From: Octopus vulgaris
Lineage: Eukaryota
Direction: 5' to 3'
Assembly (NCBI GenBank): GCA_951406725.2
Contig: OX597814.1
Coordinates: 89,838,001-89,902,000, forward strand
Length of the DNA stretch: 64,000 nt
In this document: piece by piece, positions 1 to 64,000 of the stretch
Layout: each line of letters opens with the position of its first letter
How positions within the stretch are numbered: position 1 is the first letter of the stretch
Made by a program: the position numbers and the translations under genes
The notes under the pieces: generated by a model
Seen by the model: the letters and a program-made list of their open reading frames with translations, nothing else
The model's database searches: none
What the model was told of the DNA's origin: nothing

Positions 1-1
1 G

Positions 2-1351
2 ATGTGTGTCTGTGTGTTTATAGTATATATCTGTGGTGATGGTGGTGTCTTTTTTAATTACCATTATATCCAGGAATGGTAATTTGGTACTACTCATCTC
101 CTTTGTAAATTTGAGAGATGGGTGTAGGTTGTTCAGGAGGATATTGAACTCTTCCAGAGTATTTAGAGATTCTGTCCAGATTATGAAACAGTCGTCTAGG
201 TATCTCTTCCATGCCTTTTCAATATACTTTCTAAATCCAGTGCCATAGTTTACCTCCACCTCTTGGTAGAGTTGTTCTTCTAAGTATCCCATTACAGAGT
301 TGGCGTAAACGGGAGCAAACCTCGTTCCCATCGCCGTGCCTCTAATTTGGATGTAATTCTTTCCATTGAAGAAGAATGTGTTATTTTCTAGAATAAGTTT
401 GACTGTGTCTAATATAAATGGCACTGTGAATCTGCTGGGAATCACTTCTCTATGTTTTTCTAACCAGTATTTAATCGCCTTTATTCCTAAATCGTGTGGA
501 ATATTGGTGTAGAGGCTTACCACATCAAAACTTAGCAAAACTGAATTTGTTTCTGTTGTTTTGGGAAGATGGGACAGGAAGTCGATGTCATCCCTGATGA
601 AACTTGGTATGTAAGTACATAGTGGTTTCAAAACAATGTCAATAAAATTGCTTAGACGGTGTGTAGGGCATGCTGGACCAGCTATAATAGGTCTAAGTTT
701 TAGGTCTTTTGGATGTAATAATTTTATGTACTCACTTTCTTGTTCTTTTACTGCCTGTTGAATGTTTTTTGATTTGTGTATTTTTGGTAAGCCGTAGAAG
801 TTGCTGGGTTTTGGTTCAAAATTGGTGATGTAGTCTTTTTCATTATCCGTAAGTGAGTTGTGGTGTGTTGAAATCAGGTTGTTGATCTTTTTCATGATGT
901 GGTGGTCTATATTTGCGGGTATTTCACAATAGAAGGTTGTATCCTTCAGTTGGTCTTCAACCAAATCCTTATAGTATTCGGTATCCATAATAACAGTTGC
1001 ACCACCTTTATCTGCTTGTTTAATTATTATTGTTTGATCGTTTTGTATACGTTTACATGCAGACAACTCTGATTTGCTAATGTTTGGCCTAACATTGGTA
1101 TTGCGTCTAAGGGGAAATTTAGACAGGATATCAATGTATTGGTCAAGGTAGTTATTTCTTCCTTTTGGTGGGGTGAAATTTGATTTATTCCTTACTAGGG
1201 ATTCATCAATCTCATTACTTTTGTTAGCGAAGAATTCTACAAGTCGTAATTTTCGACAGAATTTTTGGATATCCTCCTTTAATTCTTGGTGGTTGGCTGT
1301 TGGTGTAGGTGTGAATTTCAGTCCTTTTAAAAGTTCTATTGCCACCACCAT
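2..1351 (-). CDS. Penelope-like retroelement reverse transcriptase, open frame running off the left edge (partial, ~450 aa)
   Basis: Manual minus-strand translation has no stop from 1351 to 2 and contains PLE RT motifs: LKGLKFTPTP, IKQADKGGATVIMD, FYGLPKIHK, LRPIIAGPACPT, LSFDVVSLYTNIP, QIRGTAMGTRFAPVYAN, WKRYLDDCFIIW, LPFLDIMV, DIYYKHTDTH. Absent from the ORF track because no stop lies inside the window. Confidence 0.95.
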   Translation of the reverse strand, partial: MVVAIELLKGLKFTPTPTANHQELKEDIQKFCRKLRLVEFFANKSNEIDESLVRNKSNFTPPKGRNNYLDQYIDILSKFPLRRNTNVRPNISKSELSACKRIQNDQTIIIKQADKGGATVIMDTEYYKDLVEDQLKDTTFYCEIPANIDHHIMKKINNLISTHHNSLTDNEKDYITNFEPKPSNFYGLPKIHKSKNIQQAVKEQESEYIKLLHPKDLKLRPIIAGPACPTHRLSNFIDIVLKPLCTYIPSFIRDDIDFLSHLPKTTETNSVLLSFDVVSLYTNIPHDLGIKAIKYWLEKHREVIPSRFTVPFILDTVKLILENNTFFFNGKNYIQIRGTAMGTRFAPVYANSVMGYLEEQLYQEVEVNYGTGFRKYIEKAWKRYLDDCFIIWTESLNTLEEFNILLNNLHPSLKFTKEMSSTKLPFLDIMVIKKDTTITTDIYYKHTDTH

Positions 1352-1532
1352 CACCACTAGCAACAATAATTAAGGTGCTGACAATGATGATGATGACAAT
1401 TGAAATATAAAAATATAAAAATCTCTGACAAAGGATATTTACAACATTTCTAAAAATAACCCAACAATTGCTGCTTCGGCCAGGGTCAAGATACAGGACT
1501 CTTGACCTGTCCAACAAAGCGTGATGCCTAAA

Positions 1533-1646
1533 CCAATCAGCTCAACCAACCAATCAGCTTAAGTAATTGAGTGATACTACACACTGATTGGTCAGAATAC
1601 AGTTTGCAAAACCTAGCACTCTGGAGCCTACCCAGCTGTATTTATA
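1533..1646 (+). promoter_or_regulatory. Promoter-like cluster in the putative pLTR
   Basis: CCAAT at 1533 and 1550 (both CCAATCAGC), reverse ATTGG at 1587, TATTTATA at 1639-1646, about 65 bp upstream of the hammerhead. Motif match only. Confidence 0.3.
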
Positions 1647-1709
1647 GCACAGAATCACTCATCTTGCTACAGTCAAAAATTGTGAAGTATGACTGTCAAC
1701 ACTACTACA

Positions 1710-1754
1710 TGAACCCGAAGATTGCAGAATTCAATGCATGAAAGTACTAGTTCA
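1710..1754 (+). ncRNA. Minimal type I hammerhead ribozyme (U4C core variant)
   Basis: TGAAC-CCGAAGA-t-TGCA-gaattcaa-TGCA-t-GAAA-GTAC-TA-GTTCA: stem I TGAAC/GTTCA, stem II TGCA/TGCA, palindromic GTAC stem III as in PLE hammerheads. Confidence 0.7.
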
Positions 1755-2609
1755 ATCAGAATGAATATTTAACATTCTACTATTTCATTTTATTTTATTC
1801 AATTATAATATATTATCTTATAATATATCATTATAAGATTGTAAATAAAACGTGAAAATCAGACAAGGTTGGAATTCTTTTTATTAATATATATATATAT
1901 ATATATACACGCAAACACACGCACATAGATATATCCCTGTCTGTAAATATATACTTATATCTATCTATATTGACAGTGGAATATATTAGCGTATGGGTAT
2001 ATACATAAATATAATACTTTGGTAGCTAAAATATCTCAACCGCTAACCTACATTCATACTAATGAAATTTCGATGTCCTGAACACCTATATTCGGCAGTG
2101 AGCGTGGAAAATTTAAGCGTGATACCTGAACTGAGTCTCTCATCAAGAGAACCTCATACTGGTCTTTCTTGTTGTGTCAGCCTGATGATAACTGCTCTAA
2201 AGTTTCAGTGTTAGTCTCAGTGCAGCTTACCTTTCCAAATTTGACTACAAATGAAATGAGAAGAATACTTACATATGGCAGATAAGAGTTGTATTCATCA
2301 AGAAGTTTCTCCAACCAAAAGGACGCAATACAAAAATGTTACCCGAGTAAATAAATTTATATCTTTTAACCCCTTATCAAATATTTTAATTCACTATATT
2401 ACCACTGATCTCTAATTACTGTACCGATATTTAGAAATTAGTATTTGTCGACGTTGTAATAACGCAGTAATTAACAAAATATACAAGATGTTACGATGGT
2501 TAACGTCAGGAAATAGAATTTTATAGATAAGAAATAATTCAGAGCAATCATTTGTATGATATATTTTACGCACGTTTTTCTCAACATCCTCCTGTTATGC
2601 ACGTGGACA

Positions 2610-2870
2610 CATCATTGTGTCTAGTTGCACTGCCTCTCCCAGGGCTCGCAACTCTTGACCTACAGCCACCTTGAGGCGACACCTACAGACTCCACAGCCA
2701 GTCTGATGGCCTTTTGTCTACTGGCCTCTTCCCAGCAAATTGTAGGTTCTGTAAAAGGTCTGACTTACAAACTATCTGCATCCACCTCAATGGAATCAAA
2801 TCTCACTTGCCACCCATTGCTTCGGCATACCCTGATGCAGTCCTTCCAGTTAGTGCAAAGTTCTAACAAG
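2610..2870 (-). mobile_element. Decayed 3' fragment of an RLE-type LINE (HERO/R2-like C-terminus)
   Basis: Minus-strand peptide CRSNGWQVRFDSIEV...RQKAIRLAVESVGVASRWL*VKSCEPW resembles the C-terminus of HERO-clade elements; contains stops and frameshifts. Confidence 0.6.
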
Positions 2871-2897
2871 AGACATTATTAATATAATACCGATTAC

Positions 2898-3110
2898 AAG
2901 GCAGTGAATTGGCAAAAGCGTTAATACAACAGGCTAAATGCTTAGCAGTATTTCATCCGTCTTTGCATTATGAGTTCAAATTCCGCCGAGGTCGACTTTT
3001 CTTTTCATCCTTTCGGAGTCGATAAAATAAGTACCAGCTGAAAAGTGAAGTCGATGTAATCGACTTACCCCTCCATCAAATTTACTGGCCTTGTGCCAAA
3101 ATGTGGAGCC
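2898..3110 (+). mobile_element. tRNA-derived SINE (Nin-type domain) with 17-bp target site duplication
   Basis: B-box GAGTTCAAATTCC and CATCCTTTCGGAGTCGATAAAATAAGTACCAG core; exact flanking repeat AATATAATACCGATTAC at 2881-2897 and 3111-3127. Confidence 0.85.
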
Positions 3111-3734
3111 AATATAATACCGATTACGTAATATTCTATGCAAAGCAAAATGCAACCACTATAACAAAGAGCTTTTTTAATCGCTTACTTAAAACACTTA
3201 TCAAGTTCTGCCGAGGTAGCTAACTAAATGCAGCTTCAGATTATTAATTCTTGTCAGAATTATTAACTTCGTCGGCGCATTATCGAGAAAAAAGTTCATA
3301 GTTACATATAAAGTGCTTCTTAAATTACAAATCCTTGAGTTAATTTAAAAATTTGGTTTTAATTTAACAAAGAAACGCTCACAAATAATGCTATAACTAG
3401 ATTACGCGTTCACTGTGAAAAGATTAGAAACAATCTAATTCATTTTGTTGTAGAGTATGTGCGAAAGAGTTTATTAAATGGAAACATTAATAGCTAGCTT
3501 GCATTCATATGACGGTTATATTTATAAAAAGATTCTAAGTATCTATTATGCTCAATATGTGATATGTCTTCGACTTTATATTATTATATATTCTATATAC
3601 AAACATTAAATTTTACTTATCTACACATTGTATGCTACAAAACAACACTGAAACATGGAGTACGTTACACAATGGCAAACATTAATACACCTTCTAGACA
3701 TACACGCACATACGTGCGCGCGCGTGTATGTGTT

Positions 3735-3998
3735 TAAGTGTGTTAACTATTAGCAACAGAAGCAACCTTAGTAACGAATACTAATCAGCACACAATATTA
3801 ATTAGCAAACAACCTAGACGTGTTGTCTATAATGCCGGAGATTGCGGGCAAAATCGATGCTCTTCAACATTTGTTCCGTACACAAAATTACGTACCGGGA
3901 TGTCCACCGCAGTTTCTAACGTTAAAAATAAAGCTAGATATGCTAATTAATATACATTACGGGGATTGCTTCTGTAGCTAATAGATAATTCATACACA
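3735..3998. mobile_element. Degenerate MITE-like inverted-repeat element
   Basis: CTATTAGCAACAGAAGCAA pairs with TTGCTTCTGTAGCTAATAG, and ATATTAATTAGCA pairs with TGCTAATTAATAT. Confidence 0.55.
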
Positions 3999-4529
3999 AC
4001 CCACCAACTTTTCTCGAAATCAGCGGTTGTTCAGACAGTATTATTCTGTTTATATTTACTAATCAATTTATATAGCTTTGACTGATTTCCAGTCTAGCAA
4101 TCGGTGCTTGGCTTTCTATATTTGATGATCTACAATACGTTGAAATCTTGTGATACAGTACTGCCACCCGCCGATAGAATATTAACATTTGTCATCTACA
4201 CGAAATGATTTTCAGAATCTTCACTGCAGTCTACAGCATTTTAAACAACACATTCAGGTTAAGTTGGATGTATTCATATATACATATATATATCTTAGTT
4301 TCACATCTAGGAGATGATCAGGTTACGCTTGTTCACTGCATTTATGAGAGTGCTTACTGAGAGTGCCTACTGAGCGTCTGTAAAATGCGGTTGGAATACA
4401 TTCATATGATTCTGATGTTCATAAAAAAAAGACACCGGTTTAGCGATTTCCTCGCCGATTTTTACAAATGGAACTGAACGAAAAGTCTTGTCGCATCTCA
4501 TGATGGGGAAGACTGGTCTCAGTTGATAT

Positions 4530-5220
4530 ATTTTATCTAGATAATATTTTCCCTCATTGTTGGTAAAACAAACTCATCTGTTTGGCAACTTGTTGCGAAA
4601 TATTCGGGCGAAAAATTCCTCAACTTTCGAAGCAAAAAAGCACCCAATATAATGCTTAACCTCTTCAAAATTATTAAACTGTTTTCCTTCTAAATAATGT
4701 TGCAATCATCTGAAAAGATGATTGTCAGTTGGAGTAAGGTCAGGAGAGTAAGGAAGATGGGGGAAAACGCCATATTTAGTGCCATAATCTTTACCTGAGA
4801 GACTTGGTTAAAATGTAATCTTGTATTATTGCGTAAGAGTTACCCCCGTCCAATTACTATTGATCAATGTTAACTGCTTTCCAATTGACGACAGTATTTG
4901 TTTGCATTAACTGTTTCTTTTTAGTGTGACACTTTATGATAGACGGCACCTTCCATATTTCACCAAACACAGAGGATAATTGTTTCCTGCTGTAGTCCTG
5001 GTTTCGCGATGGCTTCTCTTCTGTGATTAGGTGGTGCTAAGAAGTGGGCATTTTCGTTATATGTGCATATAGAGAATCCACTTTTTCTTACTTGTTATGA
5101 TTCTATCCAGAAACAGTTCAGCATCGAGTCTACCATTCAGTGACGAGCAGAAGGCAACACTTACATTAAGACCAAAAGCAATCAAATTATGAGAGACCCA
5201 CCAATCAATTACCTAGTCCA
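4530..5220 (-). pseudogene. Decayed mariner transposase (C-terminal half)
   Basis: Minus-strand PHLPYSPDLTPTDNHLFR*LQHYLEGKQFNNFEEVK (YSPDL motif) and LDRIITSKKKWILY. Confidence 0.8.
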
Positions 5221-5239
5221 TGAAGGTGTTTTATTATCG

Positions 5240-5960
5240 GAGAGAGAGAGAGGGAGAGAGAGAGAGAGAAAGAGAGAGAGAGTGTGTGTGTGTGTGTGTG
5301 TGTGTGCATGAGTTAGAAAGCTAAAGAGTCGGTGGAAGTAGAGAGGAAGGCAGTGAAGAGGGAAGCATGGTAAGATACATAGCTGTGAAGCCAAATGGCC
5401 ATGGCTAAATGAGGAAGAAAGAGTGAGTGAAGGAAGGTGTTGCGGGATGCATCGCTGTAACGGTGTGTTATACGTATATCCTTGTATAAGTGGAAAAAGT
5501 GGGGAGCGTGTGAAAGTGGCAATGTGTATGTGTGTGTTTGTTTTGTGAAGATTGGTTTGTCTGGGTTTATGTAAATAAGTCGATGTGCATTTGAAGGTGA
5601 CGATGCATATGTGTATGTATGTCACAAGGGGACAAAAAGTGTGTGCGTGTGTTAGTGGTGTGAGGCTTGGGGCAGAGGTGGAAGAGTGTGTGAGGGTGGT
5701 GTATGAGTAGGTGATGGTGTGTTGAGAGGACACGATCGTGTATGTAAGAGAAGTATGAAGTGAAATGTGGATAGTGTAAGAGTGTGAGTGACGTGAGAGT
5801 AGGAAGAAGAGGGGAAGTTGTATAGCGATGGAGCAGGTGTAGATTCAAAGTAACTTAGAAGAATTGAAGTGGACAATTCAGTTTGTGGTAGGGAATTCGG
5901 CGGTGGTAATCTCGCTGAAGGCCGACAAGTACTGGAGGGATTGTTCGGTGGAGTGGAAAT

Positions 5961-6010
<50 letters not shown>
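5240..6010. repeat. GA/GT-rich low-complexity tract with (GA)n and (GT)n microsatellites
   Basis: Direct inspection; a similar GA-rich tract lies at 8395-8700. Confidence 0.75.
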
Positions 6011-6011
<1 letters not shown>

Positions 6012-6731
6012 ATTCGTTGCAAAGTCTCCGTGAATCTATCGACTCGTCAGCAGCCAGTCTGCCCGATGTTGATAAAATCACAGAGGGAACATTGGAGAGT
6101 ATATATCATGATCTGTTTGGCCACCTCATTTATTGTTTGCTACGGGAAAAAGAACAGTAATACATATATGAACAATCTAATATACTAGAAAAGGAGAATT
6201 CACTCATTTTATACAACCCTAGGATGCAAACAAACCGCTTGATAAAACATATGAAGCGTGGCATAATTTTCTACTCTAAAATTTAAAAAGAAAAGTATAT
6301 GTAACCTTAATTTAGAAATATCGAATGAATATAGTGTTGTGAAAAATCATACTTCTTTAGTCTTGAATTGCGCCTAATTAGCAACTAAAATAAAGGTATT
6401 AATGCATGTAAAATTGTGATGTTTATTTGTAATTTGCACAACCTTAATGATACAGAATAAATTCTGGAAAGAAATCAATTAATGCCCTATCATAGTAAAT
6501 TTAGAAACATTCTAGAAAAAATAACAATACTAGGTTTCTCAAGTTGTAAGATAATTAATCAACGTTAACTCTTTCACAATGAAATGTAATTTCATTGTTA
6601 TTCCGACAACGATGTTAAACATCTACCAAAATAATGAATTAGTATTTTGTGCAAATCAAGTTGCTTCAATAAGCCTGATATATGTCATCAGAAAATAGTT
6701 TCAAACATGACATTCTTCCACGAAAGATATA

Positions 6732-7103
6732 TCTTTATATATAAAAGAGAGGTTGTGTGCTGTCTGTCTCCTACGATTTAGATTCCTAACTACTACCAAA
6801 AGCGGGTATCTTATAGTCGTGATTCATATCGAGCCCTTCTGGGTATTAGCGTGCGTCTACGATGAGTCTACGATTAAAAAAAATTTACCATCAATTTTCC
6901 CCATTTTTAATGCATTTTTGGCATATATAAGGGAAGTAACTCTCTAAAAATTTATTATTAAATCTCAGAACGTAAAAAGCTACAGTAACACCCCACCCTT
7001 TGTGGTTAGCCATATTGAGATGGCTATTATACTTTACATCTCTAAAAATGCTTATATAGTTATTTCCCTTTCAAACCCGAGCAACGCCGGGCGATACTGC
7101 TAG
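6732..7103 (+). mobile_element. Non-autonomous Helitron
   Basis: 5' TC after A; 3' hairpin CCCGAGCAACGCCGGG, then an 8-nt spacer and CTAG before T; no TSD. Same terminus at 20210 and 51692. Confidence 0.75.
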
Positions 7104-7489
7104 TTGGTATATAAAACCAGTTAAGGGTAATGGAATTTTGAGAGTATACATCAGCTTTCCGCTACAAAAGTGTTAAACATTTGAATGCCTGTTTACCACG
7201 ATGTACCTATGTATTTTTATACAAGAAATAAAGTGTCGATTGATATGTGAAATTCTAATAGAACTACAAAGAAAGAAAATATAGTGGTGATGATAATTAT
7301 CGTAATGGTTTTGATGATCTTCAATGCAACAAAACGTCACACAAAGCAAAGAAGGAAAATGTTATAGTGTGCACACATTTTCACGAAACTAAACTTTTCA
7401 GAGATTAAGTGAGCCGTAAGTAGTACCAGTAACTTACACTTGGCCGCGTGACACTTATCTCATTGCAATATTATTAATGATATTAATTT

Positions 7490-7948
7490 GAAGGTAGCAA
7501 ACAAGAAGAATTAATAGTGTATCAAAGAAAACTGCTTAGCTGTATTTTCTTCGCATCTTTACGTTCTAAGTTCAAATTCCGTCGAAGTCAACTTTGCGTC
7601 TTATGGTTTTGGAGACGATAAAATAAAATATCTATTTCTTTACTACCCACAAGGGGCTAAACAGAGAGAGGACAAACAAGGACAGAGAAACGGATTAAGT
7701 CGATTACATCGACCCCAGTGCGTAACTGGTACTTAATTTATCGACCCCGAAAGGATGAAAAGCAAAGTCGACTTCGGCGGAATTTGAACTCAGAACGTAA
7801 CGGCAGACGAAATACGCCTACGCATTTCACCCGGCGTGCTAACGATTCTGCCAGCTCGCCGCCGTATATCAGTCAGTATTGGGATCGATGTAATCGACTT
7901 ACTCTCCTCTCTAAAATTGCTAGCCTTAAGCCAAAATTTGAAACCATT
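7490..7948. mobile_element. Nested SINEs: younger minus-strand copy (~7631-7864) inside an older plus-strand copy
   Basis: The plus-strand SINE breaks after GATAAAATAAAATA and resumes at TATCAGTCAGTATTGGGATCGATGTAATCGAC. The insert reads GGCGGCGAGCTGGCAGAATCGTTAGCACGCCGGG... on the minus strand. Confidence 0.8.
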
Positions 7949-9134
7949 AATGATAGCAATTGCAATATACGTAAAGTTTTATTTGACACAATGTTTGGAT
8001 TCCTGTTGATACTTAATTCCTGACCAATCCTGTTCGGGTTGAGACATTATAAAAGGAAATCTTTTTGTGTCTATACCAAACTTTTAGGAGTTTCAAGACC
8101 ACATTATGCAATATTTTTCTTCATTTACAATGCGATTGGGTGTGCTTTGAAGGCAATGTTACTGCTATTTTTAGCACAGTGAGCGACCAATCACATATTT
8201 CCTCTTTAATAGGAATATATATGGTTAAAATAATAATTTCCATCACTTTACAGGCGGACAACACATGCGTAACTGATACAAAATAGCTTGAATTAAAATT
8301 AAGGGCCGGACACTGCGGATATGCACTGTTTGATTTAATATAATTCTGCTTGTCATTGTGTTAGTTAGTCAGTCGGTAACGTTTTCGCGTGATTAGAGAA
8401 GAGAGAGAAAGAGAAGAGGGAGAGAGAAAAATGGTGAGAGAAAAAGAGGGTGAGAGAAAAAGAGGGTGGGAGAAAAAGAGGGTGGGGGAAACACCCATGA
8501 CGTGAGGTAGAGGGAACGTAATAGTCTTAGCAGAAGCGTGGTGTTCTGATGGAGAGGTTAAAGAAAGGCAAAGAAAGGGAAGAGAGAGAGAGAGAGAGAG
8601 AGTGAGTGGGAGAGAGAGAGATACAGGAGGGAGAGAGATAGAGATGATGGTGGAGATGGAACTGGTGGCGGTGGAGGTAGTGGTGTTGGTCGTGGTGAAA
8701 AAATGAACTAAGTTTTTTATATTACCCATCACTTAACGCATGCGTATAAGTGCAATTTCGTGAAATATCCATGCTTATTTACGAGGCAAATGTATGCAAT
8801 TTAAATAAAGGTTATATCATATGTACGGGATAATTTTGTTTATGGGAAAATCGAAAAATAAGAGTGTATATTCATTTTATGAGTGCTGTGTATAAAGTTT
8901 ATAAAATGGTGCAAAAAGTATATAAAGTGCATTAAGTAATCATCGTATTCCAATTTCTTTCATTTATCAGTGAGTCGCAGATAAGTGACTATCTTTCTGC
9001 ACAGACACAACACAGGTTACGCTTTCAGGTTTTTTAGATAAAGTTTTCAGAAATAACGCAAAAAGTTTACCATTAATTTCGTGAAATATTCATGGGTCCC
9101 GCTAGTATAATATAACAAAGATTACTACTAAATA

Positions 9135-9348
9135 GTGATTTCAAATTTTGGCACAAGGCCAGCAATTTAGGGGATGCGGCTAAGTCGACCACATCGACCC
9201 CAGTTCTCAATTGGTACTTAATTTATGAACTCCAAAGGAAAAATGGCAAAGTCGTCCTCCGTGGAATCTGAACTCAGAAGGTAAAGACAGACGAAATGCC
9301 GTTAAATATTTTGCCCGACGTGCTAACGATTCTGTCGGCTCGCCACCT
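9135..9348 (-). mobile_element. tRNA-derived SINE, same family as 2898-3110
   Basis: Reverse complement reads GGTGGCGAGCCGACAGAATCGTTAGCACG...CTGAGTTCAGATTCC...AAGTACC...GGCCTTGTGCCAAAATTTGAAA. Confidence 0.8.
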
Positions 9349-9371
9349 TCTTTACCTCCATAAAATTGTTA

Positions 9372-9436
<65 letters not shown>

Positions 9437-9503
9437 ACCTCGTGTGTACCGTTGGCGATTTTTTTCCTCTGTCTTCCCTTCTCTGGATCTTTCCTTCTCC
9501 TAT

Positions 9504-9538
9504 GTTTCCGACGAAGAGCTCCGCTCGAAACGTTAAAC
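9504..9538 (+). ncRNA. Minimal type I hammerhead (U4C variant) in a ~200-bp insert (9440-9635) between (TA)/(TG) and (TA) tracts
   Basis: GTTT-CCGACGA-a-GAGC-tcc-GCTC-GAAA-CG-TT-AAAC: stems I and II pair perfectly; palindromic AACGTT at stem III. Confidence 0.7.
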
Positions 9539-9975
9539 CCTCCTTCTTTCCTTCTCTCCTGAGCGTCCAATAATACTATATTTGTTCCACGTCCTCGCGT
9601 TGTGTTTTTTTTGTGCTTTCTTGTTTGGATTAACTATATATATATATATATATATATATCGATAAATTTTTCAATGAGTGATAATAAACGTAGTTACAGA
9701 AAACATTCTTATTAGTTGTGTTGCAATATTGAGAAATTGGTACTATGTACTTAGCCATTTATTTCACGTTGAAATGAAACATATCTGAGTTTCCCTGAAA
9801 GTGGCTACCATTTCTGATAAGTAAATACAGACAATAGCGTATAATATTAGGATATATTCAGTATGTCTTTTGCTTTTCGTATTTTTCTTTCTGCCGGACA
9901 GAATATGTTTCATTTTACTGCATATGCGGTAACTAACTAATTAAATCAACATCTTTTCCTGTTGTATATGCGAAC

Positions 9976-10037
<62 letters not shown>

Positions 10038-10559
10038 TCTTTAGCACTTTTAAAAAATATGAAATCTTACAAAAGATTTCCTTTCCCTGCTCTAAGCGTA
10101 TATCTAATCAACGTAATTCTTTTTGTTTTATATACATATTAACCAAATATCTTAGCCAAAGAGGGGAAAAAACAAGAAGTTTAGTTTTAAACAATATATA
10201 TGCGTCAGTTTATGAAGATAAGAAATTTCATTCAATATTGTACAACAAAATAAATTTTATATAATGTTTTTCCTAATTTCGTCTTCTCTCTTCGTAGATT
10301 TCATTACTGATTGTTCAATTTCATTTTTCCTTGTGGCAGACGTACAACACTAACGTTTGTAGAAACCAAAGAAAGAGAATTACGTTCATTTGATATATCC
10401 TCAGAGATATAAATTCACACACACGCATCCATACATAGCTACGTACATATATGTGTGTGTGTGCGTGCCTGTGTGTGTCTGAGTGTGTGCGTGTGTGCGT
10501 ATGTATGTTTGTTTATATATACATATATATTTGTTTGCATGTATACATATATAAATGAG

Positions 10560-10593
<34 letters not shown>

Positions 10594-10949
10594 CATACGG
10601 CTGCCGTCTGCTGTCGTATTCTGCAAAATTCTCTTCCCCAAAATTACAAATATTTGCGGTGTCAAACTGAATCTTTCAATATTTATTTCACTATCACTTT
10701 ATTACACAATATACGTTTGATTATACATTTATCCGATTATTTTTCCCAATGTTTCGGGCGACAAACGTATTTACCTCAATAATGTATGTTCAAATTTTGA
10801 TGTACCAATTCGACATCATAATAAGTTTATTCTACACAGGAAGTTATGTTACGCAAATCGAAATTTCGTTTGTATTCCCTATTTCTCATATTAGTTCTTT
10901 TGTTCAGTTAGTTCTCTTGTTTATCAAAGCTGCTGCTCTACATATTAAT

Positions 10950-11658
10950 CGGGATCTTTACCCTTTGACCTACAGATTTAAAAAATACTTTTTTGTAACT
11001 AAACACTTTCAAACTTCGGACACTGGTAGATGTGTCGTATAAAACATCTTTTACTCTTAGCATTTTTGAGGAATACTTATATTTAGGAAGTTAGTTCACG
11101 TTAAAGTTCTCGTATTTCGGTAATTTCAACCAATCAATGACGCGATAAAATTACTGAATAAAATTACTGCCGTTGTTTGTCAACAACAGCTATCGGCGGT
11201 GTATCTTTCGTTTGTCACTGTTATTTATGACATCGTTCGTGCGTTTGTACTGGTTTTAAGGTTTCAGAGTTCGGGTTAGGGTTTTAGGTTTAGGGTTAGG
11301 GTTTTAAGGTTAGGGTTAGGGTTTTAGAGTTAGGGTTTTAGACTTAGTGTTAGGGTTTTAGGGTTAGGATTAGGGTTGTTATAAATAACAGTGACAAACG
11401 AAATATACACAACCGGAAGTTCTTGTTGTCAAACAACAGCAGTAACTTTTTTCAGCTGAATACACGTCATTGATTGGTTGAAATTACCGAAATAGGACAA
11501 ATTTAACGTGAAATATCTTCCTAAATATAAGTTTTTCTCAAAATTGCTAAGAGTAAAATATGTTTTATATGACACAATCTACCAGTGTCCGAAGTTTGAA
11601 AGTGTTTAGTTACAAAAAAATTATTTTTTAAATCTGTAGGTCAAAAGGTAAAGCTCCT
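10950..11658. mobile_element. Foldback/MITE with ~280-bp inverted arms around a degenerate TTAGGG tract
   Basis: Arms ~10950-11232 and ~11377-11658 are reverse complements (e.g. GTAACTAAACACTTTCAAACTTCGGACACTGGTAGAT); ATTAAT flanks both sides; the centre holds about nine exact TTAGGG plus variants. Confidence 0.9.
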
Positions 11659-12760
11659 ATTAATTGTTACATTCAGAAATTTTGGCAGAAGGTCAGCATG
11701 TCTAGGGGAGAGAGCAATTCGATTACATCGACCATAGTATTCAAATGGTACTTATTTTATCCACTCCGAAATGCTGGAAGGCAAATCCAGCCTCGGCAGA
11801 ATTTGAACACAGAATCAATTATCATCTTAATAACTCGTTTTTCACTGTTGTTAACATTTCGATTAATCTGCAGTAGTAGTTATTGTTTCTACTGTTCCGT
11901 TGAAGTTTTCTTGCCCAACTGCAGATTCGGAATATTAATCTAAGAAAACTATTTCGGATAACGATTAATAAAAATTATTATGAAGCTTATGTATATTTCA
12001 GAATAATTATAAAATTACTCAATAGACATCTCATATTAACATTTCATTTCTAATCATTAATGCAAACTTTAAAACAGTATATTTGCCGTTCATAATAACT
12101 TTGTTGATTTGCTGTTATTAATACTTTGACTAAACAATAATCACATTAAAACTTTTTATTTCTTTGTTACTGTATCCTTTCTTTCTCGCAAATCCGTTTA
12201 TTCTTCGATTAACTAAATAGTAACGTTAATATTTTTGATATTTCGTTGTTTTAATCTCTCGTAGATTTAAACTATTTATCTGAATTCCAGTATTTGGATT
12301 ATACATCATCCACTAGTTACAATAATATGGAAGATTCTGCATCTAAAATAATCTTCAGGTTTTATTTCTTCATAGTGTCGTATGTATGTTTACGTTGAAT
12401 ACTTCGAATTATTTTGTGGAGAAATAAACATGATTGAAAGATGATAGTGACAAACAATAATAGATGAATCGACTGACCTTGGCAGGTGCAAAAAATCCTA
12501 TGTCTTCTAATTTTTACATCAGAGGCAAATGAAATTCTATGGACTAAGAAAATATACGGAATATAATATTCTATATGTCAATGGCAGAAATAGAGAGTAA
12601 ATAATAGAATTTACTCGTTTTTTTATGTTCTTATCTGACCCTAACTGCCAGCAATTAGAAAGTGAGGCAAGTGAAAACCGTGGGAATGAAGCAAGCAGCA
12701 AAAATCTCATGATATCAGTATTCAAGAGGAATATAGCTTGCATATATATAGAGCTATGTA

Positions 12761-14065
12761 CAGGATGTGATGGGTAAATTGTCACCATTTTATATTTTTA
12801 ATTTCGCGCGCGCGTGTTTGCTTTTATTTTGTCGAGTACACAGTATAGTAGGCTCAGTTGGGCACCGTATTTGAGAAAACAGGAACATGACGCAATTCAC
12901 TCTGCCAGAAATTTGGAAACGACATGGTGTACCGCTTGGTATTCGCACCGGAAACACTAGTACGAACATTTCAGAGAGTTTGGTTGTCAATATGAGGACA
13001 ATGCAGAAGATTCGAAAGGAGCTGGACGGGTCTAATGGTGATTACGAAGGTACGGCAACTCACAAAACTCATTCTAATCGTTCGTTCTGATAAAAAAATC
13101 TTGAAATTGTTGGGAAATCCAGGTCGTGATTGACAACAATCCCTCGAAGTCAATCAGGCCCATTGCCAGGAACATGGGTGTGACTGAGTTTCTTATCAGG
13201 CAGGTAGTGCATGAAGACATTTGGTATTCTTCATACAAGATGAGAGAGGGCCAATTTTTATCCCTAGCCATCAAAGACAAGAGGAAAGACCGCGCTACGA
13301 AGCTTTTGAACAAACTCAAGCATCTCCTCCAACCGAACATGCTTTGGTTTTCTGAGACGAGAAAATTTTTAGCCAGGATCAGATAGTGAACACACAGAAC
13401 AACGAAAATATGTACTAAGAGTTATAAAAATTAAATATCCAGCCAACGCCAATATCAGGGTGTTTGGTGTGATCACTAGTTATGCCTCCATTCATCTTCC
13501 TATACGGCCTCAGACTCGACACGGCGGCCTACATCAAGTACCTCAAGGAGGTAATGCTGCCATGTCAAGAGAGTGGCTGCTCGAAGACCCTATGTCTGGC
13601 TACAGGACTCTGCACCGTGCTATACAAGTAGAAGACTCTACTCATGGCTGTTAGACAATTTCTGCGATCATATCACCCCTAATATCTGGCTACCTAACTC
13701 CCCAGACTACAACCCTTTTTTTATAATAATATAACTGAATTATTATAATAATACAACCCCATTATTATGTGTGGGGCACAGATGAGCGAGAGATCAACAA
13801 AATTCCATGTGACACCAAAGATGAACAGAAGGGGAGGATTATGGCAGCATTCGCCAACTTAAACAAGGATACCATCCAGAAGAGTTGCAGGAGATTCCGA
13901 AGTCGTCTCCATGCTGTAGCTGAAGCCAATGGCGATTTTATTGAATAAACTTACTCTTTAGTATTTCAAGATATCTTTATGTAATGTTGGTAAATATACC
14001 TGTTAAATGAGATGTCAGTGTTATTTTCATATTTGCGTAGTTTAGACGACAATCTATTCACTGCA

Positions 14066-14068
<3 letters not shown>
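12761..14068 (+). mobile_element. Decayed Tc1/mariner-superfamily element (maT/DD37D-like)
   Basis: Degenerate TIRs flanked by TA. Transposase remnants: DNNPSKSIRPIARNMGV, MLWFSE and WLPNSPDYNP...YVWG. Confidence 0.8.
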
Positions 14069-14101
<33 letters not shown>

Positions 14102-14102
<1 letters not shown>

Positions 14103-15297
14103 GAGATGCATTCCAGAAGATTTGAGGTGGTTTTAGGATAGGCAGGTTATTGTAATTTTAGTATGTCATTATTATACATCTAATTGTTAGTGAGCTACCA
14201 ACTTGTTATTCTAGATTGAAGAAAACGGCCGCAAGAGCACTTTAAACGCATCATTATAAACATTGCATGTCACAATATGTAGTCGGGCCGTGAAAATAAT
14301 TTTGAAACTCACTATACCATAAAGTTTACTATTAAATTGGGCAAAAACCATACAGAAACATATGAAATGATCAAGACTCTATTTTTCTCTGACACAATGT
14401 GATCAAGAAAAGTAGAGAGAAGATGAGAGACGATAAGAAGTGTGAGAGGGAGAGGGGATCAGAACATCAGAACTAGTAAAAAAAATTCATTATTGTCTGG
14501 ATGAAGACTTACGTTTTGAAAACAATAAGGATATAGTATGGAGTTGACTCGGCAACTGTACACAGAATTATTCATGATAATTCAAATTTGTGTAAAGTGT
14601 GCTCATTGAAAAACTGAAGGAAAGACGGGATGGCGACAGCAGGGAGATGGTCGAGATCATTAACTCCATTTCAACCGTACTTATATCTCTAGCGATCTGT
14701 GATGAAGGCTGGATCTATTTATGATCCACAAACCAGGAGACTGAATGTCCAGTGGAAGTATTTTTGTTACCCCACATCCGAGAAGGTCTAGCAAAGCAGG
14801 TTCATCGAGAGACTCATGATGCTTACCTTTTTCGACAGGGCTACCTCTAGCCAGAATATCAACATAGAGTACTTTGGGGAGGTTTAGAAGAACTTCAGGA
14901 AGAGATTTCGTCACGAAAGGCCAGAGCTCTTCAATTCATGTCAGTGGCACCTGCACCAAGACAATGCAACAGTTCCTAGTTCCATCCTGGTAACCAATTG
15001 TCTGACAGAGATAAACATTTCCTCACCCTCCGTACAGTTGATACATTGCTTGCCGTGACTATTGGTTGTTTCTCAAGCTGAAAGAGAGGTCCAGGGGCAG
15101 TCATTTTGAAGACATTAAAAAAATGAAGGAGGTTGCAGCAAGAGTCCCGGACACCACGGGGCCGTCATGAAGTTGTTATAGCATTACAAGTTCATTAAAC
15201 TCAGAGCATCCTAGCTTGAAGGAGACTAAAGTCTTGTACTTTTGGGGAGAATTAATGTCTCCTGAAAAACAGTTTTAAAATTTCTGGAACGCAACTG
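14102..15297 (+). mobile_element. Decayed mariner element
   Basis: TIR-like ends (GCATTCCAGAAGATTT / AAATTTCTGGAACGC). Remnants IKLGKNHTETYEMIK, ICDEGWIY, WHLHQDNA, PHPPYS, DYWLFLKLKE. Confidence 0.8.
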
Positions 15298-15299
15298 TA

Positions 15300-15530
15300 C
15301 CATCCAGTTCTCCGCATTATTGTAGCTGCTGAATGATGCTACCCCACTGGATATAGAGACGGGCGAATATTCCCCTTGAACGGAACGCCAGTCCGTCGTA
15401 TAATTAACATTTACAGCTGAGTTGACTGGAGCAAATTGAAATGAAGTGTTTTGCTCCAGATACAAGACACGGTTTAGGGATCTAAACCGAGATCGTGCGA
15501 TCGTAAGTGCAACACTCTAACCCCAAGGCA
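15300..15530 (-). mobile_element. Old tRNA-derived CORE-like SINE
   Basis: Minus strand has a tRNA-like head followed by GAGCAAAACACTTCATTTCAATTTGCTCCAGTCAACTCAGCTGTAAATG; related to 54175-54487. Confidence 0.55.
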
Positions 15531-15741
15531 ATACATTTTCAAACACACACACACACGCATTCACGCACACACACAGACATGCACACACAATACACACACA
15601 TACACGCACATACATACACGCACACACACAAGTACGCACACACACACAGGCACGCGCACACACACAGAAACAGGCACGCATATCTATCTATCTATCTCTC
15701 TCTCTCTCTCTCTTTCTCTCTGTCTGTCTGTATGACTCTCT

Positions 15742-15800
<59 letters not shown>

Positions 15801-16885
15801 CATACACGTGCATAGAAATGCAGAAGTTATATATTATGATGAGAATATTTAAGGTGAATTGTCTGGGAATCTAGAGCTTATAAATTGCCTTATAAATTGA
15901 AACTGATAACTGTAATTGCAGGTGCATGCGGATATGTCAGGAAATGTTTTTGGTATGAATTTCAAAATGCTATAGTTTCCTGAAAAAAATCTACCAAATA
16001 CGAATGTTGCAAATGCAGCATGCAAGCAGAACAGTAAGACCTTTCAATGTGCAACACGTAACCCTAATTATGTTTGTTATCCTAATTCTAGCAACGTAAT
16101 ATTGTTCCTTTGTCAGAAAAAAGCTCCTTCTTTGTAAGAGAATTTATTAGGAAAAATTCCGGAAAGATATCAACAGGCATACATACATAGACACACACAT
16201 AACACGCACACATATAATACGTACCTAAACACACACAAACACACAGATATATAACACGTGCAGTGTATATGCAGCTATTATTTAGGAGGGTACAAATGTA
16301 TAATAGTATGCGTAGCATAAGAGGCAATAAGATGTAATAAAATAAAAATCGATACAGAAGAGAAACCAAGATATCATTAAATTATATTAGATTGGAGATA
16401 AAAAAAATGCGATACAAAAATTATGTTATTGAGGGAAGACATGTTGGGCAGCAATTTTGAAGAGAGACGGTAAGACAGGCTGAAAGTAAGACAAAGGGAA
16501 AGAAATAAAGGAAATAAAGTAAAGAAGCAATAAATCAATAAATGCAACCTAATCACACACCCACACAAAAACACACACTCAATACTCACATGTATATATA
16601 CGCACAGAGGCATGTGTATGCACACACATAAGCGCACACACATATATATGCACATATACACTAGTCTTCCTCTCTCTAGTTATGTATATATATATATATA
16701 TATAGATATACATATATTGGTATATAGTCGCATAAATTTAGGTCTATACATATATATCTAAATGCCTATGAAAAATGTATATATATATGTATATACATAC
16801 ATATATGCGTAGAACATGCATATGTATGTATAGATATACATACACATGTATATATGTACATATATATAAGTATATATGTGTGTAT

Positions 16886-16988
<103 letters not shown>

Positions 16989-17380
16989 GAAACAAATACT
17001 TTTAAATTTCTGAGCGAGAAATGAGTACTAACAGGACTACTAAAGTCTATTTGCCAACGTAAAGTGGTATTCCTTATTAAGACGATGTTACTACCTTTTT
17101 TTTTTTAGCCTCAGGAAAAAATTTATTCCAGCTGACTATCGACGCACAACTGCATTCTTATACCTCGAACAAGTGAGCAAAATCACCACTCAGCCTTAAA
17201 TGGTACCTGCGGATCAATGGTTTCTAGTTTATTTTCCTTCATGTGCACACGATAACCGTTGGCTACAAAAAGTAGTAACACTCCTAATCAGGACTGCCAC
17301 TTTACGTTGGCAAATACACTTTACTATATTTATATATATATATATATGTAAATATGAAGATATGTTTGTGTGTGTAAATA

Positions 17381-17418
<38 letters not shown>

Positions 17419-17821
17419 ATGTATGTGTGTAGGCATATACATATGTATGTTTGCATATATGTGTGCGTGTATTTAATTGTGTGTATTTGTGTTTTGAACT
17501 ATATATTTTAAATTTTTTAAAAATCAATTTAGATACCTCTAAAGCTACTGTCCATTATATAGAACATGACTATTAATGACGATATTTTATTATTCACAAA
17601 GCATCTATCTTACACAACTCCTACCTAATACACACAATATGAAGAGATTTTCGAATAAAATATATATAAAAGCATTTCTTCAAAAATATATTTTTGTCCT
17701 TATATACAATAAAATATTAAAATATTCTAATTTAAAGTTAGTTTGCGCTTCATGAAATTTATATATCCAAATAACAACAACTGGAATACATTTACTTCTA
17801 GTTTTAAATATAAGTAAACTG

Positions 17822-17871
<50 letters not shown>

Positions 17872-18074
17872 TTATAATTTAAGGCATCTAAGAGATACCG
17901 CCAACTAGAAATAGCAGCCAAAAGCTGACTGTAAAACCACATTCATGTAGCACCAGGTGAGAAGAGAGAAAAAACAAAATAAACTAGCAAAAAATTACTG
18001 GATAATTCCAGTTCCTGGATTTGTATAAGAAATGCTTTACCTCTTCAGTGGAATATATACAGAAAGTAACATAA

Positions 18075-18120
<46 letters not shown>

Positions 18121-18174
18121 TGTACGAATACATACAAATACGAATATATACATATAAGATACGAATACTTCTGT

Positions 18175-18219
<45 letters not shown>

Positions 18220-18953
18220 ATCCAGAAGCATTCGTTCGGAAAACTATCTTGTTTCCTCTCCGGCTCTTCAAAAAGTACAGGTTATACCGGGTGTATATAT
18301 TCATTCTCTGAGTTCTCTTTCCGTTCTTTATTCTGAGTGGCCAGACGTGTAATCCCTTGAAATACAGACACACACGTACACACACACACACACACACACA
18401 CACGCACGCACGCACACACACACACACACACACTAAAGGGAGCGGGCGCACACACACATTATAGATGAATAACAAAGAATGTACTGTTTCCTGGAAATTA
18501 CTGAAAATAGCCCACTGCTTTCGGTATTCATTTGCATACAGTGAAACGATAGTATGGTCTAACGAATGACCCTTCGTTAGACCATCTTGATGAACAATAT
18601 CATACACCATTGATGGTAGATAGGGATTACACGATATGTTAATCATATCATCTCTCCAATCTTCTACGGATGTAACGCTGTGTAGAAAAATCTATTGATT
18701 TTAAATAAGGAATGTTGTTCAATCCATTTTCTAGTTTGCATCTATTTATATAAACTTGACAAATATTATGAAATTTCTGATGTATATCCAGTAACAAAAG
18801 CTTCACTCTATGGTGACAACTCTGCATAGCATGCTACAAAGTTTTTACCAAAATATCAATTAACTACATGACAGTTAAGACAGTCAGGAAGCATAAGCCG
18901 CATATAAATTTATATACATGTATACACACACATATGCACATATACATGTATAA

Positions 18954-18990
<37 letters not shown>

Positions 18991-19831
18991 TATATGTGTG
19001 TATGTATATATATATATATGTAAGTATATGAATATATGTATATATATTCCGCACACATATATATGTTTGGATTTGTATGTGTGTATAGATGTATACAAAT
19101 TTATATGTGGCTTCTGGAGTATGTCTTTACGACATAGTAAACAGCGGCGAGCGGTCGTGCGATCACAAAGCCGGAGATAATGCAAAAAAACCCCCCAAAA
19201 AATGAAAGAAATAAACAAAAACTAAAAAAATAAAATCTATGAAAGAAGACACCAATGAAATGATGCAATCAAATTTCGAATCAGTTATGGAGCCCCGCTC
19301 AGAGCACCACAAACAACATAAAAAAAAGAAAATGACAAATACAGATAAAGCTGATGGTGATATAAAAAGTGTAATTATAAATATATGTCTGTCTAAATGC
19401 GTCCATGTTTTAAGCTGTGTTAGATATATCTACAAGTTACAAACAGAAAATGTGTTATTACACAAAAATATGTATAACTGTATTTGTCCATTCATCAGTT
19501 GAAAAGCATAACGTACTTTCATTTATAGACGCACATCAGCACGTCCACAAAACACGCACACATATACATACATGGACATACATAGACACATGCTCACATA
19601 CATATGTATGTATAGAGAGAAGCCTTTCATACGTGCACAGTTAACTACAAAATTGATTTAATTAGGCGAATGTAATAATTAAATTACATTGTACTTCTAG
19701 ATATATGTATTCATGAATGTGTGTACACAGACTCACACACACACACACATATGCACTTATGTATGTATGTATGTATGTATGTATGTATGTATGTATGTAT
19801 GTATGTATGTATGTATATATATATATATATA

Positions 19832-20210
19832 TCTCTCTATATATAAACGGCAGTTTGTCTGTGCGTTTTCTGTGTGTCTGTTTTCTCATACCCTCACTCT
19901 GACCACGGCTTTCAACCGATTCTGATGAAACTTGACACACACATAGCCCAATGTCATAATTCAAAACTAACGCAGCGAAAATTTTGAAGAGTTCCCCCAG
20001 TTCTGAAAAAAACGATAAATTCGACATGGGGTCGAGAATCAGAAACCCAAACCACAGCCCGTCTAGGGGACGCAACTCCACCTTTTTTAACTCTCAAAAA
20101 ATTTACCATCATTTTTTTCCATTTTTTGCTATTTTTTGGCTATAACTCTCTAAAAATGCTTTATAGTTATTTCCCTTACAAACCTGAGCAACGCCGGGCG
20201 ATACTGCTAG
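19832..20210 (+). mobile_element. Non-autonomous Helitron inserted in (TA)n
   Basis: 5' TCTCTCTATATATAAA; 3' CCTGAGCAACGCCGGGCGATACTGCTAG; 3' region shared with 6732-7103. Confidence 0.75.
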
Positions 20211-22019
20211 TATATATATATATAGGAAAAACAGGCTTTCGTTGAAAGGATTTTCTTTACATTGTGAGTTGTGAAAAAATATAATAAAAAGAGGAAATGC
20301 ATATATATGTATATATATATATATATGTCCATCCATCCATCCATCCATTCAGCCAGCCAGCCAGCCACACACACACCCACCCACACATATATATATATGG
20401 AAAATAAGACAAGGTAGAAATAAATATTTTTATCATGAAATACATTTTGTGACGGTTAGTACTGTTCTCAGTCTTTTCGATTTATTCAATTAAGCGTAAA
20501 ACAAAGGTGGATACTAATCAAGAAAAAAAGAAATTAATTTGAAGAAAAAAATTAAATGAAATGTTTTGCAAATATTTTTCTTTTTTTCTATCTCCCTCTC
20601 TTTTCCTTTGTGAAGCCTCGATAGGAAATAGATCTGATAAAATAGCGTTTATGTGTGCAGAGAAATATTTGGTTCTGAAGTTTGATGATCTAAGCAGGCT
20701 GCAAGTATGCTGCGCATGCAAGACTCCAGGAGTTCCAACAAAACCTGAGATAAAAAGAAATAAAGATGATGATGATGATGAAGATATTTGTTATTGACTA
20801 CAATGGTCCGGGTCATTGAGGAGAATAACAACAATTGTTTCTGTCATAGGCACAAATATTTGGTGAGGGTCGGGAAAATTGTTTATCGATTCAATGGACC
20901 ACAGTACTTGATACTTTATTTTATCGAATTACAGAGAAACCTAATTCAACTATTTTACCTTCACTGCTCAGCATATATTTTGTTATAACAATCAATTTGA
21001 TTACCTGAACATCGGCTGACGAGCATACTTGTCAACATTCAAATCCATACTAGTTATCGATGTTTAGCAGAATCTATGGCTTTTAAACACTCACTACATT
21101 CTATAACTGTTTTGTTCGATTACTTTCAACAGATTCAACAGATTTAGCCGCAACCATTCAACAGATTTAGCCGCAACCACATCTCCTCGTATTATGTTTA
21201 AGTTTTTCATTTCTATATAAGTTTTTGAATTATTTTAAACTTATACTTCGATGCATGGAATCTTACAGTCACCCCTTGATAATTGTTTCATTCAAGAAAC
21301 AAAAATGGCTAAGATCTTTGATCATAGTATCATTAGTGGTAATTGAAATTTGCTTTTGTTGAATGATCTTTCAATCAAAGTTTTAATAGATTCTCCATTT
21401 TAACCATTAATCAACTTCCATTATTTAGAAGCCGCGTTACCTTGAGCAAATTCATCATTAATTTAGTCCAAAATATTTGTATTGTTGACTCATTAAAAAA
21501 GTCAAAATCATCCAATCGTAATTTCTGCTGCAATCACCATCAAACATTAATAATTACAAGTTTAGTGTTTAAAGTAATAAATTTTCTTCTTTCATTACGT
21601 TGTATCGCAGTATGTAAGAGTAGTATTACTCCTACATACTGCAAATAGTTAGCAAGTTTGCGTCGCAACTACAGTGTTCCAGATTTGATGCTGCTGCGCG
21701 GCATCTTGGGCCTGTGTAATTTTCCATGGCTTCGAATCGACCCATAACTGTTAAGTAAAGAATCGCGTTTGTAGAATTCTGCTTGTTATTCAAAAGCAAT
21801 AGCCTTCTCACACGGTGTGTCATGCTTATTTTGCTATAGAATTGCATAAAAATTGCACGCTTCTGTGGTATTCCCAGCCTTCTACATCCTAATTCCTGAG
21901 CTGGTAATTCAGTCAACTGAACACCTAAATCCTTATTGTTAGAAGACAGGAATACATAACCACCATCAACACCAAAATCAATAGCACGATTACCATCGCC
22001 GCCATCATTACCTCAACAT

Positions 22020-22520
22020 TCAATTTTAGAGATGCTTACTTAATGGAATCTTACGCAATTCCTCTTGTCGGATATGTTGACGGTGGTTTCTTGCAGGTTG
22101 GCAGAAGGAATTATTTGTTTCGCCAATCTTATTTTCTTTGCAGTTTGGGCAGGTAATGCAGCATATGAGGTTTTGCGTTTTGCAGTTCATATCTGCATTT
22201 ATTTTGAAATTGGATCCGCTCTTGAATTTTATGTGGGAACCATTTTCTAATTATTTAAAATTGTTGTTGATGCATGTTCCACATCTCCTATCACCACATT
22301 CTTTTACTAAGAATTCTGATTCATTCTCCGATTTGAATTCTGCTCTTGTGAGGTGTTTTTAAAGAGTTTTTGGTTGGCATCTACTCTTCTGTAAGGTGTT
22401 TTTTTCAATCAGATTTTTCAATTTGGGGTTTTGTAAGATTATTGATAAGTTCGCTTTTATGGCATGAAAGATGTTCGTTATTCCAGGAATGTGTGTGTTA
22501 AGGAACGGAATCGTATTTTA
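22020..22520 (-). pseudogene. PLE C-terminal fragment: Cys-rich linker and GIY-YIG endonuclease
   Basis: Minus-strand KSRCQPKTL*KHLTRAEF...KECGDRRCGTC...MNCKTQNLICCITCPNCKENKIGET...HRQHIRQEELRKIPLSKHL. Confidence 0.85.
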
Positions 22521-22544
22521 ATTAACTTTTTTTCCTTAGGTGTC

Positions 22545-23100
22545 CGTAATAATTCCCTCTACCAACGTGCAAGAATCCACAGGCAACATATCCGACAAGA
22601 GGTATTGCGCAAAATTCCATTAAATAAGCATCTGGAAATATGCAGCGACAGAAAATTCAAATTGTTTCTCTTTTACAAATGTGCACGGGACGATCGGCAA
22701 TACCGAAAAGCAATGGAACTACATTTCATGAAAAAATTCTCTCCAAAACTGAATGTTTGAAAGAAAAGTGGAGACAGTACATTTTGTATTCTAAATATAA
22801 CTCAAATATTGGAAACATAATGCTCAGCTCTATAAGTATTCAGAACTACATGTCATCAAAACATTCTCTCCAAAATTGAATGTTTGAAAGAAAGCGGAGA
22901 AAGAACAGTTTATATTCTAAATATAACTCAGAGGAGAAAAAGAAAGAAAGAGGGAAGAAGACGGAAAGAGGAGAAGGGGGAAAAAAAGAAAAAGGGGAAA
23001 AGAAAAGAAGGGAGGAAAAGAGAAAAACAGAGAGAAAGTAAAAAACTTTCAGTGATGACTACACCACACCTGTTTCATTTTCTTTTTTTCTTTTACTTGA
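22545..23100 (+). mobile_element. Inverted 3' end of the same PLE, with a short tandem duplication
   Basis: The ORF ending at 22760 reads NNSLYQRARIHRQHIRQEVLRKIPLNKHLEIC...[14 protein letters not shown], repeating the minus-strand GIY-YIG in opposite orientation. 22715-22805 is repeated at 22844-22930. Confidence 0.8.
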
Positions 23101-23776
23101 AGAGGTCATCATCCTTAAACCCATTTCAACACAATGGTAAATGACTAAATGCGTAAATGAACGGGGAATAGGAAGGGGATCCCCTTCCCCTCCTCTCTCT
23201 CCCTCTCCCTATCTATCAACCTACCTATCTTTCTACCTATCTCCATTGTCATGGAACCTCACCCCAAAAAGCAAAAACAATGTTCTCATTTATTCAACCC
23301 CGGCCCCCAAATATCTGTTTATTATAAATGAACAAGCTGTTTGTACATTCACAAAATTCTATTTGATAAATTCGAGAAACGAACGAAAGCGCTAATTAAT
23401 AATGAATAAATAAAAAGATTTTTTTCCAAAATTCTGGCGACCTTTATTCTCAGACTATATATAAATCATTTATAATGTATATAGTAAATTAGAAGGCCAA
23501 GAACAACACTAATGTAATATTTTGTCTCCGGCAAATTTCATTTAAGAGATATCGTGTATTAACAACAGAGTGTGATCTGAATGGTATCGGAGGTTCGTCG
23601 GGCACCTGTGTTTTAGCCTGATTACGTCTCCTCAGTGGCGAACAATCCTGGAATATTCCCCTACCTTACATTTCGGTGTATTAATCAGAAAACAAAACCT
23701 TCTCTGATTTGTACTGAAGATAACCAGGCTGAACTTGATTCAGGTTATACGATTGAAAGTTCATTAAATCAAAATA

Positions 23777-23837
<61 letters not shown>

Positions 23838-24049
23838 TTAAAATAAGTATGCAAGCGCAGAACAGTGCTAGCTGTAACTCGTTGCCTTGAAATAAATAAC
23901 TTGAGAGACTTTGTATGTAAAGAACTCATTGCTCGGTCAGAACCCATTATAATTATGTTTAAATATTGTTTGATTGACTTTACAAGCTTAATTTTCAGAA
24001 GCTAACTTGTTTTAATTGTTTTGACCCCCTTCAATCATAAATGACCATA

Positions 24050-24555
24050 GGATTCTACCTAGAAAGTTACCCCCCGAGGCAAGGTTGTTTATGGCAACCT
24101 AACAACCCGAAGTCCGGGCAAGGTTGTTTATGGAAGACCAGCAGTCGCCCACGCATACCAGCCTCCTCTCTCCACGCCACCGATGTTATCCAAGGGAAAG
24201 GCAAAGGTCGATACAGCTTGGCACCAGTAACGTTGCAGCTCATTTATTAACGTGCAAGTGACTGAGCACTCCAGAGACACGTGTACCCTTAATGTAGTTC
24301 TCGGGGAGATTCAGCGTTACACAGTGTGTGACAAGGCTGGCCCTTTGAAATACAAGCACAACAGAAACAGGAAGAAAGTGTGAGAGAAAGTTGTAGTGAA
24401 AGAGTACAGCAGGGTTCACCACTACCCCCTGCCGGAGTCTCGTGTAGCTTTAAGTGTTTTCGCTCAATAAACACTCACAATGCCCGGTTTGTGAATCGAA
24501 TCCACGATCCTACGACCGCGAATCCGTTGCCCTAACCACTGGGCCATTGCGCCTA
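24050..24555 (-). mobile_element. tRNA-derived SINE (possibly composite)
   Basis: Head AGGCGCAATGGCCCAGTGGTTAGGGC (A box) ... GGATTCGATTC (B box); body shares CCCTTAATGTAGTTCTCGGGGAGATT with the 54175-54487 element. Confidence 0.7.
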
Positions 24556-25155
24556 TACACTTGATTTAATATAGTCTGGATAACAGTGAACTGTATATTT
24601 AGCTACTTCGTGCCAATAAACATTGTGTATGCTTTTGTTTGTGTATATGTCTCTGTGTGTGTATGTGTGCATGTGTGTGTGTGTATGTGTTTTGTTGCCT
24701 AAGTCTTTCTGTTCCGCCTTATCGATTTGTTAAAAAATTTAAAAAGCGGAGACGTGAAAACCCCGTCGAAGTGATTAATAAACTGTGCGCCATTAAATGT
24801 ATAGAGACCAACCATCAGGAAATGTTACGTTATTGCCTACAAATGACTCAGCAATATGAAACAATACATACACACATGTACGTTGATGAAGGGTAACCTC
24901 GCTTTTTAATCATCAGATCTTAGGTTCGACCCCGCAGCATAGCATTTTAATGAAGCGTCTTTTCCCTCTCGAACGAAAAAGTGAATAAAAAAGCAGATAT
25001 ATAACTTTTCCAGGGTAACTGCGTTGACAAAACTCTGTGGAATCCCTGTTACATGTTATGATAATTTGGTGAAAAATTATTACATTAACGTTGCACGTGA
25101 CTATGGAATGCTCGGCCGTATGCATGTTCATTTATCGAATAGACAGTTTTATTCA

Positions 25156-25555
25156 AGGCGATGAGCTGGCAGAAACTTTAGCACGCCGGGCGAAATGCGT
25201 AGCCGTATTTCGTCTGCCGTTACGTTCTGAGTTCAAATTCCACCGAGGTCGACTTTGCCTTTCATCCTTTCGGGGTCGATTAAATAAGTACCAGTTATGC
25301 ACTGGGAGTCGATATAATCGACTTAATCCGTTTCTCTGTCCTTGTTTGTCCTCTCTGTGTTTAGCCCCTTGTGGGTAGTAAAGAAATAAAAATAGGTATT
25401 TCGTCTTTCTTTACGTTTTCAGTTTAAATTCCGCCGATGTCGACTTGCCTTTCATCCTTTCGGAATCGATAAATTAAGTATCAGTTGTGCACTGGGGGAT
25501 GATCTAATCGACATTACCCCTCCCCCAAAATTTCGGGCCTTATGCGTAGAGAAAA
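25156..25555 (+). mobile_element. Head-to-tail SINE dimer
   Basis: Full monomer ending GGGTAGTAAAGAAATA, followed by a 5'-truncated monomer starting GGTATTTCGTC. Confidence 0.8.
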
Positions 25556-25913
25556 GAAAGAATAGATAGTTTCTTCATCGAACAACTAAATGTTCATCGT
25601 TAGAACCATTTAGAGAACAATGTTCATACATACATTTTATATAAATGCTTTAATTTAATTTTCAATCACTTCAGATTCATCTAAAACTATTAACTTCAAA
25701 TGAATTACGATTATTATGCACAATATAATTCTATTAAATACAAAACATTGATACGCAGATTCAAACCTATCATACATCATATAAATAAAATTAAGATTAA
25801 AATATATAGATAAATATTCTTTTATTTTCGAAAATATATTTATAGTATCCTTATTATCTTAAATATTCTAATTTAACTTTCGTAGAAATTTTATTAAATA
25901 TATCTCCAACTTA

Positions 25914-25989
25914 AAAGAGCAAGAATACTTCTAGTTTCAATGTATACTTTGAAAGAGCAAGAATACTTATAGTTTCAATGTATACTTTG
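25914..25989. repeat. 38-bp tandem duplication
   Basis: AAAGAGCAAGAATACTT(C/A)TAGTTTCAATGTATACTTTG x2. Confidence 0.9.
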
Positions 25990-26231
25990 AAGTGGAGTAA
26001 GCAGTAATCGGACGGGATATAAAACAAAAATCTTTCTCACCGAATGATATCTATCGTTATTAGATATGAAAGAAGTGTAGAAATGAACTATAGCAGAGGA
26101 TGTGTATTTTCGGATCTTCAATCACCCCTACACAGTGCAATCACGATCGCGCGCGCACACACAGGCATAGACACACATTCACATATATATACACACATGT
26201 GTATGTATATATCTATATATTCATACTTGCA

Positions 26232-26339
<108 letters not shown>

Positions 26340-26593
26340 CACACGCAATAAACACAATATTTTTGCCTGACAAGAAACAGAACGTGTTCTCGTAGATGCA
26401 GACATATTTATGTCTGTTGCTTTTCAGTGGGAAGCTTCTGATCTAAAAACAAACACACTCATACGACTATTCTGACATATTCTTTCCATATGAACTGATT
26501 TAAAAATGACTTTTAGGCTTCAGATTTTGACGCTGACACACCCAATCTTCTCAATCTGTATATATATTTATATATATATAAAAACACAAATTA

Positions 26594-26638
<45 letters not shown>

Positions 26639-26684
26639 TATACATGCACACACACGCACTCACACACACATAAATAGATAGATA

Positions 26685-26734
<50 letters not shown>

Positions 26735-27419
26735 CACATGTATGTATATATATATATATTATATACATACACACACATGTATATATATATGTATATGTGT
26801 ACACATACACCTGTATACATAAATAGATGTATATATAATTATATCATATTAAAAAATGTCAGAATAGTCACAGAAATGCATTGTATTTTAAAACCTGTGT
26901 TTTCTCTATTGACATGTATGAATAAATGAGTCGTAAAATCCAAATGTTAGTCCAGCATTCCACTGACACATGGTGACAGATAATATTTCTGAAACATCAA
27001 ATAAACATACAATATTCGTTTGTGATGCTTTTTATCAGTTCGACATTCTTGTCTAACACGACGTTAACAAATCATCCCTGTTTTACTAAAAGTATTCGAA
27101 TATCTACGTAAATGTAGAAGTGTGCTTTGTAGCACATTATTTGTGGGTTTCATATCATATACGCTTTGTTCAGTCATCGTATATGTGACTAGCTATATCA
27201 ATCTACTATACATTGTTAAGGATTCTATTTCCATTTTCGTGCACTACAATATATATCAAACATAAAAGTTCCTCAATTCTATAAATAAAACACTACATTT
27301 AATAAAAGAATAAAAATCTGTAAGTTATAATACAAAAGCACGCAATTTAAAACGCAACAATTCTCATGTACTGTTAGAACTATTATTATTAATCTGAAAA
27401 CTATTATATGCTAGATCAG

Positions 27420-29290
27420 CAGGGACGCTGTGTTGTGGTTTGGTGAAAAGGAATATTTTCAAACCTCATGAATCTAAATTGGGATTCTTGCAGAATACAG
27501 GACAGCTGTTTTCTGCAGGTAGACAATGGGAGGCTCTATTCCAATATATTTAATCCCCTTAAGTAACAATTTGGGAGATGTAACAAGTGCACATATTACG
27601 ACACGCATAATTGTCAACTTTGTCCTTCACAATCCCTTAATATTTTTGGCTAGGTCCTGATATTTCTGACTTTGTTTTCAATTGATTTGATATCCATTCG
27701 TTTAACATGATCTTGCTTCATTCGTTGTTTTTTCTTCCTCCATTGACCCTTGGTTCATCATAACTTTGTAATTCTACACTGGTTAGTGGTAAGCAGAAAC
27801 GCAATTTGAAACAATGTTATCGAAAGGTGTTTATATGAAAAAGAGATCATAAAAGTGTTGTCAAAATATAAAGCTATGTCGGAGCCTTGTAGTTTCTTCG
27901 AAAATATAACAAAGACGTAATGGTATCTAGACTGGTGTTTTAGATTTCACATCCCAGTTGTTCACTAGTGAAAGAAAGTTAAGCGTGAAAGATTTCTGCC
28001 CAAAGGATGTAGAAACGCAGAGAAAAAGAGAAAGAAACAGCGATCAGCGTCTGCAAACTAAGAAACAACAACAGCAAATTACTGACAATGTTGTTTTTAG
28101 AGCACCAGTAGTTGCATCATTGGTTGCAATTACTAGGATCATAAAAGAAATCACTGCGTCATCAATGTGAGAAGCCAATATCCATGAGTCGTCTACTCCG
28201 GTCTCGGTTATTCGTGTGACCTCTTTGTCTTGCAATAATGCAGAAGATATGGAGGACGAACAGGAGAGAAAAATGACAAGGGTATTTTCTCATTTTTCTA
28301 GTCTATCCACTGATAGACTAGAAAAATGGGAAAGAACCCGAAACGACGATTGCATCATAAAGGAAAACGCGTAGAACGTACGCAGTAAAACTTCTTTCCA
28401 CGTAAAAATGTTAGAAGCGTATTGTGTATCGTATACCGAACACTCATGTGATGGATATTTTTTGTGGAAATAAGTAACACATTTAAATATATTGCATTAT
28501 GTATCCAGCAATTTTTCATTTAATAACGTCTATATAGCTGCACAGTTTTTTGTATAACATTTGCATCACTTTTTATACGTATAAATGGGCTGCTGCGGCA
28601 AAATATTGAAATATTCTCAGGTTTCCATATTTGTCGGCCTTTTCTTTTTCTTTCATGACAGCATGTTGATCTCCAGACACTCTTGCTGGTCCCTATTAAA
28701 AGATGCTATATCCGGTTTTTGGTGGTCTAATATCTTGACTGCCTGGAAGTCAAAGTCCCAGATAAGCTTTTTTATCCCGTTTTTGTCCATAGTCTTTTCC
28801 GGTGTATGTTAATACCAAACGCCTGTCATGTCACATCCATACTTCTGACACAGTAGACAGTGAAGGTTTAGGGCTACTTTGTCGTGTCTGCGCTTGTACT
28901 CTTTCTTTGCAAGACTATCACCAGCGCTAACGATGTGAGTCAGGTTTTCGACCTTCTTTCCATACACCCTGCAGAGGTTCGTTGCCAAGGTGGTCATTGG
29001 ATCATTTCCGGAATACATTTTGTTATACTGGAAATAGATTGTTTTCCGCAAGGAACGTATATATTTTCCTTGCGAGGATATTAGTTAATATTTTCAATAA
29101 GAAGTTAAAACAAGTAATGGGCCGGTAATTGCCGGCCTCATTTCCCTTTCCCCGATCTTTAGTTGATAAGATTTTTTCCTCCGCTATCCATTCCAGAATA
29201 ACACACTTCTGTAATCAATCGACATAGTTGCAAATCATTTCGTTCGTGTATCCGAAATCCAGTACCTTGAGGCTCCAAGGGCGGGTTATG
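27420..29290 (-). mobile_element. Decayed Dong/R4-like LINE, internally deleted and interrupted at ~27720-28640
   Basis: GNEAGNYRPITCF (RT N-terminus, ~29130); LCRVYGKKVENLTHIVSAG...YKRRHDKVA (CCHC finger); LIWDFDFQ...KPDI (RLE); KYQDLAKNIKGL...LQKTAVLYSARI (C-terminus, ~27670-27490). Confidence 0.85.
28280..28339. repeat. 28-bp inverted repeat with 4-nt loop
   Basis: GGGTATTTTCTCATTTTTCTAGTCTATC-CACT-GATAGACTAGAAAAATGGGAAAGAACCC; inner 17 bp perfect. Confidence 0.85.
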
Positions 29291-30864
29291 AATCCATAAC
29301 AAATGAAAAGGTAATTGCACATGTTCGAAACTGCCAAACTGGAGAGCAGCAGGGCCAGGTGGAATCTAAAGCTACTGACTCAAGTCCGCCTGGTTTCCTC
29401 CCTATTTTTTCGACCAGTTCACCAACTAAAATTGAAGTGGATCTAAACAAATCTTTTTTCCGATAGATCTTTCGCTGCAACTGGAAACGTAGAAAATAAA
29501 GGTAGTGCAACCTCTCCCTTCATTAACAAAGACTGTAAACAAGAAAAAGAAAAGAAAAGAAAGAAAGGTGAGAGCAGCACCAGCAACTGGTGATGCAAGT
29601 CAAAGCGAGATGAGGGGTAGGTACGAGTTCCATGAAATAGAAAGCACATGATATAGATCCACTAAGAAAGGAAGTGTCACCTTACCCAAAGATTTTATTC
29701 CAGAGACTGCTAAGTGGATGGGGATGTCGATCTATTTCACGAGATAAATGGATAAACAAAATTGGAATTTCTTCCATATGTTATCGAATGATGAATTAGG
29801 AAAAATTCTGGTCAATTAGTGACATAAAGCAAGCTCCTCGAAGTTGCAAGTTGGATGGAGGTGTTTATCTGGTATTTAATATTGAAGCTGACGACAGAAG
29901 ACAAGGCGTTGTCATTTGCAAGTCTTCCTACGGTATGCTGACATTGTGTATAGACAGCAGAACTATAAAGAATATGGCCAAGTACATTAATGGATATGTG
30001 GACCATTGACTCCTTGTTATTTTTGCGACTTAGTACAGACAAGTGTTGTTACATGGAGAACAAGGCCATAATTATCCCTCAAGTCTACATGGCTAACCTG
30101 TAGTTTTATTGATTAAAGGGTCGAATTTGATGAAACCCCAAAGAAGAGTTGATTTTTCAACGGTCATATCAGCATTATGCTAAGCTAAGTGTCTTCGTTC
30201 ACGACCAAAACTAATAATCTTTTCGTAATCTTTTTGTATCACACGTATCAGGATCTCTGAATAATACTCGCTGTCTTTCTAAGAGAGCCACTAACATGTT
30301 TTTGTAGTATCCCTCTTCAGGTACGCAAGAAAAGGTTCCAGTGAAGAATCAATACTAGAAGATCAAACTAAAGATCGCTGAAAGTCTGCTTCTCCGTCAT
30401 GTCTTTCAGAAAATGGATTTTATTTCTATGGAAACGGTAGTCAACACATGATACTCGTAAAAGATGACGGGTGTTTAATTGAAAAAGACGATGGCAAATA
30501 TCAATTCTTACAACCACGTTAACCACACCGTTCTTTACGTCAATACTGCTGTTTGAGATGACGCTTTCAAGATTGCCTACCGCCAACAGACTACATAGAG
30601 ATCAAATAAACTTCTTACAGTGCTATCAAAGAATACTTGGTGACGAAAGATAAGAGACTCTAGAGAGAACTAGATTATCTTTCAGCACCTACGCAACCTT
30701 GCTATCTCGATATAATTTCTGTTTTTCCAGGAAATTGCACGCTATAAGCATAGTACAGAATATATGAAAACATATTTTCTTAATTGTAATACTTTCCTGA
30801 ACTTGTGACTTGATTAAAATTTTGTTCCGTTTTAGGAGTAATAATAATAATAATAATAATGATA

Positions 30865-30917
<53 letters not shown>

Positions 30918-30918
<1 letters not shown>

Positions 30919-31130
30919 TTCAGACAAATACATAACAAAAACACCAGGACTTACAAACACATATAACATACAGAAAATTGCACTACTAGGCACTGCACAC
31001 ATCCTACGCAGAACACTTTCCATACAATAACCATCAGAGCATCACAACAAATCACAGCAGATACCCAAGGCACGCAGAGCTGTGCTCGGTAGTGAAGTGA
31101 AAGCACGCTATAAAAATAAAACTACTGAAT
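30918..31130 (+). mobile_element. 5'-truncated Dong/R4-like LINE 3' end in (TAA)n
   Basis: SDKYITKTPGLTNTYNIQKIALLGTAHILRRTLSIQ* followed by a short 3' UTR; (TAA)n on both sides. Confidence 0.85.
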
Positions 31131-31164
31131 CATAATAATAATAATAATAATAATAATGATAATG

Positions 31165-31530
31165 CCTTTGTGGGGAGGGGGCTAATCGATTACATTGACG
31201 CCAGTGTTTAACTGGTACTTTATTTATCGCCTCCCCCCAAAGGATGAAAACGAAAGTCGACCTCGGCGAAATTTGAGCTCATAACGTAGTGACAGACGAA
31301 CTACCTATTTCTTTACTACCCACAAGGGGCTAAACCCAGAGAGGACTAACAAGGACAGACAAACGGATTAAGTCGATTATATCGACCCCAGCGCGTAACT
31401 GGAACTTATTTAATCGACTCCGAAAGGATGAAAGGCAAAGTTGACCTCGGCAGAATTTGAACTCAGAACGTAGCGGCAGACGAAATATGGCAAAGAATTT
31501 CACCCGGCGTGCTAACGTTTCTGCCAGCTC
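31165..31530 (-). mobile_element. Head-to-tail SINE dimer, same junction as 25156-25555
   Basis: Minus strand reads ...GGGTAGTAAAGAAATA-GGTAGTTCGTCTGTC... Confidence 0.8.
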
Positions 31531-31573
<43 letters not shown>

Positions 31574-31575
<2 letters not shown>

Positions 31576-32129
31576 GTCCTGATGCAGTACCAGGCAGTGG
31601 CTTTCATGGTTTCTCATCTTAACTGATTGGAAGTGTTATCATGTACATTGTTTTGTCTTGGTGTAAAAGATGGGCTACAGTAAACATTCTGCTCAATACC
31701 ACAGATTTGCTTGTCAGTTGTTTGACCTTAACCAGTTGAGTATATCCCTTAGTGGCTGACGATATGTGTATCTCTGATCACGAGCAGAAGTAGTGGGAGA
31801 GCATCATAGCCATGTGTTGAGAGGGATTCTTTGAGGTTTGAATAATTCAACTCTGGAAACATGGGTGGTTCATTCAATATCCTTAAACAACCCTTATTCA
31901 GGAACCTTTTGAACAGGATGGGTTACTCGACCAGAAGAAAATTCTAACTGGGCCCCACCTGCAAGGTCATGTGCTGTTTATCTTGATATGAGATCACCAT
32001 GTCGCGCACATATGGTTGTGATGCATGTGCCTAGAGTACCCTTATCAAACGGGTGGTCATGATGGGTAGACTGTGCTTCGTATATTTTACACCAGCGTCA
32101 TTTTGATGGCATGCACTGCTCTCTCACTC

Positions 32130-32130
<1 letters not shown>
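31574..32130 (+). mobile_element. ~557-bp dispersed non-coding repeat flanked by (TAA)n
   Basis: Highly similar to 38466-38966; both end ...GCATGCACTGCTCTCTCACTCA before a trinucleotide tract. Confidence 0.75.
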
Positions 32131-32173
<43 letters not shown>

Positions 32174-32440
32174 TGGATTTTCATTTAGGCACAAGGCCAT
32201 CAGTTTTCTAGGGAAGGGTTTGGTGGATATTATCGACTTCACACTTGATTGGTTCTTTATTTTATCAATCTCACTGTCACATGCAATATGGATGACATAT
32301 GAAATCAGAAGAAAAGCCGGGACAAATACTGCAAGGTATTCTCTCAGCTGCATCCGAGGAACTCCTACAACAACAACAATAACCACAGCTACAACTACTA
32401 CTACCACCATCACCACGACTACTACTACTACTACTACTAC

Positions 32441-32503
<63 letters not shown>

Positions 32504-32554
32504 ACTATTTACATATATATATGTATATATACATATATATGCATCAAGAAATTA

Positions 32555-33345
32555 ACATTGATATTTTTTCACTGTTGTTACAATCACCTGAAATGAAACT
32601 GTCAAATCGCGATATTCGAGCAATTATGCTATTTAACTTAAAAAAAAGACGTAAAGCAGCTGAAACTGTTCGCGATATCAAAGAAACTTTTGTTGAGGAA
32701 ATGACCAGTAAGTGGTCACCTCGAAAATAGTTTAAACAATTTCGCAGTGGAAACCTGAGCCTTGAAGATCGTGAGAGCAGTGAACGCACATTTATCCTCG
32801 ATGACGGTCAATTAAAAACCGTTATTGAGAGATTTCCACGTAAAACCACTCGAGAACTGGCAAAATTACTTCAAGTTAGCTAGAAAACGGCCTGCAACCA
32901 TTTGTATGCGATCGGAAAGCCCAAAAGCTCGACAAATGGGAACCGCACAATTTTAATGAAAATCAGAATATGCGCAGATATGAAATTTGTTCGTCGTTTC
33001 TTTACCGTAACCAAACCGATCCATTTCTCGACCGTAGTGTAAGATGAGATGGAACCCTTAACCTGAGCTCTTGAAAAAGAAGGTTATGGGGACAGTTCTG
33101 TAGTGTATTGCTGGACTCATCCACTATAACTTCTTAAAACCAGGAAAAAATCATTACTGCAGAAACATATTGTCATGAAATAGCCAAAATGAACGAAAAA
33201 CTACTAGTCCACCGTCTCAAACTAGTCAACAGTTTATTCCCCAGACTTTTCTCCTACCGACTACTACTTTGTCAAGCACCTTGATGGTTTCTAGCGAGGG
33301 AAGGAATTCGAAAATCAAACCGATGATGAAAGAGCGTTCAAAGTC
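32555..33345 (+). pseudogene. Internally deleted mariner copy, same family as 39983-41260
   Basis: MKLSNRDIRAIMLFNLKKRRKAAETVRDIKETF...; PDFSPTDYYFVKHLDGFL. Confidence 0.85.
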
Positions 33346-33616
33346 TGTTGAATTTTCTTGACAATTTTCTAGACTTTTGTTCAGTTAATTTTAAGCTTTT
33401 TTTGTTATAGCTGTATTACATTCACCTCCTTTGTGGATGGTTATGATTACATTTCGGTCTATAGCCATCATCTAATTTATAAATCTGACTTTATTTAATC
33501 TGAACCCAAAAGAACAAACACCATTCTTTTATAATTTTAATAAATTTCATATTTTATCATGTTTCTTGGTAGTTATTAAACCCCGAAACCTCGATTGCCT
33601 TAATTTCGAGACATCC

Positions 33617-33665
<49 letters not shown>

Positions 33666-34109
33666 TACAAAAATGGGACAAGACCACAAACCATCCAGAC
33701 AGTTAGGTGATACAAAACAAGGAACGACAAAATATCCAGACAGACGATACACAGAAAACGAGGACGGGTCATTCGTAGTTTTCTATCCTCAGTCAAGTTC
33801 CAGATTGTCTTTGCAATTTCGGCTGGTTATACTCGAGATTGCTCCAATTTCGCAACCCCAAGGTAAAACTAAGCTAAGAGCATAAGATTCCTTGGAAGAA
33901 AGCAGCGAATGTATACGAAAACAAGGACGGAAAAACGGATAACGTTACATAAATACAAATGCAAATATCAGGACATAAAAACAGGTGTCTTTCGACTAAG
34001 GACGAATTACATTAAGCTGGCATGTTTGGAAGTTAAACCTTACGGCAGGGTCATAAAGTTTGACAGGCACAGAAAGGAATATAGATGTTGCAAGGATGGT
34101 ATATGCATA

Positions 34110-34312
34110 TCTCTGTGTGCGTGTGTTTGTCTCCCCGTCACCGTTTGACAACAAGTGTTGGTGCGTTTGCATCCCCGTTACATAGCGGTTCGGCAAAATG
34201 ACCGATAGATTAAGTACCAGGCTTTAAAATGGTGTATTGGGGTCGATTCCTTCTATTAAAAATCCAAGATGGTACTGCATCCTGCCCACAGTCTTATGAC
34301 TGAAACAAGTAA
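34110..34312 (+). mobile_element. SINE 3' part (family of 63251-63598)
   Basis: GCGGTTCGGCAAAATGACCGATAGATTAAGTACCAGGC ... TGACTGAAACAAGTAAA. Confidence 0.65.
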
Positions 34313-34345
34313 ATGTTAGGAGTTAGAAGATATATATATACATTG

Positions 34346-34404
<59 letters not shown>

Positions 34405-34964
34405 CATTCATATATGTGTGTGTGTACATATGTGTATGAATATATGTCTATATAAGTGCGTGTTCGTGTGCGTATGTATTTATTTAAGTACTGGACTGAA
34501 AAGGGAAACTAAATTCAGAAATGGATGTATCTTTCAGCAATGTATCAATAGGAAAGGGAAGCATAATTATAGAATAGTTTTTAATATGCGAATGGATTGA
34601 GAAACGATAAAAATGTGTAATTATATGCTTAAAATATTGGAAGAAGTGAGGAGATTTGAAATAGCTACTTTTAAATTATAGTAATGATCATACGTATATT
34701 ATTAAAAATCAAAATTGTGAAGCAGTAATAAGTTGTTGAAATAAATTTTTATTTTTACATCTCTTTGAAAGATGGAAACTGTCTATTATCATTAACTGAT
34801 ACCCATTTTTATGAGTGCATTAATTACGTACATAAACTATATGCAATAGAATTACAAATGGAGATAATGATAATGAGTTTGGTAATGATGCCAAAAATAC
34901 TAATTTTACTGATAATAATTATAATCCTGTTAAATTTATAATTATAGTTTAAAATTTTTACACA

Positions 34965-35140
34965 AGTCCAGGGATGAGAGTAAGTCGATTACATCGACAC
35001 TTGTACGCAACTGGCACTTCTTTTTATCGATCCCGAAAGTACGAAAGGCAAGAACATCGGCGGCGTTTGAACTCAGAGCATAAAGACAGATGAGATACGT
35101 TTTGTTCCGCGTGCTAAGAATTCTGCTAGCTCGCTACCTT
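34965..35140 (-). mobile_element. Degenerate SINE (family of 2898-3110)
   Basis: TAAGTCGATTACATCGAC...CCCGAAAG...TTTGAACTCAGA...GCTAGCTCGCTACC on the plus strand. Confidence 0.7.
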
Positions 35141-35699
35141 ATTTAAGTGTCGAGAGAAATTCCGCTTAGAATTATTCTCTGATGTGCCAGCTCGCCGCCT
35201 TGATAAATTTATAATAACGGAAACATTTTTTTCATAAGTACACGCAACGCGCCGTCATGTACTAGTATTTTATTTTATCTTCCTTTGTGAGTTATAAAGC
35301 AATGATGACGTCAGCGGGTTTTTAAATCAGTACGTAAAGAGCTAAAACAAAAGATACCGTGAGGAGTTATACGTTGTGAAAATTCTGCCATTCCACAGAT
35401 CTTGGTTAATGGAAGTAATAATAGTAATTGTTTCTAACATAGGCACAAAGGTAATTTAGGTGAAAGAATTAATTGATTAAATCGACCCAGCAATTGATTA
35501 GATGATATTTATGAACGCTGGAACGATGTTGGCGATTTTGGTCTCGGCGGAATTTGATATCATAAAAAACCATAACTAAATTCGGTATTATTATTAACGC
35601 TGTTGTTGTTTTGTTCTAGAGGAGGTTTTCAAATCTCACCCAGAGACCACAAATTCCCGGTGGAATTTGAACTCATAAAGAACCATAACTAAATTCGCG

Positions 35700-38110
35700 A
35701 TTATTATTAACGCTATTGTTGTTTTGTTCTATAGGAGGTGTTCCAAGTATAACCCAGAGACCTCAAATAATAGCAAGTTGCACATTTTATTATGATTAGC
35801 AGTTTGCGAATAGGAGACGAGAATCTGAGAATTAAGATTCTGTTAGATTTGTAATATCTCATTTTTGAAAGAGTTTTGAGAGGATCATATAATTTCAAGT
35901 TGACACGGTTTTTATTAGAATATAGAAAGTAGCCATGAGTACAAGTTTTTGTTGTTCCAATGTCTTGGGGTTTCCTGGTGGATGACCATAGTTTTTAAAA
36001 GCCCCAGAGGTCACAGGTATAGTTGTTGTTTTTAGAAGCCACATTTTTGAGACTTTATATATACTTATCTTTATAAATGTATTTACAGAAGTGTTGCGGT
36101 CTGCTGGGTTGACATATCTATGAACAGATATGTTTTGTCAACGTGCTATTTACCACAATATCTAATCAATTGACCTGTATAACACGATCAGTTTGAGTAC
36201 TACAGTCGTAAAGAACGGTAATATCTTTATTCTCTTCTACTTTAGTAGGCTTATGTTCCCGCCATTTCTTCTCGTTTGATCGAGTGCAAATACTGGTGAA
36301 GTCTATCATAACGATTAATATATTGATTTGAAGCTAGCATAGAGTATCTAGATGTGAGGTGGTCAATTTTTTCCTTAGCTGTAACATAAAAGCAGTAGAA
36401 AAGATCAGCACTGTTTTGATGAATATTTGCTAGTAGTTTCTGGTGGGCAGACACTGATCCTATGCTGCTATACGGAAGCCTCATGCAGCCAATCATTGAT
36501 GGATCATATTTCAATCAACATCACGAGCACTCGTCCTTATAAGGTATTTGCCATACAATGCCTTAATTTTCTATGTATTTCGCAGCACAGTTTTCATTTG
36601 ATTTGGCTTGTGCTTTTACCTCTTCTGCTTTCACGCTGGGTTCACCCGTTGCATCTGGTTGCGTTTCAGTCTCGTTTTTCCCCAAATTCTGTACGTACTT
36701 CTTTGCTTTACATATTGACTACAATTCTTGGATCTTTCATATTCTAGACTAGTTTATGCATTCAATCTTACGTGTTCTTTAGATAGGCGTCTACCTCTAT
36801 GGTTGCTATCTTTGGAGACTGTTGCATGTATATCAGTTCAAGTCCGCTATTCTTTCGCGGAATGTATAGTCTATCAGCATCTGCCTTTGGGTGATACATG
36901 TGATGCATTGTGAGGAGCCTACGTATTGTATCAACTTCACTCATCTCACCGATGGATTATTTTATATGGTAAAACAGTAGGTTTACAACACATATAACTA
37001 GTAAGTTGTATCAATCCTGTGCCGCTTTCTCAGTATGGGACACTCTACGATAAATTTGCTTCCATATTTTTCACTCATTTGTGGGTACTGGACGCTACCC
37101 TTTTCATAAACACCTATATACTCGTAATATTTTTATCCTCAGAATCTAATTCCTTGATGATGGTAGACTTGTCTATCGGTATGTTGTTTCTTTTCAAGAG
37201 TTTTCCTTTAAAAAGTATGGTTCTAGCACATTTATCAAGGCCGAACTCTATTCCAATATCCCAACTGAATTGTTTTATTACAGTTAAAAGTATTTCCAGT
37301 TGTTAATTGTTTTTCGTGAAAGCTCTAGATCAACCATGTAAACGCGGTGTTTGATTTGTCTCTTGTATTGTCTGTACCCATGTTTTGTGTCATTCAATAG
37401 CTTACTAAGTGGGGTGAATCCAACACAAAAGAGTTGTGGTGATACAGGATACGCCTATAAAAATGCTGCAGTTTATGTCGACATTACTGGCGTCCGTAGT
37501 ACCTGTCTCTAAATTCAGTTTAGTAGTGTTTTTCCATTGCTTCATACTATTCAGCAGAAAATTACCAATAACTGGGATGACTGTGAATATTTCCAGGCAT
37601 TTCTCAATTGAGTTATGTGGAAGACTTTCAAAAGCTTTTTTGTCATCAATCCATGTAGTAGAAAAAAAATTGCGTCGTTTGTGGAAGTCTTCAAGAACCA
37701 GTTTATTGACTAAAAGGTGGTCTTTACAACCATACGAGCCTCAACTTCATCCCTTTTGTTCACTGGGGAATATCTTGTTATATTTGGTATCTTGGATGTT
37801 ATTCAGTTACAATGAGTGTTATTAACCATCTACATGGTTATAATACATATATTCGGTCGGTGATTTTCGTGGTTATTAGTTTCGAAGTTTTGGAGAGTAA
37901 GTTCCTCCATTTACCACTCTGAGGGATATTTTCCTGGGGTGAGGTGGATGAGTTTACCATGAGATTCAGGGAAAGTATTAAGCAAAAATTTAAGTTTATC
38001 TTTCTGAGGTGATTTCCATTTGCTTGATTTTCTCAATGAGATCTTGAGATCTTCAACACAGATTTTATTCCATACTTGCTCTTTAAGGTGTTCAGAGTCT
38101 CTTAACACGC
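35700..38110 (-). mobile_element. Decayed Dong/R4-like LINE (RT, zinc finger, RLE, 3' UTR)
   Basis: KSSKWKSPQKD, GCKDHLLVNK, WIDDKKAFESLPH, HRVYMVDLEL (decayed YMDD), KEKIDHLTSRYSMLASNQYINRYD; ends in TAATAAT. A ~113-bp junction duplication lies at ~35547-35650 and ~35659-35762. Confidence 0.85.
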
Positions 38111-38256
38111 GTACCAGTTGAATACAGCGCCCTATATAAATGACTTCCCAACTCCCTTCAAAATTGTTGGTCTTATGCCAAATGTAGAATTGATTATCAT
38201 AAATATTATGATGATGAGGATGATAATAGTCATGGTGATATCGATGGTGATGATAT

Positions 38257-38291
<35 letters not shown>

Positions 38292-38427
38292 GTAATAAAA
38301 ATATCCAAATATATGACACCCTAGGCATAACACCAACATGAATTTCTAACTTGCCTCTTGAAGTCTCTAGGTGAGATTTGGAACCAACTTGTACAAATAC
38401 AAAACAAAAGTCAAACATAATAATAAC

Positions 38428-38465
<38 letters not shown>

Positions 38466-38466
<1 letters not shown>

Positions 38467-38966
38467 CATGGCTTCTGATCTTAACTGATTGTCTTGGTAT
38501 AAAAGATGGGCTACAGCAAATATTCTGCTCAGTTCCACAGATTTGCTTGTCAGTTGTTTCACCATATCCAGTTGAGCATGTCCCTTAGTGGCTGACGATA
38601 TGTGCATCTCTGATCACGAGTAGAAGTAGTGGGGGAGCATCATAGCCATGTGTTGAGGGGGATTTTTTGGGGTTTGAATAATTCACCTCTGGAAACATGG
38701 GTGTTTCGTTCAACATCCTTAAACAACCCTTATTCAGGGACCTTTTGAGCAGGACATGCTACTCGAACTGAAAGAAATTCTAACTGGGCTCCACCTGCAA
38801 GGTCATGTACTGTTTATCTTGATATGAGATCACCATGTCACGCACATATGGTTGTGATGCATGTGCTTAGTGTACCCTTATCAGGCAGGTAGTCATGATG
38901 GGTATACTGGGCTTCGTATATTTTACCCCAACGTCATTTTGATGGCATGCACTGCTCTCTCACTCA
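38466..38966 (+). mobile_element. Second, 5'-truncated copy of the 31574-32130 repeat
   Basis: Direct similarity along its length with a ~29-bp internal deletion near the 5' end; preceded by (TAA)n and followed by (CTA)n. Confidence 0.75.
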
Positions 38967-39710
38967 CTACTACTACTACTACTACTACCTATTGTGATGA
39001 TGACTTAGGAATAATGAACTATCCACACAGTGATTTGAATAGCTAATATATTAAGTTAACAAAATATTAGGAGACTAGTGTACAGATACTAAAGAAGTTA
39101 TAGTCTCTGTGAAAAAAAGAAAATATGAACAGAATGGTCTTCATGAAATATGCTAAACGAAAGAATTGAGAGGAAATATAATCTACAGATACTAGACGTA
39201 AAAAAATTATCAAATACTCAAACAATGTAACTGTAAAAGAAATCGACAGATACAGTTGAGCATATGGAACCGACGTCGACTATTCTGGAGCCTAATACAT
39301 ATGTGCTAAGAAACAGAAAGACTTTCGAATAGAAAATCTATGCATGTAAAGAACAGGTATGCTAAATCTGACTGAATAAATATAAAGAAGCATTCTTTAA
39401 GAACACAAAAAAGTCGGCAAAAGAATTTTTTATGAGATTTTGTGTTCAGTATAAACGTGGATCAATTAGCCAAAAGATTTCGACAGCATATCTGATTCAT
39501 GGAAAATCCCGATATATTGGCACGATATATTTAGAGAAGCGGTATCGAATAAATCGGTATTTTATTTCAACGCAGTTTCCATCTCGCAGGGTTGAAGAGC
39601 AAGTTCTCATCCCACGGTTAGGATATACATAGATACATACAAAGTTATATATATACACGCACACACATACATACACAAACACACAGGCACGCGCACATAC
39701 ACACAATTTA

Positions 39711-39924
39711 CGAAGGGATGCTGAAATGTTAATGGCTTTTGGTAAAAGACAATACAAGAGAATCAATTAATTATGAATTTATGTAACATATTCCCTTCTC
39801 AGATTCACCCACTTATTGCTGCGTTCCTTCAGTTTTTCTAAGCCCTGTAAAATAACTCGGAAGGTTGGGCCTCCAACGAAGTCTTCGCGATGGCCTTAAA
39901 GCTAGGCACTTTCTATACAGCTCG
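39711..39924. mobile_element. Mariner-type MITE
   Basis: TA-CGAAGGG... and ...CTCG-TA termini with degenerate TIR; no coding capacity. Confidence 0.5.
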
Positions 39925-39928
39925 TATG

Positions 39929-39960
<32 letters not shown>

Positions 39961-39982
39961 AACATTCCTATTTATATATGTA

Positions 39983-41260
39983 TATCAGGCTAAATAAAAT
40001 GTAAGCAAAGTTTTGAAACATGAAATTAATCATAATATATTTCAAAAATGCGCAAAATCTTATTCATGAAAATAAGTACCATTACAATCAACACATTTTT
40101 GCCAACGAGTTACAAGTGTGTTTATTCCGGTCACATAAAAATCTGGAGTTCTGGAGCTAATGAAATCTTTGAACGCACTTTCATCATCTGTTTGAATTTT
40201 GAAATCCTTCTCTCACAGGAAACCATCAACGTGTTTGAAAAAGTGGTAGTCGGTAGGAGAATGGTCTGGGGAATAAACTGGGTGGGGGAAGAACTTCGTA
40301 GCCAGGTTTCCTCAACTTCTGGAGCGTTATTAGTGAAATTTGTGGTCGAGCATTGTCATGAAGAATGATTGGCCCTTCTGCTGACCAGTCTGAGAAGGAA
40401 GAGTTGCAGTTTTTCGTTCATTTTGGCTATTACATGGCAATATGTTTCTGCAGCAATGGATCTTTTCCCCTGGATTTTAAGAAGTTATGTTGGATGAGTC
40501 CAGCAATGCACTATCAGACTGTCACCACAGCCCTCTGTTTCAAGATCTCAGTTTAAGGGAAGGTTTTCGTTGCTTTATTTTGGTCCAACCACTACGAAGA
40601 ACGTCTTTTATTATTGTACAGAATCCACTTTCCATCACAAGTCGCACCACGGTCGAGAAACGGATCGGTCTGGTGACGGAGAAGAAACGACGAACAAATT
40701 TCATATCTGCGCTTTTTCTCATTTTCATTCAAATTGTGTGGTACCCATTTGTCGAGCCTTTTTGGTTTTCCGATCGCATGCAAATGATTACAGGCAGTTT
40801 TCTAGCTAACTTCAAGTTCTCTTGTCAGTTCTCGAGTGGTTTAACGTGGATCTTTCTCAATGACGGACTTTAATTGACCGTCATCAAAAACAAATATGCG
40901 CCTTCTACGCTGACGATCTTCAAGGCTCATACTACTGCGAAATTGTTTAAACCATTTTCGAGCTGACCACTCACTGGTAATTTCCTCACCAAACATTTCT
41001 TTTATATCGTGAGCAGTTTCAGCTGCTTTACGTCCTTTTTTGAAGTTGAATAGCAAAATTGCTCGAATATCGCGCTTTGACAGTTCCATTTCAAATGATA
41101 GTAACAATGGTGAAAAAAATACATCAATGTATTTGGGCAAGTCTATGTCTTTATTATCAGACAATTGCAAAAAGTGTTTAAGAAATATTCAAATTCTGCA
41201 AAAATCCGGTACAAATTCTTCATGATTCAAAATGTTGGTCACTTTTTACTCAACCTGGTA
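39983..41260 (-). mobile_element. Full-length decayed mariner element
   Basis: TIRs TATCAGGCTAAATAAAATGTAAGCAAAGTTTTGAA / TTCAAAATGTTGGTCACTTTTTACTCAACCTGGTA; ORF pieces MELSKRDIRAILLFNFKKG, WVPHNL, TCDGKWILY, LHDNARPQ, YSPDHSPTDYH. Confidence 0.92.
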
Positions 41261-41299
41261 TATTTATACATACGCACACACACACATCTATATATTATA

Positions 41300-41515
41300 C
41301 GTATATATGCATATATATATACATATGCACATATATATATATATATATATATATATGCATATATATATATATGCACATATATATATATATATATATGCAT
41401 ATATATATATATGCACATATATATATATATGCATATATATATATATATGCATATATATATATATATGCATATATATATATATATGCATATATATATATAT
41501 GCATATATATATATA

Positions 41516-41550
<35 letters not shown>
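41300..41550. repeat. (TA)nTGCA interrupted microsatellite
   Basis: Repeated ATATATATATATGC units of variable length. Confidence 0.9.
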
Positions 41551-41554
<4 letters not shown>

Positions 41555-41689
41555 GTATGTATGTGTGTGAGTATGTGTGTGTTTGTGTATTTTATTCTTT
41601 TTACTTGCTTCAGTCATTTGACTGCGGCCATGCTGGTGCACCGCCTTTAGCCGAACAAATCGACACCAGGACATTTCTTGAAACAAAAA

Positions 41690-41870
41690 AAGAAACACAG
41701 GTGCGGTGTGTTCATCACTGAAAGTCTTTTTGCTTCCTCTTTCCTTCTTTTTCTCTCTTTCTTCCATTTCTTTTCTTTGAGCTATATTTAGAATACAAAT
41801 TGTACTGTCTTCCTTTTCTTTCCAAAACATTCAATTTTGGAGAGAATTTTTTGATGAAATGTAGTTCCGT
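41690..41870 (-). mobile_element. PLE 3'-end fragment (family of 22545-23100); another piece at ~42960-43030
   Basis: Reverse complement matches GAACTACATTTCATCAAAAAATTCTCTCCAAAATTGAATGTTT ([14 protein letters not shown]) and the downstream purine-rich tract. Confidence 0.75.
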
Positions 41871-41974
41871 ATGAAAAAAAAACAACGTTAGTATAATATT
41901 TGCAAATTAAACATTTTTAAAAAGAAATAAATAAAAAAAAAAAATACATATGTAAAGTTAGAACATTCCAATGC

Positions 41975-42012
<38 letters not shown>

Positions 42013-42219
42013 GATAAATCTCAGAGCGAGTTATAAACAGTAGCGGTAACACATCGTGACGCATATTTGCCATTTGAATATTGCTAACCCCTAAGGGTGG
42101 ATGCTACTGTAGTTTGTAGCCCCAGGAAGATATCTCCTCCAGCTGGCTATAGACACACTATCTGTGTCCTCTCAGTATTTGTGAAGGGGAGTCATCCTCC
42201 CCGTCTTCAACTCATGATA

Positions 42220-42264
42220 CACACGGACCCGAGTTTCAAGGTGTTTACCTTTCATCAGCGTGTG
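42220..42264 (-). ncRNA. Type I hammerhead ribozyme, canonical core (monomer 1)
   Basis: CACACG-CUGAUGA-AAGGU-aaac-ACCUU-GAAA-C-ucgg-G-UC|-CGUGUG; all stems pair; predicted cut between 42226 and 42225. Confidence 0.92.
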
Positions 42265-42571
42265 ACAATCATGGTTGTCGACGAGAAGTCAGCTCCCTTC
42301 ACAAATACATATACTTTTTCCAGTGTCGATTGACACTGATATTGAAAAAGTGAAATCAAACAATGATAAATCTCAGAGCGAGTTATAAACAGTAGCGGTA
42401 ACACATCGTGACGCATATTTGCCATTTGAATATGGCTAACCCCTAAGGGTGGATGCTACTGTAGTTTGTAGCCCCAGGAAGATATCTCCTCCAGCTGGCT
42501 ATAGACACACTATCTGTGTCCTCTCAGTATTTGTGAAGGGGAGTCATCCTCCCCGTCTTCAACTCATGATA

Positions 42572-42616
42572 CACACGGACCCGAGTTTCAAGGTGTTTAC
42601 CTTTCATCAGCGTGTG
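42572..42616 (-). ncRNA. Type I hammerhead ribozyme, canonical core (monomer 2)
   Basis: Identical to 42220-42264, shifted by 352 bp. Confidence 0.92.
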
Positions 42617-43587
42617 ACAATCATGGTTGTCGACGAGAACTCAGCTCCCTTCACAAATATATATACTTTTTCCAGTGTCGATAGACACTGATATTGAAAA
42701 AGTGATATCAAACAATGATAAATCTCAGAGCGAGTTATAAACAGTAGCAGTGTGTGTATCATGAGTTGAAGACGGGGAGGATGACTCCCCTTCACAAATA
42801 CTGAGAGGACACAGATAGTGTGTCTATAGCCAGCTGGAGGAGATATCTTCCTGGGGCTACAAACTACAGTAGCATCCTCCCTTAGAGGTTACCCATATTC
42901 AAATGGCAAATATGCGTCACGATATATATATATATATACCTGAACATTTGTAGAGATGAACCATATTTGGAATAAAAAATTGCAATTCTCCACTTTACCC
43001 TCAAACATTCAATTTTGGAGAGAATACCTTGATGGAGCGTACGTGTGTGTGCATGTGTGTGTGTGTATTTGGGAACATGTCCATGTTTTACTGTGTAACT
43101 TCAATCACGCTTCTTTCAATTTCATGTTTGTTTTTTGAATTAGAGAACATTACTATAACACTTACAAACTAGAAAAACACGCAATGCTCAGAACAAGTGC
43201 AGCTTAAGTTACTGTTGCTGTCATTATAGGTCACAGATACTGTATTGCAATTTACAAAGCTATTACTGTTAGGTGTTCCTTTCAAAGCACTTAAAAGAAG
43301 CTTAACTACATATATAAAAAAACAATAAAATATTCGTTTCTAGCTCATTAACAATCTAAGAGATATTCCCTTTTTCCTTGTTTTTATTTTTACATTTCTG
43401 TTTTCTTTTTACTTGAGCACATCTTCGAAAAGTCTAAGCTTCCTTCGTAAAGTTAAACTGGGTTATATTCCGCTAATATTCTATAAGATAAAAACGATCA
43501 GCGAATCGTAGAGGGGGATAGATTATAAATTATGTAACTCTGCATCGTGTGATGCGTAGAACACCTGTCTTATTCCACTAACAGTTG

Positions 43588-44008
43588 GAACGAACGAACG
43601 AACGAACGAACGAACGAACGAACGAACGAACGAACGAACGAACGAACGAACGAACGAACGAACGAACGAACGAACGAACGAACGAACGAACGAACGAACG
43701 AACGAACGAACGAACATACATACATACATACATACATACATACATACATACATACATACATACATACATACATACATACATACATACATACATACATACA
43801 TACATACATACATACATACATACATACATACATACATACATACATACATACATACATACATACATACATACATACATACATACATACATACATACATACA
43901 TACATACATACATACATACATACATACATACATACATACATACATACATACATACATACATACATACATACATACATACATACATACATACATACATACA
44001 TACATACA

Positions 44009-44044
<36 letters not shown>

Positions 44045-44052
44045 TATATATA
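43588..44052. repeat. Compound microsatellite (GAAC)32(ATAC)80(AT)n
   Basis: Uninterrupted arrays at 43588-43715 and 43716-44035. Confidence 0.95.
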
Positions 44053-44099
44053 GGTGAAAGAGTTTGTATGTGAAAGCATTTGGTTGGATGTATAAAAGA

Positions 44100-45030
44100 C
44101 AAAGTAGAGTGAAAAAACTACAGAGGACTTGTGTTAAAGAATATAACCATAATTATGAGGTATACTGATATATGAATTAATCACTTCAAATAAAACCGTG
44201 ATTGTTTCTCTCTTGACTTTTTGGGGAGGTGATTTAACATGTCCAAGTCATCTCTGATATAGTTATTGATGTGTTTAAGAAAGAGTTTCAGGGGGATGTC
44301 CATAAATAGACTTAGTCTGTGTGTTTCACAGGCTGGGCCAGCTACAATGGGTCGTAATTTTAAGTCCCCTGGGTTTGGTGTATGTATGTCTTTGGTGATT
44401 TTTTAATGGTTTTATTTATAATCTGGCTTTTGTGGATTTGTGGTAGACCGTAGAAATGGCTAGGTTTGCATTTAAAGTTTGTTAAAAAGTAAATTTCTTT
44501 GGTTGTCAGTTCTTTTCCATGGGTTTTAATTAGTGAGGACAGGGTTTTCATTATTTTTTGCGGGGTGGAGTTTGTGATCTTTTCGTAATATTGACTGTCA
44601 TTCAGCATTAGATTTCTATAGTATAATGTGTCCATTACTACCACTGCACTTCCTTAATCTGCTTCCTTAATCGTTATATCTTCATTATTTTGAGGTTCTA
44701 TTAGTTCCTTCCATTGTGCAGTGCTAAAGTTTGGGTTAACTCTCTGTTTATGCATGGTGTGGTAGGGAAAGTTCTCATTGTGGTTGCATAATTCATCAAG
44801 ATTCTTATTTCTTCTTTTGTGGGGATGTGTTCACTTTTGTTTTCATCTTCAGTATTGGTTAATGCTTCTGTGAGTCTTAATTTTTCACAGAATTCCATTA
44901 TACTGTCCATCACTTCATTTTAGTGGCTCTGCGTGGTGTTGGGCTGAATTTAAACCCTTTTGAGAGGATGTCTATCTTTGTGCTTGAAAGAGGTTTAGTT
45001 GAGAGATTAATTATCTTCAGTTTTTTCTGA
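44100..45030 (-). pseudogene. Decayed PLE RT N-terminal half (may extend to ~45790)
   Basis: KIINLSTKPLSSTKIDILSKGFKFSPTP, EFCEKLRL, VVVMDTLYY, KPSHFYGLPQIHKS, LRPIVAGPACETHRLS; frameshifted; homologous to 2-1351. Confidence 0.9.
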
Positions 45031-46619
45031 TGACCATGTTCCAACCTGTGTCCTGGTGTCTCTGGTCTGGGGCTAAACATTGTTGGTTGCAGTTTTTTGT
45101 ATTAGTTGTCTGTGATGTTGTATGGGATTGGTTCGGAGGAATGGTGGTATTGTTGCCTCAGTTTGTTATGTGTGTGTGTGTCTATGGATGTTTTGGTTAG
45201 TGATGTATGTGGTATATTTTTGTTTGGAATTTCTTATATGCGGGGTGTTTCTTGACCTAGTGTTATTTTGTGCTGTTCTTCGGTGGGGCCCAGTAATTTT
45301 GGGTCATGGGGTAGTAGAGCCTGGTATGTGGTGTGCTTCTTATCCTAGTGTTATTTTGTGTTGTTATGGGGTGGTTATGCCTGGTATTGGGACGTTATTG
45401 GTGTGTGCTTTTTCTGGTATATGGGTGATCTTTAGATTTGGTGTAATCTATTTCACAAATGCGTTTACTCTCAACTTCTTCACTGTTTAGATTTGGTGGT
45501 TCAAAAATGGTGGTGGTTTCTATTTATGGAATATGGAGGATAATGTGGGTGTTGTTGTTTACTAAGTGGTTAAAACTGGGGACGATTTGTGCGTTGTTCA
45601 GTTTTTGTTTGTTATTTATATATTTTTTTCTTCAGAAAAGGATTATCAGCACTGACTTGTTTGATTCTTTGGAAGTAATCATTGCTTTTTTTCTCAGCGT
45701 AGGAGAGACTTCCTTTTCACAGACTTTCTTCCAAAGATTTATGGTGTTTTCGAGGAATTATCCGTCGGTTTGTTTGTTTCTAAACCAAATCATGTTAAAT
45801 TAAAAAAACCTAGTCATTCCCAACATTTTTGATTATCTCTCTTATACCGAAAACATCTATGATTATCTTCCCCTATCTGGTACTCTCATACTTCCCTTCA
45901 TAGCGGGGAGACGACAATATAGGTAGAGAAATTTGAGAAATTTGAAAAGAAAATAGGAAACGGGTTATTTCTTCCCAAACAATGTTATCTTACAGAAAAT
46001 TTTATAACATTTTCCTAACATAACGATTTAAATATACTCTTTAACCATATAACACAAGTCTTCTGTTGTTTTTACACTTTATTTTGTCTTATATATATAT
46101 ATATATATATATAATTCAACTAAGGTAGTAGTTGAATAATATTCTTAAAGCCGCAATTTACTCACTCGCAGCATATTTAAGAGATTTGAAGCTAATTAAA
46201 TTCTTAACTAAATGGAAGACCGTTAACATTTTTGAAGAGGACTGGTCCCTAGATACATGTTGGCATTACAAAAATTGAGATTTGGTCCAGTAGAAAAAGG
46301 TTTTCATCAAAATTTGTAGCGACGTCATAGGAGTGTAGGTAACGTCACCAGTCAAGTTTAGATATAAATATCTTCTTGTATTTTAAAAGCAAAATATATT
46401 TATCTTAGCTTCAATGATAGGCGAAAGCGTGAAGAATTTCATAGTTTTTGTCTCATTCAACAAAATTTTGTATCCAAAACGTTGTGATGTAAAATATCAT
46501 GACAAAATACAAGTAAGGCAAAAAATTGGATTTAAGTATATTTTTTTTTATTTTAAAAGTAAATTATATTTTAATTAAGCTTAAATGACAGAGCTCAATT
46601 TTGGGAATTTCATGATACC

Positions 46620-47070
46620 AATCGCATGCAATCAATTTCTAAAAGAAAATATTTATGATTGTTTGTTTTTCGAATGTGAGGGTCATAATATAATTATACA
46701 CTTTTTTATTCTTAGGGGACTTTTTATATATGTCACCGGCATCATTGAGATAAGAAAAAAATTATCAACGACACCGTGAGGAATTTCATAGTTTTCTTCC
46801 TATTAAGTTGAATATTTTTTATTGCTTTTGTATATCAATTAACAATCTCATGCAATGAAGTCCTAAAAGAAAAAAGTTATGAGTGTTTGTTTCTCAAATT
46901 TGAGAGTGATAATATATTTCTATACCTTTTTATGGATTTACTTCTATAAAGGGACTTTTCATATATATCAACGGCGTCATTGAGGTAAGGAAAAAATTAT
47001 CAACGACATCATCAGGAATTTCACAGTTTTCGTCTCATTAAATCATATATTTTTTATTGTATTAATATTT
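46620..47070. repeat. Diverged ~230-bp tandem repeat
   Basis: ATC(G/T)CATGCAAT...AAAAAATTATCAACGACA...GGAATTTCA(T/C)AGTTTTC at 46621-46797 and 46845-47031; partial third unit near 46430. Confidence 0.75.
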
Positions 47071-47661
47071 CAATTAAAAAATAATATTTACACACTCATA
47101 AATCTTTCACATTCATAATTTCATTGATAATTAATCTACTTTCGTATTTTAATCAGTTGCTTGTTAATTGTTCCTTTTTCCACTTTTCATTTGTCACTCT
47201 TCCTACTAGGCTTGTTACTTTATAGGTCATAATACGACTTCTGCAATTTATAAAAAGTTTTTTTATATCCTGAAAATATTCTTTATACTAGAATTAGTTT
47301 CTTAATTTGAATTAATTAAGAATATATTTATAAGATGAATTATCACACTATATCTTTTGCGCGTTTTTTTTTGTTGTAGTTTGTTTCAATATAATAATTA
47401 TATATTAACACAAAACAAGCACTCAATGTTTTTATAATAAATATCGCTTGTATAGTTTAATTTTAATGTTACTCATTATTGGTGGGGTAGAATTGAATCC
47501 GGGGCTTGGGATTAGTAAAAGGGATAATAATAATAGGGGAGGTAATCAATTGGATGAAGAAGAAATGAAGAAAAGAAAACATGCTGAAGCTGAAGCTAAA
47601 TATAGAAGAAAAATTGACACGTTATTAATTAGCATAATAGCGTAGCCTGGAAAAAACACGG

Positions 47662-48493
47662 ATTACATGGAAAAATGCGAGCAAGAGAAGTAATATTCTT
47701 AAACTCATTTGTCTGGAAAAGTACAGGACAAGTTATTACACTTGGAAAAGTTCAGGACAAGAAAATGTTTACTTAAAATATTGCAGCTAAGGATAAAATT
47801 TGAATATTAAAAATCATTTGACTTCAATTTACAAAGTAACATAATAATTAAAAAAGGTGCCATCATTTTGGTAAAATATTGACACACTAGAACATTTAAA
47901 AAATGAGTGCCAGAAGTAGCCAATATAGCTAAAGTTTTATGCAAAGTAGAATAGTATACATGGTAGGCAAATTCATTATGGAAAGAATAGGCATTGGGTC
48001 AAGACTAAAAATGTGAAAATTTGGCAATAACTTAAGAAATAATTCAAGCAAATTTTACTGTGAATTTGTTGTTATAGATAGATTTTACTGTAACATATAA
48101 CTAATTTTGTATTATTCTATTTATTGCCCTACCTAATTATGTACTACTATTATTTTTTATAACCTATTTTCAAATTTCTAATTATTAATTAATAATTAAA
48201 AATGAATTTTTTAAAGTGCAAAAAATATTTTGAGTTATTTTTGATTTTTAATAGAAGTAACAAGTAATAACAAATAAAAGTAATAACTTGTAATAAAATT
48301 TTTACTTAAAAAAAGCTAATATTTTCTAAATCTAAATATTTTATTTGAAATTTTATCCTTAGCTGCAATATTTTAAGTAAAAATTTTACCAGATGTAATA
48401 ACATATTTTAAACTTTCCAAATGTAGTAACTTCAGTACTTTTCCGTGTTTATAAATTCAAGAATATTGTTTCTCTTCCTCTGATTATTCTATG

Positions 48494-48497
<4 letters not shown>
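47662..48497. mobile_element. AT-rich foldback/MITE with ~150-bp inverted arms
   Basis: Perfect 34-bp inverted repeat at 47768-47801 / 48348-48381 inside longer degenerate arms starting ATTACAT and ending ATGTAAT. Confidence 0.75.
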
Positions 48498-48547
<50 letters not shown>

Positions 48548-48556
48548 CATATATAT

Positions 48557-49832
48557 ATGAAGTCATTAAGAATGAAACGTCTGATTTTGAACTGAAAGTT
48601 TGAAAGTTTATTTTATTTTATCCCAACAACAAGCAATGCAGTTAATCAAAGTATGTACCTAAATTATCAACACAAATTTACCTTTTTATCGGTAGCTTAT
48701 TTATGCCGGCAACGAATAATTCTGTAGAGCAAGAGGTGACGAAATTACGAAAGACTGTTTTTATATCTTCGTCAGATTTGAAGTTTTTTACCTTACAAAA
48801 AGTTGTCTAATGCCTGGAAAACATGATAGTCAGTTGGGGCAAGGTGTGGTGAATATGATGGATGGCAGAGTACTTCCAACTTCAGTTCCTGCAACTTGAG
48901 TAGCAACATGTGGTCGAACATTGTCTTATTGTCTTGCAAGAGAATTGGCCTCTCTGTACTGACTAATCTCGGTTGTTTAATTGCAAGTTCACTCATCATT
49001 TCATCCAATTGGCTGATGTATACATCCGCTGTAATTGACTTAGCAGGTCTTACGAAGCTGTAGTGGGTGACCACCAAACAGACACCATTAGCTTTTTTTA
49101 GTGAATATTCCTTTTTGGATTGTGTTTTGGCACTTCGTCTCTATCAAACCACCGTGCAGAACGCTTGCTATTGTTGAAAAGAATCAAGTTTTCAATTTTT
49201 CATCACACGTAATAATACGATGCAAAAATGATTCGCTTTTATGTCGTGATGGCAAAGAAGAATAACTCTCAAACGACGTGTCATCTGATGATCGTTTAGT
49301 TCGTGTGGTATCCAATTGTCCAGCTTCTTTACATTGCCGATTTGCTTCAATACAATTGGAATCGAAACATCAAACCTTGATGCTAATTCACGCGTAGTTT
49401 GAGACGTATTCGTTTCCACTACAGTTTCCAGCTCATCATTATCCACGCTCTTCTCAGTTCTACCACGGGACTGATTTTCAAGAGTAAAGTCACCAGATCT
49501 GAACTTCTCAAACCATCGCCGTACAGTGCGCCCATTCGCCAAATCTTCACAAAAACTTCGTTGATGTTTCAAGGTGGCTGGGATGAATTTTCCACAACGG
49601 AAAACATATTCATAAACAACAGGAATTTTTTATCTATCCATGGGTCCACAAAAATTGATTTACAAGAGAAAATTCACAATGTAATCACACACGATGAATT
49701 GCATTTCAAAAACTGAAGATTTAACGCTTCAATGCTATAAAACAAAGAATTCTCAAGATAAAACATTAAAGTTAAAGACTGTCAAACTTCGTGCATAAGA
49801 AAATCGGACATTTTATTCTTAATGAACTGATA
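48557..49832 (-). mobile_element. Full-length decayed mariner element
   Basis: TIRs (GTCATTAAGAATGAAACGTCTGATTTT / AAAATCGGACATTTTATTCTTAATGAAC); RRWFEKFRSGDFTLEN, WIPHEL, ILLQDN, HPSYSPHLAPTDYHVFQAL. Confidence 0.92.
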
Positions 49833-50008
49833 TAAATATATATTATATATGCATGCGCATACATATATGTATAAAATCTATGTAATGCCATATATATGGA
49901 ATATATACATATGTATATATATATATATATGTATGCATGTGTGTGTATGTGTGTATGTATGTATGTATATATATGTCTGTCTATCTATCTATATATCTAT
50001 CTTTCTAT

Positions 50009-50096
<88 letters not shown>

Positions 50097-51130
50097 AGAC
50101 AAGAGACAACAACTTGCTAGATATAAAACAAAATGCACTTGTATTTAGCAGCGCCCTGAAAATAAGTATATGGTTAATTAATTATACTATAGCTATCATA
50201 ACAAAAGCTAAGTTGATAAAAGTTCAAATCATTATTTTCGATCTAGACGCTTAAATTAAAACTTTTCTGAAAAATACCCATTGATGAAATTGATAATTTG
50301 ATAAATAGACGAAACTGATAAGTTACAACAGAGAGAAATGGATAAACAAATTAGAAAAAAATGGTGCTTCTGATGTGTAAGCGTAGTATTAAAACCAAAC
50401 TGAATCTATGAAATAGGCAGACAGTAGGTATATGTACAAAAGCTTTCGAGTAATACGTAATACTCTCAAGATTTAATATAATAAATTGGAAGTGTAGAGA
50501 GCAGAGTAAGATAGATAGGAAAATCAGAAAACTACTAAATACATTAGGAGGTCACCGTAAAAGTTGATACAAATATAATATGCCTATCAAGTACACAGGA
50601 ATGGCAAGAAAATACAATATAAAGTATTACATAGTTGACAGAGTGGACTTTGAGTGTGAATATAGGCTGATTAGTTTAATAAGAGGACATGAAAAAGGGG
50701 AAAAAGGCATGCAGAAATAAGTTTCTGCTCTATGTAAAGAAACAATGAGATATAATTTGGAAAATAAGTATACTGAAGGAAAGTTATTGATAAATCGGGA
50801 AAGACAGAGTAATAGAAAAGTATAAAAACAAGAGAAAAATATCAAAGGAAGAAAATCAAATTATACTATGGAAAAGACAATGGAAAAAGTCGCTTCTTGA
50901 TCATGTTTATCAATTGTGGATAAAATCGACGTGAGTAAATATCAAAAGCAAAAACATCCCAGTTGTGACAGTTGATTTTTGCTGTACCAGGTCAATGACT
51001 AACCATCAAGAAATAGAAATTATAAGTGATATCAAATAATTATTGATTATCTTATTTTCAGCTCTCGAAAATACTAAATTTTTAGGCAGATATAATAGGG
51101 TCGGCAGGTGCAACACTTAGATGTTCCACA

Positions 51131-51338
51131 TACCGCATTTTCCGGCGTACAAGTCGACGTATTATATTGTATAAACATATACAGTAAACATTCAATCATC
51201 GTCACGATCCCTCCAAATCCTGTTGCATTTCACACAAGAGTTTTCCTTCTCCAAAGTCATCTTGGTGTACAAGTTGACGTACATTAGTTTGGCAGTAAAT
51301 TTTGATATGAAGCATTTGATTTGTATGCCGGAAAATAT

Positions 51339-51342
<4 letters not shown>
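51131..51342. mobile_element. Tc1/pogo-type MITE
   Basis: TACCGCATTTTCCGGCGTACAA / TTGTATGCCGGAAAATATGGTA terminal inverted repeats with TA ends. Confidence 0.75.
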
Positions 51343-51387
<45 letters not shown>

Positions 51388-51691
51388 GTATGCATGTATA
51401 TAAAAAAGAAAGTAGGTGGTAAAACCCTGGCACAAGGTTCAAAGAAAAATGCCCAAATATAATTAAAAACAAATGAACAACTTATGCGATATAATAAAAT
51501 AGTCTACCATCTAAAAACAAGTTGGGTACAGTGTAGTCATGTTAACAAGTCTACTTCGCAGCTACGATGTTCGGGATTCGATCTCATAACGCAGAACATT
51601 GAGAAAGTGTCTCACACTACTGCTGTATTTCGTACTAACTGAAATTTGGCAGGCTGAAGACAGTTGTTTAGGCTTCGCATATATTTATATA

Positions 51692-52084
51692 CTAGCAGTA
51701 TCGCCCGGCGTTGCTCGGATTTGTTTCGACCCCTTAGAATTGAAATTTTTGAAAAGTAAAAATTTTGCATTATGTAACTTGTTATTCTCTTTAAGTGAAC
51801 ATTTTGTGTTTGAAATACACAGAAAAATGGCGATACAGCAGTCAATAAATCGTAAAAAATAGGGATTTTCATAGAAAAAAAAAAGCATCTTTTTGATATA
51901 AATAATTTTCGGTGTTAACATGGTTCGATTTGAAATTTTCTTCTACGAAAGGAAGAGCAAGCCATCTTCTATCATACTCTCAATTTTGGTCAACTTACGC
52001 CGCAGTGTCTTGGAGGAGATAGTGTTAGTTGAAGGCTACCAAACCTGCTACACACAGACAACTTCAGCTTTATATATGGAGAGA
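51692..52084 (-). mobile_element. Non-autonomous Helitron
   Basis: Plus strand CTAGCAGTATCGCCCGGCGTTGCTCGG is the reverse complement of the shared 3' terminus; 5' end TCTCTCCATATATAAA. Confidence 0.75.
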
Positions 52085-53513
52085 TTAATGTATACGTATA
52101 TATGCATGTGTATATGCACATATGTGTACATGTGTGAGCGTAGTGTGTATAGGATATGTGTATGTATAGTGTGTGTATTCTATGTGCGTGTGTATGTAGT
52201 GTGTGTTGTATGTTTGTAGTGTTTGCCTGTATGTGTGTTTATCTGTATGTGCGTTTGCCTGTATGTTCGTTTGCCTGTATGCGCATTTGCCTGTATGTGT
52301 GCTTGCCTGTATGTGTGTTTGCTTGAATGTGTTTTTGTAGAAATAGCAAAAAATGTGAGAGAATGTACTGAATACGATGTCAACATACATAAATTTATTT
52401 TGGCTGAATCAGTTGATTTTCACATTGGAAATTTTCCAGATGACGATTATCAAACACTTATCTAAGTGAAAAATAACCGAAATCGAATGTGGTTAATGAA
52501 CATAATCATCTGATCAGTTAGGTACATGTATGTATGTATGTATGTATGTATGTATGTATGTATGCATGCATGTATGTATGTGCATATATGTGTGTGTGTG
52601 CGTATGTATATATGTGCGTATGTATGTATGTGTGTATGTACATGTGTATGTATGTGCGTATGTATGTATACGTGAATGTATATATGTATGTATGTGCGTA
52701 TGTATGTATGTTAGTATGTATCTGCGTATGTATGTGCGTATGTATGTATGTATGTATGTATATATGTGTGTGTGTATATCAGTATGTACATATGTGTATG
52801 CATATGTGTGTATTTATAAAAAAAAGGGGTAGACGAGACGTAATACAATGTATTTATAAGGGTGTAAGGAAAAACATACAAATAATGGCAACTTACAAAT
52901 GCGAAGACCTTAGGACCTAGATATTCAGACAGCCCCGTTCCACACATACACACAACTACATGCTGCTGTATATTAACGTTATGCTTACATTGTGTCCGTG
53001 CTGTTACACAATCGAAGATGTGACAATTGTGCCACTACTTTTGTTCGCAATCATGTCTCCTTGCCTGATTCCTGCTCTTAAATACCAAGTACCGACAATC
53101 CATATGCTTTTATTTAGTTGATGGGTACATGTCCTATTACACGGTAGCCTAGACGTCCTACAACAATCTTTCCGAGTGTATATGGGTCCCTCATACCAAA
53201 TTTTGAAAAACAGTGCCGTGTTATCTTTCTCGCTATTTCTGGACACATTTACTGGGCTTAAAAGTACTGCTTCTTGTGTCAGATATACTTCATTCATCCA
53301 GTCATTTAATAGGCTGGGTTGCATCTTATGCCGTACAATGTATGCAACAGATAGAATGCTGTTGTCATAGTGTGTTTTATTGTAGCTCACCCTGATGCAT
53401 TTTAACAGGCAAATCAATGTGCTACAGCACAAACTTGAGGTTTGGTTTGTTTCATGTTCCAACTTAACTATTTTTGGATGTGAATTCTCTTTATAACAAT
53501 TGCAGCACGGATT

Positions 53514-53564
53514 TTTGTCAGTGAACAGATCGCGGACTTATAGCGACGAAAATATTTTGACAAA
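53514..53564 (+). ncRNA. Minimal type I hammerhead with G3:C8 core swap
   Basis: TTTGTCA-GTGAACA-ga-TCGC-ggacttata-GCGA-c-GAAA-ATAT-TT-TGACAAA; 7-bp stem I, 4-bp stem II, palindromic ATAT. Confidence 0.68.
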
Positions 53565-54174
53565 TTAAACTTAAATGTTGAAGTGAATCGAACGGCTTTT
53601 GTGCGTTTCTTAAATGGATTACAAACACCTTCCACGCTGCAATTGTTTTCGTTCCAGCACACGATTTCAGATCAAATCACTTACTATGCAAGTACATCTC
53701 CGTAATTCTCTTTATAGTTTTCCGTGTGAAAATAAATGAGGGCATATTTGTTTAGTTTTAGGCTACTACTATCACAACTATTATGAGCACATACTCTCGA
53801 TACGTGTGAAACGTCCATCATTCAGCTGGTGCAAATGTGTGTTTGCCAAAGATATGTAACTGATGAAATATTTTTAAAGACAAACCATTCACCTGCACAT
53901 AGTAATGTGAACAACTCGTAAACATTTCGAAAGATGCCTCTTAGTGAAACTTGAACACACACAAACACATACACAAGAAGGCACATATACACACACATGC
54001 ACACATACACACACAAACACAGAGACACAGAGACACACAGAGACACACAGAGACACAAACACACACACAGACACACACACACAGACACACACACAGAGAC
54101 ACACACAGAGGCACACACAGAGACACAAACGCAGAAACACACACAAACACACACACACACACACATAGGAAATG

Positions 54175-54487
54175 ACACCCAGTCGGTCTCAACGACGGGT
54201 GTCCAATTGATCTGATTGATAGAACAGCCATCTCATGAAATCAACATGCAAGTGGCTGAGCGCTACACAGACATGCGTATCCTTAACGTAGTTCTCAGGG
54301 AGATTTGACGTGACAGAGTGTTACAATGCTGGCTTTTTGAAATACAGGTGCTACTCATTTTTACCTGGTGAGTGGACAGGAGCAACGTGAAATAAAGTAT
54401 CTTGCTGTAGGAGAAAAACGTGTCACCGCTTATCAAACTCACGACTTCATGATCGTGAGCCGAATAACTTATCCACTAAGCCACGCA
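54175..54487 (-). mobile_element. tRNA-derived CORE-like SINE
   Basis: Head GCGTGGCTTAGTGGATAAG...GTGAGTTTGAT followed by AGCAAGATACTTTATTTCACGTTGCTCCTGTCCACTCA. Confidence 0.7.
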
Positions 54488-55149
54488 CGTTTAGAACACA
54501 CACCCACACGCGCGCGCGCGCGGACAAATGAAAAAACTTCCATAAGACGATCTAGTGAAAAATTCCTACTTCTACTGTAGAATTGATGTTGTGGGGAGTA
54601 ATCGATACCATTGACCTCAGTACTTGACTTTATATTAATCGAGCGAAAAAACGATGAAGAGTAATGTTGAGTTGGGTGGGATTTTAACCGAGAATGTAAA
54701 AATCAGAGCGGAAATAAATACCGCAAGGCATATTTTTCCTGACACTCCACCTATTCTGGCAATCTAATGACATTTAAATTTTTTCTAACATAAGAACGAG
54801 TCTAGACATTTGTTGGGAGGTAACAGCCAATTACATCCACAGAGTATTTGACTGATATTTTATTTTAGTGATTTGAGATCGATTAAAGGCAAACCCTTTT
54901 GGTGGAATATGAACTCAGCGCGAAACCAGAGGTAACTAGCTAATCCAAGGCTCTCCCGACTGACACAGAGCATATGTAAAAGGCTACATAAATTGGAAAG
55001 GAGCAATGAATGCTACTGGTACTTTTTAAAAAAATCTCGAGTTGTAATATTTATACTAAAAGCAGTAAGTACAAAACAAACTACTACTACTACTACTAAT
55101 AATAATAATAATGATAATAATAATAATAATGATAATAATAATAATCGTT

Positions 55150-55345
55150 TCTACTAAAGGTATAAGGCCTGAAATTTGGTGGGAGGGGACCAGTCGACCA
55201 TATCGACACCAGTGTTTAATTTATCGACCTCGAAAGGATGACAAGCAAAGTCGACCTCGGTGTAATTTGAACTCAGAACGTAGAGACGGACGAAACGCTG
55301 CTAAGCATTTTATCTGGCTTGAAAACGATTCTGTCAGCTCGACGT
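55150..55345 (-). mobile_element. SINE (family of 2898-3110); older copies at ~11680-11815, 35440-35560 and 54585-54920
   Basis: CGAAAGGATGACAAGCAAAGTCGACCTCGG...TTTGAACTCAGAACGTA on the plus strand. Confidence 0.75.
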
Positions 55346-57505
55346 CTTATTAGTACTAATAACGATAATTGCTTTTATTGACCACAAAGATCTAGTGGAA
55401 TCTGTACGATTGAGACATTGGAAGGGAAACAACAATCAAGAAAAGCGCCGAGCAATTACATTGCGTAAATGGCTGAAATCAAATATTTCAATGGCAGCCT
55501 CAGACTAATAGAGAGAAATATGACAATGATAACATCTAACAGTACACGATATAATAATAAATCAAGAAAATATGCAAAACTGAAAGATAAATACTTATTG
55601 ATAAACGTTTCAAATTGGATACATGACTACGTCTATTATTTGTGAAATAATATAATTTAGTGAGTAAGTAATAATGGCGGCTTACAATAACTAGCAAAAA
55701 TGACACCGATAGTGATAGTAATAATACAAAGTAATAATTGACTATGCTTTGTATAAACTCTAAACAGTATCCAACGTGACAATATCTATTACTGTAATAT
55801 TTCCGTTTATCCAAAGGGATATATTAAGTTGGTTATAAGAGATGCAGTATAAAATATCAATACACATTCTGATGTGAGAAGTAAATAAATATTCTGAAGA
55901 AAATAAACAGTAACATTGTTGTCAGAAAGAAACTAGCAATTGTATTTCTGCTGGTATGGTTTGCTCTTTAGGACATCATAAATGTAAGTAACACTATGTA
56001 CGAAAAAATCAAAACAAAAGCAAGGCAGTATAGGACTAAAAAGTAAGAAATATATATATATAGGTTCGAGCAAACAAGCATCCTTGCTATGTTATAACTC
56101 ATAAAGTGTTCACTATTATATTTTTGTACATAAATAATAATTTCAGAAATGCTATGTTGATAGCAACTATGCATCAGAAATACGCCCACCCCTCAACATA
56201 CATAAAGAAAAAGATTTCTGTTTATTTTTCTAGTCATAAAAATGAGAAAGTGTGTGACAGAGTGTGGGTGAGATGAAGAAAAAGGAAGAGTGATATAGAA
56301 AGTAATATTAAGATATTTAGGAGATTTATCTAAAATTGATGCCTTGGATGTTTAAATAAGTATCAAGCTATTATAATGACAAAAAAATGTATATTAAAAA
56401 ATAGAAGTGCATATATGAAAACAACAATGTAGACGTATAAAAAAGTAATTACGAAAACATTAATGTAGTTATATTTTTTTTCCGAATTGCTTTTAAATGC
56501 GTAATCCCATTAATGTTAGTATAAATCATTTTGAAGGAATAAAAGAACGATGAAATAAATGGAAAATGAAATACCTAAACCATTTGAATTTAACCTAAAT
56601 ATTCTTCCAGGTTAAAATCCTATCCTACCGACTGTCATAGCTTATAATAAAAAGACACATTTTCAATGAGTGGGCTAAGTAACTAGGTAGTTTTCTCTGT
56701 CTTCTCAAAATTAAGAATTGTAGATAGTGTAAGGGTGTTAAAGTCATAAGGAAAATACAAATGTTATAACTACTTTGGCCTTTACACAGACAAATTGGAA
56801 AGAATAATTTAACCTCATGTTTGCCTTGATTAAGTGACCCTATTTTCAAAGAGATTCCAGGTTTTATAATACCTTATTTATGTGCATCAGAGATTGGTGA
56901 GTATCCTTAATTTAAGATAATGATTTGAAATATTTGGCTTCTGTTTCGAGCAGGCACGGCCAGGCTCTCTCGTTAGCTCTCCGTAAGTAGGAGAATCGAT
57001 TGGACACGCCCATTTCATTTGTTGAGAAATTATTGGTACACATTTGATTATGTCATTTTTAATACGGAGATATTAGTCCATTGAATAAATTATCATTTCA
57101 TAATTCATAGAGAGCAATATCGCTATATAGTAAATAATACGAGTCTTCACAATAAAGATTCACTCTGGTGTTCACTAAAAAAAGCGCCCGCCGACTTCTG
57201 CTTCTCTAAAACATTGTTATTTAAAACCAGACACAAAACGAGGTATTAAACCTCTTACAACTTTTACAACTTTTCAATTTTTGGACTTAACAGTCCATTA
57301 CAAACAACAACATAGTTCAATAATTACATATAATATAAATACAATACACAGAGCCCCTCCTCCCAGACCTGGCTTACACTTCCCTTAGGAATGCGCCAGC
57401 TCTAGGTCGGGGGCCCTCAAGTCGTATCTAAACATGTCCTATCAAACATAAAAAAGACATTATCACTTCTCCCTTCCTCCTCTTTCCGGACCTACAGTCA
57501 AATAT

Positions 57506-58105
57506 CTAGCCGCCTGCAGAGCAGACCACGTTGACAGCCGGGGAGTTCAGAAAGAAAGCGAAGTGCCTGTTATCAAATGTTTGTGTCACACAGTGCCACA
57601 ATTTACGACTCATCTTCAAAATAACTTGTGCCCGCATCCTCTGCCATCCTCCACGCCTCTTCCAAAACCTCTCAGAGAGAACTTTCACATTAAGAAGCTT
57701 GGTCCCGCTGCCACCCAGACCCCGGCGGATAGTCTCCTCTATCCACTCATGTTTTATCCCGGGTGGTAGCCAGCAGATCCAAGCTTTCGTCAACCTCTTC
57801 CCATGATACGTGGGAAGAAATAAAATTTCCTTACCCTCCAGGGGTTGACTAGCAAATTTGCAAGCCTCTTCAGGGGTGTCAAATAGCAACCACACCGTTG
57901 CATATCTGACACCCCTGGAAATGAATTTAATTGTTGGCAAATATTCTGCCAACTCCTTTTCAATTGCCGTCATTTCTAATAAGGCGATGGTGTCGAGTGC
58001 CTTGGAGTAGGTTCTCAACACCACCGTCCTATCTTCACGGTCTTTTAACCACTTTTTAGGCGGTATAATCTTCCATTCCAAAATTTTGTCATTTTTCATT
58101 GCCAT
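57506..58105 (-). CDS. 199-aa ORF resembling L1/Tx1-clade ORF1p RRM-like region
   Basis: Non-repetitive ORF; IKFISRGVRYATVWLLFDTPEEACKFASQPLEGKEILFLPTYHGKRLTKAWICWLPPGIKHEWIEE fits the Tx1 ORF1 pattern by eye; no ORF2 follows. Confidence 0.5.
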   Translation of the reverse strand: MAMKNDKILEWKIIPPKKWLKDREDRTVVLRTYSKALDTIALLEMTAIEKELAEYLPTIKFISRGVRYATVWLLFDTPEEACKFASQPLEGKEILFLPTYHGKRLTKAWICWLPPGIKHEWIEETIRRGLGGSGTKLLNVKVLSERFWKRRGGWQRMRAQVILKMSRKLWHCVTQTFDNRHFAFFLNSPAVNVVCSAGG

Positions 58106-58933
58106 GTTTCTTTTTTTTTTTTTTGAAATATATTCAAAATAAAACTTAAAAAGCGAGAAGAAAAAAAGAAATCAAAAGAAAGTCACAATAAACAAAAAGG
58201 AGAAAGTCAAATAAAGTTTAGAAGAAAGTCAATAGTTCAGGAACACAGCAAAAAAAATATTCCGGCCATTCGGTACTCCCGGCCTAGGTTGAACCCGGAA
58301 CGCCACAACTGGAACACAACTTCCACAAAAATTGATATACAAATTGTTCAATCTTCGGAGGCAAAACACTCCCCAATACAGCAGTTCTCACAATTATTAA
58401 AGTTCTTCAAAAGACACAATACAAGCAATAATTCTCATAGTTAAGTGAGAAAAATATTCACTCAATGTAAATCGAAGACGAGGATATGCCCCACCAAAAA
58501 TGAATCCAATAAATTCTCAAAACACAAAAACAGCAGCCGCCGAGAGCAGGCGAAATTGTCCCAGAGCTGGGCACAATTTACTGAAAAAATAATTCGCACG
58601 CAATAAATTATGCCCAGCTCACAACAAACAAAATTACCTACCTCGACAACCTTCTCTGTTTTTGTTCTTTTTTCTTTTTAGGACGGAGTTCAACGCTCAC
58701 GTCCTCACCGTTCAGTGTCAAGAAGTCAACTCCACGACCGGAACCGGAAGCAAGCTTCATATCCCACAGCAACACCTGTTCATAAATATTTATAAAAAAT
58801 GATAATATCACATAGAATTAAACAGATTTAATCCGCAGAAATATTTCCCCCAACTCGCACAATATTTACTTGTTTTTCTGGCCATGACATTTCCGAAACT
58901 GAGAGATAGGATGCCCGTGAGAGAGAATACGTA

Positions 58934-59032
<99 letters not shown>

Positions 59033-61020
59033 CAACATTCAGGTTTAAAAACTCATAAAGTACTTAAGTAAAGCTTTCGAAGGATTCCTGTGGTTTTTAT
59101 TTCAAACTGAAATATTTCTATGTTAGTGACATTTCATGAACTGCTTTCAATCGTAAATTTAAACTGCGTTATAGTCACGGCTTGTCAGGAGATTTCTTCT
59201 AGCGCTCTTCACAGGTTGTAAACAACATCAAACTGATCTTTTTATTGCTCTAATACGAATTATTTAAATTGACTTTTAGTGAAAGAAATTCTTCCCATAA
59301 TTTGACCAGGTTGAAGACGCTGGAATCTCCAAAGAATCTCCGAAACGACGAGATCGGCCCATTAATGTTACGCTTAAAGAATTGCAAGAAAATCATGGAC
59401 AAGGATAGAATTCTAGTGGTTGATGTTTTTAGAAGTAAAGAGTGGAAATAGTGACTAGTGCGAGAGAAAGAGCTGAGAGTGTGATTAGAAGATGAATGAA
59501 GGTGATACGGAAATATTACGATTGGAATAGTTCCCAACATTGTAGAGACAGTAAATGCAGAGCAAGGTTACAGGTCGTAGCGAGACGAGCTGTTGTAGTC
59601 TGTTGGCGAGGGATTTATGCTAATCAACCAGTGGGTATATTATGAGAGTGTGGTGTGGGGTGCCTGTTCACGTCGTGGCATCACGCTCTGGAAATCTAAT
59701 TACATTAACAATGTAAATGAAATGGAATGAAATATTTGTAAATGAATATTTAAACTAGGTGATATACACTTTCTTATTCAGTAGCTGTGGAAGCAGAAGC
59801 ACATATGCCTACTTACTGCACTTTTAAAATCTATATAAATCATGGAAAGTTAAGCATATACTCAATTTATACAGCCCACTAAAATAACTATCATATATCA
59901 TATTTATTTTACCATTAACGAGCTGTCTCTTGTTGAAAAGAAAATTTTCTGTTTTCACAAAGAAAATTTATCTTTTCAAAACAAAAAAGTGTTTCAGACC
60001 AGCGAAGATATTTATTAATGACAATTTTAACAGCAAAAATTTATATTGATAACTTTAAAACATTGTGAAGCATGCTATTTCCGTGTGTCAAGTTATTCAG
60101 GTGTTATAATATCATCTAAAATTAATTGCCCCTGGTTCATAGTTATAATATCGTCTAAAGTTAATCATCATTGCTTTCAACAACTGATTTTAACTTTGGC
60201 ATTTGGTAATGTCTTTGAAGAAGGGATATAATTGATCGAGCCAGCTAGCAATATTATTGGATTTTATTTGATCAATCCTGGAAAGAGACATTGCAAAACC
60301 CAAAACTAGGAAGATTTCAGCGCAAAATATAAAAAAGATCTAAATATAGGATCAGACATTCTGCACTATTCCATTATGGAATATTGAACTTCCAAGTGTT
60401 TTCTCCATTCATATAGGTTGTTGTTAATATACTTTATCCCTAAACAAGTCCTAAGCAATTCCTGTATGATGGTCCCATCTTTTCTTTTGGACAAATTGAG
60501 GGTGTTACTAAATGCTCTCTTCTTTTCTGAAAAAGGTTAGGGGTGTGAGTTGATGGAAATTTGGCTGCTGTTTTTAGCGTATCAAAGCATTTCATAAGCG
60601 GCAGCTTTAATGGCTCAATGATAAATGCGTTGCTGTTATTGTTGTATAGAATCAGGCCAGCTCTAGTCCTGCAGACTTATCAATAAAGGTGTTCTATTAA
60701 TGACTATCCCGTTATTCTGTATATTATGGACTTTATAATTCAATATGCTGTTTTTCAACAGCCTACCGTTGCTATAAATGGGCAACTAAATCCCAACCCT
60801 CACTACTGAACGGGACCGGATGGGTACTTAGTTGCTATTTCTAATAGCTCAAGCGGTCGTATGGACCCTTCTTCGTTTGCATGGTTTTTAAGTAAGTCGC
60901 TAGTAATGCTAAAAGACAGACGTTTACGGTGCCATAAGAAATTTATTCCCACTTGAGGAAAATGTCAGACAGAGTTAGGATGGGCAAACCACCAGACACA
61001 TATTAGAAACAGCATAAATA

Positions 61021-61931
61021 TTGGGTCATCTCATAAATAATGCGGTTTTTCAATTGCATTAACTAAAAGTCAGGTGTGGGGACAAGATAAACTACCCCCA
61101 TCAACTTGCCATAAAAGCAGGTAGTATTTATCCTTTTTTTTCTCTTACTCTTAGTGCAAGTTTTGAAGAGTGCAGTTCGATTTTAATAGTTATTTTTGCA
61201 AAGCTATAATTGAAGTGACAAAGGAGTATATTCGTCATATTTTGCTTTATGAATTTAATAAAGGCAACAACGCAATGGAAAGTGCGAGGAATTTTAATGC
61301 ATCAGACAGTAAGCGTAAGCCAGTGTCAACGACGGTTCCACAAATTTCGAGCCGGAAACTACAGCCTAGAAGACGAGCCTCGTCCTGGAAGACCTGTAGA
61401 GCTCGACGTCCTGCAAACCCTGACGGAACAAAATCCCGTCGTAACTGTTGAAGATCTAGCAGAGACGCTTGGATTTGGTCGTTCAACCAGTCATTCAAGT
61501 TAGCGCCAGAAGAAAAACGACCATCTTTGCTTTGAAAACGAAATGTGTTCTTCCATCAGGATAATGCTCAACCACATATAGTGAGGATTACATTTCAAAG
61601 GCCGGAGCAGTTTGAATGGGAAACGATGTCCCACCCATAATATTCGGAGGACATTGCCCAAACTGATTATCATTTATTTCGCAGTCTTCAAAATCATTTG
61701 GGTGGAAAAAAAATGAATTCTGTAGACGAGGTCAGAACAGTTTTGGAGGAGTATTTTTTGTTGTAGACAAGAGAATTTTGGAAAAGGGGCCTTGCAAATC
61801 TACCAGATAGATGGAAGAATGTTGTAGAAAATGAAGGAGAGTATATTTTAGATTAAAAGAGAACTTTGTTTATCTTAATTTTGAAAAATAAAATATGTAT
61901 AAAAAACCGTAATATTTATGGGATGACTCAC
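61021..61931 (+). mobile_element. Internally deleted mariner element
   Basis: TIRs TTGGGTCATCTCATAAATAATGCGGTTTTT / AAAAACCGTAATATTTATGGGATGACTCAC with TA flanks; EYIRHILLYEFNKG, FRAGNYSLEDEPRPGRP, FHQDNAQPH, TDYHLFRSLQNHL. Confidence 0.92.
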
Positions 61932-63250
61932 TACTTTATCGAGACGCTTTCGTTCTCCGAATGTGTATATGGAATAGCTTAAAAGTCACTGCACCGAAGA
62001 TATTGTTCTAGTAATTTCCTTACTACAATTTACATTACCATAAAGTCTACCGTAGATCATAATCCATGAAAATAGACTAATACTCGCCCCGCCACCACAT
62101 GATATATACTATATACACATATGTACTATATACACGTACGCACATACACCATGCACATACACACAACATATATACATATGTATGTGTATGTTTGTATGTA
62201 TAATTTGTGCCATTAACTTGACAATCGTTTGAACTTTAGCCCAAACCGTATCATACCTGCATGTGAATCTGTTCTCGTAATCGTTGAAAATAATTTATTT
62301 TAGAAATTAAAGCTTGCAGCCCACCGAGTCAAAGGCTTAACATTTCTGTGAATGGGAGCTTATACATAATCCTTATAGCTTTCTCACAGCTTTAGGGATT
62401 TCGCATTATTTATGCAGTAATCAAGCTTTTGCGATTGGTTAATAATTAAATTTTAAAAATTTGTCATTAAAACATCTTTTTAATTTATGAAAAAGTATTC
62501 GACCGACTTTAGTTTGTGAGAGACATGACTAGAGACAAATATTTATAAAATAGAAATATTAATAGCATTACAATATTTTCCATGTTTTATGAGCGATATT
62601 TTAACCGTAATATTGGTCTCAAATTATAAATATAATGAGTAAAGTAGCAGCAGCAGATGTGGCAAATATGATACACATTTATAGCAATTGAAGTCTCTGT
62701 TCCATGCATTTAATCCAGGGGGTCGGGAGTTAACTGAATGAGAATGAAATTTTTACAAGTTTATTTGGAAGTAAACACTGGTTAAGTCTCTGAATACTAG
62801 TGTAACTAAGTCATTTAAATTTAAGACCAAAACAAAATATTTGACGAAGTAACGTTTATCGCCACCTAAGAATGCGTGTTCTCGATGAACAGACGATACT
62901 GCTATTTTAAACCCAAGAGAACGTATCCTCCAGGTGGTTATTCGGTGTGTCCTGTACTCGATATATATTGTAAACGGGGAGAGAACCTCTACTATTTCAG
63001 CAACGAGAGCACCAGACTCCGCAGTTTCGACCTTATTGTGCTTATCCACGGTGATGGATTAACGTCTGCTAGATATAGCAGTAGTTCCCTCCAGTTTGTA
63101 ACATATAGAACATAATTGATACACAGTCACTGATCTTGAAACTAAAAAAACTAACTCCCTAAGAAAATCTCTATAAGAGACGAAAGTAGTATCTATACTG
63201 AGCGCCACCTAAACATGCGTGTTTTCTAAAAACAAATGACATATTTTACA

Positions 63251-63598
<348 letters not shown>

Positions 63599-63601
63599 GG
63601 G

Positions 63602-63633
<32 letters not shown>

Positions 63634-63787
63634 TACAATTCATAAATGAGGGCAAAGGAAAAAAATTCTAATGCCAAATATGCCGAAAAATTGGACATAT
63701 TGTCCATTAACCATATATTTTTTTCACAATACGCACGCTACTCGAAAGAAGGTCGACAGAAATTTCTAAAAAATTCCATTATTACCA

Positions 63788-63840
63788 TATCGGACCGATT
63801 TCAGAGTTAGCTACTAAGAGCCCTCTCTTCGTCAGTGATA
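63788..63840 (-). ncRNA. Type I hammerhead with canonical core in a ~290-bp insert between (TA)n tracts
   Basis: UAUCA-CUGACGA-AGAG-agggcucuuaguagcuaa-CUCU-GAAA-UCGG-UC|-CGAUA; one A-C mismatch at the base of stem I. Confidence 0.7.
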
Positions 63841-63924
63841 CATGTGGCATTGATACATGCTGGCCATTGATAAAATTTTTTTCGAGAAAATATTTTTTTT
63901 CGAAAAGAATTTTATCCTCACATT

Positions 63925-63975
<51 letters not shown>

Positions 63976-64000
63976 GGTGGGTATGTTATCTGTGTTTGTC

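What the first reader, a model, noticed from the sequence alone, without database searches (positions are those of the whole stretch)
42749..42923. Inverted partial copy begins at the predicted ribozyme cleavage site
Seen: 42751-42923 is the reverse complement of 42053-42225. Its first bases (TGTGTGTATCATGAG) match the predicted 3' cleavage product (CGUGUGUAUCAUGAG) except C>T at the first base, which is a CpG position. The upstream GUC and the rest of the ribozyme are missing. Inference: this is a genomic footprint of reverse transcription reaching the 5' end of a self-cleaved RNA, i.e. in vivo evidence for cleavage. The direct-plus-inverted layout matches PLE-type integration.
Basis: partly seen in the sequence, partly recalled or inferred. 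Interest (0 to 1): 0.72.

Follow-up and report, generated by a model that had tools for sequence, protein, structure and literature searches.

The report
Ribozyme repeat with Penelope-type inverted insertion
The inverted piece is the ordinary second arm of a small jumping repeat that carries a predicted self-cutting RNA and was likely pasted in by a Penelope-type enzyme; its end beside the predicted cut site is likely chance, because the family's other copies end all along the repeat and nearly all run straight through that site.

Summary
The inverted copy is real (42752-42923, 172 nt, 98%). It faces 2.1 tandem 352-nt units carrying a predicted type I hammerhead, inside (AT)n. It starts one base after the predicted cut, and T42751 fits the direct arm better.

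In 165 unbiased arms, 2 end at the cut ±1 (1.1 expected), and ends are flat along the unit (p 0.40). Of 1431 genomic passes, at most about 0.7% stop at the cut base.

What recurs is the outer ends: arms start at two fixed points 43-46 nt apart, one per side (79 of 81). This is the known Penelope 'tail', also seen in an intact RT+GIY-YIG Penelope-like element in this genome (9 of 10).

The two arms share variants (512/540), copy overlapping sequence and tend to stop near each other, and arm lengths are geometric. This fits two RTs on one uncut, probably circular RNA.

Verdict: new member of the known non-LTR retrozymes; not in vivo evidence of cleavage. The scan reached the same reading on other repeat families here, and had already noted the LINE that targets such repeats (20 of 20 junctions at one base here).

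The parts
41978..42009 (.). (AT)n microsatellite, left target flank
42010..42751 (+). Direct arm (arm A): starts at unit position 1, runs 2 units + 38 nt (742 nt). The + strand is the inferred cDNA strand; the ribozyme RNA reads on the - strand
42010..42052 (+). 43-nt 'tail': sequence between start site A (position 1, or 350 in other copies) and start site B (position 44); present only at this end of the insertion
   Evidence: tail concept from PMC11167929 and PMC8557442
42010..42361 (-). 352-nt unit 1 (5 differences from unit 2)
42362..42713 (-). 352-nt unit 2
42213..42273 (-). Predicted type I hammerhead 1, core intact, predicted cut between 42226 and 42225
42565..42625 (-). Predicted type I hammerhead 2, core intact, predicted cut between 42578 and 42577
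42749..42752 (.). Head-to-head junction: arm A ends at unit position 38 (G>A at CpG 42749), arm B ends at unit position 215; blunt, no microhomology
42752..42923 (+). Inverted arm (arm B): starts at unit position 44 at the right flank and ends at 215; reads as RNA sense on +
42924..42938 (.). (AT)n microsatellite, right target flank

Best explanation
This is one two-armed insertion of a protein-free 352-nt repeat with a predicted hammerhead ribozyme (a non-LTR retrozyme) into an (AT)n tract, likely made by a Penelope-like reverse transcriptase-endonuclease, and the inverted arm's stop one base from the predicted cut site is likely a coincidence. Shown by the sequences: arms start at two fixed unit positions next to (AT)n, one of each per insertion; their inner ends are spread along the unit; most arms that reach the ribozyme site read through it. 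Inferred mechanism: the enzyme, probably a dimer, cuts both strands of (AT)n. One 3' end primes cDNA at site A (position 1 or 350) and the other at site B (position 44). Both copy an RNA that has no fixed 5' end, most simply the ligated circle and otherwise an uncut multimer. They drop off at a roughly constant rate (about 0.6% per nt in the young copies), and the two cDNA 3' ends are joined head to head. Here arm A made 2.1 rounds through two uncut ribozyme sites and arm B stopped after 172 nt. The ribozyme's likely role lies earlier, in cutting transcripts into unit-length RNA that is then circularised.
For: Starts: of 256 outer arms from 168 unique elements, 112 start at site A, 129 at site B and 15 elsewhere. 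(AT)n flanks 227 of 241 A/B arms and 0 of 15 others. 79 of 81 copies with both arms from A or B are A+B. Ends: 165 unbiased arms, 2 at 215-217 against 1.13 expected; flat over 16 bins, p 0.40. Genome-wide, 1431 passes carry the anchor at 195-213. In the first 100 of 137 filtered rows, 56 ends spread over 213-231, at most 6 at 216 and 7 at 221 (one search read by eye; first 30 rows re-called by script with the same 18 ends, within 0-2 nt; p 0.26). Arm lengths are geometric across the cut site and the unit length: longer than 352 nt, 22 observed against 22.2; longer than 525 nt, 7 against 7.8. Same template or source: arms agree at 512 of 540 diagnostic bases (shuffles 0.67, max 0.78) and share 30 of 214 rarer variants (shuffles 1.7). 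Arm A runs past start B in 49 of 58. Inner ends lie within 15 nt of each other in 15 of 55 against 5.7 (P 0.0001). Enzyme class: a young 775-aa RT+GIY-YIG element is in this genome, with a minimal hammerhead, (AT)n targets and two 3' ends 33 nt apart, one of each in 9 of 10 head-to-head pairs. PMC11167929 shows in vitro two internal start sites, extension of both strands, and no need for ribozyme cleavage.
Against: Circularity and cleavage are not shown for this family, and a long uncut multimer would give the same picture. The mobilising element is not identified: the one Penelope-like family examined has no real sequence similarity to the repeat, and its selected arms are kilobases long. A small run-off component cannot be excluded: up to 6 of 56 ends at exactly 216 against 2.9 flat (p 0.07). 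In one copy (L236/L237) both arms end at or within 2 nt of the cut. A broad excess of ends at 270-279 (about 21 of 40, by eye, window chosen after looking) may mark some linear primary transcripts. This locus does not show the end-to-end coupling (offset 175). Sharing of variants between arms could also come from one dominant source locus at a time or from conversion between inverted arms.
Confidence: 0.82

Rival explanations
1. One reading: arm B ran off the 5'-OH end of an RNA that had cut itself, either a cleaved multimer or a circle that re-opened during copying, losing one base on joining. Such events would be a small minority in the family.
For: The end is 1 nt from the predicted cut. 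Up to 6 of 56 genome-wide ends sit at 216 (p 0.07). L236/L237 has both arms ending at 216-218 with a scrambled templated linker. The logic holds for R2 elements, whose 5' junction types follow the ribozyme cut site (PMC3774820, abstract).
Against: No significant excess in either sample. About 1.3% of two-armed copies should look like this by chance. Arm A of the same insertion read through two such sites. The apparent 216 ends are followed by T, which equals a common GUA subfamily variant, so several may end at 217-221.
Confidence: 0.12
2. Classical L1-type twin priming on one linear multimeric RNA: the first cDNA starts at the RNA 3' end and stops where the second primer sits (position 44), and the second runs to the 5' end.
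For: At this locus arm A ends at 38, 6 nt short of start B (modulo one unit), and arm B ends near the cut. L016 has a similar 38/220 junction.
Against: Family-wide, ends at 33-43 are not enriched (5 against 5.3), and in L016 the arm ending at 38 is arm B. The second start is fixed, not variable. Arms overlap in template in 49 of 58. There is no poly(A), and single arms start at either site. The twin-priming model itself is recalled (Ostertag and Kazazian 2001), not read here.
Confidence: 0.04
3. The junction is an assembly artefact or a later rearrangement of a plain tandem array.
For: Inverted repeats beside microsatellites are hard to assemble.
Against: The inverted arm has 3-4 private differences from both direct units and begins at the family's standard site B next to (AT)n. 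The same layout occurs in 79 other or equivalent copies.
Confidence: 0.02

Closest known systems
Metazoan non-LTR retrozymes (Cervera and de la Pena 2020, PMC7229834; Li, Clavereau and Pollet 2026, 10.64898/2026.07.22.740005)
   Same: Short (about 350-nt) non-coding tandem units, each with a type I hammerhead and short stem III; dispersed monomers to trimers; co-occur with Penelope-like elements; two intact ribozymes in tandem meet Li et al.'s 'active' definition.
   Different: Circular RNA and cleavage were shown for coral, mussel and axolotl but not here. In the parts I read, those papers propose Penelope mobilisation from shared ribozymes, co-occurrence and pLTR relationship, and do not map insertion ends. 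No pLTR homology to an autonomous element was found here (one family tested).
EN+ Penelope-like elements: Poseidon of Anolis (Frangieh et al. 2024, PMC11167929); Neptune/Nematis/Naiad layouts (Craig et al. 2021, PMC8557442)
   Same: Two internal start sites giving a tail at one end only; inverted 5'-truncated copy; AT-rich or (TA)n target; both strands extended; uncut RNA as template.
   Different: No ORF. The tail is 43-46 nt rather than 30-40. In vitro no strand difference in start site was seen, whereas genomic copies here pair one A with one B almost without exception.
R2 retrotransposons with HDV-like ribozymes (Eickbush et al. 2013, PMC3774820, abstract only)
   Different: Here the ends do not track the cut site; nearly all cDNAs read through it.

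Membership tests
Non-LTR retrozyme | Short non-coding tandem unit (about 170-400 nt) | tested here: met
   352-nt period, 2.1 copies, 98%; no ORF of 150 aa or more over the element
Non-LTR retrozyme | Type I hammerhead core in each unit | tested here: met
   CUGAUGA, GAAA, GUC and stems I-III in both full units. Core nearly invariant over about 105-120 passes except U4 (9 of 105 C) and N17 (C 89, A 26, U 5, G 0 of 120; set enriched for variants). Stem I pair 204/264 kept in 96 of 99 (few independent events). No Rfam match at gathering score
Non-LTR retrozyme | Dispersed multicopy family without LTR, PBS or PPT layout | tested here: met
   2633 candidates, 1431 anchor matches; ends abut (AT)n; PBS/PPT not searched for separately
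Non-LTR retrozyme | Self-cleavage | not testable with these tools
   Needs in vitro transcription of monomer and dimer; stem III is near-palindromic, so dimer-dependent cleavage is likely (inference from PMC7229834)
Non-LTR retrozyme | Expressed as circular RNA | not testable with these tools
   Only assembled contigs were offered, no raw RNA reads
Penelope-type insertion | Two internal start sites, tail at one end only | tested here: met
   Sites 1/350 and 44; 79 of 81 A+B
Penelope-type insertion | Inverted 5'-truncated copy adjoining the 5' end | tested here: met
   93 two-armed elements among 168
Penelope-type insertion | AT-rich or (TA)n target | tested here: met
   227 of 241 A/B arms
Penelope-type insertion | Identified autonomous partner sharing pLTR sequence | tested here: inconclusive
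   One young RT+GIY-YIG family has the same behaviour but no similarity beyond 20-nt AT-rich matches; other families among 6384 candidates were not examined
Autonomous Penelope-like element | RT + GIY-YIG ORF | tested here: not met
   No ORF in the element
Ribozyme-defined 5' junction (R2-like footprint) | Genomic 5' ends pile up at the cut site | tested here: not met

The most novel reading that the evidence does not exclude
Each insertion is written by the two subunits of one Penelope dimer on one small RNA circle: each subunit has its own start site, the rear one chases the front one and displaces its cDNA, and both tend to stop close together. That would explain the strict one-A-one-B rule, the shared variants, the overlap of the arms, the geometric lengths with no barrier at the ribozyme, and the coupled inner ends with A usually 0-27 nt behind B. 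It would be genomic evidence for rolling-circle reverse transcription of a circular RNA by a eukaryotic retrotransposon and for an asymmetric Penelope dimer.
Probability: 0.35. Interest if true: 0.62.

Novelty: new member of a known kind. Interest (0 to 1): 0.3.

Why it matters
As posed, the finding does not give in vivo evidence of ribozyme cleavage; it is one draw from a flat distribution. The family-level result has modest value. It shows on genomic ends that an animal retrozyme carries the Penelope footprint that had been proposed from co-occurrence. It shows that the ribozyme site is no barrier to copying, as the circular-template model predicts. And it gives two quantitative rules (one A plus one B start; coupled stops) that the existing in vitro Penelope assay can test. 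The scan has drawn the same picture on other repeat families in this genome, so the gain here is a further example and a clean negative.

Tried and rejected
1) Spike of ends at the cut: tested three ways (10 and 19; 42, 43, 63, 66), not found.

2) Idea that variation at N17 is a reverse-transcription error scar at a ligation junction: rejected, since variants are subfamily-linked and agree within 29 of 30 elements.

3) Arm A blocked at start B (twin priming): 5 ends against 5.3. Simultaneous stop with equal lengths (offset -43): 3 against 4.0.

4) RNA-editing signature suggested by an earlier scan note: 3 of 15 shared rare variants are A>G, no enrichment.

5) Sharp pile of ends at the LINE target or putative start site (275): 1 of about 40 after setting aside 5 LINE junctions; only a broad excess at 270-279 (first 100 of 365 rows, by eye).

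6) Expression: no RNA holder listed. Contigs of four runs were laid; none of the pieces shown bridged the 42751/42752 junction and contigs cannot show RNA ends, so this says nothing either way.

7) Rfam: no match. Earlier scan notes by sequence: none. ESM Atlas gave only generic endonuclease names for the LINE.

8) Partner search: one Penelope-like family, no similarity.

9) How many copies genome-wide have both arms ending at the cut was not counted.

10) Paper searches listed no paper mapping retrozyme insertion ends, describing an octopus retrozyme or describing a retrozyme-targeting LINE. I saw listings only for most hits; subscription journals, Repbase reports and the supplements of PMC11167929 (Fig. 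S2), PMC7229834 (Fig. S9) and the bioRxiv preprint were not seen and may bear on novelty.

Full report
OBSERVATION. The element lies between two (AT)n tracts: 42010-42751 holds two 352-nt units plus 38 nt, and 42752-42923 is the reverse complement of unit positions 44-215 (172 nt, 98%). Unit position p is window 42009+p. The minus strand of each full unit has a complete type I hammerhead layout with the predicted cut between positions 217 and 216. Rfam found nothing at gathering score, and the lowest-energy fold is not the core fold, so the ribozyme is a prediction from motif and family conservation. That parse needs no C>T and no untemplated bases, so the inverted arm most simply starts at +2 of the predicted 3' product.

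FAMILY. The window's genome is 2.8 Gb in 227 contigs; size and microsatellite load look like an octopus (recalled, not checked). The unit has 2633 candidates. I fetched loci by patterns at the two recurrent outer ends and near the cut. From 197 loci came 168 unique elements and 256 outer arms (one probable duplicate pair, L153/L154, survived the filter). 112 arms start at site A (71 at position 1, 28 at 350), 129 at site B (117 at 44) and 15 elsewhere. (AT)n flanks 105 of 112, 122 of 129 and 0 of 15. Of 93 two-armed elements, 79 are A+B, 1 A+A, 1 B+B and 12 involve an 'other' end. In the two sets anchored on one start, all 59 classified partners were of the other class (41 and 18).

For an unbiased sample I used all 81 matches and the first 30 of 294: 165 arms, mean stop rate 0.61% per nt. 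Ends at 215-217: 2 against 1.13 (P 0.31), one being this locus. At 211-221: 6 against 4.2. 65 passes reach 213 and 60 reach 222. Sixteen bins are compatible with a flat rate (chi-square 15.8, df 15, p 0.40). For power I used a genome-wide anchor at 195-213: 1431 matches, of which 137 lack the expected G at 232. In the first 100 rows, read by eye, 56 were ends, 1 a duplicate (dropped) and 43 substitutions, small indels, internal deletions or later ends. Ends per position 213-231: 2,2,5,6,0,2,4,5,7,1,4,4,2,3,3,1,2,0,3, counting ambiguous cases in favour of 216. That is at most 11 of 56 at 215-217 (p 0.26) and 6 at 216 (p 0.07), or about 0.7% of passes at most, assuming the filter catches four in five broken copies. 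A script re-called the first 30 rows: the same 18 ends and 12 read-throughs, positions within 0-2 nt, with two of my 216 calls moving to 217-218 and one to 214, and this locus moving from 215 to 216. The chance that a two-armed copy has an end within 1 nt of the cut is about 1.3%.

RESULTS AGAINST MY READING. The 216 count is twice the flat value, though not significant. One copy, L236/L237, has both arms ending at the cut. Ends near the LINE target at 270-279 look about twofold enriched by eye. So a few percent of templates may be linear, and this copy could be one of them; it cannot be told from a single junction.

MECHANISM. Arm lengths follow a geometric law across the cut and across one unit: longer than 216 nt, 49 against 50.7; longer than 352, 22 against 22.2; longer than 704, 1 against 2.6. 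The two arms of an element agree at 512 of 540 subfamily-diagnostic bases in 71 pairs (shuffles mean 0.67, max 0.78) and share 30 of 214 rarer variants (shuffles 1.7). Arm A runs past start B in 49 of 58. Inner ends are coupled: within 15 nt in 15 of 55 against 5.7 (P 0.0001), Spearman 0.44, A usually slightly behind B; this locus is not among them. N17 varies only among C, A and U (89, 26, 5 of 120; no G), is subfamily-linked and agrees within 29 of 30 elements. This fits the NUH cleavage rule (recalled) but rests on few independent changes. Shown: fixed paired starts, (AT)n target, read-through, shared variants, coupled ends. Inferred: Penelope enzyme, dimer, one RNA, circle.

ENZYME CLASS. 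A fragment next to one locus led to a young element with a 775-aa frame: RVT_1 at E 2e-6 (below cut-off) and GIY-YIG above cut-off, a minimal hammerhead in its 3' UTR, (AT)n targets, and two 3' ends 33 nt apart. 9 of 10 head-to-head pairs, chosen for long frames, have one of each end. A copy lies at window 1-1890. It shares no real similarity with the repeat, so it is a positive control for the footprint and a candidate, not a proven partner.

WHAT IS KNOWN. Frangieh et al. 2024 (PMC11167929; parts 1-2 of 4 read) show two adjacent internal start sites that equal the genomic tail, nicking and extension of both strands at AT-rich DNA, a predicted dimer, and no need for ribozyme cleavage. Craig et al. 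2021 (PMC8557442; passages) describe the inverted 5'-truncated copy, the 30-40-bp tail at one end and (TA)n targeting. Cervera and de la Pena 2020 (PMC7229834; passages and parts 3-4 of 6) define animal retrozymes, show circles and propose Penelope mobilisation. Li et al. 2026 (10.64898/2026.07.22.740005; parts 1-3 of 5) support a Penelope origin. Eickbush et al. 2013 (PMC3774820; abstract) is the case where junction types follow a ribozyme cut. Earlier scan notes reached the same Penelope-footprint reading on 359-, 360-, 485- and 490-nt families and already describe the retrozyme-targeting LINE. My reading was fixed before I saw them; they supplied two leads, RNA edits and a start site at the LINE target, tested.

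SIDE RESULT. A 5.3-kb endonuclease-RT LINE inserts at one base of this repeat in 20 of 20 junctions. Tx1-clade elements that target other transposons are known (PMC4494074; passages and section 15).

VERDICT. Observation partly confirmed. The cleavage-footprint inference is not supported; the Penelope-type layout is supported and explained. New member of a known kind; interest 0.3. The boldest reading not excluded, one dimer with two start sites chasing round one RNA circle, has probability about 0.35 and would merit about 0.6.

Noticed in passing
L198-L202, L205-L224 (e.g. G000:C16:26.102-26.108 Mb): A 5.3-kb LINE (ORF1 zinc knuckle; endonuclease, RT, zf-RVT; nearest solved protein human L1 ORF2p) inserts site-specifically into this repeat. 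In 20 of 20 3' junctions the LINE is followed by unit position 275 or its equivalent in diverged copies (272 and about 275 in two), just upstream of the ribozyme, which stays intact in 19; the twentieth runs into a second LINE copy. Five full-length copies have about 18-23-bp target duplications. Hosts are 74-98% identical to the unit while LINEs are 92-99% alike. Tx1-clade behaviour (PMC4494074, passages and section 15); clade not tested by tree. The scan already reported such LINEs and suggested the site is an snRNA-type start.
   Followed up: partly
window 1-1890: Young head-to-head copy of the autonomous Penelope-like family: ORF part on the minus strand (1-1328, 99.7% to a reference copy) joined to a 3' UTR arm with a minimal hammerhead at about 1715 that ends at the short start site before (AT)n.
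   Followed up: partly
L275-L290: Very young 775-aa RT+GIY-YIG element with a CX4CxxC linker (Neptune/Nematis-like by the description in PMC8557442; no tree). Many of the 150 scored hits have open 775-aa frames. Two 3' ends 33 nt apart; 9 of 10 inverted pairs are long+short.
   Followed up: partly
L236/L237 (G000:C2:201,423,1xx-201,423,5xx): Copy in which both arms end at or within 2 nt of the predicted cut, joined by a 37-nt scrambled templated linker: the best candidate for true run-off from a cleaved RNA.
   Followed up: partly
unit positions 270-279 (window 42279-42288): Broad excess of inner ends (about 21 of 40 by eye in 10 of 30 positions) around the LINE target site; could mark heterogeneous 5' ends of linear primary transcripts.
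   Followed up: partly
L038:2057-2491: Older related hammerhead tandem of about 357 nt, 66-72% identical to this unit, ending at the same site A before (AT)n.
   Followed up: no
window 6977-7030: 54-nt, 81% match to unit positions 54-106 inside another repeat.
   Followed up: no
window 11256-11377: Degenerate interstitial (TTAGGG)n-like tract.
   Followed up: no
window 41825-41863 and 43003-43041: 39-nt direct repeat (85%) on either side of the insertion, 1178 nt apart; too far out to be a target duplication.
   Followed up: no
window 46413-47080: Degenerate 235-nt tandem (about 80%).
   Followed up: no
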